Source: an uncultured Candidatus Binatia bacterium (GTDB taxonomy: Bacteria > Desulfobacterota > Binatia > Bin18). From it: DNA of 64,000 nucleotides. Below are positions 1 through 64,000 of this stretch, piece by piece (within the stretch, counting starts at the first letter, position 1; the number at the start of each line of letters is the position of its first letter). The stretch covers positions 1,226,818 to 1,290,817 of the forward strand of contig OZ244620.1 in the NCBI GenBank assembly GCA_965218395.1, given 5' to 3'. The notes beneath the pieces were generated by a model, which was not told the DNA's origin, did no database searches, and saw nothing but the letters and a program-made list of their open reading frames with translations. The position numbers were made by a program, and so were the translations under genes.

Positions 1-168
1 GCCCATACCTCGATTCGGTTCGGCCTGGGACGCTTTAACACCGAAGAGGATGTGGACTACGTTATCAGGCGTGTCTCCGAGGTGGTCGTCCGCTTGCGGG
101 AGATGTCACCCCTGTACGAGATGGCCAAGGAAGGCATAGACCTCAAATCCGTCCAGTGGAAAACCTGA
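1..168 (+). CDS. iscS: Cysteine desulfurase IscS, 3' end only
   Basis: Frame 1 reads [55 protein letters not shown], the typical IscS C-terminus; directly upstream of iscU. Confidence 0.92.
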
Positions 169-218
169 GCACAACAAGCCTGCAACACCGATAGCACTCT
201 ATACTGAGGGAGAAACCG

Positions 219-632
219 ATGGCATACACCGAGCGAGTCCTGGAGCATTACGAGCGGCCGCGGAACGTGGGGAGTTTTGAGGCGGCGGAAGCCAACGTGG
301 GCACGGGGGTGGTGGGCGCCCCGGAGTGCGGGGACGTGATGAAGTTACAGTTGAAGATCAACCCGCAGACCGAAGTGATTGAAGACGCGAAGTTCAAGAC
401 CTTCGGGTGTGGGTCGGCGATTGCGTCGTCGAGCTATGTGACGGAGTTGGTGAAGGGCAAGACGGTGGCGGAGGCGGGGGCGATCAAGAACACGCAGATC
501 GTGGAAGAGTTGGCACTGCCGCCGGTGAAGATACACTGTTCGGTATTAGCCGAGGATGCGATCAAGGCGGCGGTGGCGGACTGGCGGGGACATTCAGAGG
601 AAGCGGTGCCACCGAAGAAGGATGCCGCCTAG
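219..632 (+). CDS. iscU: Fe-S cluster scaffold IscU
   Basis: YERPRNVG, GAPECGD, FKTFGCGSAIASSS, LPPVKIHCS motifs. Confidence 0.97.
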   Translation: MAYTERVLEHYERPRNVGSFEAAEANVGTGVVGAPECGDVMKLQLKINPQTEVIEDAKFKTFGCGSAIASSSYVTELVKGKTVAEAGAIKNTQIVEELALPPVKIHCSVLAEDAIKAAVADWRGHSEEAVPPKKDAA

Positions 633-674
633 GCAAACGTACACAGAAACCATAAGAAGATTGGGACAACTGGT

Positions 675-1022
675 ATGGCAGCAAGCGCGAAAGCAAAGCT
701 CAAGATCGACATCAGCGAAAACGCAGCCAAAAAGATTGAAGACCTGGCGGTCCAGGACGAGCGGCAGGATTGCGGCTTGCGGGTCAAGGTGGTTGGTGGA
801 GGCTGTTCGGGTTTGTCCTACAAGATGGCCCTGGACAGCCCACGTGACGGTGACCGTGTCTTTGAGCGCGAAAGTGCCAAAGTCATCGTTGACCGCAAAA
901 GCTTTATCTATCTCCGCGGGACGGAGTTGGATTTCTCCGAAACCTTAATGGATTCAGGCTTTAAGCTGACGAATCCCAATATCAAACGCGCATGCGGCTG
1001 CGGTAGCTCCTTCTCGGTCTAG
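675..1022 (+). CDS. iscA: A-type Fe-S carrier (IscA/HesB family)
   Basis: GGGCSG and C-terminal NPN...CGCGSSF; isc operon context. Confidence 0.93.
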   Translation: MAASAKAKLKIDISENAAKKIEDLAVQDERQDCGLRVKVVGGGCSGLSYKMALDSPRDGDRVFERESAKVIVDRKSFIYLRGTELDFSETLMDSGFKLTNPNIKRACGCGSSFSV

Positions 1023-1033
1023 CCCAACACACT

Positions 1034-1693
1034 ATGCCAACGCCGACGGTGGTGCGCTGCTGGCGCTGTCAGGACGAGCATACACCCCAGGTGTTCTGCC
1101 CGGCCTGCGCGGCTCTCCAACCCTTACCTCCGGACCTTGACTATTTCACGCTATTTGGTCTGGCTCGCGAGCCGCTGCTTGACGAGCAGGTGCTGGCCAA
1201 GACGTATTATGAGCTGAGCCGCCAACTCCATCCGGACCTGCACCAGACCGGGACTGCTGAGGAACAGGAGGCCAGCCTTCAGAATACCGCGCTGGTGAAC
1301 CGGGCCTACTGGACCCTGCGCGATCCGGTCCAGCGCGGCCGGTACTGGCTCGAACTCAACGGCGAACAGCTCGGCAAGGAAAACAATAGGGTCCCTCCCG
1401 CTCTGGCCCTGTTGGTGTTTGAGGTACAGGAAAAGCTGGCCGCCGTCCGGGAGGCCCAGAGTGCCGAGACCGATGCCGCGCTGGCGGGCCTCAAAGCCGA
1501 GCTGACGCAGGTACGGGACGATCTGGACGACCGGATGCGGGACTTACAGCACAGGCTGGCGGCCAATTTCTCCAAATGGGCGCAGGCTGACGGTGCGGCT
1601 GAGCTCTTGGGCGAACTGAAGCGGGTACTGTCCGATATGGCCTATCTGCGGACCTTAACCCGCGACGTGGACAAGGCCCTCTCCACCCTGTGA
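1034..1693 (+). CDS. hscB: Co-chaperone HscB with N-terminal Cys-rich zinc-finger extension
   Basis: [17 protein letters not shown]-domain [13 protein letters not shown]. Confidence 0.93.
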
Positions 1694-1709
1694 AAAAAAG
1701 AGGCGAAGC

Positions 1710-3536
1710 GTGGAACATATAGTTGGGATCGATCTCGGCACCACCAATAGTCTGATTGCGTATGTGGACGACACCGGCCCACAAGTCGTTGCCGATAGCG
1801 CAACCGGGCAGAAGATGCTGCCGTCTATCGTCAGTTTTTTGCCGAATGACCGGGTTGTCGTCGGCTGGGAGGCGGGCGAGTTGGCCCGAACCCAGCCGCT
1901 CTCGACCATTCGGTCGGTGAAGCGCTTTATGGGCCTCGGCATGGAGCATGTGAGTCCTGATGATCGCAAGCGCTATCGCTTCGTTGACGATCAGGGCGAC
2001 GCCGCCGGTCTGGTCCGTTTTGCCATCCACGACCGACAGGTGACACCCCCGGAGGTCTCGGCCGTTATTCTGCGTGCCTTGCGGGACCGGGCCGCGGCGG
2101 CCCTCCAAGAAGAAGAGACCGGTAAGGTGGTCATTACCGTTCCGGCGTATTTCAACGATTCGCAGCGGCAGGCGACCAAAGACGCCGGCAAGCTGGCCGG
2201 TCTTGAGGTCATTCGCCTCCTCAACGAACCAACCGCGGCCGCTCTGGCCTATGGCCTGAATACAAAAGAAGAGGGGCTGATTGCGGTGTATGACTTTGGG
2301 GGTGGCACGTTTGACGTGTCCATTCTGCGGCTCCACACCGGCATCTTCGAGGTGTTATCCACCAACGGCAATACCCGCTTGGGTGGTGACGATATCGATC
2401 AGTCCATAGCCGAGCGTTTTCTCCTGGCGGAACTGGCCGAGGAAGTACGCGATGATCCGCAGGTGCTGAATAGTGCGCTGCGTGCGGCCGAAAAGGCCAA
2501 GCGGGTCTTATCCGAGCAGGACGAGACGGTCCTCAATCTGAGCGTCCCGGACAAGGGGATTCAGGTCTCTCGTCGCCTGACCCGTCACGAACTGGAAGCC
2601 GCAGTTGACGAGGTTGTGGCCCGCACGCTTGAGCCGTGTCGGCAGGCGCTCAAAGATGCCGGGCTTGAGACCCCTGATATTGAAGAAGTCATCCTTGTCG
2701 GCGGCTCGACCCGCATGCCGCTGGTACGCCGGCGCGTAGGTGAGTTTTTTGGTCGGACGCCACTCGCAGGTATTGATCCTGATGAAGTCGTCGCTATTGG
2801 GGCGGCTGTCCAGGCGGATACCCTGTCCGGACGGCGGCGGGATATGCTGCTGCTCGATGTGGTGCCGTTATCCTTGGGGATTGAGACCATGGGCGGGGTC
2901 ATGAGTCACCTCATTGAACGCAATACGACCATCCCGGCCAGTGTGAAGGAAATGTTCACCACCGCGGTCGATGACCAGACCGCGGTCGCCGTGCATGTCC
3001 TGCAAGGCGAGCGCGAGCTGGTCCAGGATTGTCGCAGCCTGGCCCGCTTCAGCATTCCCATTGAGCCCAAGCCGGCCGGGGTCCCGCGCGTCGAAGTGAC
3101 GTTTATGATCGACGCCAACGGTATTCTGAACGTTTCCGCCACCGACCTGCGAACCGGGCTCGAACGTTCGCTGGAGGTGAAACCGTCCTACGGCTTGACC
3201 GACGAAGAGGTGGAGCGGCTGCTGGAAGAGTCCATCGACTTTGCGGAAGAGGACATTGAGCAGCGCTTGCTGATTGAGGCCCGGACGGAGGCCGATACCG
3301 TGCTGCACGCCACCGACAAAGCCCTGAGCCAGGAGGCCTCGTTTCTGCAAGAGGGGGAGGAGGAGCAGATTGCCCAGGTCGTGCAAAAGGTCCGCGAGGC
3401 GTGCGCTGGAGAAGACTACGATCTGATCCGGGACCTGACCGAGGAGTTGAGCCAGGTGACCACGCCGTTTGCCCAACGGATTATGGATTCTTCAATCCAG
3501 GAGGCGCTGGGTGAGAAACAGCTCTCCGACTTATAG
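1710..3536 (+). CDS. hscA: Fe-S assembly Hsp70 chaperone HscA
   Basis: [37 protein letters not shown]; follows hscB. Confidence 0.93.
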
Positions 3537-3551
3537 CGCCCGGAGGGAGTC

Positions 3552-3764
3552 ATGAAGCTATACTGGGACACGCCTGAGGATATTGCCGAGCAGCTCTTCG
3601 AAGCCCAGCCCGAGACCGATCCGTTGAGCATCCGTTTTACCGATTTGCTCCGCTGGGTCACCACCCTGGAGGATTTTAGCGACGACCCCCAGGAGTCGAG
3701 CGAGGGTAAACTCGAAGCCATCCAAATGGCCTGGCTGGAAATATATAAAGAGGAAAACGCTTAG
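3552..3764 (+). CDS. iscX: IscX/YfhJ Fe-S assembly protein
   Basis: DPLSIRFTDL..W, LEAIQMAW; 70 aa acidic; operon position. Confidence 0.9.
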   Translation: MKLYWDTPEDIAEQLFEAQPETDPLSIRFTDLLRWVTTLEDFSDDPQESSEGKLEAIQMAWLEIYKEENA

Positions 3765-3786
3765 AGGGTGTTCGATAGCCTCTGAT

Positions 3787-5898
3787 TTACTCCACGTCCG
3801 TAATCACAAAATTCTGACTATTCTGCTGCCACTCCAACAGTACACTCTGCCCCAGGCGGGGGAAGTTCTCCACCACACACTCGCCCTCGACGCCCCGCAG
3901 AAACTCCTGCCCCAGCGTTGTCACCTGTACCGTAGCTCGGCCCAACTCTACCCCATCCGCCTTGGCCACCACCATATGCTCCCCATCCCCCAGCCGATTC
4001 CAGTTGAGCAACAGCCCAAAGCCGTTGTACGTGTCGTCACACACGGTTTTTGTGTCCAGCCGCTCCATCCCATAGCCCGCGGGTTGAGCCCGCCCGTTGA
4101 TCTCAATAGTCACTTCGTCGGCGTCACACACCCAGCCCCAGATTGTCCCAATGCCGCTCTGAAATGACATCGGTCCCGGATTCTCCAACACTCCCCGCTG
4201 CGGCTCAGTAGACACTGGCGGTTCGCTGTGACGGAACGGAGGCACGACGTTCGGGCCTTTGATCCGTATGACTGCCATATGAATGTCACTCAGGTTTTTG
4301 GTGCCGGTCTCGTCAGATAGGAAGGTGCGGAACACGTGGCTTAGTGTTCCATTTGATCCATCGCCGTTGAGCGTCACCACCCCGAACCCACCGCAACTGC
4401 CCAAGGCCGCGTGCTTCACGGAGACGGGATGTGGACCTCGGAAGGAGACGATGAGCCTGCTGCCATCGGGAGAGACATCAATGGAGTCCGGGGCAGGATC
4501 GTCATCGAATTCATAGTCTTCATCATCCTGATTGACAAAGGGCGCTCCTTCGCCGACACACCATTCTGACCCGGTGAGGTCGATGGTTCCCGCATGTGCT
4601 GCTGCCTGCTCTTCCAGCGTTGCGTCGGGATCGTTGATAATCTTGCCCAGATCGAAGACTTCTATGACGTTTTGGATTCGATCAGCCTGATAGAGATATC
4701 GGCCGGTGGTGGGTGAGATGATCATGCCGTGGGCATCACGGCGATTGGCTAAATCCTCTTCAGAGGTGATCCCCAGCGTTTTCTCTTCCAAAAATTTCAC
4801 GGGCCGCGGCATATTAGGCGTTGTGAGAGGGCTGGCGCCATCAGGATAGTCGAGCGGCAGCCGATACATGATGAACACGGAGTCATCCGCGCCGGCGGCA
4901 CTCGCGGACACACCCGCGTTGATATATATAAAGCCACCCCCTTCCTCGCCGCCACACCCGGCGCCATTGATGACGTCATTGGTATATTCGGCAACGATGG
5001 ACATCGGTTCGGTCGTCATATCAACCACAAACAGTCCGCCACCGCCGAGCGTGAGATACACATGCTGATTGTTGCTGCTGGGTCGGGCGCAAACCAGGAC
5101 GTTATTGGGCCGTCCCGGCCCTTCCTTGAGTGTGCCGCTTGGCGTGTACATCGTTTGGAAGTTGGTATACTCCCCGCTCACCTGCCCGGCGGGCAAGGTG
5201 GAATCGGCCATCGCTTCCATAGCGGTTAGGTCTCGGCCCCCCACCAAATCGAGCGTGGCCGCTTTGTTGAAAATGAAGGTGCCGGTCTCCTTATCATAAT
5301 CAATGCGTTCCAACAGCTTTGCGCCAAGATTGGCCACAAGCAGCTTAGTGCCGTCCAGACTGAAATAAGACATATGATTCGAGGGCGCGGAGCCTTCCGG
5401 CCCAGTGGTCCGAAAGAGAGCTTTGGCCAACTTCTCCGCCTCACGCGGTCCCCCTTGAATCGGTCCACATTGCTTGAACCCGTTGCCAGACAGCGTACAT
5501 TGTCCCTCCGCATCGATAATACCCACCAGCCCAACGCCCGGCCCAAAAAAGTTCGCATTCAGATATCGATGTGACGGATGCGGTAACATGCCGTGCAGAC
5601 GCTCGACATTCGCGCCGAGTTCTGAGAACGCGTGTGGAAAGACATCGTCCGCTTCGATGACAGCCGGCGTAAATTCCTCATGGTCTTCAGCATACGTTCC
5701 GGGCTGCGCCCTCATGATGTCGCGGCCTTCGTAGATGAGAATCCGGCTGCCAAAAGTTCCGGTGGGATTCTCGGTGCTGATATCGGCACTATTCGATTGG
5801 TCGGACAACCAGACTTCCCATTCAACCGCCAGGGCATGACTGGCCGTCAACACACACGCCGCGATTACGCTAATAATGCTGTTAAGGGAACGCAACAT
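3787..5898 (-). CDS. Secreted beta-propeller-like protein with a C-terminal extracellular module
   Basis: Signal peptide (..TASHALA/VEW), repeated H-x-x-x-x-S/H-P-x-G blade-like motifs, Pro-rich linker, C-terminal ~135-aa domain LENP..QSGIG.IWGWVC.. Confidence 0.7.
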   Translation of the reverse strand: MLRSLNSIISVIAACVLTASHALAVEWEVWLSDQSNSADISTENPTGTFGSRILIYEGRDIMRAQPGTYAEDHEEFTPAVIEADDVFPHAFSELGANVERLHGMLPHPSHRYLNANFFGPGVGLVGIIDAEGQCTLSGNGFKQCGPIQGGPREAEKLAKALFRTTGPEGSAPSNHMSYFSLDGTKLLVANLGAKLLERIDYDKETGTFIFNKAATLDLVGGRDLTAMEAMADSTLPAGQVSGEYTNFQTMYTPSGTLKEGPGRPNNVLVCARPSSNNQHVYLTLGGGGLFVVDMTTEPMSIVAEYTNDVINGAGCGGEEGGGFIYINAGVSASAAGADDSVFIMYRLPLDYPDGASPLTTPNMPRPVKFLEEKTLGITSEEDLANRRDAHGMIISPTTGRYLYQADRIQNVIEVFDLGKIINDPDATLEEQAAAHAGTIDLTGSEWCVGEGAPFVNQDDEDYEFDDDPAPDSIDVSPDGSRLIVSFRGPHPVSVKHAALGSCGGFGVVTLNGDGSNGTLSHVFRTFLSDETGTKNLSDIHMAVIRIKGPNVVPPFRHSEPPVSTEPQRGVLENPGPMSFQSGIGTIWGWVCDADEVTIEINGRAQPAGYGMERLDTKTVCDDTYNGFGLLLNWNRLGDGEHMVVAKADGVELGRATVQVTTLGQEFLRGVEGECVVENFPRLGQSVLLEWQQNSQNFVITDVE

Positions 5899-5926
5899 GG
5901 AAAAGTCCTCCTTACCTCACTCTATC

Positions 5927-6006
5927 TATAGAGAGGAAAAAATAATTTTCTCTCTCTATAAGGCGGAGAAACTATCCTTATAAATAGAATAAGTCAATCT
6001 ATTCTA
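5927..6006. promoter_or_regulatory. AT-rich divergent promoter region with two inverted repeats (candidate operators)
   Basis: TATAGAGAGGAAAA..TTTTCTCTCTCTATA (5927-5960) and TAGAATA-N8-TATTCTA (5985-6006) between the secreted-protein gene and the XRE gene. Confidence 0.45.
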
Positions 6007-6059
6007 CTTATATGAGGTTACTCGACTCTGTTCAGCCTTGTACCTTTGTAGGTAGGGGT

Positions 6060-6377
6060 ATGGACAGGAAAATCCTGGTCGGACAGCGGATCAGAAAACT
6101 GAGAAAACTCCGCAAACTCTCTCAGGGGGTGCTGGCGGATAGAGCGTCAACGAGCGCCAAATATCTCAGCCGTATCGAGATCGGGCACGAGAACCCCACC
6201 ATAGACCTGCTGTTCCGGCTGGCTGATGGCTTGAATGTCGAACCCTATGAAATGCTGTATTTCGAAGATGGCGAGATCATACGCCAACTACGGACAAAGG
6301 CGACGAAGCTCATAGACGAAGTTCCGGACGAGGATATCGCGCGCGTCGTCGGACTGCTCGAAGCCGTGCTGCACTGA
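6060..6377 (+). CDS. XRE/Cro-C1 helix-turn-helix regulator
   Basis: GQRIRKLRK..LSQ..LA..YLSRIE.G..NPT; ATG 6060 preferred over 6012. Confidence 0.9.
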   Translation: MDRKILVGQRIRKLRKLRKLSQGVLADRASTSAKYLSRIEIGHENPTIDLLFRLADGLNVEPYEMLYFEDGEIIRQLRTKATKLIDEVPDEDIARVVGLLEAVLH

Positions 6378-6483
6378 GAAGGGCGTGATGGCCCTCATAT
6401 CGTGGATCAGAGACAAACGAGAAGGGATAGAACCCAGCTACCCTTGCTGAAGACAATGAGGGGAGCATAGACTGTTCGCCGTC

Positions 6484-8190
6484 GTGATACGCTTTCTGTT
6501 CCGCAGCATTACTCGTTGTGTTCTTTGGATCATCGATCTTCTTGCGCGCCTCACCGGACGGCACCGGCCGTATAATACCCTTCAGCTAGAGCTGACTGGT
6601 CATCTTGCCGAAGATGGGGTCCTGGGCTTTCTGCCGTTTCGCCGTTCAACCGCTCCGGACCTGTTCGGCCTGACCACCCTGCTACGCTGGGCGCGTGAGG
6701 ACGAGCAGCTCAGCACCGTTGTTCTCAGCATCGACCATCTGGACACCGGCTGGGCCCGCCTGCAAAACCTGCGGCGCTCCATTCAGGCGCTCCGTCACGC
6801 TGGGAAATACGTCCTGGTCTATCTGGCCGAGGGGGGCACCCAGGAGTATTACCTCGCTAGCGCGGCCAACGCGGTGGCAATGGCGCCGGCCGGTCACCTG
6901 ACCATCACCGGCCTCGCCGCAGAGACGATGTTCTTTAAGGGCGCGCTCGACAAGCTGGGCATCCAAGCCCAGGTCAGTCAGGCCGGGCAGTATAAGTCGG
7001 CCGGGGAGCCGTTTACGCGGACGTCCCTGTCTGAGCCGCATCGGGAGATGATGAATAGCCTCCTGGACGACCTGTACGATCAGATTGTTGAGGGCGTCGC
7101 CGCAACCCGGAAGACCGACACCGCCACCGTTCGGGCACTCATTGACCAGGGGCTGTTTCTGCCCCACGAAGCCCAGGAAGTGGGCCTGATCGATCACATT
7201 GGCTATGAAGATGATATCCCGCACTGGCTCGAAAGCCGGGGAGGACAGACGGATGGCGGGCCTGCGACCGAGAGCGTGCAGGTCATTGAGGCGGGTGCCT
7301 ATCTGCGCCGCCGCGGACGACTCATGCGGCGCCATGCGCTGCGTTATCCTCCGGTGCGGATGGCCTTTATGACGGTGGGCGGCACGATTACGCGCGGAGA
7401 AACCGAGACCGGGAGTGACGGGATTCAATCCACCGGCTCTGCCAGTATGATCCGAGACCTCCGGCAGGTGCGCGAAGACCCCGGTATCGCGGGCATTATG
7501 ATCCGGGTGTCGAGTCCGGGCGGTTCCGGGCTGGCCTCTGATCTGGTCTGGCACGAGATTCTCCAAACCAAAGAAGAGAAGCCGGTGATTATCTCTATGG
7601 GCGATGTGGCCGCTTCCGGCGGATATTATATCGCGCTGGCCGGGACGACCGTTTTTGCCGAGGAAGGGACGGTGACCGGCTCAATCGGGGTCATTGCCGG
7701 GAAGGCGGTCTTGCAGGGACTGTATGCCCAGCTCGGTCTGGATAAGGAAATCCTGACCCGCGGCAAGCGGGCGGCGCTGTTCTCCGACTATCTGGCCTTT
7801 GGTCCGGCAGAGCAGGAGCGCATGAATACTGAAATCCAGAGCTTCTATCAAGACTTTGTCAAAAAAGTCGCCCAGTGTCGGTCGCTCAGTTATGAGACGG
7901 TTGACGCCTGTGCCCAAGGGAGAGTCTGGAGCGGCAGGCAGGCGGTGGCCCGTGGCCTGGTTGACCGGATAGGCGGGCTGGAAGAGGCCCTGGCCGAACT
8001 CAAATATCGCGTCGGGTTGCCTGACCACTGGCCGGTTGGGGTCGAACGTTTCCCCAAGCCGGCTTCGCTGCTGCGGTTCCCATCCCTTTTACGCCTCCTG
8101 CCCTGGGGGGGGAGCGTCCACGGACCCGGCTGGTCCTGGGAACGAGACCGGATATGGGCAATTCTCCCGTTTTCTCTGCGTTTTTTGTAA
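6484..8190 (+). CDS. sppA: Signal peptide peptidase SppA (protease IV, long form)
   Basis: GQYKSAGEPF, RVSSPGGS, SMGDVAASGGYYIA, QGRVWSG..A. Confidence 0.93.
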   Translation: MIRFLFRSITRCVLWIIDLLARLTGRHRPYNTLQLELTGHLAEDGVLGFLPFRRSTAPDLFGLTTLLRWAREDEQLSTVVLSIDHLDTGWARLQNLRRSIQALRHAGKYVLVYLAEGGTQEYYLASAANAVAMAPAGHLTITGLAAETMFFKGALDKLGIQAQVSQAGQYKSAGEPFTRTSLSEPHREMMNSLLDDLYDQIVEGVAATRKTDTATVRALIDQGLFLPHEAQEVGLIDHIGYEDDIPHWLESRGGQTDGGPATESVQVIEAGAYLRRRGRLMRRHALRYPPVRMAFMTVGGTITRGETETGSDGIQSTGSASMIRDLRQVREDPGIAGIMIRVSSPGGSGLASDLVWHEILQTKEEKPVIISMGDVAASGGYYIALAGTTVFAEEGTVTGSIGVIAGKAVLQGLYAQLGLDKEILTRGKRAALFSDYLAFGPAEQERMNTEIQSFYQDFVKKVAQCRSLSYETVDACAQGRVWSGRQAVARGLVDRIGGLEEALAELKYRVGLPDHWPVGVERFPKPASLLRFPSLLRLLPWGGSVHGPGWSWERDRIWAILPFSLRFL

Positions 8191-8341
8191 CCTAGGTGAC
8201 AGCCTGACCCTTGCCTTGAACTTGTAATCCTTCGGTACGTCGGATATTCTACCGATCTATAATCTTCCGGGTCATATTCTGACTGAGTCTGTAACAACCC
8301 TAAGCGAACAGTGCTGTAACAGCCGAGGGGGAGGAGATTCC

Positions 8342-10201
8342 ATGGCCACCAATCCAGCGGGGGGGCCCCTGCAGAAATCGACGCAAGAGCGTGAAAGCGT
8401 CGTTATTCGTTTTGCCGGTGATTCCGGGGACGGCATGCAGTTGACCGGCACCCGTTTTACCTCCGAATCCGTTCTGGCCGGGAATGATGTCGGCACCTTG
8501 CCCGACTTTCCGGCGGAAATCCGGGCTCCTACCGGCACGCTGTACGGGGTGAGCGCCTTTCAGATCAATTTCAGCAATAAAAATGTCTATACCCCAGGGG
8601 ACGATCTCGACGCCCTGGTGTGCATGAACCCGGCAGCGCTCAAAACCAATATTGCCGACCTGCAGCAGAACGGCATTCTCATCGTTGACCCGGCTGAATT
8701 CAGCACGGCCAACCTGAGAAAAGCCGAGTACGAAGCGAACCCGCTTGAGGACAATTCGCTGGATAAATACCAGGTCTATAAGGTGGAAGTCACCAAGATG
8801 ACGACCCTGGCCCTGAAGGACATCGGCCTGCCAAACCGGTCGGTCATGCGGAGTCGAAACTTTTTTGCCCTGGGCGTTGTCTCCTGGCTGTTCAATCGTC
8901 CGATTGAGCCGACCCTGGAATGGATACAACAGCGCTTCGGGAAGACCCCGGTGGTCGCCGAGGCCAACACCCTGGCCATCAAAGGCGGTTATAATCTGGG
9001 TGAAAATACCGATATGTTTGCCTCGTCCTATGAGATCAAGCCGGCCGAGATCGAGCCTGGGACGTATCGCAATATCACGGGCAACTCGGCCACCGCCCTG
9101 GGTTTTGTGATTGCCGCCCAAAAGGCCGGGCTGCCCCTCTTCCTGGGCAGCTATCCCATCACGCCGGCCAGCGACGTGCTGCACGAATTGGCCGGATACA
9201 AAAACTATAACGTCTATACCTTCCAGGCCGAAGACGAAATTGCCGGGGTGGGGGCCGCCCTGGGCGCCGCTTTTGGCGGGGCACTGGCCATTACGACCAC
9301 CAGTGGCCCTGGGATGAACCTCAAGGGTGAGACCGTGGGGCTGGCCGCCACGGTTGAACTGCCGATGGTGATTACCAATATCCAGCGCGCCGGGCCGAGT
9401 ACGGGCATGCCGACCAAGCCCGAACAGACCGACCTCCTCCAGGCGATCTATGGCCGGCACGGAGAATCGCCCCTGCCGGTGATTGCCGCCTCAACACCGT
9501 CCGACTGTTTTCACGCCGCCTTTGAGGCGGCCCGGATCGCGATGAAGTATATGACGCCGGTCATCCTGCTGACCGACGGCTTCCTGGCCAACGCCTCGGA
9601 GCCGTGGCTCCTGCCGCGGGTCGAGGACCTGCCCAATATCCCGGTCGAATTTCGGACCGACCCGCAGGGCTTCTTCCCCTATCTGCGGGACGAAGAAACC
9701 CTGGCCCGCCCCTGGGTCAAACCGGGGACACCCGGTCTTGAGCACCGCATCGGCGGCATTGAAAAGGATTACCTGACCGGCAATATCAGCTACGCCCCGG
9801 CCAACCACGAGCAGATGGTGCGCGTCCGGCATAAGAAGGTCGCGAACATCACGCAGGAGATTCCGCCGACGCAGGTGAAGGGGCCCGAGCGGGGCAAGCT
9901 GTTGGTTCTGGGCTGGGGCAGTACCTATGGCGCGATTGCCGCTGCGGTCGAGGCCGCGCAGGCGCAGGGTCATGCGGTCGCCCATGCCCATCTGCGCTAT
10001 CTGAACCCGCTGCCGGCCGACCTGGGTGACGTACTGAGCCGGTATGAAAAGGTGCTTGTGCCCGAGATGAATATGGGCCAGCTCCTCAAGCTGATCCGCG
10101 CCGAATATCTGGTTGACGCGGTGGGGCTGAATAAGATCCAGGGCCGCCCGTTTAAGGTGTCTGAAGTGGCAACCCGCATTGCCCGTATGTTGGAGGACTA
10201 A
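8342..10201 (+). CDS. korA: 2-oxoacid:ferredoxin oxidoreductase alpha subunit (gamma-alpha fusion)
   Basis: RFAGDSGDGMQLTG, FPAEIRAP, YPITPAS, QAEDEIA, TSGPG, QRAGPSTGMPT; substrate not determinable. Confidence 0.9.
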   Translation: MATNPAGGPLQKSTQERESVVIRFAGDSGDGMQLTGTRFTSESVLAGNDVGTLPDFPAEIRAPTGTLYGVSAFQINFSNKNVYTPGDDLDALVCMNPAALKTNIADLQQNGILIVDPAEFSTANLRKAEYEANPLEDNSLDKYQVYKVEVTKMTTLALKDIGLPNRSVMRSRNFFALGVVSWLFNRPIEPTLEWIQQRFGKTPVVAEANTLAIKGGYNLGENTDMFASSYEIKPAEIEPGTYRNITGNSATALGFVIAAQKAGLPLFLGSYPITPASDVLHELAGYKNYNVYTFQAEDEIAGVGAALGAAFGGALAITTTSGPGMNLKGETVGLAATVELPMVITNIQRAGPSTGMPTKPEQTDLLQAIYGRHGESPLPVIAASTPSDCFHAAFEAARIAMKYMTPVILLTDGFLANASEPWLLPRVEDLPNIPVEFRTDPQGFFPYLRDEETLARPWVKPGTPGLEHRIGGIEKDYLTGNISYAPANHEQMVRVRHKKVANITQEIPPTQVKGPERGKLLVLGWGSTYGAIAAAVEAAQAQGHAVAHAHLRYLNPLPADLGDVLSRYEKVLVPEMNMGQLLKLIRAEYLVDAVGLNKIQGRPFKVSEVATRIARMLED

Positions 10202-10206
10202 AGACC

Positions 10207-11220
10207 ATGAGTACAGAAGCTGCGGTAAAATTGACCCGGAAAGACTTTGTTTCAGACCAGGATGTCCGCTGGTGTCCGGGCTGTGGTGACTATGCCATTC
10301 TGGCTCAGGTCCAAAAAATCTTTCCTGAGTTCGGCATTCCCAAAGAAAAAGCGGTGTTCATTTCGGGTATCGGCTGCTCCAGCCGTTTCCCGTACTATAT
10401 GAACACCTATGGCTTTCATACCATTCATGGCCGGGCGCCGGCGATTGCAACCGGACTCAAGATCTCCCGGCCCGACCTGCACATCTGGCTGGTCACCGGT
10501 GACGGCGACGGTTTGAGCATCGGCGGCAACCATCTCATCCATGCCCTGCGCCGGAATGTTGAGCTCAAAATCATGCTTTTCAACAACCGGATTTACGGTC
10601 TGACGAAAGGCCAATACTCGCCAACCTCAGAGCTTGGCAAGGTTGCCAAATCCACGCCCATGGGCTCGGTCGACCATCCGCTCAACCCGATCGCCCTGGC
10701 GATGGGCGCGGAGGCGACGTTTATCGCCCGCAGTATCGACACCGAAGCCAAGCACCAGCAGGCAACGCTGCGACGCGCCGCCGCCCATAAGGGCGGAGCG
10801 TTTATTGAAATCCTGCAAAACTGCAACGTCTATAATGACGGCGCCTGGGAATACCTGAAGGCGAAAGACTCCAAGGCCGATACCCAACTGCTGCTTGAGC
10901 ACGACAAACCCATGGTTTTTGGTAAGAACAAAGACCGGGGTATTCGCCTCAACGGCCTGACCCCGGAAGTGGTCACTCTGGGGAATGGTGTCAGCACCTC
11001 GGACCTGCTGGTCCACGATGAACACGATCAAACCCTGGCCTATCTGCTCGGTCGGATGACACCGCCCAACTTTCCCACGCCGGTTGGGGTGCTGTTTTCA
11101 ACCCAACGGCCGACGATTGAGTCTCTGATGAACAAACAGATTCAGGACGCGATTGAAAAGTCCGGCCCAGGGAATATTGAAACCCTGCTGCGTCGCGGAG
11201 ACGTCTGGTCCGTAGAATAA
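10207..11220 (+). CDS. korB: 2-oxoacid:ferredoxin oxidoreductase beta subunit
   Basis: WCPGCGD, SGIGCS, GDGD...NN..YGLTKGQYSPT TPP-binding motif. Confidence 0.92.
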   Translation: MSTEAAVKLTRKDFVSDQDVRWCPGCGDYAILAQVQKIFPEFGIPKEKAVFISGIGCSSRFPYYMNTYGFHTIHGRAPAIATGLKISRPDLHIWLVTGDGDGLSIGGNHLIHALRRNVELKIMLFNNRIYGLTKGQYSPTSELGKVAKSTPMGSVDHPLNPIALAMGAEATFIARSIDTEAKHQQATLRRAAAHKGGAFIEILQNCNVYNDGAWEYLKAKDSKADTQLLLEHDKPMVFGKNKDRGIRLNGLTPEVVTLGNGVSTSDLLVHDEHDQTLAYLLGRMTPPNFPTPVGVLFSTQRPTIESLMNKQIQDAIEKSGPGNIETLLRRGDVWSVE

Positions 11221-11291
11221 TTTTCTCAGCAATCGAGCAGGCCCCTGTTTGTCTGTATGACGAGCCGGGGCCTTTTTCGCTTTTCCAGCCT

Positions 11292-11603
11292 ATGCCCCTC
11301 CATCTTCGGATCCCCTGTCCCCAGTGCGGAAAAACCCTCTACCGCAAGCGCAACGGGCGTTGTCCGGAGTGTGGCGCGCGGGTGAGTGCGCATGTGGAAG
11401 AGGTGCGCGGGCGGGAGGAGCGGATTGAAAAGGTTGTGGCGGTCATCGGCACCGCGCTGGTTATCCTGGTCCTCATGCTCGCCGGCGGAGTCGGGCTGCT
11501 TGAGGGCATCCTGATGTACGGGGTGGCTGGCGCGGCAATGTTTTATCTGGCAAAAAAGACCTTCAAGCCCAACCGGGAACAAGCAGACAAGAATCAGGAT
11601 TAA
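11292..11603 (+). CDS. Small membrane protein with N-terminal zinc ribbon
   Basis: CPQC..CPEC followed by two hydrophobic helices. Confidence 0.7.
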   Translation: MPLHLRIPCPQCGKTLYRKRNGRCPECGARVSAHVEEVRGREERIEKVVAVIGTALVILVLMLAGGVGLLEGILMYGVAGAAMFYLAKKTFKPNREQADKNQD

Positions 11604-11641
11604 ATGATTACACTGACCTAGAGTAGCGTAAGGAAGAAACC

Positions 11642-11818
11642 ATGGCAGAAAAAGCCGACCTGAAAAAACAGATGAAAGAGCTCAAAGGGCAACGTGATAC
11701 GGCCCTGGAGCAAAAGGAACACAAAGAACTCAAAAAGATCCGACGCAACATCCACTCCGTCAAACGGCAGTTACGCGCCCTGGCACAAAGAGGAAACGTG
11801 TCCTCCAACAGCGTGTAG
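11642..11818 (+). CDS. Small basic helical protein (58 aa, absent from ORF track)
   Basis: RBS AAGGAAG, then MAEKADLKKQMKELKGQRDTALEQKEHKELKKIRRNIHSVKRQLRALAQRGNVSSNSV*. Confidence 0.7.
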   Translation: MAEKADLKKQMKELKGQRDTALEQKEHKELKKIRRNIHSVKRQLRALAQRGNVSSNSV

Positions 11819-11840
11819 ATGCTGGACACGTTTCCTCTTT
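11787..11840. repeat. Palindromic element copy 1 (17-bp perfect arms)
   Basis: AAAGAGGAAACGTGTCC-N20-GGACACGTTTCCTCTTT; overlaps the 3' end of the 11642 ORF. Confidence 0.9.
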
Positions 11841-11993
11841 TGAAGCGACCCCGGCTGCGTAATACTCTTTTGCTTCGGCCCCGGTCCGGGCTGCTACGAG
11901 AAAAGGCAGGGGAGCCCGCTCCCTGTCCGTCTACACCGCCCGCTCGGACTTCTCCCTAGCCCCCAACCGCCCAGGCATGAAAGGAAGCAGGCT

Positions 11994-13460
11994 ATGAATG
12001 TTCGGGTCCAATCGCACGCCATCACGGCGGTTCGCACTGACCTGCTGGTGGTCTCGGTCGCGCAGGGGAAACACAACGCCGCACACCTGAAAGCCCTGGA
12101 TGCCGCGGTGGATGGCGCGCTGCGCGAGCAGCTGAGACGCAGCCGATTCCAGGGCAAACCCGGCCAGACCCTCCTGTTCCAGACGCATAAGCGCCTCCCC
12201 AGCGGATTGGTGCTGCTGGTTGGACTCGGCAAGCAGGCGAGTGTTGAGTCGTCCACCTGGCGTCAGGTCGGCGCCACGGCCCGTCGCCAGGCGCAGGAGC
12301 AGCGCGCGAAGAGCCTGGCCTGGTTTGTCGAACCCGGCCTGGATGTGCAGGACATGGGCGCCGCTGTGCTCGAAGGGCTACTGCTGTCCGGCTATGCCTT
12401 CCACAAGTATAAATCCGACAACGGGGAAAAGACGGTCCTTGAGACCTTCACCCTGGTTGGTCCCGGTCTCAGAAAAAGTGTCCGGCTGAGCCGCGCCCTC
12501 GAAACGGTCCACAATACGGTTCCGGGCGTCTTTCTGGCTCGCGATTTGGTCAATGAACCCGCTTCGGTTTCAACCCCGACGTATCTGGCCAGTCAAGCCA
12601 AAAAGCTCTCTGACGGAAACGGGCTCAAGACCGAGGTCTGGGGCGTGAGCAAGATCAAGGCGGCCAAAATGCACGGGCTGCTGGCGGTTTCGCGCGGCGG
12701 TCCGGAAGAGCCGCGCTTCATCAAGCTGCGCTATACCCCCGCGGCCAAGCCCAAAAAGAAGGTCGCCCTAGTCGGCAAGGGCCTCACCTTTGACTCGGGC
12801 GGCCTTTCGCTCAAGCCGGCCAAGTCCATGGAGACGATGAAGATTGATATGTCGGGTGGGGCAACCGTGCTGGGGACGATGCGGGCGATTGCCGCGCTCA
12901 AACCGCAGGTGCAGGTCACGGGCTATGTGCCCTCGTCTGAAAATATGCCGAGCGGCACGGCTCAGAAACCCGGTGATATCATCAGCTATCGAAACGGCAA
13001 AACCGTCGAGGTCCTCAATACGGATGCAGAGGGCCGTCTGATCCTGGCCGATGCGCTGATCTGTGCCGTAGAAGACAAGCCCGACGTCATTATTGACCTG
13101 GCCACCCTGACCGGCGCCTGCATGGTCGCCCTGGGCTCCCAGGTCGCCGGGCTGTTCAGCAATAATCAGCAACTGACGGATGCTTTATTAGCCAGCAGCA
13201 AAGAGACGGGCGAGCAATTATGGCCCATGCCCCTGGTGAAGGAGTATAAGGACGACATCAAGAGTTCCATCGCCGACATTAAAAATATCGGTGGCGGCTA
13301 TGGCGGGGCGATTACCGCGGCCCTTTTTCTCGAAGAGTTTGTCTCGGAGGTTCCCTGGGCGCATCTGGATATTGCCGGTCCGGCCTTTTCGGAGCGCGCC
13401 CCAAGGGGCGGCACCGGCTTTGGCGTGCGGACGCTCGTGCAGTATGTGTTGAGTTTGTAG
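11994..13460 (+). CDS. pepA: Leucyl aminopeptidase (M17)
   Basis: VGKGLTFDSGG, MKIDMSGGA, NTDAEGRLILAD, WAHLDIAG. Confidence 0.95.
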   Translation: MNVRVQSHAITAVRTDLLVVSVAQGKHNAAHLKALDAAVDGALREQLRRSRFQGKPGQTLLFQTHKRLPSGLVLLVGLGKQASVESSTWRQVGATARRQAQEQRAKSLAWFVEPGLDVQDMGAAVLEGLLLSGYAFHKYKSDNGEKTVLETFTLVGPGLRKSVRLSRALETVHNTVPGVFLARDLVNEPASVSTPTYLASQAKKLSDGNGLKTEVWGVSKIKAAKMHGLLAVSRGGPEEPRFIKLRYTPAAKPKKKVALVGKGLTFDSGGLSLKPAKSMETMKIDMSGGATVLGTMRAIAALKPQVQVTGYVPSSENMPSGTAQKPGDIISYRNGKTVEVLNTDAEGRLILADALICAVEDKPDVIIDLATLTGACMVALGSQVAGLFSNNQQLTDALLASSKETGEQLWPMPLVKEYKDDIKSSIADIKNIGGGYGGAITAALFLEEFVSEVPWAHLDIAGPAFSERAPRGGTGFGVRTLVQYVLSL

Positions 13461-13508
13461 CGCACCCCGCAGGGGAGACGGGGATTCCGGCGTAGCCTCT
13501 TTTTACCG

Positions 13509-14198
13509 ATGCGGACTATTGCCCAACTCCAACGCCAGATCGTTGCCTGCCGGCGCTGTCCCCGGCTCGTTCAGCACTGCCGGCGCACGGCCCAAGAGAA
13601 AATCAAACGCTACCGCGACTGGGACTATTGGGGCAAGCCGGTGCCGAGCCTGGGTGACCGCAGCGCGCGCCTGTATGTCGTCGGTCTGGCACCGGCCGCG
13701 CATGGCGGCAACCGGACGGGCCGGGTGTTTACCGGAGACCGCAGCGGAGACTGGGTTTTCGGCGCGTTGCACGCCTATGGCTTCGCCAGCCAGCCGACCT
13801 CAACCCATATGGATGACGGCCTCAGGCTACAGGGCGCGTATATCACCGCGGCCGTCCATTGTGCGCCGCCGGACAACAAGCCGTCGCGAGAAGAATTCGA
13901 CGCCTGCCAACCCTATCTGCTGCGTGAACTCCAACTGCTGAAACAGGTCAGGGTCGTGGTGGCGCTGGGGCAACTGGCTTTTGCGGCCTATCTCAAAGCC
14001 CGGCGGGAAGTCGGCCTGCGGGTGCCGACGCCCCGGCCGCAATTCGGACATGCAAAGCGTTACGACCTGGACGGCGTCAGCCTCATCGCTTCCTACCATC
14101 CCAGCCAACAGAACACCTTTACCGGCCGGCTGACGCAGCCCATGTTTCATGCCGTCTTCCGCGAGGCGCGGGAGATCATCGGGGGCGCTGGGCTTTGA
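13509..14198 (+). CDS. Uracil-DNA glycosylase, family 5 (UdgB-like, 4Fe-4S)
   Basis: CRRCPRL, VGLAPAAHGGNRTGR.FTGDRSG, HCAPPDNKP, SYHPSQQNT. Confidence 0.92.
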   Translation: MRTIAQLQRQIVACRRCPRLVQHCRRTAQEKIKRYRDWDYWGKPVPSLGDRSARLYVVGLAPAAHGGNRTGRVFTGDRSGDWVFGALHAYGFASQPTSTHMDDGLRLQGAYITAAVHCAPPDNKPSREEFDACQPYLLRELQLLKQVRVVVALGQLAFAAYLKARREVGLRVPTPRPQFGHAKRYDLDGVSLIASYHPSQQNTFTGRLTQPMFHAVFREAREIIGGAGL

Positions 14199-14247
14199 TA
14201 CGAAGAGTCTGTGCCTGGTGCGCCTTCAGGCCGGCTGGATGCCACCC

Positions 14248-15075
14248 TTATTCGGGAAAGATCGCGTTAATGACCTCATCAATCGCGCGCTGGGAGTCGT
14301 TGTCATCCGTCAGCGAACGGGAGACGGCAACGGTACACGCGCGCCGCGGTGTCACCCCCTGGCGCATGAGTTGGCCGGAATAAATGAGCAGCCGCGTGCT
14401 GACGCCTTCTTCCAGGCCGCTGGCTTTCAGGTGGCGGACCTTTTCGCCCAGCTTGGCCAGGTCGAGCGCGGTTTCCAGCGACAAATCACTCTCGTGGGCA
14501 ATGATCTCGGCCTCCTTATCGCGGGGCGGATAGGTGAACTCGACCGTGACAAAGCGCTGCCGCGTCGAGTGTTTGAGGTCCTTGAGGATGCTCTGGTAGC
14601 CGGGGTTGTACGAGATGACCAGCAGAAAATTATCATGCGCTGCAAGGATTTCGGCCCGCTTATCAACCGGCAGAATGCGTCGATGGTCGGTCAGCGGATG
14701 GATGAGGACGATGGTGTCCTTGCGCGCCTCCACGATCTCGTCCAGATAACAAATCGCCCCGGTGCGGACCGCCTGAGTCAGCGGGCCGTCCACCCAGACG
14801 GTATCATCGCCCTTAATCAGATAGCGCCCGACCAGATCGCTCCCCGTCAGGTCTTCATGGCAGGCGACCGTGACGATGTTTTCGGGGGCTTCCTCACCGC
14901 GGTTCGGCATGAGCACATGGGCCATATGCTCGACGAAGCGGGTCTTGCCGCAGCCGGTCGGACCTTTCAGCAGAACCGGCAGCCGACACTCATAGGCGGC
15001 CCGAAAAATCTCGACCTCGTCGCCTATGGGTAGATAAAACGGAACCGCACCATTCGGGGTAGTATCTTCGCTCAT
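14248..15075 (-). CDS. CbbQ/NirQ/NorQ-type MoxR AAA+ ATPase
   Basis: [47 protein letters not shown]. Confidence 0.9.
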
Positions 15076-15099
15076 AATCGTGACTCGTTTCCTCTTTTT

Positions 15100-16266
15100 T
15101 TATGAGGTGGTGGTGAGAGTCTCCATGACTTGCCGGGTATCAATATCGATCAGCTCAACGGTCGCCACCTCACTGCTGCCGGTCTTTTGCCCGGCATCGA
15201 TGAGCTGGCCGCGGAGTTTTTCTCTGAAACCGTCCCGGACAGGCTGAGGCATACCAGCCATGGGGAAATTGCGAAAGAAGACCTGGGCCTGGGTTGACGA
15301 CAGCCACTTAATCCGGACGATTTTGGGCGCCATCATTTCATGTGAGCGAAAGAGCGCTTCGACCGCTTGCTGAAACGCTGAGGCTGGGGTTGGCGACGCG
15401 GTCCGGGAGGGGGGCGTCCCGTTCGAGAATTGTTCCAGAAGCTGGTCGACGCGGGCCTGAATGGCGGTGTTGTCCGTCAGACTCCTGGCCTGCCGTAATG
15501 CGGCGAGCGCTTGTTCGGGCAGGCCCTTCTCCTGGTAGGCCACCCCCAGGTTAAAACGCGCCTGAAAGAAGTCCGGCCGCTCGGCCAGGACGGCCTGATA
15601 GGCAGCGATGGCCAGGTCGATCTGGCCGGTATAGAGGTACATGGTCCCCAGGTCGGTCGTCACGCCGACATCGTCCGGTTTCAGGGCTAAATAGCGCCGA
15701 TAATACTCGATCGCCTTGTGGTGTTCCTCAAGGTCGTAGTACACATTCCCCAGGCCGCGCAGCGCAGCCAGATCACCCGGTACAAGTGCAAACAGCTTGC
15801 GATAGGAAGCCAGGGCCGCACTGCGGTAGCTGGCATCGAGCTGCGACGCTCGGAACTGGACTTCGGCCAGGGTCCGCCACGCACTGGGGTCTTGCGGGGC
15901 GGCATTGGCCTGGGCAACCAGTTCCGCGATACGACTCTTGGCCTCCTCCGGCAGGGCAACCTGGGGATGATTCTGGGGCAGGGCCGAACCGCCCGTGCTG
16001 GCTTGCGTGGCAGGGGTCGGGGTCGGGGCGAAAGGCTCTGTCCGCAGGACAAAGAGCCAGAGTCCGATGCCGACGGCGAGGTAGCAGGACAAAACGATGA
16101 GGCCGGGCAGCGGCAGCCGCCGCGCGCCGGTCGCCGCTGGGGCGGCCGATTTTCGGGCTTTCTGCCCGCCGGCCTGGCCCCCGAGGGCTTCCCCACAATT
16201 CGTACAGAAATGTGCTTTGGGGATAGTCTCTGTCCCGCACTGTGGGCAAAAACGCGCTGTCGCCAT
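15100..16266 (-). CDS. Zinc-ribbon / TM / TPR protein
   Basis: FCPQCG..FCTNCG, one TM helix, LPQNHP, several TPR repeats. Confidence 0.8.
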   Translation of the reverse strand: MATARFCPQCGTETIPKAHFCTNCGEALGGQAGGQKARKSAAPAATGARRLPLPGLIVLSCYLAVGIGLWLFVLRTEPFAPTPTPATQASTGGSALPQNHPQVALPEEAKSRIAELVAQANAAPQDPSAWRTLAEVQFRASQLDASYRSAALASYRKLFALVPGDLAALRGLGNVYYDLEEHHKAIEYYRRYLALKPDDVGVTTDLGTMYLYTGQIDLAIAAYQAVLAERPDFFQARFNLGVAYQEKGLPEQALAALRQARSLTDNTAIQARVDQLLEQFSNGTPPSRTASPTPASAFQQAVEALFRSHEMMAPKIVRIKWLSSTQAQVFFRNFPMAGMPQPVRDGFREKLRGQLIDAGQKTGSSEVATVELIDIDTRQVMETLTTTS

Positions 16267-16326
16267 CCGGCCTCTCCCTCCGTGCACTCTACCTAACAAC
16301 AATACCCCAGGCGGGCTAGACCGGGC

Positions 16327-16334
16327 AGGCGGCG
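16327..16334 (+). repeat. Left 8-bp target-site duplication
   Basis: AGGCGGCG immediately before IRL. Confidence 0.85.
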
Positions 16335-16339
16335 GGTGC

Positions 16340-16414
16340 TGTCCTAATTCAGCGCGGGGTGTCCTAAGTTGGGGGAAGTTTGTCCTAATTTGAGCGGCGA
16401 ACTGTCCTAATTTG
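16340..16414 (+). repeat. Four direct copies of TGTCCTAA(T/G)T spaced 20, 21 and 22 bp
   Basis: Copies start at 16340, 16360, 16381, 16403; AACTGTCCTAATTTG (16400-16414) recurs exactly at 21500-21514. Confidence 0.9.
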
Positions 16415-16955
16415 TGGCGGGGTGGCGGGCGCTAATAACGTCCTCGATTATCCCGAATAAGACGTATTACATCCTGATCTCCTTCTGCGACACCGGCAAC
16501 AAAATTGGTATCCTTAGGAGGCAGAGTGGCATGTTCATGAAAATGTATCGCAATTAACAGTTAAGGGCTTGACATTAGCCCTCGTTCAATCTCGGTGACT
16601 TCAGCTCTTATGATACCATTACCTATCGCTCGCAGGCTCGGCGGGTCGGGGCAATATCGATCATCATAGCTAAAGGAGTGACAAGCATGAGCGACAACTC
16701 CAGCGACCGCCATTGATCGAACTGCGTCCTCCCATCGACGCACATGTCGCGCTCATCGAGACAAGATTTCAAGCTAGATTTCGTGACCCGTGTTTGTCGG
16801 CACCTCGTGCGAGATATTCTGACCACCATCCGTGTACCATCTTGCATGGTCGACTAAGTCGTTGGACAAAATCTCGCTGCTCCCCAAACCTCAGCGTTAG
16901 CGTAGATTGCTACACCATGCTAAAGTAACCCGGCCCGGCGATGGCACCCAGCGGG

Positions 16956-17052
16956 GCGACATCGAGAAGCAGTTGGCGATGACAGCGGCATCGAGAAGCA
17001 GTTGGCGATGACAGCGGCATCGAGAAGCAGTTGGCGATGACAGCGACATCAA
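16956..17052 (+). repeat. 29-bp tandem repeat (~3.3 copies) overlapping the ATPase start
   Basis: Unit GACAGCGGCATCGAGAAGCAGTTGGCGAT, no spacers. Confidence 0.92.
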
Positions 17053-18914
17053 GGGGATCGGATCAGCTTGACCGGCTTGAAGAGAGTATCCGAGCAGCCG
17101 ACAACCATCAACCATTTGAGACTCCGCTTGCGACCAGCGAACGAATCATCGCTCGGGTTACCGACGGAATCTACCGGGAGCCTTGGGCCGCATTCCGCGA
17201 ACTAGTCGCCAATGCATATGATGCTGACGCGTCATATGTGGTGATCGAAACCGGCCGACCCGACTTCCAACGCATGACAGTACGGGACGACGGTATTGGA
17301 ATGTCCCCCAGGACTCTCGCATACGTCTTAAAGAACATAGGCGGCAGCTCGAAGCGAACCGCTGCCGGAACTGAACTCAAGACCGTCAAAAGCGGCGCCC
17401 CCGACCTCAGCCCAGGCGGCCGTCCCCTCATCGGAAAAATCGGTATCGGGTTGTTTGCCATCGCGCAACTAACCCAACATTTTCAGATCATTACCAAGGC
17501 CGCCGGAGAAAACCACAGGCTATCCGCCACCGTCAAACTTCACACCCATGACGAGGAGAGAACTCAACAAGACGACGCGGACTATGTCGCTGGACGCGTG
17601 GTAATTGTGTCCGAGAAGGTTCCAGACAAGGAAATAGAGTCTCACGGTACATCTGTAGTCCTTTACCAGCTGCGCGATGAAGTTCGCCGAACGCTTCAAA
17701 GTGATAGGCTCTGGAACGCTACGCTAGTCGAGTCTGGGGGTGGTGAGTCCGTACGGAAACCGCCACAATTCCATATTGGTTACCTCGGGAAACCGCCGCA
17801 GGAACCTAATTTGCCGTGGCAAGACAAGGACAGCCCGAAAAATAAGTTCGATAGGTTCTTCGAAGCAGCAAGCAGCGCTTCCGGAAGAACAATCAAGTCG
17901 TCGAATCTGGACCATTTCGACGAGTATCTCCGGCTCGTATGGAAGTTAAGCCTCTCCCTTCCTCTAAACTACATTGGTGGTCATCCATTTGATCTGGATG
18001 GATCGAGTGGCATTCTATTTCTTGGCCTTCCAGACGAGAAGGGACAAGCCGACGAACTGCGCCTTGCACCCACAGAATCGCTCCGTGAACATTTGGGCCT
18101 TGGCATGAGCGGCAAAAATATTAACCATCCATTTTCCGTGACACTCGACGGAATCTCTCTACGACGCCCCATCAGCCTTCCCCGTGACCTGATGAAACCG
18201 TCTCGAGTCGGCGCACCGGTTTTGGTCGCCACGAAACAGGAAAATCCATTCTCTGAGAGCACTCTTGAGCGGGCAGGAGGTCATCTTTCGTTCGACGCAT
18301 ATCTCTACTGGAATAGTAAGATAATTCCAAAAGAAACAGCCGGGGTGCTAATTCGAATTCGTGGATCTAGTGGAACACTATTCGATTCCACATTTCTAAA
18401 CTATCAAGTGTCGGAACAAACCAGGCTGCGTCAGATAACCGCCGAAATGTTTATTCACGAGGGGCTCGACAGCGCTATTAACATCGACCGTGAGTCGTTC
18501 AACTACAGTCATCCTCACTTTTTGTATATCCAAAGATGGCTTCACCGGGCGCTTCGACTTCTTGTCAATCGTCTGAAGGCGCGGGCCGCTGCAGATCTCG
18601 CGCGCGCAAAATCCGAGCTTCGAAATAAGGCACTCAGCTACGCGGCAGAGGTCTGGAGTCGTCGGTTGGGGGATGAGGCTGATCCACCATTTTCAGATCC
18701 CACCGTGAGTACCCTTCCCGATGAGGTCGGCGGAGCGGATATCGACTGGCCTTCCGAAGGTATTCTGACTAGCCGGGGTAAACATGTTGGAACAGGCCGA
18801 ATTAGCGCGCTTGCCGCCATTCTGGAGGCGTACGGCGTTTTATCCAGCCTACCCGCTGAGGACCGGGCTCGGATCATCAGCGATATTCTCGGCATTCCCG
18901 AAACAGACGCATAA
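17037..18914 (+). CDS. MORC-like GHKL (HATPase_c/Hsp90-type) ATPase
   Basis: RELVANAYDADA, VRDDGIGM, IGKIGIGLFA, HGTSV; C-terminal S5-like half (..LDSAINIDRESFN); start may be TTG 17031. Confidence 0.85.
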   Translation: MTATSRGSDQLDRLEESIRAADNHQPFETPLATSERIIARVTDGIYREPWAAFRELVANAYDADASYVVIETGRPDFQRMTVRDDGIGMSPRTLAYVLKNIGGSSKRTAAGTELKTVKSGAPDLSPGGRPLIGKIGIGLFAIAQLTQHFQIITKAAGENHRLSATVKLHTHDEERTQQDDADYVAGRVVIVSEKVPDKEIESHGTSVVLYQLRDEVRRTLQSDRLWNATLVESGGGESVRKPPQFHIGYLGKPPQEPNLPWQDKDSPKNKFDRFFEAASSASGRTIKSSNLDHFDEYLRLVWKLSLSLPLNYIGGHPFDLDGSSGILFLGLPDEKGQADELRLAPTESLREHLGLGMSGKNINHPFSVTLDGISLRRPISLPRDLMKPSRVGAPVLVATKQENPFSESTLERAGGHLSFDAYLYWNSKIIPKETAGVLIRIRGSSGTLFDSTFLNYQVSEQTRLRQITAEMFIHEGLDSAINIDRESFNYSHPHFLYIQRWLHRALRLLVNRLKARAAADLARAKSELRNKALSYAAEVWSRRLGDEADPPFSDPTVSTLPDEVGGADIDWPSEGILTSRGKHVGTGRISALAAILEAYGVLSSLPAEDRARIISDILGIPETDA

Positions 18915-18916
18915 AT

Positions 18917-20110
18917 ATGGCGCCCGACGAACCCAATCGGCCGATTGCTGATGAGGTACTACCTGCACAGATCGACGACCTGGCGGTCCCGGTAGCACTA
19001 GACAAACTCTTCCCTTGGCATCGCCCGCGCAAACAATTGGTCCGGGAAAAACAGTGGATACACTTTTCTCGGCAGCTCATCGAAAGGGAAAAGGGTCAAC
19101 CGGGATTACGTGGCTCGCCGAATGCCAACCCAGAAGTCCGGTTCTTAACGCTTCCAGGAATTGACTACCTTGACGTGCGTCAGCTTGCCGACGTATGCCA
19201 AGATCTCGGCTGCTCCCTGACGAGTATAGGATTTCAATCGGGAGGCGAGCAGAATGCCTATGTCGCCCGGGCACAACTCCGAGAAAAGTCTCTGATTGAT
19301 GCTAAGCGCATAACTAGTCAATCACACACCTTCCCGAGAAGGCTCGAGGACATCGTATCTACAAGTAGCCAAGCGTATCAGGAGCTGAAAGAACGCGGGC
19401 CTTTTCACATTGTGAATATAGATGCGTGCGGGTCGATTGCCGCTCCACGGGCGGATCACCCCAACCGTTTGATCGAAGCCGTGTACAGGATTGTTGAGCT
19501 ACAACTTGAACTCATGACTGGCAGATGGTTGCTCTTTGTCACCACCGATGTCCGGCCAGGCTCTGTTGCCCGCGAGACTAGAGATAGGCTCTACAATACG
19601 ATATTCGAAAATGCGGACAAGAACGAAGAATTTCGGAACCGGGCGGTGCCTTTCCTGGCCCCCGGTGAGGTGGATATCAGGGCCGCTGTGAGGACGGCTT
19701 CCGCAAGGCCGGGAATCACGTCTCTCCAGCTCTTTTCGCTCGGCCTCGCCAAATGGTTCATCCACTTGGCACGTGATAAGAACTGGGACATGCAGACCCA
19801 CCATCCCTACTGCTACTCCACGATGCCTGGGAATAACAACACTCCGTCGATGACTTGCCTCGCGTTTGAATTTCTTCCACCGTCTCCAGGTCTTCAGGAT
19901 AGGTTTCAAGTTGCGCGAGCAGAACCTGCTCCTGCGTCGGGACGGGAGGATACGTCGGTACGTGCCGCTGACAAGATAAGAGACATGACCAATGCTGATA
20001 GTAAGATCGGCTCGGATGAACCACTCCGTAACCGTATGGTGGAAGACCTTCGGATGTTGCTCGCGGAAGTCGGCTACAGTTCTACACTGCTGGACGAAAT
20101 TGGAGCATAG
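18917..20110 (+). CDS. Uncharacterised protein, possibly SAM-methyltransferase-like fold
   Basis: FPWHRPRKQ.VREKQW, VRFLTLPGIDYLDVR, HIVNIDACGS; 2 nt after the ATPase stop. Recalls the PP_RS20740-type family (from memory, unverified). Confidence 0.55.
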   Translation: MAPDEPNRPIADEVLPAQIDDLAVPVALDKLFPWHRPRKQLVREKQWIHFSRQLIEREKGQPGLRGSPNANPEVRFLTLPGIDYLDVRQLADVCQDLGCSLTSIGFQSGGEQNAYVARAQLREKSLIDAKRITSQSHTFPRRLEDIVSTSSQAYQELKERGPFHIVNIDACGSIAAPRADHPNRLIEAVYRIVELQLELMTGRWLLFVTTDVRPGSVARETRDRLYNTIFENADKNEEFRNRAVPFLAPGEVDIRAAVRTASARPGITSLQLFSLGLAKWFIHLARDKNWDMQTHHPYCYSTMPGNNNTPSMTCLAFEFLPPSPGLQDRFQVARAEPAPASGREDTSVRAADKIRDMTNADSKIGSDEPLRNRMVEDLRMLLAEVGYSSTLLDEIGA

Positions 20111-21120
20111 GCCGACGCGGAATTTACTGCCGCGACTGTCCCGAGTGCCGAACTGATAGACTTTGCGATAGCTTCGGCTAGCGGCGGCGGAACCGCCTCG
20201 CTCACTTGGTCAATCTGCGCCGAAAGGGTCCCGTCCAGAACGTACTCCTTGGGAAACCCTTGAATCCTCATAGCCTCAAACACGCTCAGCCGCCGTTTGC
20301 CGTCAGGATGCACATGCACCTCCCGATGCCCGTAAGATGCCGTGATGCTCGGTTCGTCCCAGGCGAGTGTCTTAAAGCTACGGGTCGACGAATACCCCTC
20401 GACGAGGGAACCGTCAAAGAACCTGCGGGACTTGGGCGTCATGCACCAGTGATTCGGGTGAACCGGGATCGATTCCTTTTCGATACCTCGGGCAAAATAC
20501 ACCGGCGTAGGCAGACCCCGAATCGCATCTCCGACCGTCACACGCTCCTCGTTTCCGACAGGCGGAGACCACCGCTTCATATAAAATTTATCTTTCGGAA
20601 GCGCTAGCACAAACAGCCGATTGCGATGTTGCGGCACCGAGTGACAAGCCGCATTTACAAGGAAGTCACAAACATCGAAACCATTCTCTTCCAAGCGATT
20701 GATTTCCTGGGCGAGAAGACGGCTGTTCACCGCCCTCTTGAGGTCAGGAACGTTCTCCATCAGTATGAAGTCAAGTGGTCGGCGGTATTTATGGAACTGT
20801 AGTGCTATGGAAAAGAAACGTCGCACCAACTTGCTCCGTGGGTCGGCGACCGAGGCCGAACTGTTAGCCCGTGAAAAGCTCTGGCAGGGCGGGCCGCCGA
20901 TCACGCCGCTCGGAACGAATCTGGCTCCGTGGTCGCAGTCCATATCCGCCAACCGAATCGCTCGTAAGTCGGTGACATGGCCGCGTTGCTCCCCAGGTCG
21001 GTTGCGGTTCCAGGAAGCTATTGAATTTGCGCGAATATCGTACGCCAAGCCGATTTCGAAACCTGCCCGCTCGAAACCTAGATCCAACCCCCCACAACCC
21101 GAGTACAGGCTCAGTAACAC
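20074..21120 (-). CDS. DNA (cytosine-5)-methyltransferase
   Basis: SLYSGCGGLDLG, GGPPCQSFS (catalytic PC), MENV, QHRNRLF, RRLSVFEAMRIQGFP; GTG start after GGGAGG. Confidence 0.92.
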   Translation of the reverse strand: MLLSLYSGCGGLDLGFERAGFEIGLAYDIRANSIASWNRNRPGEQRGHVTDLRAIRLADMDCDHGARFVPSGVIGGPPCQSFSRANSSASVADPRSKLVRRFFSIALQFHKYRRPLDFILMENVPDLKRAVNSRLLAQEINRLEENGFDVCDFLVNAACHSVPQHRNRLFVLALPKDKFYMKRWSPPVGNEERVTVGDAIRGLPTPVYFARGIEKESIPVHPNHWCMTPKSRRFFDGSLVEGYSSTRSFKTLAWDEPSITASYGHREVHVHPDGKRRLSVFEAMRIQGFPKEYVLDGTLSAQIDQVSEAVPPPLAEAIAKSISSALGTVAAVNSASAYAPISSSSVEL

Positions 21121-21553
21121 AATGCATCGCCTCCCGCCTACAATAAGCCTAGCACAATTGACCAATGAGTGCTCCCGCTAAATCAGGGTGGTAGAGGGAA
21201 CCCCCACAAGCCGCTGAAGAGCAGAGCAGGATTGCCCACCAGAAGGGCCGCCGCCCTTGTAGTTGATTACAGAAATTGTCTTTACGTCTTTTTTCTCTCC
21301 CGAGTTTAGACAAGGCGTTTGTCACTCTTAGCTTGACATGTGACCGTCACTAACGGCTTGTTCGTGACTTTGATAGTCATGCCGTATGTGACTCCTTGGT
21401 CTATTTCCCATAAATTCCTGCTACCTTCTGCAGTAATCATACTCATAATCCCATGCTTGGCTCACCGTTGTACACGTCACTCATATGTCCCTCCCCACCA
21501 ACTGTCCTAATTTGAAAAAACAAATCGGAAGCTGTCCAAATTAGGACAGTACC

Positions 21554-21561
21554 AGGCGGCG
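21554..21561 (+). repeat. Right 8-bp target-site duplication
   Basis: AGGCGGCG immediately after IRR. Confidence 0.85.
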
Positions 21562-21622
21562 AATCCAGTTGACAGTCAAGGAGTTGGCTGGATAAGCTGC
21601 GGGCAGCCCTGGGGAGGAATAC

Positions 21623-22897
21623 ATGGCAAAAAAAAGTGCGAAGCGCGACGCTCGCCTGGCACAAGGCAAAAAAGTGCTGGAAGAATGGGGCATTCAGCCC
21701 TCTGCCGGACAGGACGGCAGCCTGGATATTGCCAGCCTGCATGAGCGCATAGGACAGCAGGCTGACGCCGACCTGGCCCTGGCCGCATTCCTGGGCGAGG
21801 TCCAGACGGCAGAGGCGGCCCAATTCCTGGCGGGTTGGGAGGAAAAGGCGGCTGATAAGCGGGTGCGTAAAGAGATTAGCCGGGCCCTCTATCGCCTGGC
21901 GCAAAAAGGGATACGGGCCGACCGGCCGCAAAAGGCAGCGGGCAAGTCCATTCTCACCCCGATTGAACCGGAAGGCTATATCTCCGCAATGGATGGCCGC
22001 GGCGATCGCCTCGTTTGGATAGTGAAATCACGCCTTGGCGGCGGGCTGCATTTCTTGTCTTCGCTGATCAACGAACCAGAAGGGATGCGCTATATTGAGG
22101 GCACGGAAATATCGCGCAAAGTGCTGCGGCAGGCGCTTCAGGATTTGAGCGCTAACCGCGGACTGACTCTGATTGAAGCGCCGTGGCGGTATTGCGATTT
22201 CCTGATGCAGGAAGGCTATGAACGTGCACAGGCACAGGACAAAAAAGAGGTGGAATCCTACCCGGCGGCGCGGTCCTTTGTGTTCACCACGCCGCCAGAA
22301 AGAGTAAACGTGTCCTCCAATCGTTCAGACAAAGCTGGACACGTTTACTCTTTACCCCAAACAGTTCCGCTGCCGGACAGTTTGGATCGGCATGCAATCG
22401 CTGCCGACGAAAATCTACTTGTAACGTCCACTCAGCTTGCCGAAGAACCGGAAATGCAGCGCTGGGTATTCGACCCGGAACAGGCCAAGCCCTATGTCGA
22501 AAAGATAAGCAGTGCGCAGGAGAGCCCGCTGGTGCTGAACCAGCATCAGCAAAAAGACCGGGTGGACGAGGTCATCAAACAAGCGGTTGCCGAGGTGTTT
22601 TCAGGCGAGAGCGGCCGGGCCTACGCGCGGCGTCTGGAAGAAACGGCGCTGTATTTTGCGGCAAGCGGACGTTTGGAGTCAGCCCAACGTGCCCTGGCCG
22701 TGTCTCTGGCGCTCCAAAAAGAGGGCGCGAGCGGCAGTGGTATTCCCTTTTGTGAAGGCTTGGTCCAGCAGAGCATCGGCCTGCACTACACGGAAGAAAA
22801 GCAACACCAACAGGAAGAGGCCAAAGGCTCGCTCATTATGAAGCCGTCCGAGTTTGCGGCGCGGGCGCAGCAGGCCCAGCGCCAGCGGCGGGTCTGA
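21623..22897 (+). CDS. Conserved-looking helical hypothetical protein with an in-frame palindrome insertion
   Basis: 424-aa open frame with host-like codon usage; no family recognised. Confidence 0.7.
   Translation: MAKKSAKRDARLAQGKKVLEEWGIQPSAGQDGSLDIASLHERIGQQADADLALAAFLGEVQTAEAAQFLAGWEEKAADKRVRKEISRALYRLAQKGIRADRPQKAAGKSILTPIEPEGYISAMDGRGDRLVWIVKSRLGGGLHFLSSLINEPEGMRYIEGTEISRKVLRQALQDLSANRGLTLIEAPWRYCDFLMQEGYERAQAQDKKEVESYPAARSFVFTTPPERVNVSSNRSDKAGHVYSLPQTVPLPDSLDRHAIAADENLLVTSTQLAEEPEMQRWVFDPEQAKPYVEKISSAQESPLVLNQHQQKDRVDEVIKQAVAEVFSGESGRAYARRLEETALYFAASGRLESAQRALAVSLALQKEGASGSGIPFCEGLVQQSIGLHYTEEKQHQQEEAKGSLIMKPSEFAARAQQAQRQRRV
22299..22353. repeat. Palindromic element copy 2, inside a CDS
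   Basis: AAAGAGTAAACGTGTCC-N21-GGACACGTTTACTCTTT, translated within ERVNVSSNRSDKAGHVYSL. Confidence 0.9.
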
Positions 22898-23060
22898 GTC
22901 TGTGGCAATATCGTTTGGGGGATGGTACATGGAGCGGTGGGCCGAACGGCTGCCCACGCGGTTGCACACAGCAGCCTGACCGTTGAGTATGGACAACAGG
23001 TAGGGGGAGTCCCGGCGAGCAGCCCGGACTGCCCCGAATAGTGCCCTAACCGAGGGGACC

Positions 23061-23330
23061 ATGTCGCAGCCCTTCCCGGATCAGATCACCCCGCTCCCGT
23101 TTTTGAGTGCAGGCACGATTCTGTCCTGTCCCGATTGTGGCGTGGGGCTCTATTTGCTCACCAAGAAGGTTACCCGGGATGGGACCTTTGAAGGCGCGGC
23201 GCAGGCCATGGCCGGTGTCCCGGAATATAAACGCGGGTCCACGCCGAAGACGTGTCCCTTATGTCAGACCGGCCAGTGGTGGTATCCGCCCGGCACGATA
23301 CATACCTTTCAGCACGGCTGGGTCGCCTAG
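23061..23330 (+). CDS. Small putative zinc-binding protein
   Basis: CPDC and CPLC pairs; RBS GAGGGG. Confidence 0.6.
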   Translation: MSQPFPDQITPLPFLSAGTILSCPDCGVGLYLLTKKVTRDGTFEGAAQAMAGVPEYKRGSTPKTCPLCQTGQWWYPPGTIHTFQHGWVA

Positions 23331-23457
23331 AGCGTCCCGGCCCGTGGCCGCTGGCGCGTTTGAGTTGACAATACCCCGCCGGGGTTATACCGGTTATACG
23401 CTTCTCATATGGCGAGACGCTTGATCTGTAAATCGATCTGTAAAAAGGAGGTTCTCT

Positions 23458-24342
23458 ATGGCAAGTCCGCAACTACAACAGACCCTCGATATGTTCAAAG
23501 AGATGGGGGCGAAGATGGCCGCGGCAAAGGATATCAACGCCATGCGCGCGATCATGATAGAAGCACCCGCCCCGGCTGGCGTGACGTGTACCCCGGTTGA
23601 AGCTGGGGGCGTGTCTGCCGAATGGAGTGTTGCCGATGGCGCTGACCAGGATAAGGTTATCTTGTATGTCCATGGTGGCGGATATGTGATGGGCTCCGCC
23701 GGGTCCCACCGCGACATGACTGGCCGCCTATCCCAGGCATCTGGCGCACGGGTGCTATCACTCAATTATCGCCTGGCTCCCGAGCATCCGTTCCCCGCTC
23801 CGGTCGATGATGCGCTGGCGGCCTACCGCTGGTTGCTCGGACAGGGTATTCAGGCCTCAAACATTGCTATTGCCGGAGACTCGGCTGGTGGCGGCCTCGC
23901 GCTGGCCGCCCTGCTCGCTATTCGTGACGCCGGGGAGCCTGTGCCGGCCGCGGGCATTGGTATTTCACCCTGGGTCGATATGGAAGGCACGGGAGAGTCG
24001 ATGACCACGCGGGCGGCGGTCGATCCGGTTGTCCAGAAAGAGGGCCTGCTCGGTATGGCCAAGCTGTATCTGGGCGGCGCGGACCCGAAAGACCCGCTGG
24101 CCGCTCCGCTGCATGGCAATCTTGTGGGTCTGCCGCCACTGCTGATCCAGGTCGGGGACTCGGAGACCTTGTTGGACGACGCCACACGAATCACACAACG
24201 CGCCCGCAAAGCAGACGTCGATGTGACGCTGAAAATCTGGGATGAAATGCCGCACGTGTGGCATTTGTTTGCGCCGATTCTTCCCGAAGGCCGGCAGGCT
24301 ATTGAAGAGATCGGGGCGTTCTTTAAGGAACAGACGGCATAG
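23458..24342 (+). CDS. Alpha/beta hydrolase, HSL family (esterase/lactonase-like)
   Basis: HGGG, GDSAGG, EMPHVW. Confidence 0.92.
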   Translation: MASPQLQQTLDMFKEMGAKMAAAKDINAMRAIMIEAPAPAGVTCTPVEAGGVSAEWSVADGADQDKVILYVHGGGYVMGSAGSHRDMTGRLSQASGARVLSLNYRLAPEHPFPAPVDDALAAYRWLLGQGIQASNIAIAGDSAGGGLALAALLAIRDAGEPVPAAGIGISPWVDMEGTGESMTTRAAVDPVVQKEGLLGMAKLYLGGADPKDPLAAPLHGNLVGLPPLLIQVGDSETLLDDATRITQRARKADVDVTLKIWDEMPHVWHLFAPILPEGRQAIEEIGAFFKEQTA

Positions 24343-24369
24343 AACCTGCCCTGCGGACAAGGCAGCACG

Positions 24370-24398
24370 GGGCAGTCCTGCGGGGCTGCCCTTTTTTT
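24370..24398 (+). terminator. Intrinsic terminator
   Basis: GGGCAG..CTGCCC hairpin followed by a T tract. Confidence 0.6.
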
Positions 24399-24403
24399 AA
24401 GCT

Positions 24404-25474
24404 ATGGCGCAACAACTGCATTTGAGCGTGGCGGATCAGTCGCCTGTCCGACAGGGGGGAACAGCCGCCCAGGCCCTGCGGGAGACGGTCGCGCTTGCCG
24501 AGGCGGTAGAAAAATTCGGCTATGAACGTTTCTGGGTGGCCGAGCATCACAATCTGCCCGGCTTCGCCGGGACCAGCCCGGAAATCGTGATTGGCCAAAT
24601 CGCCGCCCATACGCAACATATTCGAGTCGGGAGCGGCGGCGTGATGCTGTCCCACTATAGCGCCCTCAAAGTTGCCGAGCTATTCCGCGTCCTTGAATCG
24701 TTTTATCCAGGCCGCATAGACCTCGGCCTGGGTCGCGCGCCCGGGAGCGATCAACGAACCGCGGGTGCGCTCTCCTACCCCGGCCAACCCCGCGATATTC
24801 GGTATTACCCGGAGCAGGTCGACGACCTGATCGCCTACCTGGCAGATGCCCTCCCGCCGGATCATCGTTTTGCCGATGTGCATGCTGGACCCACAGCGGG
24901 CACCACACCGGTAGTGTGGCTGCTCGGCTCGGGCATAGACTCGGCCCTGATTGCGGCTGAGCGGGGTCTGCCGTTCAGCTATGCCTATTTCTTCGGTATG
25001 GGCGTCCAGCATGGTCCGGCTATTGTTGAGAGCTATCGCCGCCACTTTCATCCCTCGGAGTTTCTGGCCGAGCCCAAAGTCAATGTGACGGTTCAGGCTC
25101 TATGTGCGGAGACCGCAGAAGAGGCGCACTATCTGTCGGCAAGCAGAAACATGGTGCGGCTGAACATCATCCGTGGTCGCCGGCGGGGGGTGCCCACGCC
25201 CGAGGAAGCCCGCGCCTACCCGTATAGCGCTGACGAACTGGCCTATCTGGAACAATACCGCCGCGCCAATGTTGACGGAGACCCGCAGCAGGTGAAAGAG
25301 CAACTCGAACACCTGGCCGAGGTGTTTCAGACCACCGACCTCGGCGTCGTGACGATTTGTTATGATTTTTCCAAGCGCGTGCGCTCCTATGAACTCATCG
25401 CCGAAGCCTGCGGCCTGCCGGCCCCCAGCCCCCAACAAGAAGAGAGTCCTGCCGCTTCGCCCGGAGGCGACTAG
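24404..25474 (+). CDS. LLM-class flavin-dependent oxidoreductase (YhbW-like)
   Basis: RFWVAEHHN, RVGSGGVML.HYS, PGRIDLGLGRAPG. Confidence 0.92.
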   Translation: MAQQLHLSVADQSPVRQGGTAAQALRETVALAEAVEKFGYERFWVAEHHNLPGFAGTSPEIVIGQIAAHTQHIRVGSGGVMLSHYSALKVAELFRVLESFYPGRIDLGLGRAPGSDQRTAGALSYPGQPRDIRYYPEQVDDLIAYLADALPPDHRFADVHAGPTAGTTPVVWLLGSGIDSALIAAERGLPFSYAYFFGMGVQHGPAIVESYRRHFHPSEFLAEPKVNVTVQALCAETAEEAHYLSASRNMVRLNIIRGRRRGVPTPEEARAYPYSADELAYLEQYRRANVDGDPQQVKEQLEHLAEVFQTTDLGVVTICYDFSKRVRSYELIAEACGLPAPSPQQEESPAASPGGD

Positions 25475-25523
25475 AGCAAATTACACCGTAGTGTAGCGTC
25501 CGAGGGGGGCCGTCGCTCCAGAA

Positions 25524-25577
25524 CCGTAGGGTGCATCCCATGCACCAGCTTCCTGGTGCGCAGGGCGCACCCTACGG
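25524..25577. repeat. GTAG-type REP doublet
   Basis: CCGTAGGGTGCATCCCATGCACC...GGTGCGCAGGGCGCACCCTACGG. Confidence 0.75.
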
Positions 25578-25855
25578 GCTGGTCTCCGGTCCTTTGACGC
25601 CCTCCCGCTCCGCCAATCTGAAAACTGCTCTAGTCCCTCATCGCCGATTCCAAAGGTCAGGCCACCTCGCCTACACTCCTCCGTCACCGTGGGGAGAGTA
25701 TCTTTTCCCTGAGAAAACCCCTCGTTGTAAACTATTTAAGCCACTGTTGTAAAAAGGCTTTTTCCCAAAACAGGTCATATGAGAAACGTGCTGTAGAGAA
25801 AAATTATCAGCCCATTTCAGAAAGCGATGGACGTAAGGGCAAGTCTTGGTATGAT

Positions 25856-26344
25856 ATGCGGATGGTCAGGAAGGCGCAAAAGGAGCGGAAAACAGCAGCT
25901 CAACTGAAAAAAAATGGGGCGCGACCACAGACAACACGGACCGTGAAGAGATCGGTCACACAGAAAAAAGCGGCAGCCACAAAAAAGACGGTGAAGGGCG
26001 AGCCGGCCCGCAGGCAGCCAAAAAAGATGTCCTCCAAGGAGTGGCTGGAAACTTTCTTCCTCAGCCTCCTCGTTGCCCGACTCCAAGAGTTTTTTCGTTG
26101 GTGCTGGCAGAATATTGACAAAAAACAAACCCGCGGGACCGTAGCCGCACTGTATCGTGAGACCTTTTTCCCCTTTGAGTCAATGCCGGAGTATAAAAGG
26201 CTTCCCATCTGGCGGCAGATGCAGGTGGGACGCTTTGTCCACGGTCTGACGAGTGCACATGCAGCCCGGCTGGAGAAAATCACTCGGCAATGGGCTGAAG
26301 AAACAGGGCAGAATATGGATCCTATGAGGGACGACCAGGAGTAA
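25856..26344 (+). CDS. Hypothetical protein with Lys-rich N-terminus
   Basis: 162-aa ORF after an AT-rich promoter-like region. Confidence 0.55.
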   Translation: MRMVRKAQKERKTAAQLKKNGARPQTTRTVKRSVTQKKAAATKKTVKGEPARRQPKKMSSKEWLETFFLSLLVARLQEFFRWCWQNIDKKQTRGTVAALYRETFFPFESMPEYKRLPIWRQMQVGRFVHGLTSAHAARLEKITRQWAEETGQNMDPMRDDQE

Positions 26345-26475
26345 TATGTCGCTCACCCATCTTGCTCCTGCGTCCCTGATGGCAGAGCCTCAATTCGACC
26401 GCTACCGCTTACCGTACAACGCGCCAGCAGAGCCCAGCCCGCTACGCGGATATTCGGATCGGTGCAAGCGGTAAG

Positions 26476-26498
26476 CCCCTCTCTCCCCGGGAGAAGGG
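26476..26498. repeat. CCCTCTCCC-type palindromic repeat
   Basis: CCCCTCTCTCCCCGGGAGAAGGG; related copy at 62051. Confidence 0.5.
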
Positions 26499-26532
26499 TT
26501 GGTGAGGGCCAGCGGCCAGTGGCTCCTTGCCA

Positions 26533-27294
26533 TTACTGCGCCACATAACCGCCATCCACCGCCATGGGATGGCCGGTCACAAACGAGGCCGCGTCCGAAC
26601 ACAGCCAGGCCACGGCTTCACCGATCTCGGACGGTTGAGCCAGCCGACCGACCGGTTCCGCGCTCGATATGCCTTCGGCCATTTCGGGCACTTTTTCAAA
26701 GGCGCGTTTGAGCATCGGCGTTTCCACAGCGCCCGGACAGACCGCGTTCACCCGAATACCGGCCTTGGCATACTCCAGCGCGGCTGTTTTAGTGAGCCCG
26801 ACCACGCCGTGTTTGGCCGCGACGTAGGCCGACGCGGCCGGCATGCCTTGCAAGCCAGCCACCGAGGCGGTGTTCACAATCGCGCCCCCGCCCTGGCTGA
26901 GCATCTGCCGGACTTCGGCTTTCATGCTCAACCACACGCCTTTGAGGTTAATGCCGATCACCCTACTCCAGGTCGCCTGCGGATAGTCCGGGGTTGGCAG
27001 GAAATCGCCCTCGATACCCGCATTATTAAACGCGCAGTCCAGCCGGCCGTAGGTCTCAACCACTTGCTTGACCATCGCCTCCGTGTCAGCCGTTTGAGAG
27101 ACGTCAGCCTGGATAAAGATCGCTTCGCCTCCGGCGTCTTGAACCAGCCGCACGGTTTCCTCAGCGCCTTCGACATTCACATCCGCCACCGCAACTTTTG
27201 CCCCTTCACGAGCAAAAACCTGAGCGGTCGCCCGGCCTATCCCCGTGCTCCCCCCCGTAATCAAGGCGACCTTCCCCGCTAATAATCCTGCCAT
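26533..27294 (-). CDS. Classical short-chain dehydrogenase/reductase
   Basis: TGGSTGIG, NNAG, YVAAK, IRVNAVCPG. Confidence 0.95.
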   Translation of the reverse strand: MAGLLAGKVALITGGSTGIGRATAQVFAREGAKVAVADVNVEGAEETVRLVQDAGGEAIFIQADVSQTADTEAMVKQVVETYGRLDCAFNNAGIEGDFLPTPDYPQATWSRVIGINLKGVWLSMKAEVRQMLSQGGGAIVNTASVAGLQGMPAASAYVAAKHGVVGLTKTAALEYAKAGIRVNAVCPGAVETPMLKRAFEKVPEMAEGISSAEPVGRLAQPSEIGEAVAWLCSDAASFVTGHPMAVDGGYVAQ

Positions 27295-27358
27295 ACCACT
27301 CCCTTTCTCTCTCTATCTCCGTCTCCGTCTCTATCTCTATCCCTGTCTCTCTCCCTGC

Positions 27359-28561
27359 CTATTGCCACGCGCCCGACGCGCTGGACTGATACCCAAGCGC
27401 CCGGTAGACGGCATCGACCAGGCTCTGCCCCCGCTCATTGAGCGACGCGCCTGCGCCCATCCGGTTCATGGTATAGCCAAAGGACATGCCGGCTTTGGGG
27501 TCGGCAAAACCAAACGAGCCACCCGCGCCAACATGACCGAAGGCTTCTTCGGAGAATAAGACGCTGTCCTGCACTCCGGCCGGCTCCTGGCGGTTGTCCA
27601 TGGTTTTCATGAAGCCCAGGGCAAACCGGGTCGGCATGACCAGCACGGCGTCTCTGCCGGTTGCAGACGACACGCGGCCCATACGCGCCAGGGTCTCGGG
27701 GTTGACCAGTTCGACGTCGCCCTTTTTGCCGCCCAGGGCGAGCGGCTCATACAGGCCGGCCAGTCCGCGCGCGTTGGTAACACCGCCCGCGCCACCGATT
27801 TCTGCGGCGTGGGCGGCGCGGCTGTCGTACTCGGGAACGGCGCCCATATAGCCGCCCAGATTGAGTATGGCCAGGGCCGCCAGCGTGCCCGGCTTGGTCA
27901 TCTCCTGAAAGAGGGCGCTGGTCGGGTCCGGCTCGGCGGCAATCATGGGTGCCACCCGTGACTCTTTGTCTTCGGGTAAGCCGATCCAGAAGTCCAGACC
28001 CAGAGGCTGGGCAATCTCGTCCCGAAAGAACGTGCCGAGCGACTTGCCGGACACGCGCCGGACGACCTCGCCGACCAGCCAGCCGTAGGTCAGGGCATGA
28101 TAGCCGTTCCGGGTGCCGGGCTCCCAAAACGGTTCTTCTTTAGCCAGCGCGTTGACCATCACATCCCAGTCGGCATACGCGCCCTGGGGCAGATTTTCAC
28201 GCACCGCAGGCAGCCCGGCCTGATGATTCAGCAACATTTTGACCGGGATGTGTTCTTTGCCGGCCTGGGCAAACTCGGGCCAGTAGGTGGCGACCGGCGC
28301 GTCGAGGTCGAGTTGGCCGCGCGAGGCCAGAACGTGGGCGCAGATGGCCGTCGCGCCTTTTGTGGAGGAAAAGACGATGCTGACCGTCTCATCGGTCCAC
28401 GGCGTATCGGCCTTGGCCGTCCCGCCCCACAGATCGACCACGGTTTGCCCGCCGACGGTCACACATACCGAGGCGCCAACTTCGTCGCGCTCGGCAAAAT
28501 TGCGCTCGAACTCCTGCCGTACTTCCTGAAACTTTTGATCGCACGTTCCCTGCACTGCCAT
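27359..28561 (-). CDS. Serine hydrolase (beta-lactamase class C / EstB-like esterase)
   Basis: FSSTK (SxxK), YHALTYGW, FGHVGAGGS. Confidence 0.92.
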   Translation of the reverse strand: MAVQGTCDQKFQEVRQEFERNFAERDEVGASVCVTVGGQTVVDLWGGTAKADTPWTDETVSIVFSSTKGATAICAHVLASRGQLDLDAPVATYWPEFAQAGKEHIPVKMLLNHQAGLPAVRENLPQGAYADWDVMVNALAKEEPFWEPGTRNGYHALTYGWLVGEVVRRVSGKSLGTFFRDEIAQPLGLDFWIGLPEDKESRVAPMIAAEPDPTSALFQEMTKPGTLAALAILNLGGYMGAVPEYDSRAAHAAEIGGAGGVTNARGLAGLYEPLALGGKKGDVELVNPETLARMGRVSSATGRDAVLVMPTRFALGFMKTMDNRQEPAGVQDSVLFSEEAFGHVGAGGSFGFADPKAGMSFGYTMNRMGAGASLNERGQSLVDAVYRALGYQSSASGAWQ

Positions 28562-28649
28562 GATGTTCCTCCTTTTTTATCCGGACGCTACGCTCCTGCT
28601 GTATCAAATCGGAGCGGTAAAGTCTGTGGGCCGCGGACCATGACCGAGG

Positions 28650-28976
28650 CTATTGTCCGAGCCGTTTCTGTCGCTCACGGAGCAACAGGAATAACGGCAG
28701 ACCGGCGGCAAACGCCACCAGCCACGAGACCACAATGCAGACAATAAAATTCCGTGTGCCCAGCATTCGTCCTTCGGAGAATAACCAGACGTTATACGCC
28801 ACAAACGCGATCAACAGGTCGCACAGGAGCGAGGCGGTGGCCGCGCTCTCCATCGGCACAGTGAAGAAATCGACCAGGAGATTGCCGCCCGCACCCATAT
28901 ACTGGAGGTTGTAATACATGGGCAGGAGCACCCCTAAGGCAACCAGAACCGCATAGACCGTCTCACGCGTTGTCAT
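28650..28976 (-). CDS. Small membrane protein, DUF2834-like
   Basis: Three hydrophobic helices, DLLI, GLPLFLLLRE. Confidence 0.7.
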   Translation of the reverse strand: MTTRETVYAVLVALGVLLPMYYNLQYMGAGGNLLVDFFTVPMESAATASLLCDLLIAFVAYNVWLFSEGRMLGTRNFIVCIVVSWLVAFAAGLPLFLLLRERQKRLGQ

Positions 28977-29013
28977 ACGTCAGCCCTCCTGTTCCGTTCT
29001 TGATCGTTCTTGC

Positions 29014-29491
29014 CTATGGGTCGCACTCGATATGGAGTTCCTTGAGACCGCGGATCACGGGGTTAATGGCGTAGCGGAAGTCGTTCCTGCCCTCGGCCAG
29101 ACGAATAGCCCCCAGCCGGTTCAGCAGGGCCTCAAAGGCGACTTTGCCCTCCAGGCGCGCCAGCGAAGCGCCCAGACAGAAATGCACCCCCGCGCCAAAA
29201 GCCACGCTCATTCTGGCATTCGGCCTTACTGAGGACATCGGCGGCCGGCCAGCCCTGGGCCTCGATCTCCCGAATCTCCGGGGTATCGCGGGTGAGTCCT
29301 TCGGTGAGGCCGTGGACCGAAAACAGCTCCGGATGCATCAGGACATACTCGACGTCGCGGAAGCGGGTCGCGATGAACATGGGGGTGTCAGGTAACTGAT
29401 ACACGCCCCGCCGCCGCAGCTCGGCGTAGACCGCGTAGGGCTCGGCTAACACCTCAGGCACGAAGGGGTCTAAATTCGTCTGGTCCGGCAT
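29014..29491 (-). pseudogene. Cytochrome P450 with large internal deletion
   Basis: N-terminus (DPFVPEVLAEPYAVYAELR..) joined out of frame near 29228 to the haem motif FGAGVHFCLGASLARLEG; only 478 nt. Confidence 0.85.
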
Positions 29492-29626
29492 CACTCCTCC
29501 CCGCAGGCTAAATGATTCAGTCGCAGCCCGCCTTGACGCGGGTTCGATGCTGACGACTCGTGTTGACGTTGGCTTTTCAGGCACACCGGGGGATTGCCGA
29601 TGCGGGATGGTGGCCCGGTGGGGGGC

Positions 29627-29652
29627 GGGCAGGCACGGGGGCCTGCCCCTAC
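29627..29652 (-). repeat. REP flanking RAYT (downstream)
   Basis: GTAGGGGCAGGCCCCCGTGCCTGCCC. Confidence 0.85.
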
Positions 29653-29717
29653 ATAAGAATTGCGGCGGGTTGCCCCAGATGGGACAATTGCGGCGCGGGG
29701 GGCGATGAATAGGTGAT

Positions 29718-30309
29718 TCATACCATCCAGGCCTCCTCGGCATATTCGGACGCGCGTTCCCGGACCATAGGGGATGATTTCGACGGGGAACCGTATAAAC
29801 GGTCGGATTCCCATTTTGCCGGATTGTTGATGATGTAGTCACGAATGTGGTGCAGTTCCCGTTCGTTGCGGACAATGTGGTCCCAATAGTTGCGTTGCCA
29901 TAATCGGCCGGGAAACGGTTTCCAGCCGGTGTGTTTGACGGCCTCCGTGTATCGTTTCGTGGTTAATGTTTTGTACCGATGCACCACATCCGGCAACGAC
30001 ATGGGCGTCGTAGGGGGACGGGGGTGATCCTGCATCGGGTGGCTGAATGGTGAGAATGCCGTGGATGTGGTTGGGCATGACGATGAAGGCGTCTGTTTCA
30101 ATGCAGGAGTAATTCGCAGGTAATTCATCCCACGCGCCCTGCACCATTTGACCGGCATCGTTCAACACCATCTCACCATCCGCAACATCGCCAAACAGAT
30201 ATTCGTTGTTTTGGGTGCAAAGAGTGACAAAATACGCTCCCGGCTGCGCATACCTGTATCCCTGCAAACGGATGGAGCGGCGGTGATGTTTGGCCGGGTC
30301 GTATGCCAT
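29718..30309 (-). mobile_element. REP-associated tyrosine (HUH/Y1) transposase, frameshifted near 30000-30045
   Basis: HHRRSIRL..Y..PGAYFVT.CT, VMPNHIHGI in one frame; LWQRNYWDHIVRNE in another. Confidence 0.85.
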
Positions 30310-30333
30310 CGTTTGATAGGGCAGGTATGAACA

Positions 30334-30359
30334 GGGCAGGCACAGAGGCCTGCCCCTAC
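30334..30359 (-). repeat. REP flanking RAYT (upstream)
   Basis: GTAGGGGCAGGCCTCTGTGCCTGCCC. Confidence 0.85.
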
Positions 30360-30378
30360 GGTATTATTCTGTCACCAG

Positions 30379-31047
30379 CTACTCCCGAGAAAACGGGGTT
30401 CCCCAGGCATCCGCAAACGCCAGCTCTTCTACCGACCGGCGTGAGATCGGTCCGTGGCCGCGCAGGACGGGATAGCCAATCGGCACGACCGCCGCCATTC
30501 CCCACGGGTCGGGAATCCCCAAGAGGGTGCGCACCTCCGGTTCTTCCATGCACAGCAGCGTCGTGATCACACAGCCCAGCCCCTCGGCTCGGCAGGCCAG
30601 CAGGAGGTTTTCGACTGCCGGGTAGATCGACCCGCCGCCAACAACGGACAGGCGGTCCAGCTTCGCGTCGGTGACGGCCAGCCCGTCCGGGTTAAAACAC
30701 ACGACCAGCAGCACCGGGGACTCACCAAAGTTTTCCGCCAGGTAGTTGCTGGCGCGGATCGTCCGCTCGGCCTTTCGCCGTTCTTCCTCGGGGGCACCGG
30801 CCAGCCGCTCCATATACGATTTGGTATACGGCAGCGTGACCTGCTTATACAGTTCGCCCAGACGTTGTTTGCGGGCCGGGTCTTTGACCACGATGATGCG
30901 CCAGGCTTGGCGGTTGCCGCCGGACGGCGCCCAGGTGGCGGCCTCCAATACTCGGTACAGCACGTCTTCTGGAATCGGGTCCGGGCGCAGCCGCCGCACG
31001 GCGCGTAAGGTCCGCATCGCTTCGTAGAGATCGATCGTGGCCATCAT
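30379..31047 (-). CDS. Nitroreductase family protein
   Basis: RAVRRLRPDPIP, APSGGNRQAW, LACRAEGLG. Confidence 0.9.
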   Translation of the reverse strand: MMATIDLYEAMRTLRAVRRLRPDPIPEDVLYRVLEAATWAPSGGNRQAWRIIVVKDPARKQRLGELYKQVTLPYTKSYMERLAGAPEEERRKAERTIRASNYLAENFGESPVLLVVCFNPDGLAVTDAKLDRLSVVGGGSIYPAVENLLLACRAEGLGCVITTLLCMEEPEVRTLLGIPDPWGMAAVVPIGYPVLRGHGPISRRSVEELAFADAWGTPFSRE

Positions 31048-31147
31048 ATCCTCCGGGTTAGGGCCAAGCTCTTCGCGCACGGGCCGGCTGCGGCCTCACT
31101 GGAATGCTCCGACCGACTCCGCCGGTCATATTTCAGCACCCCTGGTC

Positions 31148-32224
31148 CTACACCGCCGCCAGCGTTTTCTCCGGCTGGGCGTCGGCTGTGCGGAAATGGG
31201 GCAGGACATATTTGGCGAAGCGCTGCATGGATTGCATAACCAGTTCGTGGGCCATTCCGCCCCAGTTGAGAAAATAGATGAACTGGTCCATCTGCAAGTC
31301 TTTCTGAAAGCGTTCCAGCTTGGCAATGACCTGGTCGGGGTCGCCAATCAGCGTGCGCTCGTTGTACAGGACGTCATACGTGAGCGTTTTCATGGTCGGC
31401 GCAAACTGGGCGTACGCCTTGTACTGTTCGGATTTGATCTTTTTGGGGAAGAGCGAGCCGGCCAGGTCCACATAGCCCATAACCGCCTGCTCGGCTTCCG
31501 CCTTGGCTTTTGCGGCCGTCTCGCCCACATAGGTGTGGAACAGGGCGATGACCTCTGTGTCGGCATGTCCGTGCTGGCGGAGTTTGTCCTTGTAGGCGAC
31601 AACCTGGCCCTGCGTCACCTCAATCGGCAGCGGATAGGGCACTTGCAGAATGCTATAGCCTTTGCGCGCCGCCCAGTCATAGCTTTCGGGGCTGAGGGCG
31701 GCGGCGTACAGCGGCGGATGCGGTTTTTGGAGAGGGCGCGGCAATATCGTGAGGTCGGTGACATTGGTGAATTGTCCGGCAAAATTGAGGGGAGCCTCCT
31801 GCCAGGCGCGCAGGATCATCTCCACGCCCTCTTCGAGTCGCTGGCGGCCTTCGTCCTGCGACACGCCCAGCCCGTCATATTCAAACGGAAACAGCCCCCG
31901 CCCGACCCCAAAGTTCAGCCGCCCACCGCTCAGCACATCGACCAGGGCAAAGTCCTCGGCTGCGCGGATAGGGTTATCAAAGGGCACCAGGCTCACCGCC
32001 GTGCCCAGACGAATCCGCTGGGTGCGTTCGGCCATGGCGGCGAGCAGCACCTGGGGGCGGGGCAGGATGCCGCCATAGCGGGTGAAGTGGTGCTCGGACA
32101 CCCAGGCCGAGTCAAACCCCAGCTCCTCGGCGCGCTGGGTGAGATCGAGAAAATCCGTCAAATACTGCCGGGCCGACTTGACCTCGGGCCAGTGATCGAA
32201 AATACAAAACACGCCGATTTTCAT
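31148..32224 (-). CDS. LLM-class flavin-dependent oxidoreductase
   Basis: GFDSAWVSEHH, RIRLGTAV, SGGRLNFGVGRG. Confidence 0.92.
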   Translation of the reverse strand: MKIGVFCIFDHWPEVKSARQYLTDFLDLTQRAEELGFDSAWVSEHHFTRYGGILPRPQVLLAAMAERTQRIRLGTAVSLVPFDNPIRAAEDFALVDVLSGGRLNFGVGRGLFPFEYDGLGVSQDEGRQRLEEGVEMILRAWQEAPLNFAGQFTNVTDLTILPRPLQKPHPPLYAAALSPESYDWAARKGYSILQVPYPLPIEVTQGQVVAYKDKLRQHGHADTEVIALFHTYVGETAAKAKAEAEQAVMGYVDLAGSLFPKKIKSEQYKAYAQFAPTMKTLTYDVLYNERTLIGDPDQVIAKLERFQKDLQMDQFIYFLNWGGMAHELVMQSMQRFAKYVLPHFRTADAQPEKTLAAV

Positions 32225-32329
32225 GCGATATCGGCCCCTCTCACTGTGTGTTGGTCTTGTGACTGGTGCGCTGAGTTGTCGCCCCGCGCCGCCGCCCGGA
32301 CCCGGCAGGTCCAGGCGGTTGGCTCGGGT

Positions 32330-32860
32330 TTAGTGTTTATCCGGCGACTGCAAGGCGTTAATCGGATCGTCAAGCGCCTTGAGCGACAGCTTAAAGCGAT
32401 CCTGCATGCGCGCATCGTCGGCGGTGAACTCGCGCATCAGGCAGCAATACTCTAACGAGATGCCGTTCGGGTCTTTGAAATAGATCGATTTGGCCCAGTT
32501 GTGATCAACCACCTCACTGACCTGGATGCCTTTCGCGCGGAGTTCGTCGCGTTTCTGCGCCAGGGCGGCCTCGTTGCCGGCCTCGAACGCGAAGTGATAA
32601 AAGCCGCCCGGCACGCCGAGCCCGCTGTTGATACCGGCGTCATATTCACGCGGCACACCGGGCACGTCCCGCGCTTCCATGAAGGCCAGCAGTTGGTGAT
32701 GGCCGGTATCGAAGAAGATGTGGCGAATTTTACCCCCTTCTTCTATTTCGATGGTATCGCATACCACCGGCTTGAAACCGAGCAGGTCTGCGTAGAACTC
32801 CCGCGTTTTGTCCAGGTCGAGCGTCGAAAGGCCAATGTGAGATAATCCCCTGTTTGACAT
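32330..32860 (-). CDS. VOC (glyoxalase-like) family protein
   Basis: SHIGL..DLDKTREFY..LLG, HFAF, SIYFKDPNG..LE. Confidence 0.9.
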   Translation of the reverse strand: MSNRGLSHIGLSTLDLDKTREFYADLLGFKPVVCDTIEIEEGGKIRHIFFDTGHHQLLAFMEARDVPGVPREYDAGINSGLGVPGGFYHFAFEAGNEAALAQKRDELRAKGIQVSEVVDHNWAKSIYFKDPNGISLEYCCLMREFTADDARMQDRFKLSLKALDDPINALQSPDKH

Positions 32861-32944
32861 ATACCCATCCTCCTTGTGTGTGATGCATCACATGCCTAGC
32901 ACTTCTTCCGTGGTCATACCATCGCTTTGGCTCATCTCCACGCC

Positions 32945-34078
32945 TCAGCGTTGCAGCGAGGCATAGGTCGCCGCGATTATCCTGGCCGAGCGCTGATCGC
33001 CCAGCGTGCTTTCGCCCATGCGGTTCATCACATAGGCGATCGAAGTACGGGTATCGGGATCGACCACGGCAATCGAGCCGCCCCAGCCGCCCCAGTAGAA
33101 GGCGCCGGGGCTGGGTGTGAACGGAATCCGCGGGTTCATCAGGCCAAAGCCCAGTCCGAAAAGCATCCACACGCCGAGCACGAGGTCCTTGCCGTTGGTC
33201 TGTTGTTGCTGTGCCAGCGCCACCGTCTCGGGTGCCATCAGCCGGACGCCGTCAAGAACGCCGCCCGCAGCCAGGGCGCCGTGCACACGGGCGACGGCGC
33301 GGGCGTTGCCGATGCCGCCCGCGGCCGGAATCTCCGCCGCGCGCCAGGCCCGCGTCTGCGGCTCGCGGCCCGTCAAGGCGACAGACCGAAACGTCCGCGT
33401 GGCGACCGAATCCGGGTCGCCGGGAATCTGATCCATGGTCGCCGAAGGAGGCACCATCTCGCCAACGCGCTCATCGTGTTGGGCGTCCAGCCCGATATGA
33501 AAATCGACGCTGAGCGGGGTTGCGACCTCCTCGCGGAAAAACGTCCCCAGGCTGCGGCCGTCGACCCGGCGCAGGATTTCTCCCTGTAGATAACCCTGCG
33601 TTATGGCGTGGTAGCCCGAGGCCGTCCCAGGCTCCCACCAGGGTGCCTGGCGGGCCAGCCGGCCGCAGATGTCATCCCAGTCGTAGAGTTGCTTGATCTC
33701 GACGCGTGAGTCGAAACCGGCCAAGCCGGCCGAGTGGCTCATCACATGGCGAACCAGCACGCCCGCCTTGCCGTTCTGCGCGAACTCGGGCCAGTAACGC
33801 GCAACCGGAGCGTCGAACTCAATCAGCCCCCGGTCGGCGAGCATTAACATGCAGACGGCGGCCATGGTTTTGGTGGTGGAGTACACGTTGACAATAGTGT
33901 CCTGCTGCCAGGGCTCACCGCTCGGTGCCGAGCAGCCGCCCCACACATCAACCACCACCTGTCCGTCGTGTACGACACAGGCGCTGGCGCCAAGCTCCTC
34001 GCCCGTCGCGAAGTTCTCTATAAACGCCTCGCGAACGGCCGCGAAGGCGTCGGCACAGTATCCCTGAGCTTCCATCAT
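32945..34078 (-). CDS. Serine hydrolase (EstA/beta-lactamase-like)
   Basis: YSTTK, YHAITQG, WGGWGGS. Confidence 0.92.
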   Translation of the reverse strand: MMEAQGYCADAFAAVREAFIENFATGEELGASACVVHDGQVVVDVWGGCSAPSGEPWQQDTIVNVYSTTKTMAAVCMLMLADRGLIEFDAPVARYWPEFAQNGKAGVLVRHVMSHSAGLAGFDSRVEIKQLYDWDDICGRLARQAPWWEPGTASGYHAITQGYLQGEILRRVDGRSLGTFFREEVATPLSVDFHIGLDAQHDERVGEMVPPSATMDQIPGDPDSVATRTFRSVALTGREPQTRAWRAAEIPAAGGIGNARAVARVHGALAAGGVLDGVRLMAPETVALAQQQQTNGKDLVLGVWMLFGLGFGLMNPRIPFTPSPGAFYWGGWGGSIAVVDPDTRTSIAYVMNRMGESTLGDQRSARIIAATYASLQR

Positions 34079-34087
34079 GGCTTTCCT

Positions 34088-34840
34088 TTACTGCGTCAAT
34101 TCTCCCAGTTTTGCCTTCAAGACCCTGAGCGCATTTTTGTTGGCGCTCCTGATCGCCTCCATACTGGGCGGCTCGACACTGATATCGCCGAGCTCGGACA
34201 CGACGACGTGCACGTCGTCGTGTCCGTCAACGTGTTTCATCTCGTCTAACCAACGCTGCACGTTGGGGAAGGGCGCGAAGTCGAAGACGTTGGTAAAACC
34301 CGGTTGTAGCTGTCCGATCTCCACGTAGGCGGCAAAGTCGGCCAGGCTGAGTTGTTCGCCCGTCACATAGCGGGATTCCGCCAGCCAACCCGACTCCAAT
34401 GCGTGGAGTGCCTTCGTCAGGGTCGCCCGCGCGGCCTGTTGAATGGTGTCCGGAATATTCAGATCCTTGCGGATCTTCGGGGCGACCAAACCGACGGAGG
34501 CGTCGCGCACATTGCGATGGTGGTAGTGTAAATACCAGTCCACCCTGGCGCGCAGCCGATGATCCGCAGGGTAGACGTCTTCCCAGCCATGCGTATTGCT
34601 CAAATAACACATGATGGCGTGCGCCTCGCCGAGCACAAAGCCGCTGTCCGGCTCTTCGATCGTCGGAATCGTCCCGCCGGGATTTTTGGCCAGATAGGCC
34701 GGATTGCGACTGCCGGTTTCCCCTTTTGAGCCTGGGTTGATCAGGACCATTTCAAACGGCGTCCGCTTATATAGCATCAGCCACATGACCGCGCGTACCG
34801 GTTGTGAAAACGGTACGCCATACAAGAGGATAGGTTGCAT
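34088..34840 (-). CDS. Glutathione S-transferase (theta-like)
   Basis: SQPVRAV, NPGGTIPTIEE, LGEAHAI, SLADF. Confidence 0.88.
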   Translation of the reverse strand: MQPILLYGVPFSQPVRAVMWLMLYKRTPFEMVLINPGSKGETGSRNPAYLAKNPGGTIPTIEEPDSGFVLGEAHAIMCYLSNTHGWEDVYPADHRLRARVDWYLHYHHRNVRDASVGLVAPKIRKDLNIPDTIQQAARATLTKALHALESGWLAESRYVTGEQLSLADFAAYVEIGQLQPGFTNVFDFAPFPNVQRWLDEMKHVDGHDDVHVVVSELGDISVEPPSMEAIRSANKNALRVLKAKLGELTQ

Positions 34841-34852
34841 CGTATTCCTCGT

Positions 34853-36682
<1,830 letters not shown>

Positions 36683-37083
36683 GCTGTTCGTCCTCCTTCT
36701 TAAAACTCAGCTCTTCGTTCAAGCGTTATGAGGTAACATATCCCGTGGAAATAAAAAATCTTGATGGGATGTTGTCGCGTGCAACCTTTAGGAAGTTTCC
36801 CATTACCTGTCAACGCACAAGCAGGCTCTATCGACCCTGCGTTCCATTCGATGCCCATTTTGTCTTTTCTCGGAAGATGGACTTCACGCACGGGGCCGGA
36901 AAAGCATTGGTGTCACGAGCGGTTGAGCTGGTCTGTTTGACTGCGGTTAGGGGCTCACCTAGAATCGCGTTCGGGACGGATAGCTGGCCAAGTACGGGTA
37001 GGGTGACGAGGGAAATCCCGGTTATTAGCCGTTCTTGCCGCCCGGTCTATGGGGGATGACCTGTAACACGAAGGAGGAATATC

Positions 37084-38463
37084 ATGCCCACCGACGTTCG
37101 CGGTCTTGATATCACGGTGACGAATGCTGAGGCTCTTGCCGCGTATGACAAGGTGCTAACCGACCTCTGGAATTATCGGCTCGCCGCGCCAAAAAACCTG
37201 AAGCGTGTCCTCGAACTCGACCCGGATTTTCCAATGGCACACGTTGTCCGAGGTTACATTATGTCCATGCTCGAGACGGTCGCGGTCCGCCCGAAAATGC
37301 TGGCCAGTGCGTCGCACGCCCGCGAACATCTTGCGGCGGACGCCCGCCGCGAACGTCTGCATTGTGACGCCTTGGAAGGGTTGGCAACCGGCAACCTCGA
37401 ACGGGCTTGTGCCGCCTGGGAGGCCATACTGGCCGACTATCCTCACGACTTGCTGGCTCTCAAAATGCACCACCATTCGACTTTCTGGACTGGTCGGAGT
37501 TATGTCATTCGCAATACCGTCGCCGGCGTGTTCGACTTGTGGGATGAGTCGATCCCCGGTTACAGCTTCGTCCTCGGCATGTTGGCCTTTGCGCTTGAAG
37601 AATGCGGCGATTATGCCCAAGCAGAGGCCTTTGGTCGCCAGTCCATTGACCTGAATCCGGATGACCTGTGGGCGATCCACTCAGTCGCGCACGTGATGGA
37701 GATGCAGGGGCGCCTGGACGAAGGGATTGCCTTGATCGATCGACCGGTCGATCAGTGGGCCGATCGAAACCCGTTTCAAGGCCATAATTGGTGGCACTTG
37801 GCCTTATTCGCGCTTGAGAGGGGTGACTATGATTTTACGTTGGACGTCTATGACAACAGGATACTGACCTCTAACACGGAATTCTTCCTGGATGTTCAAA
37901 ACGGTGCTTCGATGCTCAAGCGCCTGGAGTTGCTGGGGGTTGATGTTGGTGAGCGCTGGGAGCCCTTGGCGGAGTACGCGCGGAAGCGGGTCGATGATCA
38001 TGTGCTGGCTTTTACCGATCTGCATAGCTTGATGGCGCTGGCGTCTGCGGACGACAAGGAGACCGCGCAGGCGTATATCAATGCACTCGAATCATTTGCC
38101 CATACACCAGACAATTATGCTGCTGCGCTGATGGCGGATGTGGTGGTGCCGATGGGTGAAGGAGTGCTGGCGTTTGAAAACGAGGAGTATGCTCGGGCGG
38201 TCGATGTATTGTGGCCGCTGCGCGATCGCTGGTTTGGGATCGGCGGATCGCATGCGCAGCGCGATATCTTTACGCAGATTCTCATCGAGGCGGCCATGCG
38301 CGCCGAACGCTATGAGCAGGCCCGGGCGCTTCTGGCGCAGCGGGCGTTGTTGAGACCGAACAGTCTTGGGAGCTGGCAAAAGTACGCAAGCGTGTTACAG
38401 GCGTGCGGCGACGACTCGCGGGCGGAACACGCGCGGCAAAGAGCTGCCAGCTTACACGCTTAG
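37084..38463 (+). CDS. TTC38-like tetratricopeptide protein
   Basis: GMLAFALEECG, WAIHSVAHV.EM, HNWWHLALF, IGGSHAQRDIF. Confidence 0.82.
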   Translation: MPTDVRGLDITVTNAEALAAYDKVLTDLWNYRLAAPKNLKRVLELDPDFPMAHVVRGYIMSMLETVAVRPKMLASASHAREHLAADARRERLHCDALEGLATGNLERACAAWEAILADYPHDLLALKMHHHSTFWTGRSYVIRNTVAGVFDLWDESIPGYSFVLGMLAFALEECGDYAQAEAFGRQSIDLNPDDLWAIHSVAHVMEMQGRLDEGIALIDRPVDQWADRNPFQGHNWWHLALFALERGDYDFTLDVYDNRILTSNTEFFLDVQNGASMLKRLELLGVDVGERWEPLAEYARKRVDDHVLAFTDLHSLMALASADDKETAQAYINALESFAHTPDNYAAALMADVVVPMGEGVLAFENEEYARAVDVLWPLRDRWFGIGGSHAQRDIFTQILIEAAMRAERYEQARALLAQRALLRPNSLGSWQKYASVLQACGDDSRAEHARQRAASLHA

Positions 38464-38477
38464 GGAGGGTTTCGGCC

Positions 38478-39698
38478 ATGCATTATATGCTGACTGAGTC
38501 GCAGCTTGCGTTACGGGCGCGGGCGCGCGAATTGGCACGGGACGTGATCGCACCGTGCGCCGCGGAGGTTGACCAAAGCGAACAATACCCCTGGGAGAAT
38601 GTCCGGGCGTTAAATGAGGCGGGATTCTTTGGCATGACCATCCCGCCGGAGTTTGGTGGGGCCGGACTGAGCTATCTCGACGTGGTGCTCGTCATCGAAG
38701 AGATGGCAAAGGTTTGCGGGGTGACCGGACGTATTGTGGTCGAAGCGAATATGGGGGCGCTTTCAGCCATCATGCACTACGGCACGCCGGCGCAAAAAGA
38801 GCGGGCGGCGGCTCTTGTCTTGGCTGGGGATAAGCCCGCCATCTGTATTACCGAGCCGCACGCCGGCAGTGCGGCATCAGAGATGACCACACGGGCCGAT
38901 AAACGCGGCGATACGTATGTGCTGAACGGCATGAAGCATTGGATTACCGGGGGCGGTGTTTCCAAACTCCATCTGATCTTCGCCCGCGTGTTTGACGGAC
39001 AAGGGACGGAGCAAGGCATCGGTGGATTTATTGCGGTTCGCGACCAGGATCGTGGCTTGCGCATCGGTCAGCGTGAACCCACGATGGGCTTACGAGGCAT
39101 TCCTGAGGCCGAAGTGTATTTCGAAGATCTCGAACTGCCTGCCGACCGAGTATTAACACCGCCCGGCGGGTTCAGGCGTGGCTTTGCTGAATTAATGAAC
39201 GCCTACAACACCCAACGGGTTGGCGCGGGCACGGTTGCTTTAGGGCTTGCCACCGGAGCCTATGAAGGGGCAAAACAATACGCTTTAGACCGAGAACAGT
39301 TTGGTCGGCCGATTGCCGAGTTTCAGGGCCTGCAGTGGATGCTGGCCGATATGTCGACGCAGATCGAAGCGGCGCGGCTCATGCTCCACAGCGCGGCCCG
39401 TTCGCGCGGCCCCCACAAGAGCCCGTTCCCGGAGCCGAATGCGGCGGCGCAAGCAAAGCTGTTCGCCTCGGAAATGGCCATTAAGGTCACAAATGACGCC
39501 TTACAGGTGTTTGGCGCCAAAGGCTATTCGCGCAACACGCCGGCTGAACGCATGGTGCGGGACGCTCGAATGTTCACCATTGGGGGCGGTACTGCCCAGA
39601 TCCTGCGCACAGTCATCGCTTCGCGGATTTTAGACCGCCGCCTGCCGCAGACCCGTGACGGGTACGCGCGACTGGCTCGTAAAACCCAAGAACGGTAG
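38478..39698 (+). CDS. acdA: Acyl-CoA dehydrogenase-fold protein, 3-sulfinopropanoyl-CoA desulfinase (AcdA)-like
   Basis: QYPWENV, GRIVVEAN, DKPAICITEP, WITGGGVSKLHLIFARV, YNTQRVGAG, LPQTRDGY. Confidence 0.8.
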   Translation: MHYMLTESQLALRARARELARDVIAPCAAEVDQSEQYPWENVRALNEAGFFGMTIPPEFGGAGLSYLDVVLVIEEMAKVCGVTGRIVVEANMGALSAIMHYGTPAQKERAAALVLAGDKPAICITEPHAGSAASEMTTRADKRGDTYVLNGMKHWITGGGVSKLHLIFARVFDGQGTEQGIGGFIAVRDQDRGLRIGQREPTMGLRGIPEAEVYFEDLELPADRVLTPPGGFRRGFAELMNAYNTQRVGAGTVALGLATGAYEGAKQYALDREQFGRPIAEFQGLQWMLADMSTQIEAARLMLHSAARSRGPHKSPFPEPNAAAQAKLFASEMAIKVTNDALQVFGAKGYSRNTPAERMVRDARMFTIGGGTAQILRTVIASRILDRRLPQTRDGYARLARKTQER

Positions 39699-39814
39699 TT
39701 CCCTTCACGTGGTTTCCCTGCGCTCGGGGCGAACCGGGAAAGTCACGGCGAGACAGTCCAAACCCGTTCGTGCTGAGCCTGTCGAAGCAGGATGATCGGT
39801 ACGGGAGTTTCTCT
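39535..39814 (+). repeat. 280-bp direct repeat copy 1 (acdA 3' end plus downstream repeat)
   Basis: Colinear with 44731-45010; about 20 mismatches by manual count, no indels. Confidence 0.92.
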
Positions 39815-39930
39815 CCCTTTGAGATGTGGCGGCGTCTGCTTACCGCTGCCCACTTCCAAGAAGTCATGCATTCTCTCTCCCCATCGTTCTTACCCCACCA
39901 TTGGTCCAGTGAAAGGAGCAGAGCAACGTT

Positions 39931-40341
39931 ATGACTAGGACAGAGGAATTGAATGGATTGTTCGATAAGTGGAAGAAGCAGAGGCCCGAAGAAGCGTAGC
40001 GTATGTGCCTTGACGGCCTTGTCTTCAATGCGCTTTCACCCCACTGGCGGGAGACCTGATGACGACAAAGACGGACAAGAAGCATGGTTCACGGCAAGAA
40101 ACGCATCCCTTATCGGATAGACCGGCGATTGACATGCTTCGCAGGACCTGAATATGATCCTATCATCCCGTTTGGACTGCCCTTTGAGCCTGAAGACTGC
40201 CAATATGGGGAATCCTGGCTTAGAGGACAGTTCAGGCCGGTGCTTATGGTGTGGGTGGGTATGCTAGACTGCCACAGGCATTCTCCTTGGGGAGGAAGGA
40301 TGGATTGTTATGGCGACTCAACGTGCACGAGGAGGGCCTAG
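39931..40341 (+). pseudogene. Probable decayed gene upstream of the ParB-like gene
   Basis: Strong RBS AAAGGAG, MTRTEELNGLFDKWKKQRPEEA*, then further in-frame stops. Confidence 0.35.
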
Positions 40342-41464
40342 CGAACTAAATTCGTTTGCCCCGGAGTTCGTACCGATTGAGCAACTCCACCTCGACGCAA
40401 GGAACCCACGCATTCAAGAGTTAGGAGAGGATCTCGGCGAGGAAAAGATTCTGGAAGTCCTCTGGCGGGAATACTCTGTGGATGAAGTGGCGATGTCTAT
40501 CGCGCAAAACGGCTTCTTCCCACATGAGCCCCTGTTTGTTACTGAGGAGAATAAGAAGCTCGTAGTCGTCGAGGGTAACCGCAGGCTTGCGGCTGTTCGG
40601 CTGTTGCGGCAGCCCGATCTTCGGAAGCGATTACAGGCAACGAATCTTCCTGGCATCTCCAAGAAAGCCGTCGATGATCTTGGGTTTCTCCCCGTGATTC
40701 GCTGCCAGCACGAGACGATTTGGCAGTACGTCGGCTTTAAGCACGTCAATGGCCCGCAGGCGTGGGACTCCTTTGCTAAGGCCAAATACATTGCTTGGGT
40801 CAAGAACGCTCTCGGGATCGATCTAGGGGACGTAGCTCGTACTATCGGTGATACACACTCCACCGTCACACGGCTGTATCGAGCCTACATGGCGCTTCAG
40901 CAGGCAGAGCGTAAAGGAGTATATAGTCCCGAGCGGCGCACTCGCAGACACTTCTCGTTCTCGCACCTTTACACCGGTCTTGACTACCCAGGGATTCGGA
41001 CGTTTACGCGCGTCGCTGACCTTGATCCGCCAAGGTCAGAGCCGATTCCTAGAAGTAGGTTGAATGAGTTCGGCGAGTTGTGCGTCTGGCTGTGGGGAGA
41101 CAAGACGAAGGGGAAGGTCGCCCTCATCAAGAGCCAGAACCCTGACCTCCGCAAGCTTGACGAAGCTCTTCAGTCAAGACAAGGACTCAGTGCTCTCAGG
41201 GCTGGCTATGGGATTTCTGTTGCTGTCGACATCGCTCGGGGTGACACTGCGCTCTTTCGCGAGGCGCTGCTAAAGGCAAAGCAATCGCTTCAGGAAGCAC
41301 GGGGGAAAGTCGAGACTGGATTTGCAGGAGAACAGGATCTGGTGAGAGAGATGACGCAGATCATCGCAATCGCTATGGCGCTTGATGGAGATATGCGAAG
41401 GATTGAAACGGACAGTCGTACACATCAGAGAAAGGGACGACGGCGGCTGGCGGGAAGAGAATAG
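40310..41464 (+). CDS. ParB/Srx N-terminal-domain protein
   Basis: LHLDARNPRI, SIAQNGF...EPL, VVVEGNRRLAA. Confidence 0.8.
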   Translation: MATQRARGGPSELNSFAPEFVPIEQLHLDARNPRIQELGEDLGEEKILEVLWREYSVDEVAMSIAQNGFFPHEPLFVTEENKKLVVVEGNRRLAAVRLLRQPDLRKRLQATNLPGISKKAVDDLGFLPVIRCQHETIWQYVGFKHVNGPQAWDSFAKAKYIAWVKNALGIDLGDVARTIGDTHSTVTRLYRAYMALQQAERKGVYSPERRTRRHFSFSHLYTGLDYPGIRTFTRVADLDPPRSEPIPRSRLNEFGELCVWLWGDKTKGKVALIKSQNPDLRKLDEALQSRQGLSALRAGYGISVAVDIARGDTALFREALLKAKQSLQEARGKVETGFAGEQDLVREMTQIIAIAMALDGDMRRIETDSRTHQRKGRRRLAGRE

Positions 41465-41470
41465 CCTCAA

Positions 41471-42463
41471 ATGGTGTCTCTTGACGTTCCACCGGCTTCC
41501 GCCGACATAACTGAGCACGCCGACTGGCTGGAATTGCTAGCGATAGTCTCTTTAAGCTCCACTAGTTCAAGGCACGATCTGATGGCATCAATTCGCCGAA
41601 CGGGATCGATTGATGCCTTGGAAGAATTCGATGACGGACCGCTCGACGAGACAGTTGAACGTGAGAGTGAGGAACTGGAGCGAATCGCCGACGCAGCCTT
41701 CGAGGAATTGGCACTACGCAAGGGATACCTTGGAGCGCACTACCCCTTCACGGTAGACGGCACCCTCCGTGCCGAGGCTGGTGCCCAGAGTTCAATGTAT
41801 GCCTTCCTGACGGCGCTGACGTTCTTCGGCCCAACACTCAGAACCGTGTCAGAAAACGGTAGTTCACTATTCGAACGCATCAGTGCAGCTGCTCTTGTAG
41901 AGTATCTGGGCGGACCTGAGACGGTGCGCTCATACGATTTTGGGTTCCCTCGCCGCAACACCCCTAAGGCTTTCCGCGATGCCATTAATGATCTATGTGC
42001 AAAACTAGGAGAAGGGTTGAGGTGCAAGGTAAGCAGGCCACTTATAGCAAATGTCAAGGATGCCAAGCTCGACCTTGTAGCGTGGGTGCCGTTCAGCGAC
42101 ATGCGCAGAAATCAACTGAGTGTATTCGGTCAGTGTGCTGCGGGGGCAAACTGGCAGAGCAAACTCAACGAGCTACAGCCAGTTGATTTCTGTAATATCT
42201 GGCTGAGAGAGCCCCCCGCGATGCCTCCCCTTCTTGCATTCTTCGTACCTAGGAAAGTTATGGATGATGTCTGGTTTCAGGTCTGTGTTGGAGAGAGACG
42301 TATCTTTTTCGATCGTTTGAGGATTGCTCGTTTGCTTGGTAGCCTAGATAGTGGCCTTGCCAAACGCTGTGAGGCGTGGACCGCCGTAATACTTGACCAG
42401 ACCGGCTTAGTCGACACTGTGCCCGTTTCAACTGCTGAGCCTGTCCGTCAGCCAAAGGGTTGA
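41471..42463 (+). CDS. Putative PD-(D/E)xK (Mrr-like) endonuclease-fold protein
   Basis: FERIS...KDAKLDLVAW...FGQCAAG.NW resembles an E..D..Q-x-K-type active site; N-terminal ADWLEL..YPF. Confidence 0.55.
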   Translation: MVSLDVPPASADITEHADWLELLAIVSLSSTSSRHDLMASIRRTGSIDALEEFDDGPLDETVERESEELERIADAAFEELALRKGYLGAHYPFTVDGTLRAEAGAQSSMYAFLTALTFFGPTLRTVSENGSSLFERISAAALVEYLGGPETVRSYDFGFPRRNTPKAFRDAINDLCAKLGEGLRCKVSRPLIANVKDAKLDLVAWVPFSDMRRNQLSVFGQCAAGANWQSKLNELQPVDFCNIWLREPPAMPPLLAFFVPRKVMDDVWFQVCVGERRIFFDRLRIARLLGSLDSGLAKRCEAWTAVILDQTGLVDTVPVSTAEPVRQPKG

Positions 42464-42467
42464 GGGT

Positions 42468-43322
42468 ATGAGTACTGCGAGCCCGCTTCGTTACCCTGGT
42501 GGAAAGGCCTCAATGACAAGTATCTTGTGTAAAGTCAGAAGTCTGAACGACCTCAATGGCCATGCAGTCGCTGAACCATTTGCAGGAGGCGCTGGCGCGT
42601 CTCTTACGCTTCTAAACATGCGTGAGACGCATGAAATACACATTAATGACCTCGACCCCGCTATTCACGATTTCTGGTTCTCGGCAGTCTACGACAGCAC
42701 AGCACTGCTGAATTACCTTGAAGAATCTCCAGTTTCCGTTGAAGAATGGAAGCACTGGCGGGCTGTCTACTGTAACCCAGACGCCTCACGCTTGGAACGA
42801 GGGTTCGCGGCCTTCTACCTAAATCGTTGCAACCGTTCAGGCATCATTGGGAATGGAGGAATTATCGGCGGTATTAAGCAGAGCGGGCGCTGGAAGATTG
42901 ATGCTCGATTCAATAAGGACACTTTGCGCGAGCGTCTGGAACGAATCGCAAGTGACCGTGAACGTATTCATGTCTCCAACCTTGATGGGATTGACTTCAT
43001 CGAATCCCTTGACCCAAATTCCACTATGCATTTCATAGACCCGCCCTACTTCAAAAAGGGGCCAGCTCTGTACTTGAGTGGACTCGACTACGAATACCAC
43101 CGACATCTTGCCAACAAGCTAAAGCAAATATCAAACGCAGCATGGATTCTGACGTATGACGATTGCGCTGAAATCCGCGAGCTTTACAGCGGATGGGCAA
43201 GGATCCATCCCTTTTCATTGCGCTACTCTGCACGAGAGAAATATCAAGGCAAGGAAATCTTGATAGCACCTAAGTGGCTTCAATTACCAGTCTCCCAAGG
43301 GTCGCCCGTAGTCACTTGGTGA
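42468..43322 (+). CDS. DNA adenine methyltransferase, Dam/D12 class
   Basis: SPLRYPGGK, EPFAGGAG, INDLD, FYLNRCNRSG, FIDPPY. Confidence 0.93.
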   Translation: MSTASPLRYPGGKASMTSILCKVRSLNDLNGHAVAEPFAGGAGASLTLLNMRETHEIHINDLDPAIHDFWFSAVYDSTALLNYLEESPVSVEEWKHWRAVYCNPDASRLERGFAAFYLNRCNRSGIIGNGGIIGGIKQSGRWKIDARFNKDTLRERLERIASDRERIHVSNLDGIDFIESLDPNSTMHFIDPPYFKKGPALYLSGLDYEYHRHLANKLKQISNAAWILTYDDCAEIRELYSGWARIHPFSLRYSAREKYQGKEILIAPKWLQLPVSQGSPVVTW

Positions 43323-43618
43323 GCATTGCTAAGGCAGAGCGCTTAGGCATTCGGAGCATCCAAGGAGAACTGCTCGCCGCGACGCGACGAGTAGGCGATT
43401 TATCCCCCTTAAAGGGTGCCTATATCCCTCCCTTGAACGACGCGTACTCCGGTGAGCTTAGTAAGGTTGTAGGAGCATTCCAATGACATCTCTGCTCCTC
43501 TCTCTGGGTACTCTACCTCATCCAGGGAGCTTACCCCACCTCAAACCTCTCGGGTTTTTCTACCCCCTCTGGTATCCCATTATTGCTGACAATCTACTCC
43601 TAATACGACGACTTTTGG

Positions 43619-44089
43619 TATCGTGCCGGGAGTTGGGACCGTGCTCGGCGGGTGGTGGCCAAGGTGGAGTGGCGTCAGGGAGAGTTGTTCCCTCGGGTGG
43701 GCTTCATCGTCACGAACATGACGGCTGGCCCCGAAGGAGTGGTGCGATTCTACAATGGACGCGGGACAGCCGAGCAGTGGATCAAGGAGGGGAAGTACGC
43801 GCTGAACTGGACTCGGCTGTCGTGCCATCGGTTCGTGGCCAACCGGGTGCGTCGGTCTCTGTTCATTCTGGCGTACAACCTTGGGAACTTCCTTCGCCGG
43901 TTATGTCTGCCCAAGGCGGTCAAGCACTGGTCGCTGCGGAGCGTGCAGGTCAAGCGGATCAAGATGGGAGTCCGTCTGGTGCGGCACGCGCGGCGATTGA
44001 TCTTTCAGTTGTCCGAGGTGTCGGTTCCTCAACGGTTGTTCCAGGGAGTGCTGGATCGTATCGGCCGGTTATCGCCGGCGCCAAGCTGA
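43619..44089 (+). mobile_element. IS1380-family transposase, C-terminal fragment
   Basis: RRVVAKVEW..GELFPRVGFIVTN, FYNGRGTAEQWIKEGK, LAYNLGNFLRRL; 5' part missing. Confidence 0.85.
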
Positions 44090-44185
44090 AGATGGGAAAG
44101 CCAAACCCGCCGGTTCAACAAGTTGACAATACTGCCCCCCGATCAGTTGACAATACGTCACGAGGGACTGCCGGCTCTCTGATAC

Positions 44186-44593
44186 TTATGAGACAGTGCT
44201 CTCCTTGAGCATATACTCCTCGTGAAAAGGATTATCGATGAGGATGCGCCACGTCCCATCGGGCTGACGGCGGGCTACATTCGCATCCCGGCCGGACAGA
44301 GTCTGCTCCTGACCATCAGGTCCTGTGACCTGCATGGTCCACTGGCAGCAGTACAACGCGATATCACCAGCTTCCACCACATGCTTCATCTCAATCTTGA
44401 GTTGGGGCCTCAGCCTCGTAAAAGCGCGGAGCTTCTCGCGCAAAGACTCGCCGGCTCCACGCACCACGGGTTGTCCCGGCTGGGAGACAAAGACTTGGTC
44501 AGGCTCGTAGAGGGCCAGCATAGCCTCAACATCACCCTCATTCATGGCTTTCACAAATAGATGATCGACTTCTTCGGGCGTGCGTGCCTGCAT
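44186..44593 (-). CDS. SnoaL-like/DUF4440 (YybH) protein
   Basis: AMNEGDVEAMLALYEPD, VARRQPDGTWRILIDNP. Confidence 0.88.
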   Translation of the reverse strand: MQARTPEEVDHLFVKAMNEGDVEAMLALYEPDQVFVSQPGQPVVRGAGESLREKLRAFTRLRPQLKIEMKHVVEAGDIALYCCQWTMQVTGPDGQEQTLSGRDANVARRQPDGTWRILIDNPFHEEYMLKESTVS

Positions 44594-44730
44594 AGCATCT
44601 CCTTTGCGGTAAATGGTATTCGTTCAAAACTGAAACTCCGCTAATCCGAACTGTAGAGCCGCCATGAACGAATGGCAATCATGACGGCGATTCGAAAGAG
44701 ATTGTTGATAGGACTCTGGACGGCAGAGCC

Positions 44731-45010
44731 ACACGCCGGCTGAACGCATGGTGCGTGACGTGCGAATGTTCACTATTGGGGGCGGGACTGCCCAGATCCT
44801 GCGCACCGTCATCGCTGCGCGGATTTTAGACCGCCGCTTGCCGCAGACCCGCGATGGGTACGCGCGACTGGCTCGTCAAGCCCAAGAACGGTAGTGCTCT
44901 TGACGGGGTTTCCCTGCGCTCAGGGCGAACCGGGAAAGTCGCGGCGAGACAGTCCAAACCCGTTCGTGCTGAGCCTATCGAAGCAGGATGATCGGGACGG
45001 GAGTTTCTCT
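44731..45010 (+). repeat. 280-bp direct repeat copy 2 (acdA 3' fragment lacking a 5' end)
   Basis: Encodes TPAERMVRDVRMFTIGGGTAQILRTVIAARILDRRLPQTRDGYARLARQAQER* without upstream acdA. Confidence 0.92.
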
Positions 45011-45039
45011 ACCTTAACGGACGGAGCAGCGACCGGGAT

Positions 45040-45375
45040 TTATTTAAACTCGACCAGGACCTCCCGATACGGCGTTGTACCGGCGTTGCGTGCCTTATGA
45101 CGTGCCGGGACGCACATCCCTTTTCCTGGCCCGGATACAACCTCGATTTCGCCATTGTCCACTTTCAGCGAAAAGATTGCGCCCGTCGGCACGTCCATTG
45201 TGCCCAAGTCGTTCTCGTTCTCATCGGTAACCTGTAAGGGCGCACCCGATATCGCGTACCACATATAGCTGTGCTCGTGGGTGTGCACGGGCGTTTCCTC
45301 GCCCGGAGCGAGCTCGAAGTTCCAAACGATTACCTTGTCGTTCTCGAAGACCTTTTCCGACCCTACATCTGCCAT
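45040..45375 (-). CDS. Cupin-domain protein
   Basis: VFENDKVIVW, LAPGEETPVHTH, HKARNAG..YREVLVEFK. Confidence 0.85.
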   Translation of the reverse strand: MADVGSEKVFENDKVIVWNFELAPGEETPVHTHEHSYMWYAISGAPLQVTDENENDLGTMDVPTGAIFSLKVDNGEIEVVSGPGKGMCVPARHKARNAGTTPYREVLVEFK

Positions 45376-45532
45376 TGCATGACCTCCCAAATCAAATGAT
45401 TTTCTTACCGGAACACGGAAATTTCCGCACGTCAAGTGAAAGTCAAGGGCGGGTACTGGTACAACTACACCGCGAAGTGTACCAGCCAGCCTATATGGTG
45501 ACTAGGCAGGGGGCGGAGTTGGGGAGAACAAG

Positions 45533-45841
45533 TTAGCTGGTGTTGCCCTTATCAATGGTGGGAGTCTGACCGAGCAGTTCTTTTATCACGAGTGGAGCAG
45601 ATGCCCCGATGTTGATGGCCAAAATCGGATTCATTGTCATTTCTTGATCTTCGTAAGCCACCGCGATGATTCCTCCTGCAACGACCATGACCGCGGTAAC
45701 GATCCAATAAGAGGGTCCCTTCGCATAGTCTGGTATTGCTACATACAAAATTTCTCGCATGCGAAACCATTTGAGGACTTCAGGGAAAATACCGCCGACC
45801 ATTCCCCAAACAATGGTATGGTCTAGAAAGGACAAGTTCAC
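45533..45841 (-). CDS. Small three-helix membrane protein
   Basis: WGMVGGIFPEVLKW, YWIVTAVMVVAGG, LAINIGASAPL; overlaps upstream gene by 4 nt. Confidence 0.7.
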   Translation of the reverse strand: MNLSFLDHTIVWGMVGGIFPEVLKWFRMREILYVAIPDYAKGPSYWIVTAVMVVAGGIIAVAYEDQEMTMNPILAINIGASAPLVIKELLGQTPTIDKGNTS

Positions 45842-46155
45842 AGTGATCTACCCGACTTTCCCGTGATGAAGAATTGTATATCAGACAAAATTTCCCGGAA
45901 TGTGGGCCGCCGTGACTTGCTAGTATACAGAAATCGACCAGGGGTACTCCAGTCAGGAGATTTGCGGACCTCCTCTGCATGTTGCTCAAGTAAATTGAGT
46001 ATGGTTACTCTGTCGATGCCCGTCTCTTGTGCAATCCCTTCGGGTGTCCTAAAATCCCACTGTTCATCTTCTAGGGCTTTGGTGATCTGCTCCCAGATTT
46101 CTTCGTCATCATAAGGAACCCAATCCTCTTTTCGACCCATCGGCATGTCAGTCAC
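45838..46155 (-). CDS. Hypothetical protein, possible winged-HTH
   Basis: KALEDEQWDFRTPEGIAQETGI..TILNLL. Confidence 0.6.
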   Translation of the reverse strand: MTDMPMGRKEDWVPYDDEEIWEQITKALEDEQWDFRTPEGIAQETGIDRVTILNLLEQHAEEVRKSPDWSTPGRFLYTSKSRRPTFREILSDIQFFITGKSGRSL

Positions 46156-46189
46156 CTTCCGTCTGTGCGTCTCCCCATATACTCACGAT

Positions 46190-46591
46190 TCATTTGTTTG
46201 TTAAAGATACCTCTCCTCCTTCAATGACCGTCTTGAGAATTTGAGATACCCCCGCACTCAAAACTCCGATCTGATAGGCTTTCGTGAGAAAATTGTTCGC
46301 GTCCTCAACCATTGCGAGCTTCGTCTGAGCCTTCCAGTCTTGCTCGATGACGACCGCGGTCAGGCTGACTTCTCCGCGTTGGGGAGCATCGTCAGGTGCC
46401 TCTCGTGGGCCAAGGACCCGTACTTGAAACGGATGCCTCTGGCCACGTATTTCTTGCACAAACTGCTCCCCATCCCTCTTGAGCGTCGCCATCTTTTCCT
46501 TCCATTGCTCTACCGGAACGAACACAGTCGGTGCATAGCCGTACTCTGTTTGTCCTGCATCGTTGGTCACTTTGACCCTTAACTCTGCCAT
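46190..46591 (-). CDS. Hypothetical protein
   Basis: 133-aa ORF with RBS AAGGAGG; first gene of a 3-gene unit. Confidence 0.65.
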   Translation of the reverse strand: MAELRVKVTNDAGQTEYGYAPTVFVPVEQWKEKMATLKRDGEQFVQEIRGQRHPFQVRVLGPREAPDDAPQRGEVSLTAVVIEQDWKAQTKLAMVEDANNFLTKAYQIGVLSAGVSQILKTVIEGGEVSLTNK

Positions 46592-46664
46592 CAGTATCCT
46601 CCTTTTACTCCCTTCCCCTTCCCTTTTTTATATTGACCGAAATGAAGTGCATGTCAATCAAGCG

Positions 46665-46768
46665 GGTACTGGCCTAGTTTCACGCCCGACTGCCTAGTTT
46701 GGCGTGATTCTTTCTTGAACTGCCTACTTTGGAGGTGGGTATGGGGAGGGTGCATTTATACCAGTGCC
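46665..46768. repeat. IS6-like end motifs (MITE-like, ~100 bp)
   Basis: GGTACTGGCCTAGTTT, ACTGCCTAGTTT, ACTGCCTACTTT, then inverted ATTTATACCAGTGCC; related GGTACTGGTACAACT at 45452. Confidence 0.5.
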
Positions 46769-46902
46769 CAACAGAGCGATCACTTGACCATACGATGCCG
46801 TCCCATCCGGTTGTTTCTCTCGTCATTTTTTGGAACCATGCTCACCGGAGCAAGTCAATTCGCTCGCTCCGCGACTCTGGATAAATCTTGAGGACCAGAC
46901 CT

Positions 46903-47601
46903 ATGAGCGAAATCACCTTGTATACCGCCCCGACTGCGAACGGCTGGAAAATCTCCATCGCCCTTGAAGAGCTTGGTATTGATTACGACACGGTGTATCT
47001 CCATTTCGACAAAAATGAGCAGAAGACGGCGGAGTTTCTCACACTGAACCCGAATGGGCGCATTCCGGTCATAGTCGACCATGACCATGAGGAATTCGTA
47101 CTCGCAGAGTCGGGAGCGATTTTGCTCTACCTGGCAGAGCGGAGCGGTAAGCTCTGGCCGACGGAGCCCAGGCTGCGTCACCGGGCCATGCAGTGGCTCA
47201 TGTTCCAGATGAGCGCGGTTGGCCCGATGCTCGGGCAGGCGATGTTTTTTCAGCGCATCGCAGCCCCGAAGGGCATTGTCGACGACTATGCGATCGAACG
47301 CTACGTCGAAGAATCGAAACGTCTGCTGGGCGTCTTGAATGAGGCGCTCCGTGACAAGGAGTATCTCTGCGGCGAGTATTCGATGGTCGATATTGCCACA
47401 TTTCCGTGGGCGCGCGCGTATCGTTGGGCTAACGTCGATGTCTCGGACCTCACGCACCTGACCGCCTGGCTCGCGCGCGTCGAAGCCCGCGAGGCCGTAC
47501 AGCGCGGGCTGTGCGTCCCGGCTGGCAAGCCACGCTTCGACTACAGCGACGACGAACTGAAGGCGGCGGCCCAGCGTAATGCCCAACTGTACGACGCCTG
47601 A
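46903..47601 (+). CDS. Glutathione S-transferase, YfcG/YghU-like
   Basis: TANGWK, NPNGRIP, ESGAIL.YL, WLMFQMSAVGPMLGQ. Confidence 0.92.
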   Translation: MSEITLYTAPTANGWKISIALEELGIDYDTVYLHFDKNEQKTAEFLTLNPNGRIPVIVDHDHEEFVLAESGAILLYLAERSGKLWPTEPRLRHRAMQWLMFQMSAVGPMLGQAMFFQRIAAPKGIVDDYAIERYVEESKRLLGVLNEALRDKEYLCGEYSMVDIATFPWARAYRWANVDVSDLTHLTAWLARVEAREAVQRGLCVPAGKPRFDYSDDELKAAAQRNAQLYDA

Positions 47602-47670
47602 GCAAGGTGGTGCAGTCTAAAAAAATTGTTGTACTGGAACCTTCCATGCCGATCGCGCGGGTCCTTGTGG

Positions 47671-48114
47671 CTACGTCGGCTGTGGATACCGACCGGTGAC
47701 ATCTTTATACCCATGCAGGTGCGTTGGCGTGACGTGGACGATCAACTCTCCTGACCCGCTGTTGATTTGCCCATAGGTCTCGGCTAACGCCTGCCCCATA
47801 TAGCGCCCCCCAATCCGTATCGCCCAATAGCGCACTTGGTCTGCATCATCGGACATGACGGCTGTGCCTGCGAGTTCGACATACGCAAACGGTGTGACCT
47901 CATCATCGACACACATGCTGACCCGGGGATCGTGACGTATATTTCGTGCCTTGATCGAGTCACGCCCAGTCATAAAGACAAGGGTCTCGCCCTCAAGATC
48001 ATACCACACTGGCACGACCAGGGGCCGGCCATCTTTTCGCACGGTGGCCAGCTTGCCGGTCCGCACCGGACTGAGTAAGAAACTCCGGCATTCTTCAGGA
48101 GTCATGCGTTCCAT
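47671..48114 (-). CDS. PPOX-class (F420/FMN split-barrel) oxidoreductase
   Basis: GKLATVRKDGRP.VVPVW, KARNIRHDPRV. Confidence 0.88.
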   Translation of the reverse strand: MERMTPEECRSFLLSPVRTGKLATVRKDGRPLVVPVWYDLEGETLVFMTGRDSIKARNIRHDPRVSMCVDDEVTPFAYVELAGTAVMSDDADQVRYWAIRIGGRYMGQALAETYGQINSGSGELIVHVTPTHLHGYKDVTGRYPQPT

Positions 48115-48508
48115 CCCTGCTCCTCCCTCTGAATTAAGGGGCTGGGTTCCTCATGGAGCGCCAGCCGTCTGCGAGTCTCTCACAGCCAAGGTTTCGGGCG
48201 CAAGCCCAGACCGAGAGTGCTGACGAGTCTGCCGACACCAGGTCTTCGTCCCACTTCTTTTCTCTACCATGATGTTTTGGTATGCAGGGTGCGAGGAAAG
48301 GAGGACTTGCTATGGCCTCTATCGAATTCGAGGAAGACAAGCTGGAAGAAAGCACGCAGCTCCAACACGACGGGCCGGTCACAATGACTCTTCACAGGAG
48401 ACCAATAACCTGACAATACTATGAGGGGAGTCGGCCGTCGCACATACGAGACGATGACAACGTAGTCATGCCATTCTTTAGTCAGGGAAATCAGAAAGGA
48501 GTAATACA

Positions 48509-49600
48509 ATGACAACAGCCATATCACACCAGAACGATCAGCCTCTCTTACCGGGTCGTCTCGGTAATCCTGACCAGGTCTTGAAGACCGATCCGCGCAC
48601 CGATCCGCGCCTGGTTGCGGCCTGTGCGCCCTTTAAGCTCGACGTGGCCCTGCCGCCCGTGCCGGTCAACGCGGACTCGCCCTTGCCGGAGCAGCTCGAC
48701 TTCTGTGCGGCAAGCGAGGCGGGCATGGCAACCGTGTTTGCCGCCCTGTGCGCTGACCTGCCGGCGATTCCGAATATTGAGCGGCGGACCGAGGTCATCA
48801 AAGGCAAGGACGGTAACGACCTCAATCTGTACATTCATACGCCCCGGAATGTATCTGGCCCGCTGCCCTGTGTGTATCATATGCACGGCGGCGGCATGGT
48901 TATCCTGACAGCCGATGATCCATCCTATCGACGCTGGCGCGACGAACTCGCGGCCCGCGGCATGATCGCCGTTGGGGTGGAATTCCGTAATGGCGCGGGC
49001 AAGCTTGGCAACCATCCCTTTCCGGCCGGTCTCAACGACTGCACTAGCGGACTGCACTGGACGTTTGACCACAAGGCCAGCCTGGGGGTCTCGAAGATCA
49101 TTGTGTCGGGTGAGTCTGGCGGAGGGAATCTCGCTCTGGCCACGTGTTTGCAGGCCAAGCAGGACGGACGCCTCGAACACATTGCTGGTGTCTACGCCTT
49201 ATGCCCGTACATTTATGGCGAGTGGGCACAGCCGGGCCAGGAGCTGCGCTCTCTCTACGAGAACGACGACTACTTGATCAACTGTCACCAGATGGAGGTG
49301 CTGGCAGGCGTCTATGACCCCGAAGGCAAGAACGCGAAAAATCCGCTGTGCTGGCCGTACTGGGCCACGGGCGAAGACCTGCAGGGGTTGCCCCCGCACG
49401 TCATCTCGGTCAACGAGTTGGACCCCCTGCGGGACGAGGGGCTCACATATTATCAGATGCTCATGGCAGCCGGGGTGCCAGTCTACAGTCGGACCGTCAA
49501 CGGCACCTGCCACGCCGCCGACGTCCTTTTCCCCAAAGCGGTCCCGGACGTATACGCTGCCACCATCCGCGATATCAAGGGGTTTGCAGATTCGCTCTAG
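48509..49600 (+). CDS. Alpha/beta hydrolase, HSL family
   Basis: HGGG, GESGGG, ELDPLRDEG, GTCHAAD. Confidence 0.92.
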   Translation: MTTAISHQNDQPLLPGRLGNPDQVLKTDPRTDPRLVAACAPFKLDVALPPVPVNADSPLPEQLDFCAASEAGMATVFAALCADLPAIPNIERRTEVIKGKDGNDLNLYIHTPRNVSGPLPCVYHMHGGGMVILTADDPSYRRWRDELAARGMIAVGVEFRNGAGKLGNHPFPAGLNDCTSGLHWTFDHKASLGVSKIIVSGESGGGNLALATCLQAKQDGRLEHIAGVYALCPYIYGEWAQPGQELRSLYENDDYLINCHQMEVLAGVYDPEGKNAKNPLCWPYWATGEDLQGLPPHVISVNELDPLRDEGLTYYQMLMAAGVPVYSRTVNGTCHAADVLFPKAVPDVYAATIRDIKGFADSL

Positions 49601-49796
49601 GTCCGGCGTAGGGGGCTCGGTGTTATGGAACAGATGTCGTCGTTTGTTCCTCTGCTGTGGCCCTCTTCGCATAAAGTGAGGCAGGCCGGAGGTCTGTCTT
49701 ACCCTACTGCCAGACCTGTTGTTATTTCTTGCCAGGTTATGCCAGCTCGCCTGAGGGGGTTCGGCTGACGGCGTGAACACCGAGGAGGAAGACCGC

Positions 49797-50573
49797 ATGG
49801 CGGACTATATCGACATCGAGCAGGCCAAAACCCTGGACGGATTACGGATCGTTGCCCCTCCGGGCCGCCCCAACCCGTGGGCCGAGGGGCTCAAGGGTAT
49901 GTGTCACCTCAAGAACCTGCCGTACGTGCTGGTCGGCAAGGCGCCCGGGCACGATGCCGCCTTGCAGGACTGGACCCGTCAGAGCAGCGCGCCCGTAGCC
50001 GTCTGGAATGAGGAACGGCCGCGCACCACCTGGAATGAACAACTCTATTTGGTCGAGCGGCTTGCCCCGCAGCTCTCGCTCGTGCCGGACGATGAGACCG
50101 ACCGTATTCTCATGTTCGGGCTGTGTAACGAGTTGTGTGGTGAGGCTGGCTTGGGCTGGTCCCGCCGTATCATGATCGTCCATGGCACCTTGTCCAACCC
50201 TGAAGTGGGCGAGCAAGGCAAAGCGGTGGCGTCCTACCTGGGCGGCAAGTACGGCTATAGCCCGGCCACTGCCGAAGCCGCCCCCCAGCGTGTCGCCCGG
50301 ATCCTGCGGACCTTGAGTGCGCGCTTAGCCGAGCAGCAGGCCCGAGGCCGCCGGTATCTGATCGGGGACACCCTGTCCGCCTTGGACATTTATTGGTCCA
50401 CATTTGCCGTACTCGTCGCGCCCTTGCCGCTCGATCTGTGTCCGATGGATGCGGCCTTCCGGGCCTCGTTTGTGAACACCGACCCCGTGGTGGCCGAGGC
50501 GCTGTCTCCCCAATTATTGGAGCACCGCGACCGGATCTATCGTGACCATTTACGACTGCCTATGGACTTTTAA
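49797..50573 (+). CDS. Divergent GST-fold protein
   Basis: NPWAEGLK, SAPVA.W, DTLSALDIYW. Confidence 0.65.
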   Translation: MADYIDIEQAKTLDGLRIVAPPGRPNPWAEGLKGMCHLKNLPYVLVGKAPGHDAALQDWTRQSSAPVAVWNEERPRTTWNEQLYLVERLAPQLSLVPDDETDRILMFGLCNELCGEAGLGWSRRIMIVHGTLSNPEVGEQGKAVASYLGGKYGYSPATAEAAPQRVARILRTLSARLAEQQARGRRYLIGDTLSALDIYWSTFAVLVAPLPLDLCPMDAAFRASFVNTDPVVAEALSPQLLEHRDRIYRDHLRLPMDF

Positions 50574-50605
50574 GGTTCTGTCAGGTTATTGAGCGCTGCA
50601 CTGCG

Positions 50606-50800
50606 CTACGGGCCATAATAGACAGGAGGATACGAGGAGACCGGTGCCATCCCGACCGGCACAGGATAATAGATCGGCCGGGACGTAAATCCTTTCATAA
50701 ATCCCTGTAACACAGAGGTGCAGCCACTCAGGGCAAGGGTCAACACGCTGAGCAGACAGAGGACCTTCATGCGGTGGCCCACCTTATACATATTCGCCAT
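50606..50800 (-). CDS. Small putative lipoprotein
   Basis: Hydrophobic stretch with lipobox LSGC; Pro/Tyr-rich tail. Confidence 0.5.
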   Translation of the reverse strand: MANMYKVGHRMKVLCLLSVLTLALSGCTSVLQGFMKGFTSRPIYYPVPVGMAPVSSYPPVYYGP

Positions 50801-51019
50801 ATCCGATGTTATTCAAAAACCGCCACACGGTTCCTCGCATAATACAGCGTAAACGGTTGTCGGAGATCGAGGCCTGTCCGTAAAGTTTCCGTTTTTCTGG
50901 AAAAACAGGCTACTACGTTGAACATGCCGTAAGGACGAGCTTATCCTCTGGAGGCATGGAGCGTATAGACCAGTCGCCGGATCAATCAAACGGTGTGGCT
51001 GTCTTACGGGGGCGACGTT

Positions 51020-52276
51020 TTATGAAAACCCCATCACATCGTGGTAGTAATGCCAATAGCCACGCAGAGCCGTCTCAGTTATGAGGTTTTCCTGGTCCTC
51101 TATACCAGTACCACCCAATTCGAGCATTGAGCATTCGTCCTTTTCTCTGACAATCGCTTGCTGGACCAGCTCTGTTGCATAGCCGTCTTCCATGGAGACA
51201 TAGCCGGCTGGCCCGGCTAAATTGGCCTGTTTGAGACGGATGCGGCGCATCTCCTCGTCATCATCTTCAAAGCCAAAGAAGGTAAACACGAGCTCAAACC
51301 GATCCGGTCCCTTGGGCAAAATCTGTCGCGTGGCCAGGGTGTTTTGAATCTGCTGGACAACCAAGCACGGGAAGATCGTCTGGATTTGGACATTTAAGTC
51401 GATATCAAATTCTTGACGCGAGGTGAGGAGAGAAGGATCAGCCAGGGCATAGTCTTTTTGATAGCTATGCATATTCTTGCCTGTATACGCAGCCGTCTCT
51501 TCTTGCTCCGTCTTCCTGTAGGCGCGCACTATGCTGTGTCGGCCAGTCTCATCCATGGTGATGCCACCGCCTTGGGAGGAACGATACAGGCCAAAAGTAG
51601 TGAGGAAGAGATGGAGCAGACTGGCATGATAGGGATCTTTCACATTCTCTGCATAGAGTTTCCAGTTGGCATGGGTGAATTGCCGGGTATAGCCCAAGAC
51701 TTGCACGGGCCGATTGAAAACCCGGTCGAGCCACGGACGCATGGCCGGGCCAAGATAGTCGAAGAGGGGCTCAACCTCAGAAGAGAACGACGCGAAGATC
51801 AGACCTTTGTAGGTATCGACCCGGAGTTTCTGGAGTGAATGGTGCGCAGGATCAAAGTCGGCTGGGTAGCCGCCCTGTTGATTAATCCCCTTACGGAACG
51901 GCACCCCAATCAGGTCGCCTTTCTGGTTATAACTCCACTGATGGTAAATGCAGGTATGGCTCGCCTTATTCCCACGAGACTCGCGACAGACCATTGCGCC
52001 CCGATGCGCGCAGCGATTGACAAAGGCATGCAGAACGCCTTCTTTGTCACGCGACACCACAATCGGCGTGTCGCCAACAAACGTGGCCTTAAAGTCACCA
52101 GGGCTGGCAACCTCAGCTTCGAGCCCGACATAACTCCAGGTTGGACCCCTGAAGATGCGTTCCTGTTCGCGGCTATACACCCCAGGATCATAAAAGACTT
52201 GATACGGGACTGAGGTCATACCGGCTGTCGGCCAGTTGAAATCGACGCGCGAGTTTTCCATAGGTGAAAGGCTCAT
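51020..52276 (-). CDS. Rieske aromatic ring-hydroxylating oxygenase alpha subunit (salicylate 5-hydroxylase/anthranilate/terephthalate group)
   Basis: NRCAHRG..CIYHQW, ANWKLYAENVKDPYHASLLH, SMEDG; start after RBS GGAGG. Confidence 0.9.
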   Translation of the reverse strand: MSLSPMENSRVDFNWPTAGMTSVPYQVFYDPGVYSREQERIFRGPTWSYVGLEAEVASPGDFKATFVGDTPIVVSRDKEGVLHAFVNRCAHRGAMVCRESRGNKASHTCIYHQWSYNQKGDLIGVPFRKGINQQGGYPADFDPAHHSLQKLRVDTYKGLIFASFSSEVEPLFDYLGPAMRPWLDRVFNRPVQVLGYTRQFTHANWKLYAENVKDPYHASLLHLFLTTFGLYRSSQGGGITMDETGRHSIVRAYRKTEQEETAAYTGKNMHSYQKDYALADPSLLTSRQEFDIDLNVQIQTIFPCLVVQQIQNTLATRQILPKGPDRFELVFTFFGFEDDDEEMRRIRLKQANLAGPAGYVSMEDGYATELVQQAIVREKDECSMLELGGTGIEDQENLITETALRGYWHYYHDVMGFS

Positions 52277-52555
52277 TGGGGCACCTCCCTTACGCGCTCT
52301 GACAGAGAACCGATTTACGCGCGCCGCTCTTCCGGCCCGTAGTAGATACCGATTTGTATGTATTCGCAAGTCAGACTTGAGACGTTCGGAAACTGGGGGC
52401 GTTCTTGAATGAGTGGAATAAATGCGGGCGGTGGAGAGAAAGAAACCTTGAAGGGAAGAGGATTTAGCAGTACCATTCCACGCAGACCATGGGGGCATGA
52501 ACTGCTTCAGACTACTATCCGGTGTGAATGGGAGCGCCACCGAAGGAGGCGAAAA

Positions 52556-53389
52556 GTGATCCGTGTAACCGACGCAATGCGACAAGCTTTCTCAAGCGAT
52601 GGCGTGATCAAAGCTGAGGGGCTTTTGAGTGCGGCTGAACTCGCCGAGTGTCGACGTTGTTTGGACTTCAACCTCGCCAACCCAGGCCCGACGGCTCTCG
52701 AGATCTACGCAGGCACGAGCGATTCGCACTACAACGATCTCGGCACCGCCAAATCACTCGAAGTCTACCGACCGATGCTGGAGAAACTGGCTTTCGCGGA
52801 GTTCCTCGCAGATCTCTGGGGGTCGGAGCATGTCTGGTATTTTGGTGAGGAGATTTTTGTTAAAGACGGCGGAAAAGCTGGCCGTACCCTGTGGCACCAA
52901 GACACGCCCTATTTCCCGGCCGAAGGGTCTCATCTGGCGAATATCTGGATCAGTTTCGAGGCCTTGCCGGCTCGGAACGCCCTGGAAGTAATCCAGGGCT
53001 CCCATGTCGGCCCCATGTACGATGGGGCGGCGTTTATGGACTCCAAGGACCCGACACGGCCCCTTTGGGGCGCCGCGCATTTTCCGCGCTTGCCGGACAT
53101 CCAAGCCGAGCGGGCCAAGGATCCAAATTCGTGGGACGCGCGCTCTTGGGATTTGGAACCCGGTGATGCCGTCGTGCTTCATTCGGGGGCGTTGCACGGC
53201 GGAGCGCCGGTCGATGCCGCCTGCCCGACCCGCCATACCGTAGTGCTGCGTTTCTTCGGTGACGACCTCCGCTATCGGCCCTTCCCGGACGCCAAACCTG
53301 ATTACTTCATGGATCTGCGCGCCTTTGATGTCGGCTCGCTGAAAGCCGGCGATTTGTACCGAGGTGAGCACTTCTTGCAGTTGCGTTGA
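52556..53389 (+). CDS. Phytanoyl-CoA dioxygenase (PhyH) family Fe/2OG oxygenase
   Basis: TLWHQD, LEPGDAVVLH...LHGG, RHTVVLRF. Confidence 0.88.
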   Translation: MIRVTDAMRQAFSSDGVIKAEGLLSAAELAECRRCLDFNLANPGPTALEIYAGTSDSHYNDLGTAKSLEVYRPMLEKLAFAEFLADLWGSEHVWYFGEEIFVKDGGKAGRTLWHQDTPYFPAEGSHLANIWISFEALPARNALEVIQGSHVGPMYDGAAFMDSKDPTRPLWGAAHFPRLPDIQAERAKDPNSWDARSWDLEPGDAVVLHSGALHGGAPVDAACPTRHTVVLRFFGDDLRYRPFPDAKPDYFMDLRAFDVGSLKAGDLYRGEHFLQLR

Positions 53390-53724
53390 GGCCGCTCGCG
53401 GGGGATGGCAACGATTCGGGAGAAACTGGGCCATTGGGAAAATGAAAGAGAGATATTCTCAGGGCTTAGCAGATATGTAGTCACTACCTGTTACTACCTC
53501 TTCCCCTTGCCCTTTCTACGCGAGCCCGCCTTTTGTCCGTGTACTGTAGCCTACGTAAACGAATCACTGTCTGACAAAAATCGAGTTAGACGGCAAAATG
53601 ACTGGGCATTATAGGCAGGTGTCGGCAGGTGTCGCAGCCGACACTGGAACGGCATTTAAGCGGTCGTGAGTTCAATGCTCAGGGGTCGGGTCAGACGCAG
53701 CAGGAGCTGCGTCTGCTTGTCTTC

Positions 53725-55002
53725 TTAGAAGAAGATAAAGGAGCGGACCACGACGTTCCTGCGACAGGAGGCGTCGTCGGGCGCGGTTGGGTCGACGCAG
53801 GCCGAGTGGAACGACCAGCGCGAGACGGAGCCGTCGGTGACCGAGTCGTAGCACTTGAGCATCGACACCTCGGTCGGCTTCTGCTCGGGAAGCCAGTACC
53901 ACTCGTGGTTGGGGCGGTAGGTGAAGCGGGTGGTCTCACCGACGCGGTCGTCGTAGATACGGTAGTTGGTAATATACGGCTGGTCGGCGAAAGAGGGCCA
54001 GGCGCAGAGGACGAAGGGGTTCTGGCGCACGGTCTCCATCGGCTTGGCGAGGTTGATCGACATGAACCGCCGCGACATCTTGGCGTCGGCCTCCGCCCCC
54101 GTGTAGCGCTGCGTGCGCCCGAAGTTCCGCAGGTTCTTCGTGAGCAGCTCGCGGCAGCGCACGCGGCCGCTGTTGTCATTCAGGTCGTTGTGCACGATGT
54201 TGGCGTAGAAGGTGTTGACCCCTGGGTTCTTGTTGTCCTGATCCTCCTTGATAGCGCCCGTGTAATCCTTGTCAAACACGCCGTGGTTGTACACGAACGC
54301 ATCGGTCGCGTCCGGGAAGAACTCCAAGAGGAGCTTCTCCATCTCCGGGTAGAACACGCGCTCCACCTCGGTCGCGTCGTAGAAATTCTGGCACTTCGAT
54401 TCGCAGTGGGCGAGCGAGACGCCGAGCTTGTCCATGCACTCCGCGCTGGTGGGCGAGAGACCCGGGTAGTACTCCGCCATCCGCCGCGCGTCGCGCAATA
54501 CCTGCGGAAAATAAAGGCATCCCCGACTGATGTCCTGCTCTTCCTTGCGCAACATTTTTGCCTCGGCTTCGCGCGCCGGGTCCCGCCACAGGGCGTTGGA
54601 CGGAACGACCGAGTAGGATGGCTGCTCGAGGACGGAGTAGGGGAGCGGCAGGGCGACGCCGCCCTCCGGGGCTTCGATGTTGTGCGCCCGAATATAGTCC
54701 AGGCACTCGGCGTAGCTACGAAAGCCGACGCCCCACTTGGTCTCGATCGGGCCGGGAGGCGCCTTGTCGATCATGTCGATGACTGCTTGCTCTTCCCCCT
54801 CGGCAACCTGACGGAGCGCCGCCTCCATCGCCGCCGCGGTTCCCGCATCGCCGTCCTGATCAAACGACATGTAGGATAAACCGCCGTTCGCCGCGATAGG
54901 GGCTGGCTGCCCTACTGTGAGTTGGAGGGGAGGCACATAGGCCGACGAAACGCTCTCCGTAACCCCCACAATGTTGTTCTCGGCGGCGTTGACCCGGTCC
55001 AT
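53725..55002 (-). CDS. CmcJ/NvfI (GA4-desaturase/AsaB-like) oxidoreductase with N-terminal extension
   Basis: VHND, INLAKP, WYWLPEQKP.EV..LKCYDS, FHSAC.DP..P, RRNVVVRS. Confidence 0.75.
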   Translation of the reverse strand: MDRVNAAENNIVGVTESVSSAYVPPLQLTVGQPAPIAANGGLSYMSFDQDGDAGTAAAMEAALRQVAEGEEQAVIDMIDKAPPGPIETKWGVGFRSYAECLDYIRAHNIEAPEGGVALPLPYSVLEQPSYSVVPSNALWRDPAREAEAKMLRKEEQDISRGCLYFPQVLRDARRMAEYYPGLSPTSAECMDKLGVSLAHCESKCQNFYDATEVERVFYPEMEKLLLEFFPDATDAFVYNHGVFDKDYTGAIKEDQDNKNPGVNTFYANIVHNDLNDNSGRVRCRELLTKNLRNFGRTQRYTGAEADAKMSRRFMSINLAKPMETVRQNPFVLCAWPSFADQPYITNYRIYDDRVGETTRFTYRPNHEWYWLPEQKPTEVSMLKCYDSVTDGSVSRWSFHSACVDPTAPDDASCRRNVVVRSFIFF

Positions 55003-55067
55003 AATATACCCCCCAGTTAAAGATACCCTACCGTGGCACGCAGGGCTTGTCTTGGCAAGGGTAGGGT

Positions 55068-55082
55068 GGCCCTGTCCTAATT
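55068..55082 (+). repeat. Isolated copy of the IS6-like IR motif
   Basis: GGCCCTGTCCTAATT, 13/15 to the 16335 IR; no partner found. Confidence 0.55.
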
Positions 55083-55130
55083 AGGGTACTAATATGCTTG
55101 CGTCAGTAAATTCAAGATGCAGCCACACGC

Positions 55131-55373
55131 TTAGATGATCTCTTCATGCACAGAGAATCTGCCATCGCGATAACTGGCGAGAAGGTAGCAATCACCGCGG
55201 CGGCTTTTCCCGAAGGTGCGGGCTTGTTCGATAAGCTGATCGCGTAAACCTGCTATGTCGTCGAAAATCATCACCCGACAGTCTGCCCGCGCGAGCAGGA
55301 GTTTCTGGAAATCCTGCTGAATAGCGCGAGTCCCCCTCCACTCGATTTCCGCTACAAGAAAGACATCCTGCAC
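55131..55373 (-). pseudogene. 3' remnant of a possible nuclease-fold gene truncated by IS630
   Basis: LVAEIEW...DFQKLLLARA..RVMIF; the frame runs into the IS630 left end. Confidence 0.45.
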
Positions 55374-55387
55374 GACAAAACCGTCAC

Positions 55388-56450
55388 TAGAGCCTTCTGT
55401 GAATAGATTGAATCGGGGGGGGGTTCTTCAAGCCAGGGGGGCGGTGTGGCAAGCTGCGGGGAGCGGGAGGAAGGAGGCGAGCAGCAGATGGCCCGAGCGT
55501 ATTCTCAAGACTTGCGGGACCGAGTGATTGATGCCGTGACGCGGGAGGGGCTGAGCCGGCGGGCCGCGGCGCGGCGGTTTGGGGTCAGTAGCGCGTCCGC
55601 GATCAAGTGGCTCCAGCGCGTGCACAGGACCGGGGAGCGGGGGAGCGCGGGCACCGGGGGGCATCGGCCCTCGCAGGTGCAACCGGAGCGGGCGTGGTTA
55701 TTGGCGGTGATCGCGGTGCAGCCGGACATCACGCTGGCCGCGTTGGCGGCCCGGTTGTTGGAAGAGCGGGGGGTGAGGGCGGATACAGGGATGTTGTCCC
55801 GGTTCTTCACAGGGGCCGGGATCAGCTTTAAAAAAAGCCTCTCGGCCTCCGAGCAGGCGCGCCCGGACATCGCGCGGCGCCGGGCCCGCTGGCAGCGCGC
55901 GCAAGGCCAGCTTGATCCCCACCGGCTCGTGTTTATTGATGAGACGTGGGCCAAGACTAATATGACCCGCAGCCACGGCCGCTGCCCGCGTGGCCAGCGG
56001 TTGGCCGCCACGCGGCCCTATGGGCATTGGCAAACTCTGACCTTCGTGGCGGCCCTCCGGCGCGACCGCCTGACCGCCCCCTGTGTCTTCAACGGCCCGA
56101 TCAACGGTCCCCGCTTCCTCGCCTATGTGGAACAATGCCTCCTCCCCACGCTGACTGCTGGCGATATCGTCATCCTGGACAATCTCAGCAGCCACAAGAG
56201 CGCCGCCGTGCGGACCGCCATCGAGCGGGCGGGCGCCACGCTGCGCTTCCTGCCCCCCTATTCGCCCGATCTCAACCCGATTGAACAGGTCTTCGCCAAG
56301 CTCAAAGCCTCCCTCCGCCACGCGGCGGAACGCACGGTCGAGGCGACATGGCAACGGGTCGGAACCCTCCTTGATCGCTTCGGACCTGAGGAATGCCGCC
56401 ATTACTTCACCCATGCTGGCTATGCGTCAACCTAAAAACAGAAAGCACTA
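55388..56450 (+). mobile_element. IS630-family insertion sequence
   Basis: Ends CTAGAGCCTTCTGT / ACAGAAAGCACTAG (imperfect IR, TA-centred). Confidence 0.85.
55488..56435 (+). CDS. IS630 transposase, single reading frame
   Basis: MARAYSQDLR, VFIDET, ILDNLSSHK, LPPYSPDLNPIEQVF. Confidence 0.92.
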   Translation: MARAYSQDLRDRVIDAVTREGLSRRAAARRFGVSSASAIKWLQRVHRTGERGSAGTGGHRPSQVQPERAWLLAVIAVQPDITLAALAARLLEERGVRADTGMLSRFFTGAGISFKKSLSASEQARPDIARRRARWQRAQGQLDPHRLVFIDETWAKTNMTRSHGRCPRGQRLAATRPYGHWQTLTFVAALRRDRLTAPCVFNGPINGPRFLAYVEQCLLPTLTAGDIVILDNLSSHKSAAVRTAIERAGATLRFLPPYSPDLNPIEQVFAKLKASLRHAAERTVEATWQRVGTLLDRFGPEECRHYFTHAGYAST

Positions 56451-57288
56451 GGGTCAGGACTCATAAAGGGGGTTTTCTTGGCCAGCAGGGTGTGCTGCTC
56501 TCTCTGCCGTGGAGGGAAGAAGCGATGAGTAATCAGTTCTGGCTGTCCGCAGCCCAATTTGCCCGGCTCCAGCCGCTGTTGCCGACGGCCACGCGCGGGG
56601 TGCCGCGGGTGGACGACCGGCGGGTCATTTCGGGGATCGTGCACGTGTTGCAGAGCGGGTGTCGGTGGCGCGCTACGCCGCCCGTCTATGGGCCGTCCAA
56701 GACGTTGTACAACCGGTTCGTGCGCTGGGCGCGGAAGGGGGTCTGGGAGCGCGTCTTCACGGCACTGGCCCCGGCCGGCGGCCCGCCCGAGACGCTGATG
56801 CTCGATGCGACCTACGTCAAGGCGCATCGGTCGGCGGGGGGCGGAAAAGGGGGGCGCAGCAGCAGGCGATTGGGCGATCCCGTGGGGGGCGGACCACGAA
56901 AATCCATGCCGCGGTCGATGAGGCCGGCCGCCCCCGGCGGCTGATTATCGGCCCGGGCCATCGCGGGGACGCGCCTGTCGGCGCTGCCCTTGTGGCCACC
57001 CTGCGTCCGGCCCGCTGCCTGGCCGATACCGCCTACGACAGTGAGGCGTTGCGCGCCTGGCTGGAGACCCGGGGCTGCCAGCCGGTCAGCCCCAACAATC
57101 CGACTCGCAAGCGGAAACACCCCTTCGACAAAACCGCTTATCGGGCACGCAATATCATTGAACGTACCTTCTGTCGGCTCAAAGACTGGCGCCGCATCGC
57201 CACCCGCTACGACAAGCTCGCATACAACTACCTCGCCGCCGTCGCCCTCGCTGCCATCGTCATCTATTGGTTATGAGTCCAGACCCTA
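56449..57288 (+). mobile_element. IS5-family (IS427-group-like) insertion sequence, two-ORF frameshift transposase (56525-57276)
   Basis: IR CTAGGGTCAGGACTCATAA / TTATGAGTCCAGACCCTAG; orfA MSNQFWLS..LDATYVKAH, orfB GRSRGG..TKIH..LADTAYD..RNIIER.F..LK.WRRIATRYDK; slippery GGAAAAGGGGGG. Confidence 0.9.
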
Positions 57289-58086
57289 GAGCGTGTAGAA
57301 GGCGTAGCGCAGGGATAGCCACACCCCGTGGCTCGACAGATGGGCACGCGTTCGACCTACGTTGAGAGGAACCAGGACGTCGCCGGCCCGATTGACGACC
57401 CGTGCGATTCCCTCGTCTGTCTCGACGGCGCCGGAATCCGTATAGCGATACGCGATATCAAGCGTCAGCTTATCGGTCAGCGAGGTACCGACCCCCGCCG
57501 TCAGCATCCAGGCGAAATTGACTCGATGTCCACCCGGAGCGATAGTCCGCGTTCTGGTGAACTTCATACGGGTTTTGCCGATATCGATATACGTGGCGCC
57601 AGCGCCGGCGCCGATGAACGGGCTGAACGGCCCGAGCCGCGGCAGGCCCAACTGCGGCAGGTCCACATAGGCGGCAAACATGCCGGACAGGGAGGACAAT
57701 CGCGCCGAGACCTCCTGCCGACCTTGAGTTTGCAAAAAGTTAGCGCGGCCGGTGAGGGTGAATCTCGGACGGTACTGAAACAGGGCCTCAATCCGCAGGG
57801 CAGGCATGATGGCGTGGCCGAGCCCAAGCTCGAAGCCGGCCGGCGCGCTGAAATCGCCGTGCGTGCTCAAGGGCGCTCCGTCGTTGCCTGTCCCGCAGCC
57901 ATACAGGGCGTATATGGCCGGCGGAGTGTGGTTCGTACAGTCCTTGTCCTTGAAGCGCGTGTCCTCCGACCAATCGAGACCGACCCCGGCCCGCACATAG
58001 ACATCCTTCGCCTGAGCCCCGGCCCCGGAGGGCAAAGATATGGTCGTGATGACCGCGAAAATCGTATGGATTTGCCACCCCTTCAT
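57286..58086 (-). CDS. Outer-membrane beta-barrel protein (opacity/OmpA-TM-like)
   Basis: Signal peptide, GPFSPFIGAGAG, NFAWMLTAGVG, LDIAYRY.D.G, LSLRYAF. Confidence 0.8.
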   Translation of the reverse strand: MKGWQIHTIFAVITTISLPSGAGAQAKDVYVRAGVGLDWSEDTRFKDKDCTNHTPPAIYALYGCGTGNDGAPLSTHGDFSAPAGFELGLGHAIMPALRIEALFQYRPRFTLTGRANFLQTQGRQEVSARLSSLSGMFAAYVDLPQLGLPRLGPFSPFIGAGAGATYIDIGKTRMKFTRTRTIAPGGHRVNFAWMLTAGVGTSLTDKLTLDIAYRYTDSGAVETDEGIARVVNRAGDVLVPLNVGRTRAHLSSHGVWLSLRYAFYTL

Positions 58087-58200
58087 ATGCGGGAAGTGTA
58101 TAGTTCTTGGGGGATACGTCAATTCACGCGCGATGGATATTGCGCCGGACAAGGGCGGGGCATAAGACGGGAGGATCGCCAGTTGCACAGGAGACATACT

Positions 58201-59226
58201 ATGGCAACCGACCGCGAAGCCTGGCTCACACTGACCCCAGAAGAAGCGCTCGACCCGGACCTCCCTATTTGTGACCCCCATCACCATCTCTGGGATTATC
58301 CCAGGAATCGCTATTTGCTGGAAGACCTGCTCCAAGACCTCGGGGGCGGGCATCGGGTGACCCAGACGGTTTTTGTCGAGTGCGTGTCCATGTACCGCAA
58401 GGACGGTCCCGAAGAGATGCAGCCGGTCGGGGAGACTGAATTTGTGCAAGGCGTCGCCGCCCAGAGCGCGAGTGGAAACTACGGGCCGACGGCGGTCGCC
58501 GCCGGGATCGTCAGCCTGGCCAACCTCTCTCTCGGCCCGGCGGTCGAACCCGTCCTCGAAGCGCATATGGCAGCCAGCCGCAACCGTTTTCGCGGGATTC
58601 GGCACGCCTCAAGCTGGCACGCGCATGAGAAAATCAGGAACGCGCATACGCATCCGTCGGAAGGCCTCCTGTTGGACGCGACCTTCAGACAGGGCTTGGC
58701 CTGTTTACACAGGCTGGGTCTGAGTTTTGACGCCTGGATGTATCATACCCAGCTTGCCGACCTGGTTGACTTGGCTCACGCGTTTCCCGACGCAACCATC
58801 ATCCTGGATCATGTGGGCGGGCCGCTCGGCATCGGTCCGTACGCGGGCAAGCAGGACGAAGTCATGCAGGTCTGGAAAAAGGGTATTGCCGCTCTCTCAC
58901 ACTGTCAGAATGTGGTGGTCAAGCTTGGCGGCGTCACCATGCCGATGTGTGGCTTCGGCTGGCATCAGTGGGAAAAACCGCCGACCTCGGAGGAAATTGC
59001 TCGGGCCACCGCTCCGTATTATCTCTTTTGTATCGAGCAGTTCGGGGTAGACCGGTGTATGTTCGAGAGTAATTTCCCGGTTGATAAAGCGTCGTGCTCG
59101 TACACCGTGCTGTGGAATTCGTTTAAGCGCATCGTCCACGACTTCTCAGCCGATGAACGGCTGGCCCTCTTCCATGATACGGCCGCGCGGGCCTATAAAA
59201 TACAATCCGCAGCCCAGCTATCGTAG
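58201..59226 (+). CDS. Amidohydrolase_2 family protein
   Basis: DPHHHLWD, RFRGIRH, IILDHVGGP, RCMFESNFPVD. Confidence 0.92.
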   Translation: MATDREAWLTLTPEEALDPDLPICDPHHHLWDYPRNRYLLEDLLQDLGGGHRVTQTVFVECVSMYRKDGPEEMQPVGETEFVQGVAAQSASGNYGPTAVAAGIVSLANLSLGPAVEPVLEAHMAASRNRFRGIRHASSWHAHEKIRNAHTHPSEGLLLDATFRQGLACLHRLGLSFDAWMYHTQLADLVDLAHAFPDATIILDHVGGPLGIGPYAGKQDEVMQVWKKGIAALSHCQNVVVKLGGVTMPMCGFGWHQWEKPPTSEEIARATAPYYLFCIEQFGVDRCMFESNFPVDKASCSYTVLWNSFKRIVHDFSADERLALFHDTAARAYKIQSAAQLS

Positions 59227-59250
59227 GGGCGAAAAATCTTTCGCCCCTAC
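59223..59250. repeat. GTAG-type REP
   Basis: GTAGGGGCGAAAAATCTTTCGCCCCTAC between convergent genes. Confidence 0.8.
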
Positions 59251-60047
59251 AGCGTACCTGGCAGGGCCTGGTAAAAGCCATTGGTCTGGACCAACTCGAC
59301 CGGTGTTTCAAACAGGGCGCTGAGCTGCGCGTTGGTGAGCACCTCTTCTTTCTTGCCGTCCGCGATAACCCTGCCCTGTTTCAGCAGGACAACCCGTGAG
59401 ACCTCTGGTGGTATTTCGTGAATGTGGTGGGTCACCAGGGCCAGCGTCTTGCCAGCCTGCATCAAATGCCGAATGGTCGCCAGGTATTGAAAACAGGCTT
59501 GCAGGTCGAGCCCGCTGGTGGGTTCGTCCAATACCAGGGCTTCAGGGTCATTGATCAGCGCCCGGCCGAGGAGAAAGCGACGCTGCTCACCCGTAGACAT
59601 GGTCGCATAGGTTTTCTCTTGCAGCGCGCCGATCCCGAGCAGGTCCAGGACTTTTTGGGCGCGCGCCGTATCGTCGTCACTAAAAGTATGGTGCCAGGCG
59701 ATATCTATGCTCGAATAGAAGCCCGATAAAATAATATTAAACCCACGGGCATTGCCGACGTACTGCTGCTGCAAATCGTGGGACACGATGCCAAAGCGGG
59801 AGCGCAGTTCCCACACATCCCAGCGCTCCTGCCCATATAAACGCACATAGCTCTCTGCTTGACTCTTTGCTTGAGCAACCGGATAGAGGTCGCGGGACAG
59901 GAGTTTGAGCAGGGTTGATTTGCCCGCGCCATTGGGGCCAAGGATGACCGTGTTTTGGCCCTCGGTCAGGTCGAGAGAGAAATTCTCGAACACGCAGGTC
60001 TGACCACGATAGACGGTCGCGTTTTTAATCTCGATAATTTTTTGCAT
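59247..60047 (-). CDS. ABC ATP-binding protein (ModF/YlmA-like)
   Basis: GPNGAGKS, MSTGEQRR, LVLDEPT, VTHH. Confidence 0.92.
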   Translation of the reverse strand: MQKIIEIKNATVYRGQTCVFENFSLDLTEGQNTVILGPNGAGKSTLLKLLSRDLYPVAQAKSQAESYVRLYGQERWDVWELRSRFGIVSHDLQQQYVGNARGFNIILSGFYSSIDIAWHHTFSDDDTARAQKVLDLLGIGALQEKTYATMSTGEQRRFLLGRALINDPEALVLDEPTSGLDLQACFQYLATIRHLMQAGKTLALVTHHIHEIPPEVSRVVLLKQGRVIADGKKEEVLTNAQLSALFETPVELVQTNGFYQALPGTL

Positions 60048-60140
60048 ACAGCCTTCCAGACGAATAGCGCCGCACGTAGGAGTAATGCCGATAGCTCACC
60101 AGGCGGCATAAATGAGAAATGACCCGCGCGCAAGGGCAAT

Positions 60141-60464
60141 CTATTCGAGTCGTATCCAGAGGCAGTCCACCCCATCCAGCAACATATGAATGACCAGTCC
60201 CAGGGCGACCAGTCTCAGCCAGTTGACCCTGGGAATCACGAGCAGGAGCAGATAGGCGGCAATGGCCGGGTAGGAATGGAGCGGGTGAAAGCCGATGCCG
60301 CAGCGGTTCGGGTCGTAAATAGGGTCGGCCAGCAGGTGGTCAATATCAACAACCATCGTTCCGACCATAACCAGGAAGGCCCAGCGCCACCGCTCCACAT
60401 AGCATGTTCGGGCGACCAGCGCCGGAACAATGAAATGGAGAACCATATGAATAAGTGGGCGCAT
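60141..60464 (-). CDS. DUF6122-like membrane protein
   Basis: DIDHLLADPIYDPNRCGIGFHPLHS, HMLLDG.DC. Confidence 0.8.
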   Translation of the reverse strand: MRPLIHMVLHFIVPALVARTCYVERWRWAFLVMVGTMVVDIDHLLADPIYDPNRCGIGFHPLHSYPAIAAYLLLLVIPRVNWLRLVALGLVIHMLLDGVDCLWIRLE

Positions 60465-60631
60465 GGGCGTTGAGAGGACTCATCAATCAGGGGTGGGCGA
60501 GCTGCGTAGCGCCGAGGCCGCCCGGAAGGGAACTGACAAAGCCCACAGAGCATTAGCCCCACCACCGTAAGCTTACCCCATCATCAGGTAGAGATTTTTG
60601 GGAGAATGGGGGTGTGCTTCTTGGGCGACGG

Positions 60632-60847
60632 TTAGGCGGCCCTGTGGCCGCTGATAACTTCTCGTAGCCCTTCAAGCAAGCCGGCGAGGTGGGCTTGCTC
60701 ACGCTCCACCACGGCGAACCGATCCTCCAGACGGGCGAGTCGATCCTCCAAACGCTGGAAGTGCTGGATGAGAGATCGGTGGTTGGTCAGTATCAATCCG
60801 GCGAGTGCGACGCCAACGGCACACATGGTCAGCATCTCAGGGGTCAT
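60632..60847 (-). CDS. Small TM plus coiled-coil protein
   Basis: N-terminal hydrophobic helix, RLEDRLARLEDR heptads; RBS AAGGGAGG. Confidence 0.65.
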   Translation of the reverse strand: MTPEMLTMCAVGVALAGLILTNHRSLIQHFQRLEDRLARLEDRFAVVEREQAHLAGLLEGLREVISGHRAA

Positions 60848-60887
60848 GTGGCGTTCCTCCCTTCCTTAGACATAGCTGTTGGCCTGT

Positions 60888-62003
60888 CTACTCTTCGTCG
60901 CGGTGTTTCCCGAGCTTGAGATAGGGCCGCGGGGAGTACGGCTCGCGGGCGCCTCGGGTCGCCAGGTCTTGGAGCAGGGCGTCGCCGAGGGCGAGGGCCA
61001 GCATGGCCTCGGCCATGGGCACGCCGCGAATGGCAACGCACGGGTCGTGCCTGCCCCTGGTGCTGATCGTTCGCGGCTGCAACTGCGTATCCAGCGTCTG
61101 CTGTGCGCGGGGCAGCGAAGACGTCGGTTTCACCACGACGCGGGCCACAATAGGGGCGCCGGACGAGATGCCGCCCAGAATACCGCCGTGATTATTACTG
61201 CGAAAGCCGTCAGCGTCCATTTCGTCGTTCATCTGACTGCCCCGCATGGCCGCGGCGGCAAAACCCGCCCCGATCTCTACGCCTTTCACTGCGGGAAGAG
61301 ACATCAGGGCACTGACAATGCTGGAATCGAGCTTGCCAAAGACCGGCTCGCCAAGACCGGGCGGAACACCGGTGGCGACCACTTCAATAATCCCGCCAAC
61401 CGAATCGCGTTCTTTACGGGCCTGTTCGACCTCCTCGCGCATGGCCGCTACGGTGTCCGGGTCAACGCTGCGCAGCTCATTGAGCTCAACCTGTTCCCAC
61501 GCATAGCGCTGCGCTCGGACGCGGCCGACCTGGACGACGCCGCCAACTATGGCTATGCCGAATTTTGCCAGGAGCTGTTTTGCCAGGGCCCCGGCGATTA
61601 CACGGCCAACCGATTCGCGGGCTGATGCCCTTCCCCCGCCGCGATAATCACGATGGCCGTATTTTGCAAAATACGTAAAGTCTGCGTGGCCGGGACGAAA
61701 GAGGTCTTTGATGTCCGCATAGTCCTTTGAGCGGGTGTCTTCGTTGAAGACCATGACCATCATGGGCGTCCCGGTGGTTTTGCCCTCATAGACACCGGAG
61801 AAGATCTCAAACTGTTCTTTTTCTTGACGTTGGGTCACCAGCTTGGACTGGCCGGGCCGGCGCCGTTGCAACTCGGTATGAATACCGGCCTGGTCAATCT
61901 CGAAGTCAGCGGGAAAACCATCGATGACCACGCCGACCGCCCGGCCATGGCTCTCACCGAAGGTTGTGACGCGCAAGCTGCTGCCGAAAGTATTGCCTGT
62001 CAT
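60888..62003 (-). CDS. aroC: Chorismate synthase
   Basis: [44 protein letters not shown]. Confidence 0.96.
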
Positions 62004-62050
62004 CGATTCACCCGAAAACGTGTGGGGCAAAGCCCCTATGGCCGGAGACC

Positions 62051-62073
62051 CCCTCTCCCTCCGGGGGAGAGGG
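62051..62073. repeat. CCCTCTCCC-type palindromic repeat
   Basis: CCCTCTCCCTCCGGGGGAGAGGG. Confidence 0.55.
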
Positions 62074-62170
62074 AACCCAATGGTGATACTACCACGTGTA
62101 CCGCCACGAAAAAGGGGCCGCTTTATCGGCCCCCTGTCGAATGTACAGTGTGTGAGCGAAGTCGAGCAGT

Positions 62171-62578
62171 TTAGCCGTTAGATGCAACGTCCAAACGGAC
62201 CTGAGCAAGACGGAGCGTATTGTGAGCGTCCTCAAAGTCGGCGTCGGTTGGCGAAAGCGTGCTGAGTGCGGCTTCCGCCTCGCGAACCGCCTCTTGGGCT
62301 TGCGCCGCGTCGATTTCGTTGGCGTAGGCGGCCTCGGTACACAGGACAGTCATCAGGTTGTCCACCACCTCGGCGAAGCCGTCACTCACCGCTAATGACT
62401 GGGTTTGTCCGTTTTGCTTATAGGACAAGCGTCCGGGCTGGAGCGAAGACAAAAACGTGGCGTGGTCGGGGAACACGCCAAACTCCCCCACTGTGCCCGG
62501 AGCGGTGACTTCATCGACCTCCTTGTCAATGAGGAGACGCTCTGGGGTGACTAAACGCAGACGCAGGATATCGGCCAT
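62171..62578 (-). CDS. atpC: ATP synthase F1 epsilon subunit
   Basis: LVTPER, PGTVGEFGVFPDHA, GFAEV; follows atpD. Confidence 0.93.
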   Translation of the reverse strand: MADILRLRLVTPERLLIDKEVDEVTAPGTVGEFGVFPDHATFLSSLQPGRLSYKQNGQTQSLAVSDGFAEVVDNLMTVLCTEAAYANEIDAAQAQEAVREAEAALSTLSPTDADFEDAHNTLRLAQVRLDVASNG

Positions 62579-62592
62579 AATGTTCGTCTCGT

Positions 62593-63999
<1,407 letters not shown>

Positions 64000-64000
64000 C

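Follow-up and report, generated by a model that had tools for sequence, protein, structure and literature searches.

The window, a 64,000-nucleotide stretch of contig OZ244620.1 from an uncultured Candidatus Binatia bacterium, contains two copies of a palindromic element. They are present as the preliminary description had them, with perfect 17-bp arms enclosing a loop of 20 nt in copy 1 and 21 nt in copy 2 (Table 1). An exact 15-mer covering part of the arm and the beginning of the loop occurs twice in the window. Copy 1 lies at the 3′-end of a small ORF and copy 2 in the middle of a gene for a conserved protein; the two share reading orientation and phase (..QRGNVSSNSV-stop in copy 1, ..ERVNVSSNRSDKAGHVYSL.. 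in copy 2).

Table 1. Palindromic element copies and associated features in the window (arm + loop + arm sequences are given for each copy).
Feature	Position	Strand	Details
Element copy 1	11787..11840	+	54 nt, G7:C subfamily, 20-nt loop; AAAGAGGAAACGTGTCC + TCCAACAGCGTGTAGATGCT + GGACACGTTTCCTCTTT
Copy 1 arms	11787-11803 / 11824-11840	+	Perfect 17-bp pairing
Small Lys/Arg-rich ORF, 58 aa	11642..11818	+	Copy 1 provides the C-terminal QRGNVSSNSV (10 codons) and the stop
Displaced native 3′-end of small ORF	11841..11866	+	TGAAGCGACCCCGGCTGCGTAA; from filled/empty allele alignment
Element copy 2	22299..22353	+	T7:A subfamily, 21-nt loop; AAAGAGTAAACGTGTCC + TCCAATCGTTCAGACAAAGCT + GGACACGTTTACTCTTT
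Copy 2 host gene, conserved 424-aa protein	21623..22897	+	Orthologues in congeneric genomes
Example junction-spanning peptide			..TTPPERVNVSSNR..

Although the palindrome of copy 2 measures 55 nt, its insertion added a net 54 nt (22300-22353 or 22301-22354), because the outermost A is common to the element and the target. It encodes the 18 residues RVNVSSNRSDKAGHVYSL, which are residues 227-244 of the host protein, and the mid-gene position reported for this copy was thus correct. A YcbB-domain hit below threshold was all that Pfam gave for the host protein, whose identity across 20 loci of congeneric genomes is 76-92% (best matching segment). Among the distinct orthologues eight are empty, nine are filled and three carry in-frame remnants. 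In the eight empty alleles the site ..GCAGAA/CCCCAG.. (the slash marks the junction) is intact and exactly 54 nt are absent, demonstrating that the 18 residues are an insertion and not a conserved core. Filled and empty states are interspersed on the tree of this locus and force at least four changes, so some of the “empty” sites may be seamless losses or recombined alleles.

The insertion site of copy 2 lies in a Pro-rich segment that varies among orthologues. An AlphaFold2 model of the protein, poor overall (mean pLDDT 59, from a 20-sequence alignment), places residues 206-249 in a coil of pLDDT below 50 between two better-modelled parts, with 10-residue block means of 27-33 over residues 211-250. 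The model hints that the residues contributed by copy 2 might lie in a disordered linker. One sponge metatranscriptome RNA contig passes from the host gene into copy 2 and covers its first 28 nt (to 22326), an observation made on contigs, in which DNA carry-over is possible; no splice-like joint was found in the sponge metatranscriptome contigs.

Copy 1 landed in the final codons of a small conserved ORF, taking 7 native codons out and putting 10 element codons in, and the TAG in its loop (11816-11818) became the stop codon of the 58-aa product. The earlier claim that this copy supplies the last ten or so codons and the stop is correct, but it does not cover the whole change: the native tail was also displaced. 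In relatives the ORF ends in ..LAREAAPAA-stop, and here REAAPAA-stop persists just 3′ of the element, out of frame and untranslated. Four congeneric genomes carry empty alleles (loci L045, L046, L047 and L064 in G323, G326, G310 and G306, respectively) and three carry filled ones (G301, G308 and G322). Within the aligned stretch the differences from congeners are mostly synonymous when read by eye, which is consistent with the ORF being a real gene. A Pfam search with the ORF gave no match, and none of the sponge metatranscriptome RNA contigs covered it.

In the whole 5.0-Mb genome 62 copies have perfect 8-mer cores, and nhmmer located 140 distinct element loci. The element was found in 20 of 28 genomes of one Candidatus Binatia genus, at 1-61 perfect-core copies each, and once among 27 other genomes of the same family; a sample of 300 further genomes from the whole phylum, one of which was congeneric, contained no copy, nor did the viral contigs. 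Exact matches to the arm pattern outside the genus proved to be unrelated hairpins whose stems continue through the region occupied by the loop in the element. A second contig (C2), which encodes a giant repeat surface protein and an unrelated DDE transposase, carries no copies. The copies are distributed as 76 on the plus and 64 on the minus strand with no replichore pattern, and they are scarce around the GC-skew peak (putative terminus). Signs of recent activity are that the genome holds three identical pairs of copies, that copies are clustered, and that neighbouring copies have more similar loops. Copies decay via internal deletions.

The unit is 54 nt long, occasionally 55, and consists of a 17-bp arm [A/G]AAGAG(T/G)AAACGTGTCC, a conserved but asymmetric loop of 20-21 nt and the complementary arm. 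Its ends are [A/G]AAGAG and CTCTT[T/C], with a terminal pair that varies (A-T, G.T or A.C). Either strand folds as single-stranded DNA into the expected hairpin (-16.7 to -20.4 kcal/mol, z -5.3 to -6.2), and none of 200 shuffles folded equally well. The 17-bp terminal inverted repeats are perfect in 28 of the 140 copies and have one mismatch in 54 of them. The arms covary, 61 compensated pair changes being counted against a shuffle mean of 15.3 (maximum 25). Mismatches in the arms are strand-symmetric (55 G.T and 52 A.C), which argues against a role as RNA. The G:C to T:A difference at arm position 7 between the two window copies is real; however, it marks two subfamilies (84 and 30 copies) and is not an independent compensation between these copies, as had been proposed. 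An extension of the stem into the flanks was rejected, as pairing at positions ±2 to ±4 falls below expectation.

Filled, empty and decayed alleles are available from about two dozen congeneric genomes, of which many are complete, so that the insertion junctions are resolved to the base. The element enters unrelated sites as a precise block, and its presence or absence differs among closely related species. None of approximately 25 filled/empty junction pairs shows a target-site duplication, and the junction footprint is a symmetric AAA/TTT. No k-mer is strongly enriched in the flanks (the best about 3-fold), nor is any 4-5-nt motif in the left flank. The flanks also show a weak symmetric bias in composition, with almost no A at -6, G at -5 or C at -4.

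Genes outside the window were called with a crude codon-score caller, so that counts at gene 5′-ends are especially unreliable; with these calls, 23 copies lie inside genes against about 109 expected at random, and the stop codon of a gene falls within the element in 30 cases against 5.8 expected. Approximately 16 copies are in frame inside 13 real genes, including those for RimO, Mfd, UvrA, BamD and MltA. Pfam confirmed nine host families altogether (RimO/MiaB, cytochrome c, BamD, TonB-dependent receptor, CoA-transferase III, APH kinase, HEAT protein, MltA and MnhA), and when the CoA-transferase is aligned with the solved homologue 9fn0_A, the insert falls opposite a gap. For all 15 internal copies tested a relative's allele without the element was found; the difference was exactly 54 nt in 13 of them, 60 nt in one and 55 nt in one, with no duplications. 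RimO has two such sites, which different species have filled independently.

At least five orientation/phase modes, all without stop codons, are represented among the internal copies, and in four of the six reading modes of the element about half of the copies, or more, contain no stop. The identical orientation and frame noted for the two window copies is therefore a coincidence and not a rule; the use of several frames is what would be expected if copies carrying a stop are lost. Thirteen of the 16 internal copies are in the forward orientation (P=0.004). GRAVY values are -0.5 and -0.8 for the forward peptides and +0.64 and -0.29 for the reverse ones. Copies in loops and linkers may be tolerated because the unit amounts to 18 codons, is often free of stops in four of its six modes and encodes hydrophilic peptides when read forward. 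We infer that the survival of copies within genes reflects a filter of selection rather than design.

At gene ends, dozens more copies give the host gene its stop (AAA GAG TAA). All ten gene-end copies compared, copy 1 included, are polymorphic. Insertion within the last 0-6 codons may be tolerated for one of two reasons: in phase 0 the arm supplies AAA GAG TAA (Lys-Glu-stop), and in the forward phase-2 reading the loop supplies TAG. The genes that lie between paired copies, identified by eye from their translations, are housekeeping genes: prfB, dnaX-ybaB-recR, ffh-rpsP-rimM-trmD, endonuclease III, acyl-CoA dehydrogenases and others. No transposase-like genes were found between or beside paired copies.

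We consider it likely that the palindromes belong to a genus-restricted family of non-autonomous selfish DNA hairpins resembling the Rickettsia palindromic elements (RPEs); they are called mobile on account of the comparative presence and absence of copies and not of an observed mechanism. A lineage-specific, coding-compatible mobile hairpin of this kind was what the preliminary description had suggested, and the copy number (about 140, in one genus only), the orthologue alignment and the arm covariation all support it. Several other explanations need to be considered. The shared reading frame of the window copies would fit R-x-N-V-S-S-N being a conserved protein motif or domain to which the palindrome is incidental. 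However, this is refuted by the eight orthologues that lack the peptide and retain an intact flank; moreover, most copies are non-coding, the same DNA is read in several modes, and the peptide has no Pfam family, so this explanation has practically no chance of being correct. It is also highly improbable that the palindromes are kept mainly for a host function, as bidirectional terminators, mRNA-stabilising hairpins or protein-binding sites, with their spread being secondary. Many copies, of both orientations, do coincide with stop codons or lie only a few codons away, and the stem ends in CTCTTT, but divergent (5′-5′) spacers hold copies as commonly as elsewhere (20 divergent against 5 convergent) and copies are also present inside genes, where a terminator would be harmful. 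A terminator scan gave no flag on the element and Rfam no match, orthologous copies decay freely, and the symmetry of the mismatches indicates no strand-specific RNA constraint. The RNA contig entering copy 2 points, as far as a contig can, to read-through.

Two classes of known elements offer an enzyme for the movement. REP and REPIN sequences, described with their RAYT transposases in Pseudomonas and Enterobacteria, carry GTAG/CGTC-tagged REPs (PMC3733652). Like the present family they are short hairpins of tens to hundreds of copies, mostly extragenic, with compensated stems and no target duplication, and copying of a single-stranded hairpin by a RAYT (a Y1 HUH enzyme) would be expected to leave junctions without a seam and arms with compensated changes. 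Four Y1_Tnp matches were found in the genome, two above and two below the Pfam cut-off. Nevertheless, the flanks of these four genes carry other repeats (GTAGGGGCAGGCC.., CTGGGAGTGCGGGCTTCC.., GCAGGTGCGTGGGACGCACC..) and no copies of the element, while Y1_Tnp is absent from seven element-rich genomes, including four single-contig assemblies (27-47 perfect copies), and occurs in five genomes without the element, with no correlation across the genus. The element also lacks the GTAG/CGTC tag, has just one 17-bp stem, closed by a conserved loop of 20 nt, where a REPIN is a doublet of REPs, and occurs in frame inside genes. IS200/IS605-type elements (PATE) insert 3′ of a fixed 4-5-nt target and are biased in orientation towards the lagging-strand template; neither a strong target k-mer nor such a bias between strands is seen here. 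Overall, an origin from a RAYT system appears improbable.

An ordinary MITE, that is, a deletion derivative of an IS moved by a DDE transposase binding the 17-bp terminal inverted repeats, is in our estimation quite improbable. The element shares with MITEs (Correia/NEMIS, ERIC, RUP, BOX, Nezha and others) its small size, non-autonomy, high copy number, terminal inverted repeats that may be perfect, local clustering, presence/absence polymorphism and occasional in-frame ORF fusions. What defines a MITE, however, is a target-site duplication together with an IS whose ends are related (PMC10969869), and neither was found, the latter after an exhaustive search of this genome for an autonomous IS. 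The IS families recovered by self-BLAST, IS5-like (ends CTAGGGCGTGT..) and IS630 (ends CTAGAGCC..), have unrelated ends, and a search with the 17-nt arm (up to 3 mismatches) gave 12 solo sites, all of them degenerate copies, truncated copies or chance matches. Compensatory changes in the arms are also the opposite of what is predicted for protein-bound repeats. A reverse transcriptase or retron source was considered as well, and this genome has no RVT_1 match. We infer that the mobilising enzyme is neither a resident RAYT/IS200-type Y1 transposase nor a matching IS or reverse transcriptase.

Taken as a selfish hairpin, the element probably moves through a hairpin form of its DNA, single-stranded or cruciform, since arm pairing is compensated, mismatches are strand-symmetric and junctions are seamless. 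Such a form would probably be handled by a trans-acting enzyme whose gene does not lie beside the element. A further possibility, which we regard as rather unlikely, is that the hairpin is self-contained without a transposase of its own: with pairing that reaches the last base of the unit, it could be moved without a seam by host replication or repair enzymes while folded as a single-stranded 54-mer. Exit would occur by hairpin bypass or by cleavage at the base of the stem, and entry when the 54-mer is ligated into a nick or an Okazaki junction. If true, this would explain the absence of duplication, target motif and cognate gene, the AAA/TTT footprint, the repeated seamless losses at one locus and the variable terminal pair, as well as local hopping and the scarcity of copies near the GC-skew peak.

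The family is best compared with the RPEs, which a review of MITEs (PMC10969869, citing Ogata et al. 2000) describes as palindromes of roughly 100-150 nt, many of them inserted in frame in unrelated housekeeping genes, translated as extra peptide segments at tolerant protein sites and having no known cognate transposase. Both are dispersed, lineage-restricted palindromes with in-frame copies at tolerated sites of unrelated genes, and for neither is a cognate transposase known. The Binatia element, in contrast, is only 54 nt long and resides on a free chromosome of a sponge-associated bacterium and not in the reduced genome of an intracellular one of a different phylum. Only about 11% of its copies are intragenic, a large class donates stops at gene ends, and its empty-site alleles resolve the junctions to the base without duplication. 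Judged by size and phylum, homology to RPE-1 to RPE-10 is unlikely.

No description of this element family was found in the literature searched, which presents Rickettsia as unusually rich in palindromic elements inserted in frame. The Binatia family shows this phenomenon in a lineage that is unrelated, has a large genome and is associated with sponges. Those annotating Binatia MAGs need to be aware of it, because short-read assemblies break at its copies and because it displaces the ends of genes and divides or truncates ORFs. The readable junctions make three old questions testable: how a hairpin moves with neither duplication nor a transposase nearby, how proteins accommodate 18 residues of foreign origin, and how frequently mobile DNA rewrites C-termini and stop codons.

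The preliminary description had noted two palindromes in the window and compared them with Rickettsia palindromic elements. Both were found at the positions described, with perfect 17-bp arms, and translation bore out their common orientation and phase. The two copies show a paired difference at arm position 7, which is G:C in copy 1 and T:A in copy 2. Folded as single-stranded DNA, either strand of both copies gave the expected hairpin (-16.7 to -20.4 kcal/mol, z about -5 to -6).

Coordinates of hairpin copies and other repeats and genes (window positions; C1, positions on contig OZ244620.1)
Feature	Position	Description
Copy 1	11787-11840	AAAGAGGAAACGTGTCC / 20-nt loop / GGACACGTTTCCTCTTT
58-aa ORF	11642-11818	terminated by TAG in the copy 1 loop
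Former tail of 58-aa ORF	11841-11866	persists untranslated
Copy 2	22299-22353	AAAGAGTAAACGTGTCC / 21-nt loop / GGACACGTTTACTCTTT
RAYT-like Y1 transposase	29718-30309 (- strand)	coding sequence split over overlapping frames (ORFs 29839-30309 and 29718-30158); a different REP family, GTAGGGGCAGGCC(C)CCGTGCCTGCCC, in the flanks, which extend to about 29500 and 30400
C-terminal part of the same transposase	C1:1481047-1481389	93% identical copy
Two more RAYT-type genes	C1:2912298-2912528 and C1:206708-207085	each flanked by its own repeat family: CTGGGAGTGCGGGCTTCCAGCCCGCAA with GCGGCCAAGATGGCCGC, and GCAGGTGCGTGGGACGCACCCTA
Two insertion sequences, back to back	55387-57292	ends unlike the hairpin arms; one IS630-family (~1066 bp, 342-aa transposase, 4 genome copies), the other IS5/IS427-like (~850 bp, ~6 copies)
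rimO cluster	C1:1088213-1090712	four copies of one loop subfamily (TCCAATCATC[C/T]AAAAA[A/G]GCT) in 2.1 kb, two in rimO and two just 3' of the gene
Gene-truncating copy	C1:700261-700315	ORF in the window's genome ends Lys-Glu-stop after 407 residues
Copy 2 orthologue L008	G308, OY729511, ~3675-3730	T7>G and A>C, a compensated transversion pair in the same insertion

Twenty orthologous loci were fetched for comparison with copy 2. The site is empty at L010-L012 and L015-L019 (..GCAGAA|CCCCAG..), which are shorter by exactly the 54 nt encoding RVNVSSNRSDKAGHVYSL; nine more loci are filled (L003 and L004 being one assembly), and in-frame remnants are present at L007 and L013/L014. Alignment of filled and empty alleles revealed no duplicated target bases. 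By comparison of these alleles, copy 2 is an insertion of 18 codons. The insertion point lies within a Pro-rich stretch that varies among orthologues, and in an AlphaFold2 model, which is poor as a whole (mean pLDDT 59), residues 206-249 form a low-confidence coil. A metatranscriptome contig continues from the host gene 28 nt into copy 2; no joint at copy 2 was seen in RNA contigs.

In the tree of the copy 2 locus filled and empty states are intermixed, and at least four changes are forced by well-supported branches. All filled alleles have one loop, seen at no other locus of the window's genome, so they go back to a single insertion; afterwards the element was either lost seamlessly several times or alleles were exchanged between species. 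One filled orthologue (L008) has both changes of the compensated pair and another (L005) has the left change alone, a pattern suggesting that one arm corrected the other or that a G7:C copy converted the insertion.

The copy 1 site is filled in three congeneric genomes (G301, G308 and G322) and empty in four (G323, G326, G310 and G306), where the small ORF ends ..CTG GCA CGT GAA GCG GCC CCG GCT GCG TAA (..LAREAAPAA*). In the window its last seven codons are replaced by QRGNVSSNSV and a stop, both supplied by copy 1. Differences from congeners over the aligned stretch, judged by eye, are mostly synonymous, so the small ORF probably represents a genuine gene. Pfam gave no match to it, and it is covered by no RNA contig.

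Matching the 8-nt arm cores by regular expression gave 62 copies in the whole genome (5.0 Mb, 59% G+C; window at C1:1226818-1290817), and an nhmmer profile located 140 distinct loci, every one on the main contig. The copies are 54 nt long in 91 cases and 55 nt in 31; among the 140, 28 have fully paired stems and 54 a single mismatch. The consensus of the family is AAAGAGTAAACGTGTCC-TCCAATAGACATG(C)AGATGCT-GGACACGTTTACTCTTT, loop subfamilies are recognisable within it, and arm position 7 is dimorphic (T:A in 84, G:C in 30). The arm pattern is present in 20 of the genus's 28 genomes, at 1-61 perfect copies per genome and with the highest count in the window's genome. One of 27 further genomes in the family also carries it; a sample of 300 more from across the phylum, including one congener, has no instance. 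Matches in other phyla and in two viral contigs were rejected as unrelated hairpins, their stems continuing through the element's loop region. From this distribution of sequences, the element family is large and genus-restricted; no description of repeats in Binatia was found in the searchable literature. Relatives of the copy 2 host gene mark the organism as a Candidatus Binatia MAG, and sponge metatranscriptomes are among the sequencing runs containing the locus. Contig C2 (9342 bp, 62.5% G+C), separate from C1, has no hairpin copies; its translations, read by eye, include a 2341-aa repeat protein, surface-protein-like, and a 320-aa DDE transposase-like protein, and it may be mis-binned.

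Compensated changes at non-consensus arm pairs number 61, whereas shuffling gave a mean of 15.3 (sd 2.9, maximum 25). The G7:C subfamily accounts for half of the 61 and the others are scattered, e.g. GTCTCC/GGAGAC and GTGTTC/GAACAC. There is no sign of strand-specific RNA structure, because mismatches on the forward strand are balanced (G.T 55, A.C 52), and the element has no Rfam match. Once inserted, orthologous copies gather mismatches and deletions; the remnants seen include AAA|TTT in G308 (L040), 18 nt left as a stump in L062 and the left half in L057.

The relation of copies to genes was called with a codon-usage score whose training set was the genome's own long ORFs; this placed about 16 copies entirely within 13 genes. 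Pfam confirmed nine host families: RimO/MiaB methylthiotransferase and BamD, with two copies each, cytochrome c, TonB-dependent receptor, family III CoA-transferase, APH kinase, HEAT protein, MltA and MnhA. An AddB-like nuclease (two copies), Mfd and a double UvrA were recognised in the sequence by eye. Empty alleles were sought by searching the genus with chimeric probes of joined flanks, after which matching loci were fetched. All 15 internal copies tested have an allele without the element in some relative; filled and empty alleles differ by exactly 54 nt in 13 cases, 60 in one and 55 in one, and no duplication was found in the 15 comparisons. The RimO sites are filled in separate species (site 1 only in G323, site 2 only in G322 and G307), and the CoA-transferase insert lies opposite a gap in 9fn0_A, a homologue of solved structure. 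The rimO cluster, judged by its loops and spacing, looks like local hopping.

By ORF scan about 45 further copies, or 30 on a crude gene map, contain or adjoin the stop codon of a gene; in 23 of the stop donors from the ORF scan AAA GAG TAA from either arm serves as the stop. Empty alleles placed eight of nine Lys-Glu-stop cases examined 0-6 codons ahead of the native stop, about three exactly at the junction of last sense codon and stop. In the ninth the element truncates a longer gene, whose frame stays open past this site in the empty alleles of G325 and G323 (..W G V A D T A P Y L H D G R A L T..). If copies were placed at random on this crude map, 109 would be internal to a gene, 5.8 would hold a gene's stop and 16 would be intergenic; the observed counts were 23, 30 and 55. 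A terminator role is at odds with the intergenic copies, since divergent spacers, with 20 intergenic copies versus 5 in convergent ones, are not avoided.

The common frame of the two window copies, noted in the preliminary description, is not a rule, because internal copies use several modes: six, the second BamD copy included, are read in forward phase 1 (RVNVSSN..), seven in forward phase 2 (KSKRVLQ..AGHVSS), and three reverse modes also occur. Among all 140 copies, 118 are stop-free in forward phase 1, 125 in reverse phase 2, 104 in reverse phase 1, 68 in forward phase 2 and 40 in each phase 0. Forward orientation is over-represented among internal copies (13 of 16, P=0.004), and forward-read peptides are more hydrophilic than reverse-read ones. 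We read both as selection on the encoded loop.

Copies are clustered (48 neighbour gaps <5 kb versus 18 expected), with loops more alike between neighbours (P=0.002). Regions at 1.0-1.25 Mb and 1.5-1.75 Mb contain 25 and 26 copies, and only 7 fall within 3.25-4.5 Mb, the surroundings of the GC-skew maximum (3.98 Mb). Copy orientation has no replichore bias. The GC-skew minimum at 0.70 Mb makes the replichores very unequal, and the skew is flat over 1.25-2.0 Mb. Three pairs of copies are identical in sequence, which suggests recent activity. Flanks of copies scoring >=40 bits genome-wide have a weak symmetric bias, with A nearly absent at -6 (1/107), G at -5 (50%) and C at -4, mirrored as R-G-C at +3 to +5; the -2/+2 bases are paired in only 8% of copies versus 26% expected.

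Searches with Y1_Tnp, reverse transcriptase, IS and bracketed genes identified no mobiliser of the element. A Y1 transposase was rejected for this role: the flanks of four Y1_Tnp matches (two above the Pfam cut-off), the split gene in the window among them, contain other repeats. Within the genus the domain is missing from seven element-rich genomes, of which four are single-contig assemblies, and occurs in five that lack the element. As the RAYT-type genes are each flanked by their own family, the genome contains several unrelated hairpin repeat families. The window's genome gave no reverse transcriptase match, and a parent IS was rejected, the other repeats of this genome being IS5-like and IS630 with ends unrelated to the element. 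Genes between paired copies are housekeeping genes. The Binatia hairpin lacks two defining features of REP/REPIN sequences, a link to RAYT and a GTAG/CGTC tag, and two of MITEs, target duplication and a parent IS. The nearest known system in behaviour is that of the Rickettsia palindromic elements (PMC10969869), and the RPE-like interpretation is supported overall.

Follow-up and report, generated by a model that had tools for sequence, protein, structure and literature searches.

Positions 16335-21553 of the window (the whole 64-kb stretch of DNA analysed here) form a 5.2-kb mobile cassette with IS1-type ends and no transposase within. With a probability of about 0.7, we interpret this region as a non-autonomous mobile insertion cassette (MIC) of the IS1 family that carries a captured restriction-modification-type module and is mobilised in trans. 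The insertion, in one strain of an uncultured Binatia bacterium, is recent enough that carriers and non-carriers still coexist. It would be a base-resolved case of a restriction-modification-type module moved on borrowed insertion-sequence ends, for which the empty site is known, as well as a presence/absence polymorphism in nature. To our knowledge, Binatia are a phylum known only from metagenomes.

Structure of the element

The element is inserted between two divergent genes, the TPR gene (15100-16302, minus strand) and the gene at 21623 (plus strand). It is bounded by 15-bp inverted repeats matching at 14 of 15 positions, GGTGCTGTCCTAATT at the left end (16335-16349, plus strand) and its inverted copy GGTACTGTCCTAATT at the right end (21539-21553, minus strand). 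The 8-bp target-site duplication AGGCGGCG is perfect, with the left copy at 16327-16334 and the right copy at 21554-21561. The chance of a 15-bp inverted repeat with at most one mismatch, accompanied by a perfect 8-bp flanking repeat and spanning no more than 10 kb, was calculated as approximately 4e-4 expected cases per 64 kb. The repeats, the duplication and the location in the divergent intergenic region had all been described in the original prediction and are confirmed, as is its account of three cargo genes without a transposase. The three genes are intact. Neither a transposase nor a remnant of one was found in the element or elsewhere in the 64-kb window. The GC content of the element is 50-56%, as against 60-65% in the flanks.

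Further, subterminal copies of the end sequence, reading TGTCCTAA(T/G)TT, had gone unmentioned in the original prediction. At the left end there are three direct copies approximately 21-22 bp apart, GTGTCCTAAGT at 16359, TTGTCCTAATT at 16380, and CTGTCCTAATT at 16402 (16359-16412, plus strand). The right end contains two direct copies, CTGTCCTAATT at 21502 and CTGTCCAAATT at 21532 (21502-21542, plus strand), the latter overlapping the right terminal repeat and creating a near-palindrome. The 11-mer core occurs seven times in the window, whereas 0.59 copies are expected, and seven copies were reached in none of 100 shuffles. The stacked left copies are presumed to be extra transposase-binding sites.

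The transposon-specific arms are short. The left arm (16335-16575, 241 bp) is non-coding, without any Rfam match or promoter signal, and homology to a cargo block that has no such ends (L150) begins immediately after it, at 16576. The right arm (21320-21553, 234 bp) contains no transposase remnant.

Empty site and natural polymorphism

The original prediction had called for a search for the empty site. It was observed in exact form, with a single copy of the target, in all 20 related Binatia genomes considered; the flanks are strongly conserved among Binatia (81-90% DNA identity). Moreover, public metagenomes contain occupied and empty forms side by side, with identical flanks, the empty allele being scored as contigs joining position 16325 to position 21553. 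In two samples approximately 30% of the alleles are empty, with coverage of 14.5x for the empty form versus about 35x for the occupied one in X3, and 21x versus about 54x in X5. In both these samples the occupied and empty alleles do not differ at a single position over more than 500 bp of flank on either side, so that no recombination tract is visible. Sample X7 is dominated by a slightly different strain without the element, which has five SNPs in the flanks; here the empty form is covered 105x and the occupied one about 2x (approximately 98% empty). Occupied copies were observed in at least four samples, and all of them already lack the transposase, the copy L120 being 100% identical.

Given that all 20 relatives have the empty site and that it is still segregating in nature, the insertion is recent, as had been suggested from the intact duplication. 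The duplication and the empty site in relatives together bear out the view of this segment as a real transposon insertion.

Elements with the same ends

The same 15-mer terminates more than 50 independent elements ranging from 26 bp to 5.7 kb, each with its own 8-bp duplication. Twenty-four complete elements have these repeats and their own duplications, and a census of right ends yielded 31 further elements with 8-bp duplications of their own. Additional members of the family are L149 and the two-copy element L147/L148. The 21-mer right-end pattern occurs at no fewer than 119 loci, compared to approximately two expected by chance in the collection (calculated). Other cargos flanked by these ends, and also autonomous relatives, both of which the original prediction had proposed to look for, were found; the transposase of these relatives (L113 and L149) is of the IS1 family, as judged from its sequence.

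L113 and L149 reside in Binatia chromosomes and have the same asymmetric multi-repeat layout of terminal and subterminal sites as the window element. The left subterminal layout is shared by L113, L149, L043, and L147, and in L147/L148 the terminal repeat and the subterminal ones co-vary. The autonomous relatives are 2.2-5.7 kb long and contain passenger genes as well as stacked subterminal repeats; the spacing of their right-end repeats is 21-22 bp, versus 30 bp in the window element. In all 18 cases with a full transposase, its gene is oriented toward the palindromic end. Non-autonomous relatives are frequent: among 85 assessable right ends, 52 have no transposase and 15 retain transposase fragments. 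L043 keeps an N-terminal transposase remnant of 43-47 amino acids.

The transposases belong to the IS1 family

By their sequences, the transposases encoded between these ends are members of the IS1 family, not IS6. The Pfam model DDE_Tnp_IS1 (PF03400) matches the transposases of L027 and L113 with 33.5 and 39.4 bits, respectively, the gathering score being 24.1. The NCBIfam IS1 model (NF033558) is the best match at 61-74 bits, which is below its cut-off of 100; the E-values of the related transposases are 1e-17 to 1e-20 for IS1 and 1e-5 to 1e-7 for IS6. We aligned the catalytic regions of L113, L149, L147, L066, L027, a homolog from Mesorhizobium, and an E. coli IS1-family copy. Residues D66, D136, E183, R184, N186, L187, R194, and R195 are identical in all of them, E. 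coli IS1 included, and so is the signature ERxNLxxRxxxRR. Plasmid homologs are annotated as 'IS1 family transposase', and related passenger-carrying elements of 3.4 kb on Mesorhizobium and other plasmids are assigned to IS1 as well.

Ends of the IS1 family have the form GGnnnTG, and the target duplication is 8-9 bp. The window ends, GGTGCTG and GGTACTG, with the 8-bp duplication, fit this form; the ends of the E. coli IS1-family copy read GGTGATGC(C/T)TC(T/C)AATT. As the window copy, unlike canonical IS1, is entirely without a transposase, its membership in the family rests on the ends and the relatives. Canonical IS1 is 768 bp long and has simple 23-bp repeats; its two overlapping frames, insA and insB', are fused by a programmed frameshift. 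The transposase of the relatives, in contrast, is a single uninterrupted ORF of 270-300 amino acids without insA/insB' frames, resembling the single-ORF IS1 subgroups, and the elements of this lineage are larger and have multiple, asymmetrically arranged subterminal repeats. The closest known members of the IS1 family are those with a single ORF and the passenger-carrying 'transporter IS'.

The family assignment of the ends is thus corrected from IS6 to IS1. The initial suggestion was an IS6-derived cargo unit, which would have been moved by an IS26-like transposase via a cointegrate. It agrees with the 8-bp duplication and with the ends starting GGnnCTG, both of which are features of IS26 and IS257, and the related transposases do have a weak secondary match to the IS240/IS6 DDE model. 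However, we consider this explanation very unlikely. The IS6 models score 22-30 bits, with cut-offs of 27 (Pfam DDE_Tnp_IS240) and 125 (NCBIfam NF033587), whereas scores are higher with the IS1 models, of which the Pfam one passes its threshold. The catalytic signature and the curated annotation of homologs also point to IS1. Finally, instead of the simple IS6-type end that had been assumed, the window element has asymmetric ends with several repeat copies each, and the related elements are larger and frequently carry passengers, whereas IS6 members are 0.79-0.88 kb long with one ORF and simple, short terminal repeats, a single member being known to have a passenger gene (PMC7986276).

Proposed mechanism and alternative explanations

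In the proposed mechanism, a DDE transposase of the IS1 lineage, absent from the window copy, would bind the terminal GGTRCTGTCCTAATT repeats and the stacked TGTCCTAA copies. The candidate binding sites are three to four direct copies at the left end, and one to three direct copies plus the palindromic terminal pair at the right end. Staggered cuts 8 bp apart at insertion would create the AGGCGGCG duplication. Only the two short arms would have been kept, with the three-gene module from elsewhere captured between them. The cassette most likely entered the Binatia chromosome with the transposase acting in trans, e.g. from an autonomous relative that arrived on the same piece of DNA. A search for a cognate transposase was negative in the 64-kb window and, for its 5,009,064-bp contig, among the listed members of the top 120 transposase clusters, with P0114 members left out. 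The same cassette, arms and cargo together, was not seen at a second site, and the element ends form no branch points in metagenome graphs; therefore its movement as a transposase-less unit is something that we infer.

The window element is a new example of an already known type, the mobile insertion cassette, represented by MIC231 of Bacillus cereus, the mic elements with qnrD, and the Tn3-family MICs in Xanthomonas (PMC3129680, PMC3913671, PMC4337579). Like these, it has IS-type inverted repeats at both ends, unrelated passengers, a target-site duplication, and no transposase. As in the known MICs, whose cognate IS would supply the transposase in trans, there exist autonomous elements with matching ends; here these are L113 and L149 in Binatia chromosomes, none being found in the window or among the clusters listed for its contig. 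It differs in its parent family, which is IS1 and not IS4/IS231 or Tn3, in its asymmetric ends with their stacked subterminal repeats, and in its cargo, a restriction-modification-like module of three genes and 4.7 kb instead of a single gene.

Another possibility is that an autonomous IS1-family transposon with passengers was inserted and later lost its transposase in situ, by deletion or replacement, never having been mobilised in trans. Transposase decay is common in this family, as seen from the fragments at right ends and the remnant in L043. However, no remnant at all is present in the right arm or the rest of the element, and the interior is a single contiguous block that is found elsewhere without a transposase. 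Moreover, the insertion is very recent, as the identical flanks demonstrate, and yet every occupied copy is already devoid of the transposase. We regard in situ loss as unlikely. We assign a slightly lower probability still, and hence regard as rather improbable, the scenario in which transposition occurred in another lineage and the strain obtained the occupied allele by homologous recombination across the conserved flanks, so that the polymorphism reflects allele exchange. The failure to find a cognate transposase on the window's chromosome (the window and the listed clusters), the similarity of the flanks among Binatia, and the prevalence of an element-free strain with flanking SNPs in X7 are consistent with it. 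On the other hand, none of the 20 related species has the insertion, and the two alleles in X3 and X5 are identical in their flanks. Besides, allele exchange would alter only the place of transposition, not the nature of the element. Finally, the repeats could be chance or regulatory sequences, and the segment an ordinary genomic island, e.g. one borne by an integrase. Apart from the lower GC content of the element, nothing favours this, and neither an integrase nor a tRNA gene lies at the borders. It is refuted by the precise empty site with one target copy, the allele polymorphism, and the many independent elements that share the ends and have duplications of their own.

The cargo module

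The cargo block (16576-21319) is 4.7 kb long. It contains a tandem repeat of three 29-bp units (16956-17042, plus strand), each of which includes the ATG and bases upstream of it. There are three units in the window, two in L150 and one in L141. The first gene (17031/17037-18914, plus strand) encodes a GHKL (Bergerat-fold) ATPase of 625-627 amino acids, with the HATPase_c_3 domain and motifs ExxxNxxD, DxGxG, and GxxGxG. The product of the second gene (18917-20110, plus strand) is a PP_RS20740-family protein of 397 amino acids (NF047698, 277 bits versus a cut-off of 200; PF28273). Its predicted structure (pLDDT 85.7) has a weak Foldseek match to methyltransferase folds (E 5e-5, TM approximately 0.3), and we predict a divergent class-I Rossmann fold similar to that of SAM-dependent methyltransferases. 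The third gene (20074-21165, minus strand), convergent with and overlapping the second one, encodes a C5 cytosine DNA methyltransferase of the Dcm type (PF00145, 153 bits; TIGR00675, 128 bits versus a cut-off of 100.65). Its translation contains motifs FxGxG, PCQ, ENV, and QxRxR, and the enzyme is predicted to be active. Profile searches of the three cargo proteins recognised no nuclease domain.

Five other contexts (L141, L142/L143, L144, L145, and L150) contain these three genes in unchanged order, with the convergent overlap retained, and the PP_RS20740-family protein always accompanies the GHKL ATPase and the C5 methyltransferase in the module. In one of the five contexts, L144, the module is also associated with Vsr, together with an integrase. 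The original prediction had treated the presence of the cargo without inverted repeats in relatives as an argument against mobility. Such cargo does exist, 91-93% identical to that of the window (L150, L141, L145, L151), but it does not refute the mobility of the element; since it occurs elsewhere without IS ends, the cargo is a module in its own right, captured between them.

From its gene content, the module is most likely a defence system of the restriction-modification type, which upholds the earlier proposal of a DNA-modification/defence module at the level of genes, the restriction or defence activity being putative. Indeed, a GHKL ATPase combined with Dcm is a known restriction-modification theme (PMC2292703, PMC2441816). 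The paraMORC/MORC operons with Dcm and Vsr (Iyer et al. 2008, PMC2292703) are similar in having an ATPase of approximately 630 amino acids and a C5 methyltransferase, with Vsr as in L144. There is also a weak similarity to enzymes of the R.HgiDII/BbrUII type (PMC2441816), but it is confined to the GHKL domain, the window ATPase scoring 58 bits against the BbrUII/HgiDII restriction-enzyme model, versus a cut-off of 550. The C-terminal half has no assigned domain either in R.HgiDII or in the window ATPase. Unlike the GHKL restriction-modification systems, the module contains the additional conserved PP_RS20740-family protein and no recognised nuclease. It is a conserved, uncharacterised candidate defence system of a GHKL ATPase, a methyltransferase-fold protein, and Dcm.

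A possible wider lineage

The related elements expose a large and apparently little-described IS1 sub-lineage, with stacked asymmetric putative binding sites, abundant MITEs, and frequent toxin-antitoxin or defence passengers. Tentatively, as this is a possibility of lower than even odds, the window element may be one member of an undescribed, very widespread IS1 sub-lineage that is prone to shed its transposase and acts as a shuttle for cassettes mobilised in trans. Its hosts may include Binatia, Acidobacteriota, Bradyrhizobium, and other Alphaproteobacteria, and its loads may be toxin-antitoxin, defence, and restriction-modification cassettes. The asymmetry of the ends, with an array of direct repeats on the left and a palindromic 'mini-element' on the right, may favour shedding of the transposase. 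If this is true, the polymorphic insertion would be a live case of such a shuttle in a wild population. The short arms and the candidate transposases of L113 and L149 make up a ready system for addressing mobilisation in trans and the part that subterminal repeats play for an enzyme of the IS1 type, a class for which we know of no structure. The same ends may also seed MITEs of 26-100 bp, and they appear to be common to IS1595-type transposases as well.

Structure and insertion of the element

The element occupies window positions 16335-21553. It is bounded by the terminal repeats GGTGCTGTCCTAATT (16335-16349) and GGTACTGTCCTAATT (21539-21553, an inverted copy of the left repeat), each with the 8-bp duplication AGGCGGCG on its outer side (16327-16334 and 21554-21561). 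Between them lie three intact genes: a GHKL ATPase (17031/17037-18914, plus strand; HATPase_c_3), a PP_RS20740-family protein (18917-20110, plus strand; NF047698, 277 bits) and a C5 cytosine methyltransferase (20074-21165, minus strand; PF00145, 153 bits), the last convergent with the PP_RS20740 gene and overlapping it. The 15-bp repeats, the duplication and the three cargo genes of the original prediction are thereby confirmed, as is the lack of a transposase: with 120 family transposases as queries, none was found either within the element or in the rest of the 64-kb window. The arms contain no transposase remnants, the only matches being at noise level and within the cargo genes. A scan of the element with Rfam and for promoters and terminators found nothing. 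The GC content of the element is 50-56% versus 60-65% in the flanks.

The repeat core occurs seven times in the window versus 0.59 expected. At the left end, three additional direct copies follow the terminal repeat at intervals of about 21 bp (16359, 16380, 16402). The right end contains direct copies at 21502 and 21532, the second of which overlaps the terminal repeat and forms a near-palindrome with it.

The site before insertion is preserved in relatives. Both flanks, joined with one copy of the 8-bp target, were compared with 20 syntenic loci of related Candidatus Binatia, the closest of which has a neighbouring protein 92% identical. All 20 align without gaps across the junction, contain the target once and have no element sequence. 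The empty site also exists beside the occupied one in public metagenomes that contain the window's genome. In samples X3 and X5, a contig path runs from 16325 to 21553 and gives the exact empty site, with nine ambiguous bases at the joint because of the 8-bp duplication. Its depth is 14.5 in X3 and 21.1 in X5, versus approximately 34-37 and 52-56, respectively, for the path through the element, and the flanks of the two paths are identical over more than 500 bp. In a third sample, X7, the empty form predominates, at depth 105 versus about 2 for the element. Since both forms are present in metagenomes, the insertion is polymorphic in nature. The element is a true, recent insertion, and the suggestion of a recent event made from the intact duplication is thus borne out. 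No second insertion site is visible, as the element ends are not branch points in the metagenome assemblies. The same insertion is present in a 5.8-kb ENA contig (L120), which matches the window at 100% identity.

The insertion divides a 120-bp divergent promoter region (16303-16334 and 21562-21622). A promoter-like TTGACA...ATAAGC site for the 21623 gene begins 8 bp to the right of the insertion and is left intact. The TPR gene on the other side (15100-16302) is now cut off from the sequence formerly to the right of the insertion site, and may rely for expression on read-out from the element's left arm.

A family of elements with the same ends

The ends of the element characterise a large family of transposable elements. 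When species-representative genomes were scanned with GGTRCTGTCCTAATT, the matches listed included at least 24 complete elements, independent of one another and between 26 bp and 5.7 kb long, each having both repeats and an individual 8-bp duplication. A second scan, with a 21-mer specific to the palindromic right end (about two chance matches expected by our own calculation), yielded at least 119 loci, including cultured strains of Bradyrhizobium and Nitrobacter and several Binatia chromosomes. Among the listed matches of this right-end census there are 31 further complete elements, nearly all with a perfect 8-bp duplication. Members that lack a transposase are common: of the 85 listed right ends with enough interior sequence, 18 are accompanied by a full transposase, 15 by fragments and 52 by none. 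In L043, a 2.3-kb element with the end layout seen in the window, an N-terminal remnant is all that is left of the transposase. No duplication was found that would pair the degenerate ends in L047, which comes from the closest relative, and they were not accepted as an element.

The smallest members, of 26-34 bp, consist of two abutting or overlapping terminal repeats alone (GGTACTGTCCTAATTAGGACAGTACC). They were found in L101 (6015-6040), L040 (4711-4736), L086 (5475-5508) and L198 (about 5136-5161), the last with the same two overlapping ends. The duplications are perfect in L040 and L086 and have one mismatch in L101 (CGGACGAA versus CGGGCGAA). The palindromic right end of the larger elements resembles such a mini-element and may seed them. 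MITEs of about 90 bp with these ends are abundant in genomes of Acidobacteriota/Terriglobia (L061, L029, L037, L045, L084, L104 and others); their interior contains a GC-rich hairpin (…GTAGCGCCGCCATCTTGGCGGC…GCCGGCTGGAAGCCGGCGCTAC…).

Other cargos between the same ends, for which the original prediction proposed a search, were indeed found. The 56 non-transposase ORFs from 25 complete elements are predominantly of the toxin-antitoxin type (PIN, HicB, SocA/Panacea, Gp49/HigB, HTH and RHH antitoxins). A few match the defence library (PD-Lambda-2_C, 'Beta protein', DrmD-like), some are nested insertion sequences, and many belong to no family. The autonomous 5.7-kb element of L027 (767-6500) encodes a HigBA-like pair (Gp49/HigB-like and HTH antitoxin), also present in L043, and a RelA/SpoT-domain protein that is a toxSAS-like candidate. 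The 4.7-kb module of the window is the largest genuine cargo among the elements examined. A 5.4-kb element without an IS1 transposase (L240) was considered as a second large cassette and rejected, its size being due to a nested IS21.

Transposase class and end architecture

The original prediction proposed a search for a full transposase of the IS6 type with these ends. Full-length transposases do occur in relatives, but they are of the IS1 type, and the IS6 assignment was wrong. The elements of L027, L066, L113, L149 and L147/L148 have a single transposase ORF of 273-300 aa. Pfam DDE_Tnp_IS1 scores above threshold for the L027 and L113 proteins. The best NCBIfam model for the family is IS1 (E-values 1e-17 to 1e-20, 61-74 bits, under the equivalog cut-off of 100), whereas the IS6 model reaches only 1e-5 to 1e-7. 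Plasmid homologs with 36-40% identity are annotated as IS1 family transposases, the JGI names in the protein collection are likewise IS1, and IS1 copies of E. coli are reached at about 30%. An alignment ranging from the Binatia enzymes to a copy of the IS1 family in E. coli shows no variation at D66, D136 and E183 or in the R-x-N-L...R-R segment that comes next. The ends of this copy, GGTGATGC(C/T)TC(T/C)AATT(G/A)G, have the pattern GGTG...TCC.AATT in common with the family ends. IS6 members are 0.79-0.88 kb long and a passenger gene is known in only one (PMC7986276), which also counts against IS6. Taken together, these similarities assign the family transposase to the IS1 type.

A relative from a cultured organism was observed on a Mesorhizobium loti plasmid (CP050295.1; L153 296-3665). 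This 3.4-kb element has perfect repeats, at least 16 bp long (GGTAGTGGGTCAGTTT), a perfect 8-bp duplication (CGCTGGTG), an annotated IS1-family transposase and three passenger genes.

In L015, an end sub-type with longer repeats (CTGTCCTAATTAGGGYAMTAATA) is associated with a genuine transposase of the IS1595 family (187 bits versus a cut-off of 75), and therefore closely similar ends serve two related transposase families. A solo end of a related sub-type (GGCCCTGTCCTAATTAGGGTACTAATATGCTTG) was observed at 55063-55100, with no partner in the window; pairs of this sub-type bound elements in L015 and L141.

Two autonomous Binatia elements of 3.5 kb, L113 (duplication CGGAGCCA) and L149 (ATTATTCT), have the same end layout as the element of the window. 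Two direct subterminal copies accompany the terminal repeat at the left end. At the right end the direct copies number two or three, and the final one is fused with the inverted terminal repeat. A 2,481-bp autonomous sister element in OZ242288.1 is 100% identical at two sites (L147 3794-6274 and L148 3794-6274) with different duplications, CCGGGGGA and GAGGCAGG. All its terminal and subterminal repeats are altered in concert to TGTCT(T/G)A, as expected for putative transposase-binding sites. The asymmetric architecture is conserved and co-evolving. Among the matches listed, all 18 full-length transposase genes are oriented toward the palindromic end. The autonomous elements share no accessory ORF of the InsA type or otherwise; the transposase alone is common to them, the rest being variable cargo. 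Neither the end sequence nor ISMhu11 turned up in a search of the literature.

Probable mode of transposition

An IS1-type DDE transposase would bind the terminal and subterminal repeats, pair the two ends and insert the element through staggered cuts 8 bp apart. The element would move as a non-autonomous cassette, with the transposase supplied in trans. This is the simplest and most likely account, because the copy has neither a transposase nor a remnant, and it inserted so recently that alleles without it are still present on identical flanks, with the gene already missing from every occupied copy. Given the same observations, loss of the transposase in situ, at the present insertion site, is unlikely: it agrees with an element whose relatives include transposase fragments, and would have had to leave no trace in a recent copy. 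Import of the occupied allele by homologous recombination, which is compatible with the coexistence of both alleles, appears unlikely, the two alleles having identical flanks.

The weak point of mobilisation in trans is the source of the transposase. No cognate enzyme on the window's chromosome was found among the listed members of the best 120 transposase clusters (P0114 apart), all of which share about 46% identity or more with the L113 enzyme. This absence would be explained by a donor plasmid or phage on which the cassette was accompanied by an autonomous copy. A 329-aa ORF (55446-56435) beside a second CTGTCCTAATT site was considered as a resident partner and rejected, as it is of the IS630 type and its neighbour of the IS5 type. 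The cluster at 55446-57276 consists of this IS630-type transposase (DDE_3) and an IS5-type pair (DUF4096 and DDE_Tnp_1, 56393-57276), neither related to the IS1-type ends.

A transposase-less unit moved in trans fits the mobile insertion cassette, a concept from work on insertion sequences (PMC3129680). Elements of this kind are already known, and the window adds a member; the original prediction of a transposase-less cargo transposon with a modification/defence-type module was right in kind. The element stands above the routine in the quality of evidence (empty site and live polymorphism), in the asymmetric, multi-site ends of its IS1 sub-lineage, which seem not to have been described before, and in the uncharacterised cargo system.

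The cargo module

The three genes recur, with their order and convergent overlap unchanged, in L144 beside a tyrosine integrase and Vsr, in L142/L143 amid other IS types, and in L141 among small unknown genes. L150, L141, L145 and L151 are 91-93% identical at the DNA level to window positions 16576-21319, with no trace of IS1-type ends around the block. By this comparison, the cargo is an independent, conserved module, and since these copies match it without the ends, the transposon-specific sequence is only 241 bp on the left and 234 bp on the right. Some of the copies without ends show decay, with a truncated methyltransferase in both L141 and L150 and a split PP_RS20740 gene in L150. All three genes are full length in the window.

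The ATPase contains the Bergerat-fold motifs. Its resemblance to the BbrUII/HgiDII restriction-enzyme model is confined to the GHKL domain; R.HgiDII, too, combines a GHKL domain with a C-terminal region that is unassigned (PMC2441816). A role as restriction-modification components was predicted for GHKL ATPases with linked cytosine methylase and Vsr genes (PMC2292703). The predicted structure of the PP_RS20740 protein is confident (pLDDT 85.7), and the structures that match it best are class-I SAM methyltransferases, DNA methyltransferases among them, but the TM-scores are low (about 0.3). A PDB sequence search with its profile gave no match, and no nuclease domain was recognised in the cargo proteins. 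A role in defence or restriction can reasonably be inferred.

A 29-bp unit is repeated three times in tandem at 16956-17053, each copy containing the ATPase start codon (ATG) with the bases immediately before it; the last ATG alone is in frame. The near-identical cargo of L150 has two copies of the unit and that of L141 one. The repeat may be a slippage-based switch of ATPase expression.

What the first reader, a model, noticed from the sequence alone, without database searches (positions are those of the whole stretch)
17037..21120. MORC-like ATPase + unknown SAM-fold-like protein + convergent C5-methyltransferase: candidate new anti-phage or R-M-like system
Seen: a GHKL ATPase with no obvious nuclease domain is translationally coupled (2 nt gap) to a 397-aa unknown. 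That protein has LTLPG.D.LD and NIDACGS segments reminiscent of SAM-binding motifs. A Dcm-type MTase overlaps it tail-to-tail by 37 nt and has atypical motifs (SLYSG; QVSEAV instead of QxGNAV). No recognisable restriction endonuclease or Vsr is present. Established: prokaryotic MORC/MutL-like ATPases occur in R-M neighbourhoods. Inference: a three-component system in which the unknown protein is a second modifying enzyme or the effector.
Basis: partly seen in the sequence, partly recalled or inferred. Interest (0 to 1): 0.78.

Follow-up and report, generated by a model that had tools for sequence, protein, structure and literature searches.

The report
Methylase-guarded MORC-like ATPase gene trio
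Three genes (a DNA cytosine methylase, a MORC-like ATPase and its obligate methyltransferase-shaped partner) form a widespread but untested cassette that looks like a restriction-modification defence without any recognisable DNA-cutting enzyme, and here it rides on a small transposase-less jumping element.

Summary
All three genes are real.

- **ATPase (17037-18914):** an intact GHKL ATPase whose model matches the MORC2/MORC3, Topo VI-B and Hsp90 ATPase modules. It has no nuclease fold.
- **Partner X (18917-20110):** belongs to the named but uncharacterised PP_RS20740 family (NCBIfam NF047698, Pfam PF28273). Its confident model has a class-I methyltransferase fold, but the SAM-binding motifs are non-canonical.
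- **Dcm (20074-21120, minus strand):** a catalytically intact C5 methylase. Its unusual motif X is a family trait.

In 80 genomes from many phyla, the ATPase directly precedes X, usually with a 4-nt overlap. A Dcm is always adjacent, either convergent or upstream. A Vsr gene joins in about half of the loci, though not here.

No PADLOC, PHROG, plasmid or phage match exists for X. The closest published descriptions are the predicted paraMORC R-M operons (Iyer 2008) and the analogous "HK-like/RR-like" cassette (2021). Neither contains this partner family.

The most likely reading is an R-M-like defence or addiction module whose restriction arm is the ATPase-X pair; the biochemistry is unknown.

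The trio is the only cargo of a 5,218-bp IS1-family-type element. The element has no transposase, a 9-bp target duplication, and an empty site in relatives.

The parts
17037..18914 (+). MORC-like/paraMORC-type GHKL ATPase, 625 aa from the ATG (an alternative TTG lies at 17031). It consists of a Bergerat ATP-binding domain, an S5-type transducer, a long helix (aa 493-544) and a small C-terminal helical domain.
   Evidence: Pfam HATPase_c_3, E = 6.7e-14. ATP-binding residues E55, N59, D62, D84, G86, G88 and G133-K134-x-G136-x-G138 are invariant in 63 homologues. The AlphaFold model has pLDDT 86.7. Foldseek best matches are MORC2, MORC3, Topo VI-B and Hsp90 at E about 1e-10. No nuclease fold or family was found.
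18917..20110 (+). Partner protein X, 397 aa, PP_RS20740 family (NF047698 / PF28273). It has a class-I methyltransferase (Rossmann-like) fold with a non-canonical pocket: P80-G81-x-D83-x-x-D86, N167-x-D169-x-C171, T209, K279, plus the N-terminal W34-H35-x-P-R-K39-Q-x-x-R43 motif.
   Evidence: NCBIfam E = 2.7e-82, above the cut-off. 523 clusters at 50% identity. The model has pLDDT 93.3. Foldseek returns only methyltransferase-fold hits, all weak, with E from 7e-5 (PDB) and 1e-5 (viral). There is no PDB sequence hit and no PADLOC or PHROG hit.
20074..21120 (-). C5 cytosine DNA methyltransferase (Dcm type), 348 aa from the GTG (the ORF is open up to a TTG at 21165). It is convergent with X and overlaps it by 37 nt.
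   Evidence: PF00145, E = 1.6e-44. TIGR00675, 127.7 bits against a cut-off of 100.65. Motifs I, IV (GGPPCQSFS), VI (ENV), VIII (QxRxR) and IX are conserved. Motif X reads Q(V/I)(S/T)(N/E)AVPPPLA across 75 cassette-linked homologues. The closest solved structure is M.HaeIII, E = 3e-59.
16335..21552 (.). 5,218-bp non-autonomous transposable element (IS1-family-type ends, no transposase). Its only recognisable cargo is the three genes.
   Evidence: In relatives L085 and L086 the flanking TPR gene and the P0004 homologue lie 129 bp apart. The joined flanks with one copy of the 9-bp repeat align without gaps to both relatives. G+C is 0.53-0.57 against about 0.60-0.62 in the flanks. Complete relatives of this element in metagenomes carry a DDE_Tnp_IS1 transposase.
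16326..16334 (.). Left copy of the 9-bp target-site duplication, CAGGCGGCG.
   Evidence: Read from the sequence. Gapless empty-site alignment.
21553..21561 (.). Right copy of the 9-bp target-site duplication, CAGGCGGCG.
   Evidence: Read from the sequence. Gapless empty-site alignment.
16335..16414 (+). Left end: terminal inverted repeat GGTGCTGTCCTAATT, followed by four direct copies of (C)TGTCCTAA(T/G)TT spaced 20-22 bp apart. These are presumed transposase-binding sites.
   Evidence: The same array, consensus GGTRSTGTCCTAATTCC...TGTCCTAATTTG...TGTCCTAATTT, occurs at the ends of at least 120 metagenome contigs.
21500..21552 (-). Right end: one further motif copy plus the palindromic terminal copy CTGTCCAAATTAGGACAGTAC.
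   Evidence: inverted-repeat pairs I4, I11, I12. Right ends of complete relatives L099, L138 and L163 have the same layout.
16956..17050 (+). 29-bp tandem repeat, 3.3 copies, covering the ribosome-binding region and start codon of the ATPase gene.
   Evidence: The 91%-identical cassette in L087 has a single copy.

Best explanation
The trio is a self-contained, horizontally mobile, restriction-modification-like module.

- The Dcm-type enzyme puts 5-methylcytosine on the host's DNA as the 'self' mark. This rests on intact catalytic motifs; the activity is inferred.
- The MORC-like GHKL ATPase and its translationally coupled methyltransferase-fold partner X act as one complex. The evidence is strict adjacency and co-evolution; the physical complex is inferred.
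- This complex forms the 'restriction' arm, acting on DNA that lacks the mark.
- By analogy with MORC, MutL and Topo VI-B, the ATPase would be an ATP-driven dimerising DNA clamp.
- X would be the DNA-facing subunit that reads the unmethylated target and supplies or licenses the effector chemistry.

The conserved pocket in X (D83, D86, N167, D169, C171, T209, K279, H35) is not a canonical SAM site. It may be a novel catalytic or base-recognition site. Whether the outcome is DNA cleavage or a non-nucleolytic block is unknown.

In this genome the module was delivered by a 5.2-kb transposase-less IS1-type element.
For: 1. **Gene linkage.** In 80 genome loci from Alpha-, Beta- and Gammaproteobacteria, Planctomycetota, Verrucomicrobiota, Acidobacteriota, Bacteroidota, Actinomycetota and others, the GHKL gene directly precedes X, typically with a 4-nt overlap. 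A Dcm is either convergent and overlapping (about 30 loci) or upstream in the same operon (about 42 loci).
2. **Co-evolution.** Pairwise identities of X and GHKL co-vary strongly (Spearman 0.68; partial 0.62). Dcm co-varies less.
3. **Intact ATPase and methylase.** The active-site residues are invariant.
4. **Fold assignments.** The ATPase has a MORC/Topo VI-B/Hsp90-type fold. X has a methyltransferase fold.
5. **Precedent.** R.HgiDII is a real Type II restriction enzyme with an N-terminal GHKL domain and a C-terminal domain of unknown fold (PMC2441816). P0001 weakly matches that family's GHKL part.
6. **Mobile, defence-island contexts.** Neighbours include integrases, serine recombinases, IS66, a KAP NTPase and DruE-type helicases. 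The cassette is 91% identical in L087 between entirely different flanks. Here it is a precise transposon insertion.
7. **Decay pattern.** Five loci have a broken GHKL or X gene with an intact Dcm. None has the reverse. This is the expected direction, but it is not significant (p about 0.24).
8. **Prior prediction.** Iyer et al. 2008 predicted this role for paraMORC-Dcm-Vsr operons (PMC2292703).
Against: - No nuclease fold or motif was found in either protein.
- No member has been tested, and no phage or plasmid phenotype is known.
- X gave no hit in the plasmid or phage collections.
- Several Dcm lineages are combined with the same GHKL-X pair (E-values from 1e-17 to 1e-180; identities of 25-75%). 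This is awkward if GHKL-X must recognise the same sequence as the Dcm.
- A Vsr gene accompanies about half the cassettes, which also fits a repair role.
- The only experimental mention of the family is a point mutation selected under furfural stress in P. putida (PMC9630843).
Confidence: 0.5

Rival explanations
1. X is an active SAM-dependent methyltransferase, so the cassette carries two modifying enzymes. The MORC-like ATPase loads or gates X. X then either adds a second protective mark or writes a harmful mark on DNA lacking 5mC ('restriction by modification').
For: The model has a confident class-I methyltransferase fold. Matches include cap-N7, DNA adenine (M.BseCI, StySJI M) and RNA m5C (aTrm4) methyltransferases. 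A conserved Cys171 sits just after strand beta4, where C5-pyrimidine methyltransferases carry their motif IV cysteine.
Against: - Motif I is LPGxDxLD instead of a glycine-rich GxGxG loop.
- There is no conserved acidic residue at the end of beta2 (G105-F106 instead).
- Foldseek scores are weak (TM about 0.3).
- hhalign finds no relation to the cassette's own Dcm profile.
- No PDB methyltransferase is found by profile search.
Confidence: 0.15
2. The ATPase-X pair is a repair accessory rather than a weapon. A MutL-like ATPase and its partner would help Vsr fix the T:G mismatches created by deamination of the 5mC that the cassette's Dcm produces.
For: Vsr is the only other recurrent gene. It occurs in 39 of 83 loci, usually directly after X in Dcm-GHKL-X-Vsr operons. 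By established knowledge, E. coli MutL stimulates Vsr (also discussed in PMC2292703). Such a pair would not need sequence specificity, which would explain the swapping of Dcm lineages.
Against: - About half the cassettes lack Vsr, including this one, which moves as a self-sufficient 5.2-kb element. No Vsr lies in the 64-kb window.
- Plain Dcm-Vsr pairs work without such accessories.
- The strict GHKL-X-Dcm linkage and the mobile or defence-island contexts fit selfish R-M logic better.
Confidence: 0.12
3. The pair is a cytoplasmic two-component-like signalling system (kinase-like GHKL plus receiver-like partner) that regulates the methylase. This was proposed for the analogous HEF_HK/Response_reg_2 cassette.
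For: The operon logic is the same as in PMC8011034: C5 methylase upstream, GHKL, partner, Vsr downstream. X's conserved D83/D86, D169, T209 and K279 resemble the D-D/D/T/K pattern described there for 'RR-like' proteins.
Against: - None of 101 X members hits Response_reg_2, and none of 63 ATPases hits HEF_HK or a second HATPase_c kinase domain.
- The ATPase fold is MORC/Topo VI-B/Hsp90 with an S5 transducer, not a histidine kinase.
- X is a seven-stranded methyltransferase fold, not a (beta-alpha)5 receiver.
Confidence: 0.04
4. It is an epigenetic or chromosome-organising module with no role in conflict with invading DNA. MORC-like compaction or silencing would be directed by 5mC for the host's own gene regulation.
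For: Eukaryotic MORCs act in methylation-linked silencing. There is no nuclease.
Against: The distribution is sporadic across phyla. The cassette is carried on transposons and islands next to integrases and defence genes. The insertion here is recent, and close relatives lack it.
Confidence: 0.07

Closest known systems
Prokaryotic MORC/paraMORC GHKL ATPases in predicted restriction-modification operons (Iyer, Abhiman & Aravind 2008, PMC2292703)
   Same: A GHKL plus S5 ATPase linked to a cytosine methylase and often to Vsr. It is laterally mobile. The predicted role is ATP-driven DNA manipulation within an R-M system. The C-terminal region here carries an invariant HxH-type motif (H492-P-H494), as that paper mentions for paraMORC5.
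   Different: That paper's operons usually include a helicase and/or a recognisable nuclease. The methyltransferase-fold partner family is not described in the text I could read. Assignment of this ATPase to a particular paraMORC family could not be checked, because the supplement is not held.
HEF_HK / Response_reg_2 'two-component-like' cassette (Bellieny-Rabelo et al. 2021, PMC8011034)
   Same: The gene order logic is the same: C5 methylase, then an N-terminal HATPase_c_3 protein, then an obligate unknown partner, then Vsr. It shows similar strict pairwise linkage (91.6% there) and similar taxa.
   Different: The families differ. No member here hits PF19191 or PF19192. Their ATPase has a second, kinase-type HATPase_c domain, and this one does not. 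Here the partner's fold is methyltransferase-like rather than receiver-like.
R.HgiDII / R.BbrUII family Type II restriction enzymes (NCBIfam NF050001; Orlowski & Bujnicki 2008, PMC2441816)
   Same: An N-terminal GHKL domain, a cognate C5 methylase, and no known nuclease fold. This shows that GHKL-containing proteins can be true restriction enzymes.
   Different: P0001 matches only the GHKL part (58 bits against a cut-off of 550, residues 53-221). Those are single-polypeptide enzymes with no separate partner. X shows no similarity to their C-terminal domain.
Eukaryotic MORC2/MORC3 ATPase modules
   Same: They are the best structural matches for the ATPase (Foldseek E about 1e-10). Both are functionally linked to DNA methylation.
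   Different: Sequence identity is only 12-15%. There are no CW or coiled-coil chromatin reader domains. The MORC signature motif in the S5 domain was not verified.
Mobile insertion cassettes (transposase-less IS derivatives carrying passenger genes), IS1 family
   Same: Terminal inverted repeats beginning GGTG.../GTR..., a 9-bp target duplication, and no transposase. Complete relatives encode a DDE_Tnp_IS1 transposase.
   Different: The ends carry arrays of 3-4 subterminal repeats, unlike classical IS1. The cargo is a complete R-M-like module.

Membership tests
GHKL (Bergerat-fold) ATPases | ATP-binding motifs: ExxxN (Mg2+/base), DxGxG, and the GxxGxG lid | tested here: met
   E55, N59, D84-x-G86-x-G88 and G133-K-x-G136-x-G138 are invariant in 63 homologues. 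Pfam HATPase_c_3, 52.5 bits against a cut-off of 25.
MORC / paraMORC ATPases | A GHKL domain followed by an S5-fold transducer domain | tested here: met
   Foldseek aligns 520-615 columns to MORC2, MORC3, Topo VI-B and Hsp90 ATPase-transducer modules.
MORC sensu stricto | The GhXhhpXXRhl signature motif in the S5 domain (Iyer 2008) | not tested
   No MORC reference alignment was at hand. I therefore call the protein MORC-like/paraMORC-type only.
PP_RS20740 family (NCBIfam NF047698 / Pfam PF28273) | Full-length match above the curated cut-off | tested here: met
   277.1 bits against a cut-off of 200, covering residues 12-389. All close homologues carry a precomputed PF28273 assignment.
Class I SAM-dependent methyltransferases | Seven-stranded Rossmann-like fold | tested here: met
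   The model has pLDDT 93.3. All top PDB and viral Foldseek hits are methyltransferases, with probability about 1.0 and TM about 0.3.
Class I SAM-dependent methyltransferases | Glycine-rich motif I (GxGxG) and an acidic residue at the end of strand beta2 that binds the SAM ribose | tested here: not met
   Motif I is L-P80-G81-x-D83-x-x-D86. The end of beta2 is G105-F106, followed by variable residues. SAM binding itself cannot be tested with these tools.
C5 cytosine DNA methyltransferases (PF00145) | Motifs I (FxGxGG), IV (PCQ catalytic Cys), VI (ENV), VIII (QxRxR), IX and X | tested here: met
   All are present and invariant in the clade. Motif X has S/T-N/E in place of G-N as a clade trait. 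153 bits against a cut-off of 22.
Type II restriction-modification system | A restriction endonuclease with a recognised nuclease fold (PD-(D/E)xK, HNH, GIY-YIG, PLD, half-pipe) | tested here: not met
   No such domain was found by Pfam, NCBIfam, PADLOC, PHROGs or Foldseek in P0001 or P0002. Cleavage activity cannot be tested here.
BbrUII/HgiDII restriction enzyme family (NF050001) | Full-length match above 550 bits | tested here: not met
   58.4 bits, covering only the N-terminal GHKL part.
HEF_HK / Response_reg_2 cassette (PF19191 / PF19192) | Pfam matches to the two defining domains | tested here: not met
   0 of 63 ATPases and 0 of 101 X members match at E <= 0.01.
Known defence systems in PADLOC-DB v2.0.0 (including Druantia II, DISARM, MADS) | Hits of all components to one system's models | tested here: not met
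   X has no hit. The ATPase has only weak REase_II N-terminal hits. The Dcm hits generic DruM, DrmMII and MTase_II models. No DruE, DruF or DruG lies next to it in the window.
IS1-family non-autonomous element (mobile insertion cassette) | Terminal inverted repeats, a 9-bp target duplication, an empty site in relatives, and a cognate transposase in complete relatives | tested here: met
   Inverted repeats and TSD. Gapless empty-site alignment. Complete relatives L138 and L163 have the same ends, 8-9-bp duplications and a DDE_Tnp_IS1 hit (33.1 bits against a cut-off of 24.1). There is no transposase in the element or the window.

The most novel reading that the evidence does not exclude
This would be a widespread bacterial immunity or addiction system that 'restricts' without a nuclease. 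A MORC-type ATP-driven clamp and a methyltransferase-fold reader would recognise DNA lacking the resident 5-methylcytosine mark. They would then inactivate it by entrapment or compaction, or through a new chemistry at X's Asp/Asn/Cys pocket. This would be the prokaryotic root of the MORC-DNA-methylation link seen in eukaryotic genome defence.
Probability: 0.12. Interest if true: 0.9.

Novelty: new variant of a known kind. Interest (0 to 1): 0.6.

Why it matters
Prokaryotic MORC-like ATPases were predicted 18 years ago to work in R-M systems, but according to the 2021 and 2026 papers I read (PMC8011034; bioRxiv 10.64898/2026.09.30.754977) their molecular and biochemical roles remain unclear.

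This cassette is minimal, with three genes in about 4.1 kb. It is very widespread (more than 500 clusters at 50% identity for the partner alone) and lacks any known nuclease. That makes it a clean experimental entry point to three questions:
- How a MORC-type clamp reads DNA methylation.
- Whether restriction can work without a classical nuclease.
- What the PP_RS20740 fold does.

The copy here also shows how such modules spread. A complete, self-sufficient module is the cargo of a transposase-less IS1-type element, with a datable, precise insertion.

Tried and rejected
- **Nuclease search.** I looked for a nuclease in either protein with Pfam, NCBIfam, PADLOC, PHROGs, PDB profile search and Foldseek against PDB and viral structures. 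Nothing was found.
- **Long N-terminal extensions of the ATPase.** Some loci show these (up to 957 aa). I checked them for extra domains and found none, so they are probably over-called ORFs.
- **Remote homology by profile.** X against the ATPase and X against the cassette Dcm gave no relation.
- **Identity with the Response_reg_2/HEF_HK cassette.** Rejected.
- **X in plasmid and phage collections.** No match. The ATPase found only a two-gene Dcm+GHKL unit in Yersinia phage P37, with no partner gene.
- **Further conserved genes near the trio.** Only Vsr recurs. DruE-type helicases occur in 4 loci.
- **Decay asymmetry as a test of toxicity.** The direction is as expected (5:0), but it is not significant.
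- **Small ORFs in the element's 600-bp and 330-bp non-coding arms.** Nothing convincing.
Rejected in favour of the IS1 family.
- **Searches over the window's own genome.** I could not look for a Vsr, a cognate IS1-type transposase or further element copies elsewhere in the genome.
- **First metagenome pattern for the right end.** It found nothing.

Full report
**1. What is in the sequence**

- The ATPase gene runs from 17037 (ATG) to 18914. The ATG is the start used by the gene caller on an identical metagenome contig. A TTG lies 6 nt upstream.
- The next gene, called X here, starts 2 nt later (18917-20110).
- A C5 methylase on the opposite strand (20074-21120, or 21165 from the TTG) overlaps the end of X by 37 nt.

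All the quoted peptide motifs are present. The region has lower G+C (0.53-0.57) than its surroundings (about 0.60-0.62).

**2. The three proteins**

*ATPase.*
- It matches Pfam HATPase_c_3 (E = 6.7e-14).
- In an alignment of 63 cassette-linked homologues, every residue needed for ATP binding and hydrolysis in the Bergerat fold is invariant: E55, N59, D62, D84, G86, G88 and G133-K134-x-G136-x-G138, in ATG numbering.
- The AlphaFold model built on that alignment is good (pLDDT 86.7).
- Its best structural matches are the ATPase-transducer modules of human and mouse MORC2/MORC3, archaeal Topo VI-B and Hsp90 (E about 1e-10).
- After the transducer come a 50-residue helix and a small helical C-terminal domain.
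- A block around residues 456-514 is almost invariant (YQVSEQTRLRQITAE...NIDRESFN..HPH...W.H), but it lies in the transducer region.
- No nuclease family or fold was detected by any library.
- Weak N-terminal hits to the BbrUII/HgiDII restriction-enzyme family and to PADLOC 'REase_II' models cover only the GHKL domain.

*Partner X.*
- It has no hit in the local Pfam copy, PADLOC or PHROGs.
- It passes the NCBIfam equivalog model NF047698, 'PP_RS20740 family protein' (277 bits, cut-off 200).
- All its homologues carry the newer Pfam accession PF28273 of the same name. So the family is catalogued, but only under a locus-tag name.
- The only paper that mentions the type gene reports a V338F mutation selected under furfural stress in Pseudomonas putida and calls the protein hypothetical (PMC9630843).
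- The family is large: 523 clusters at 50% identity with E <= 0.001.
- A model built on 101 diverse members is confident (pLDDT 93.3, pTM 0.91).
- Foldseek returns only class-I methyltransferase folds, from both the PDB and the viral library. These include histamine and nicotinamide N-methyltransferases, cap guanine-N7 methyltransferases, M.BseCI, a Type I M subunit and aTrm4. The scores are weak (E of 1e-5 to 1e-3, TM about 0.3).
- A profile search of PDB sequences finds nothing.
- The conserved residues do not form a classical SAM site. After strand beta1 the loop reads L-P-G-x-D83-x-x-D86 instead of GxGxG. The end of beta2 is G105-F106, with no conserved acidic residue.
- The other conserved features are N167-x-D169-x-C171 after beta4, T209-T210 at the end of beta5, Q196, N232, F239, K279 and Y300. 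A strongly basic N-terminal motif, W34-H35-x-P-R-K39-Q-x-V-R43-x-x-Q-W, is also conserved.
- I read this as a methyltransferase-derived scaffold with a remodelled polar pocket. Whether it still binds SAM cannot be decided with these tools.

*Methylase.*
- It is a regular C5 enzyme (PF00145, E = 1.6e-44). It is closest to M.HaeIII among solved structures (E = 3e-59).
- The 'atypical' motifs are real but not alarming. Among 75 cassette-linked methylases, motif X reads Q(V/I)(S/T)(N/E)AVPPPLA.
- The catalytic PCQ, ENV and QxRxR motifs are invariant.

**3. Do the genes belong together?**

Yes.
- A scan of one genome per species returned 146 relatives of X, of which 80 loci were kept.
- I called ORFs in these loci and searched them with the three window proteins.
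- A homologous ATPase gene lies immediately upstream of X in essentially every locus that is not cut by a contig end. The usual arrangement is a 4-nt ATGA-type overlap.
- A Dcm homologue is always adjacent. It is convergent and overlapping as here (about 30 loci) or upstream on the same strand in a Dcm-ATPase-X operon (about 42 loci).
- The taxa span Proteobacteria, Planctomycetota, Verrucomicrobiota, Acidobacteriota, Bacteroidota, Nitrospirota, Actinomycetota and a cyanobacterium.
- Pairwise identities of X and the ATPase co-vary strongly (Spearman 0.68; 0.62 after controlling for Dcm).
- Dcm is more loosely coupled. X tracks it slightly better than the ATPase does (partial correlations 0.24 against 0.12). 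That is only a weak hint that X is the component that has to match the methylase.
- X is the fastest evolving of the three: mean pairwise identity is 30%, against 45% for the ATPase and 41% for Dcm.

**4. Other recurrent genes**

Clustering all neighbouring ORFs gave a single recurrent family, the very-short-patch repair endonuclease Vsr.
- It occurs in 39 of 83 loci, usually directly after X.
- It is absent from this cassette and from the whole 64-kb window.
- DruE-type (Druantia) helicases sit next to the cassette in four loci.
- Other neighbours are tyrosine and serine recombinases, IS66, IS21, IS481 and DDE transposases, a KAP NTPase and RadC. These are contexts typical of mobile or defence islands.

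**5. How the cassette arrived here**

In two related genomes (neighbour-gene products 91% and 84% identical), the TPR gene and the gene at 21623 are divergent neighbours 129 bp apart.
- Joining the window's flanks while keeping one copy of CAGGCGGCG gives a gapless 273-nt alignment to both relatives. Keeping both copies or neither requires gaps.
- The insert is therefore 16335-21552 (5,218 bp), with a 9-bp target duplication.
- Its ends are inverted repeats: GGTGCTGTCCTAATT, and GTACTGTCCTAATT on the other strand.
- Inside the left end are four direct copies of TGTCCTAA(T/G)TT about 21 bp apart. The right end has one further copy plus a palindromic terminal copy.
- The same three-copy array occurs on at least 120 soil and peat metagenome contigs, with a conserved terminal GGTRSTGTCCTAATTCC.
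- Complete elements (L099, L138, L163) have the same two kinds of end and 8-9-bp duplications.
- Two of these complete elements (L138 and L163) contain a transposase. The L138 copy matches DDE_Tnp_IS1 above the Pfam threshold, and the L163 copy is 74% identical to it.
- The window's element has no transposase, and the window has no homologue of it. It is therefore a non-autonomous IS1-family-type cassette carrier.
- A cassette 91% identical at the DNA level (L087) shares only positions 17014-21282 with the window. The three genes were thus captured between foreign ends.

**6. What it most likely does**

The strict linkage of a methylase with a two-protein partner, the compact overlapping layout, the sporadic cross-phylum distribution and the carriage on mobile DNA are the signature of an R-M-like selfish or defence module. 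This is what Iyer et al. proposed for paraMORC-Dcm-Vsr neighbourhoods (PMC2292703).

A GHKL domain in a genuine restriction enzyme has a precedent in R.HgiDII, whose C-terminal half also has no known fold (PMC2441816).

I therefore favour this reading at about 0.5:
- The Dcm marks self DNA.
- An ATP-driven MORC-like clamp, together with X as the DNA-facing reader or effector, acts on unmarked DNA.

The shown steps are the linkage, the intact active sites, the folds and the mobility. The inferred steps are complex formation, discrimination of methylation state and the nature of the damage.

Decay patterns point the expected way. Five loci have a broken ATPase or X with an intact Dcm, and none has the reverse. 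With these numbers the result is not significant.

**7. Rivals**

- **X as an active second methyltransferase (0.15).** The fold and the position of Cys171 fit. The missing SAM motifs do not.
- **A MutL-like repair accessory for Vsr (0.12).** The frequent Vsr and the MutL-Vsr precedent in E. coli fit. The Vsr-less, self-mobile copies such as this one do not.
- **A two-component-like signalling pair (0.04).** This was proposed for the analogous HEF_HK/Response_reg_2 cassette (PMC8011034). It does not fit the folds, and none of the members here belongs to those Pfam families.
- **A purely host-regulatory epigenetic module (0.07).** The recent insertion and patchy distribution do not fit.

**8. 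Novelty**

- The general kind, a GHKL/paraMORC plus Dcm R-M-like operon, is known as a prediction. A sister cassette has been described, and X's family has a database name.
- Not published, as far as the library search shows, is this three-gene system with a methyltransferase-fold partner, any experiment on it, or its inclusion in a defence catalogue (PADLOC v2).
- Notes from this scan show that other agents have met analogous trios, including in E. coli prophages. Those are unchecked AI notes. I did not use them as evidence, and they agree with what I found independently.

**9. Limits**

- Searches over the window's own genome were shut.
- Model coordinates cannot be inspected, and no multimer prediction was possible.
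- The organism is probably a member of Candidatus Binatia. This is judged only from the names attached to homologues of the neighbouring gene.

Noticed in passing
window 16956-17050: A 29-bp unit containing the ribosome-binding region and ATG of the ATPase gene is tandemly repeated 3.3 times. The 91%-identical cassette in L087 has one copy. Each extra copy creates a 10-codon upstream ORF (MTAASRSSWR) whose TGA overlaps the next ATG (ATGA). This gives a chain of coupled mini-ORFs before the real start. It may act as an expression dial or be a slippage product.
   Followed up: partly
The family includes MITE-like forms of 0.5-1.2 kb, autonomous forms of 3.5 kb with a DDE_Tnp_IS1 transposase plus an unknown 250-300-aa gene, and cargo carriers. 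Interior genes are heterogeneous.
   Followed up: partly
window 55072-55084: There is one more copy of the motif, within the palindrome-like GTCCTAATTAGGGTAC. It lies 370 bp upstream of an IS630/DDE_3-like transposase ORF (55446-56435). The relation to the 16-21 kb element is unknown.
   Followed up: no
loci L003, L043, L044, L079: A DruE-type (Druantia) helicase of about 1,650-1,860 aa lies next to the trio. In two Sphingomonas genomes it is directly upstream of the ATPase gene. This suggests that some versions recruit a helicase, as in the MORC operons of Iyer et al.
   Followed up: partly
locus L209 (Yersinia phage P37, NC_070907.1 133-3178): This P2-like phage carries a two-gene Dcm plus 670-aa GHKL protein unit at its genome end. 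No X-like partner is annotated at either end of the record. It is probably a different, single-polypeptide GHKL restriction type.
   Followed up: partly
loci L016, L026, L018, L046, L047: These cassettes have the ATPase gene split by 1.2-2.2-kb insertions (L016, L026), or have frameshifts or stops in the ATPase or X, while the Dcm stays intact. No locus shows the reverse pattern.
   Followed up: partly
window 15100-16302 and 21623-22897: The genes flanking the insertion are a zinc-ribbon/TPR protein and a conserved 424-aa protein of unknown function. In relatives they are divergent neighbours, so the element landed in their shared 129-bp promoter region and may affect the expression of both.
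   Followed up: no
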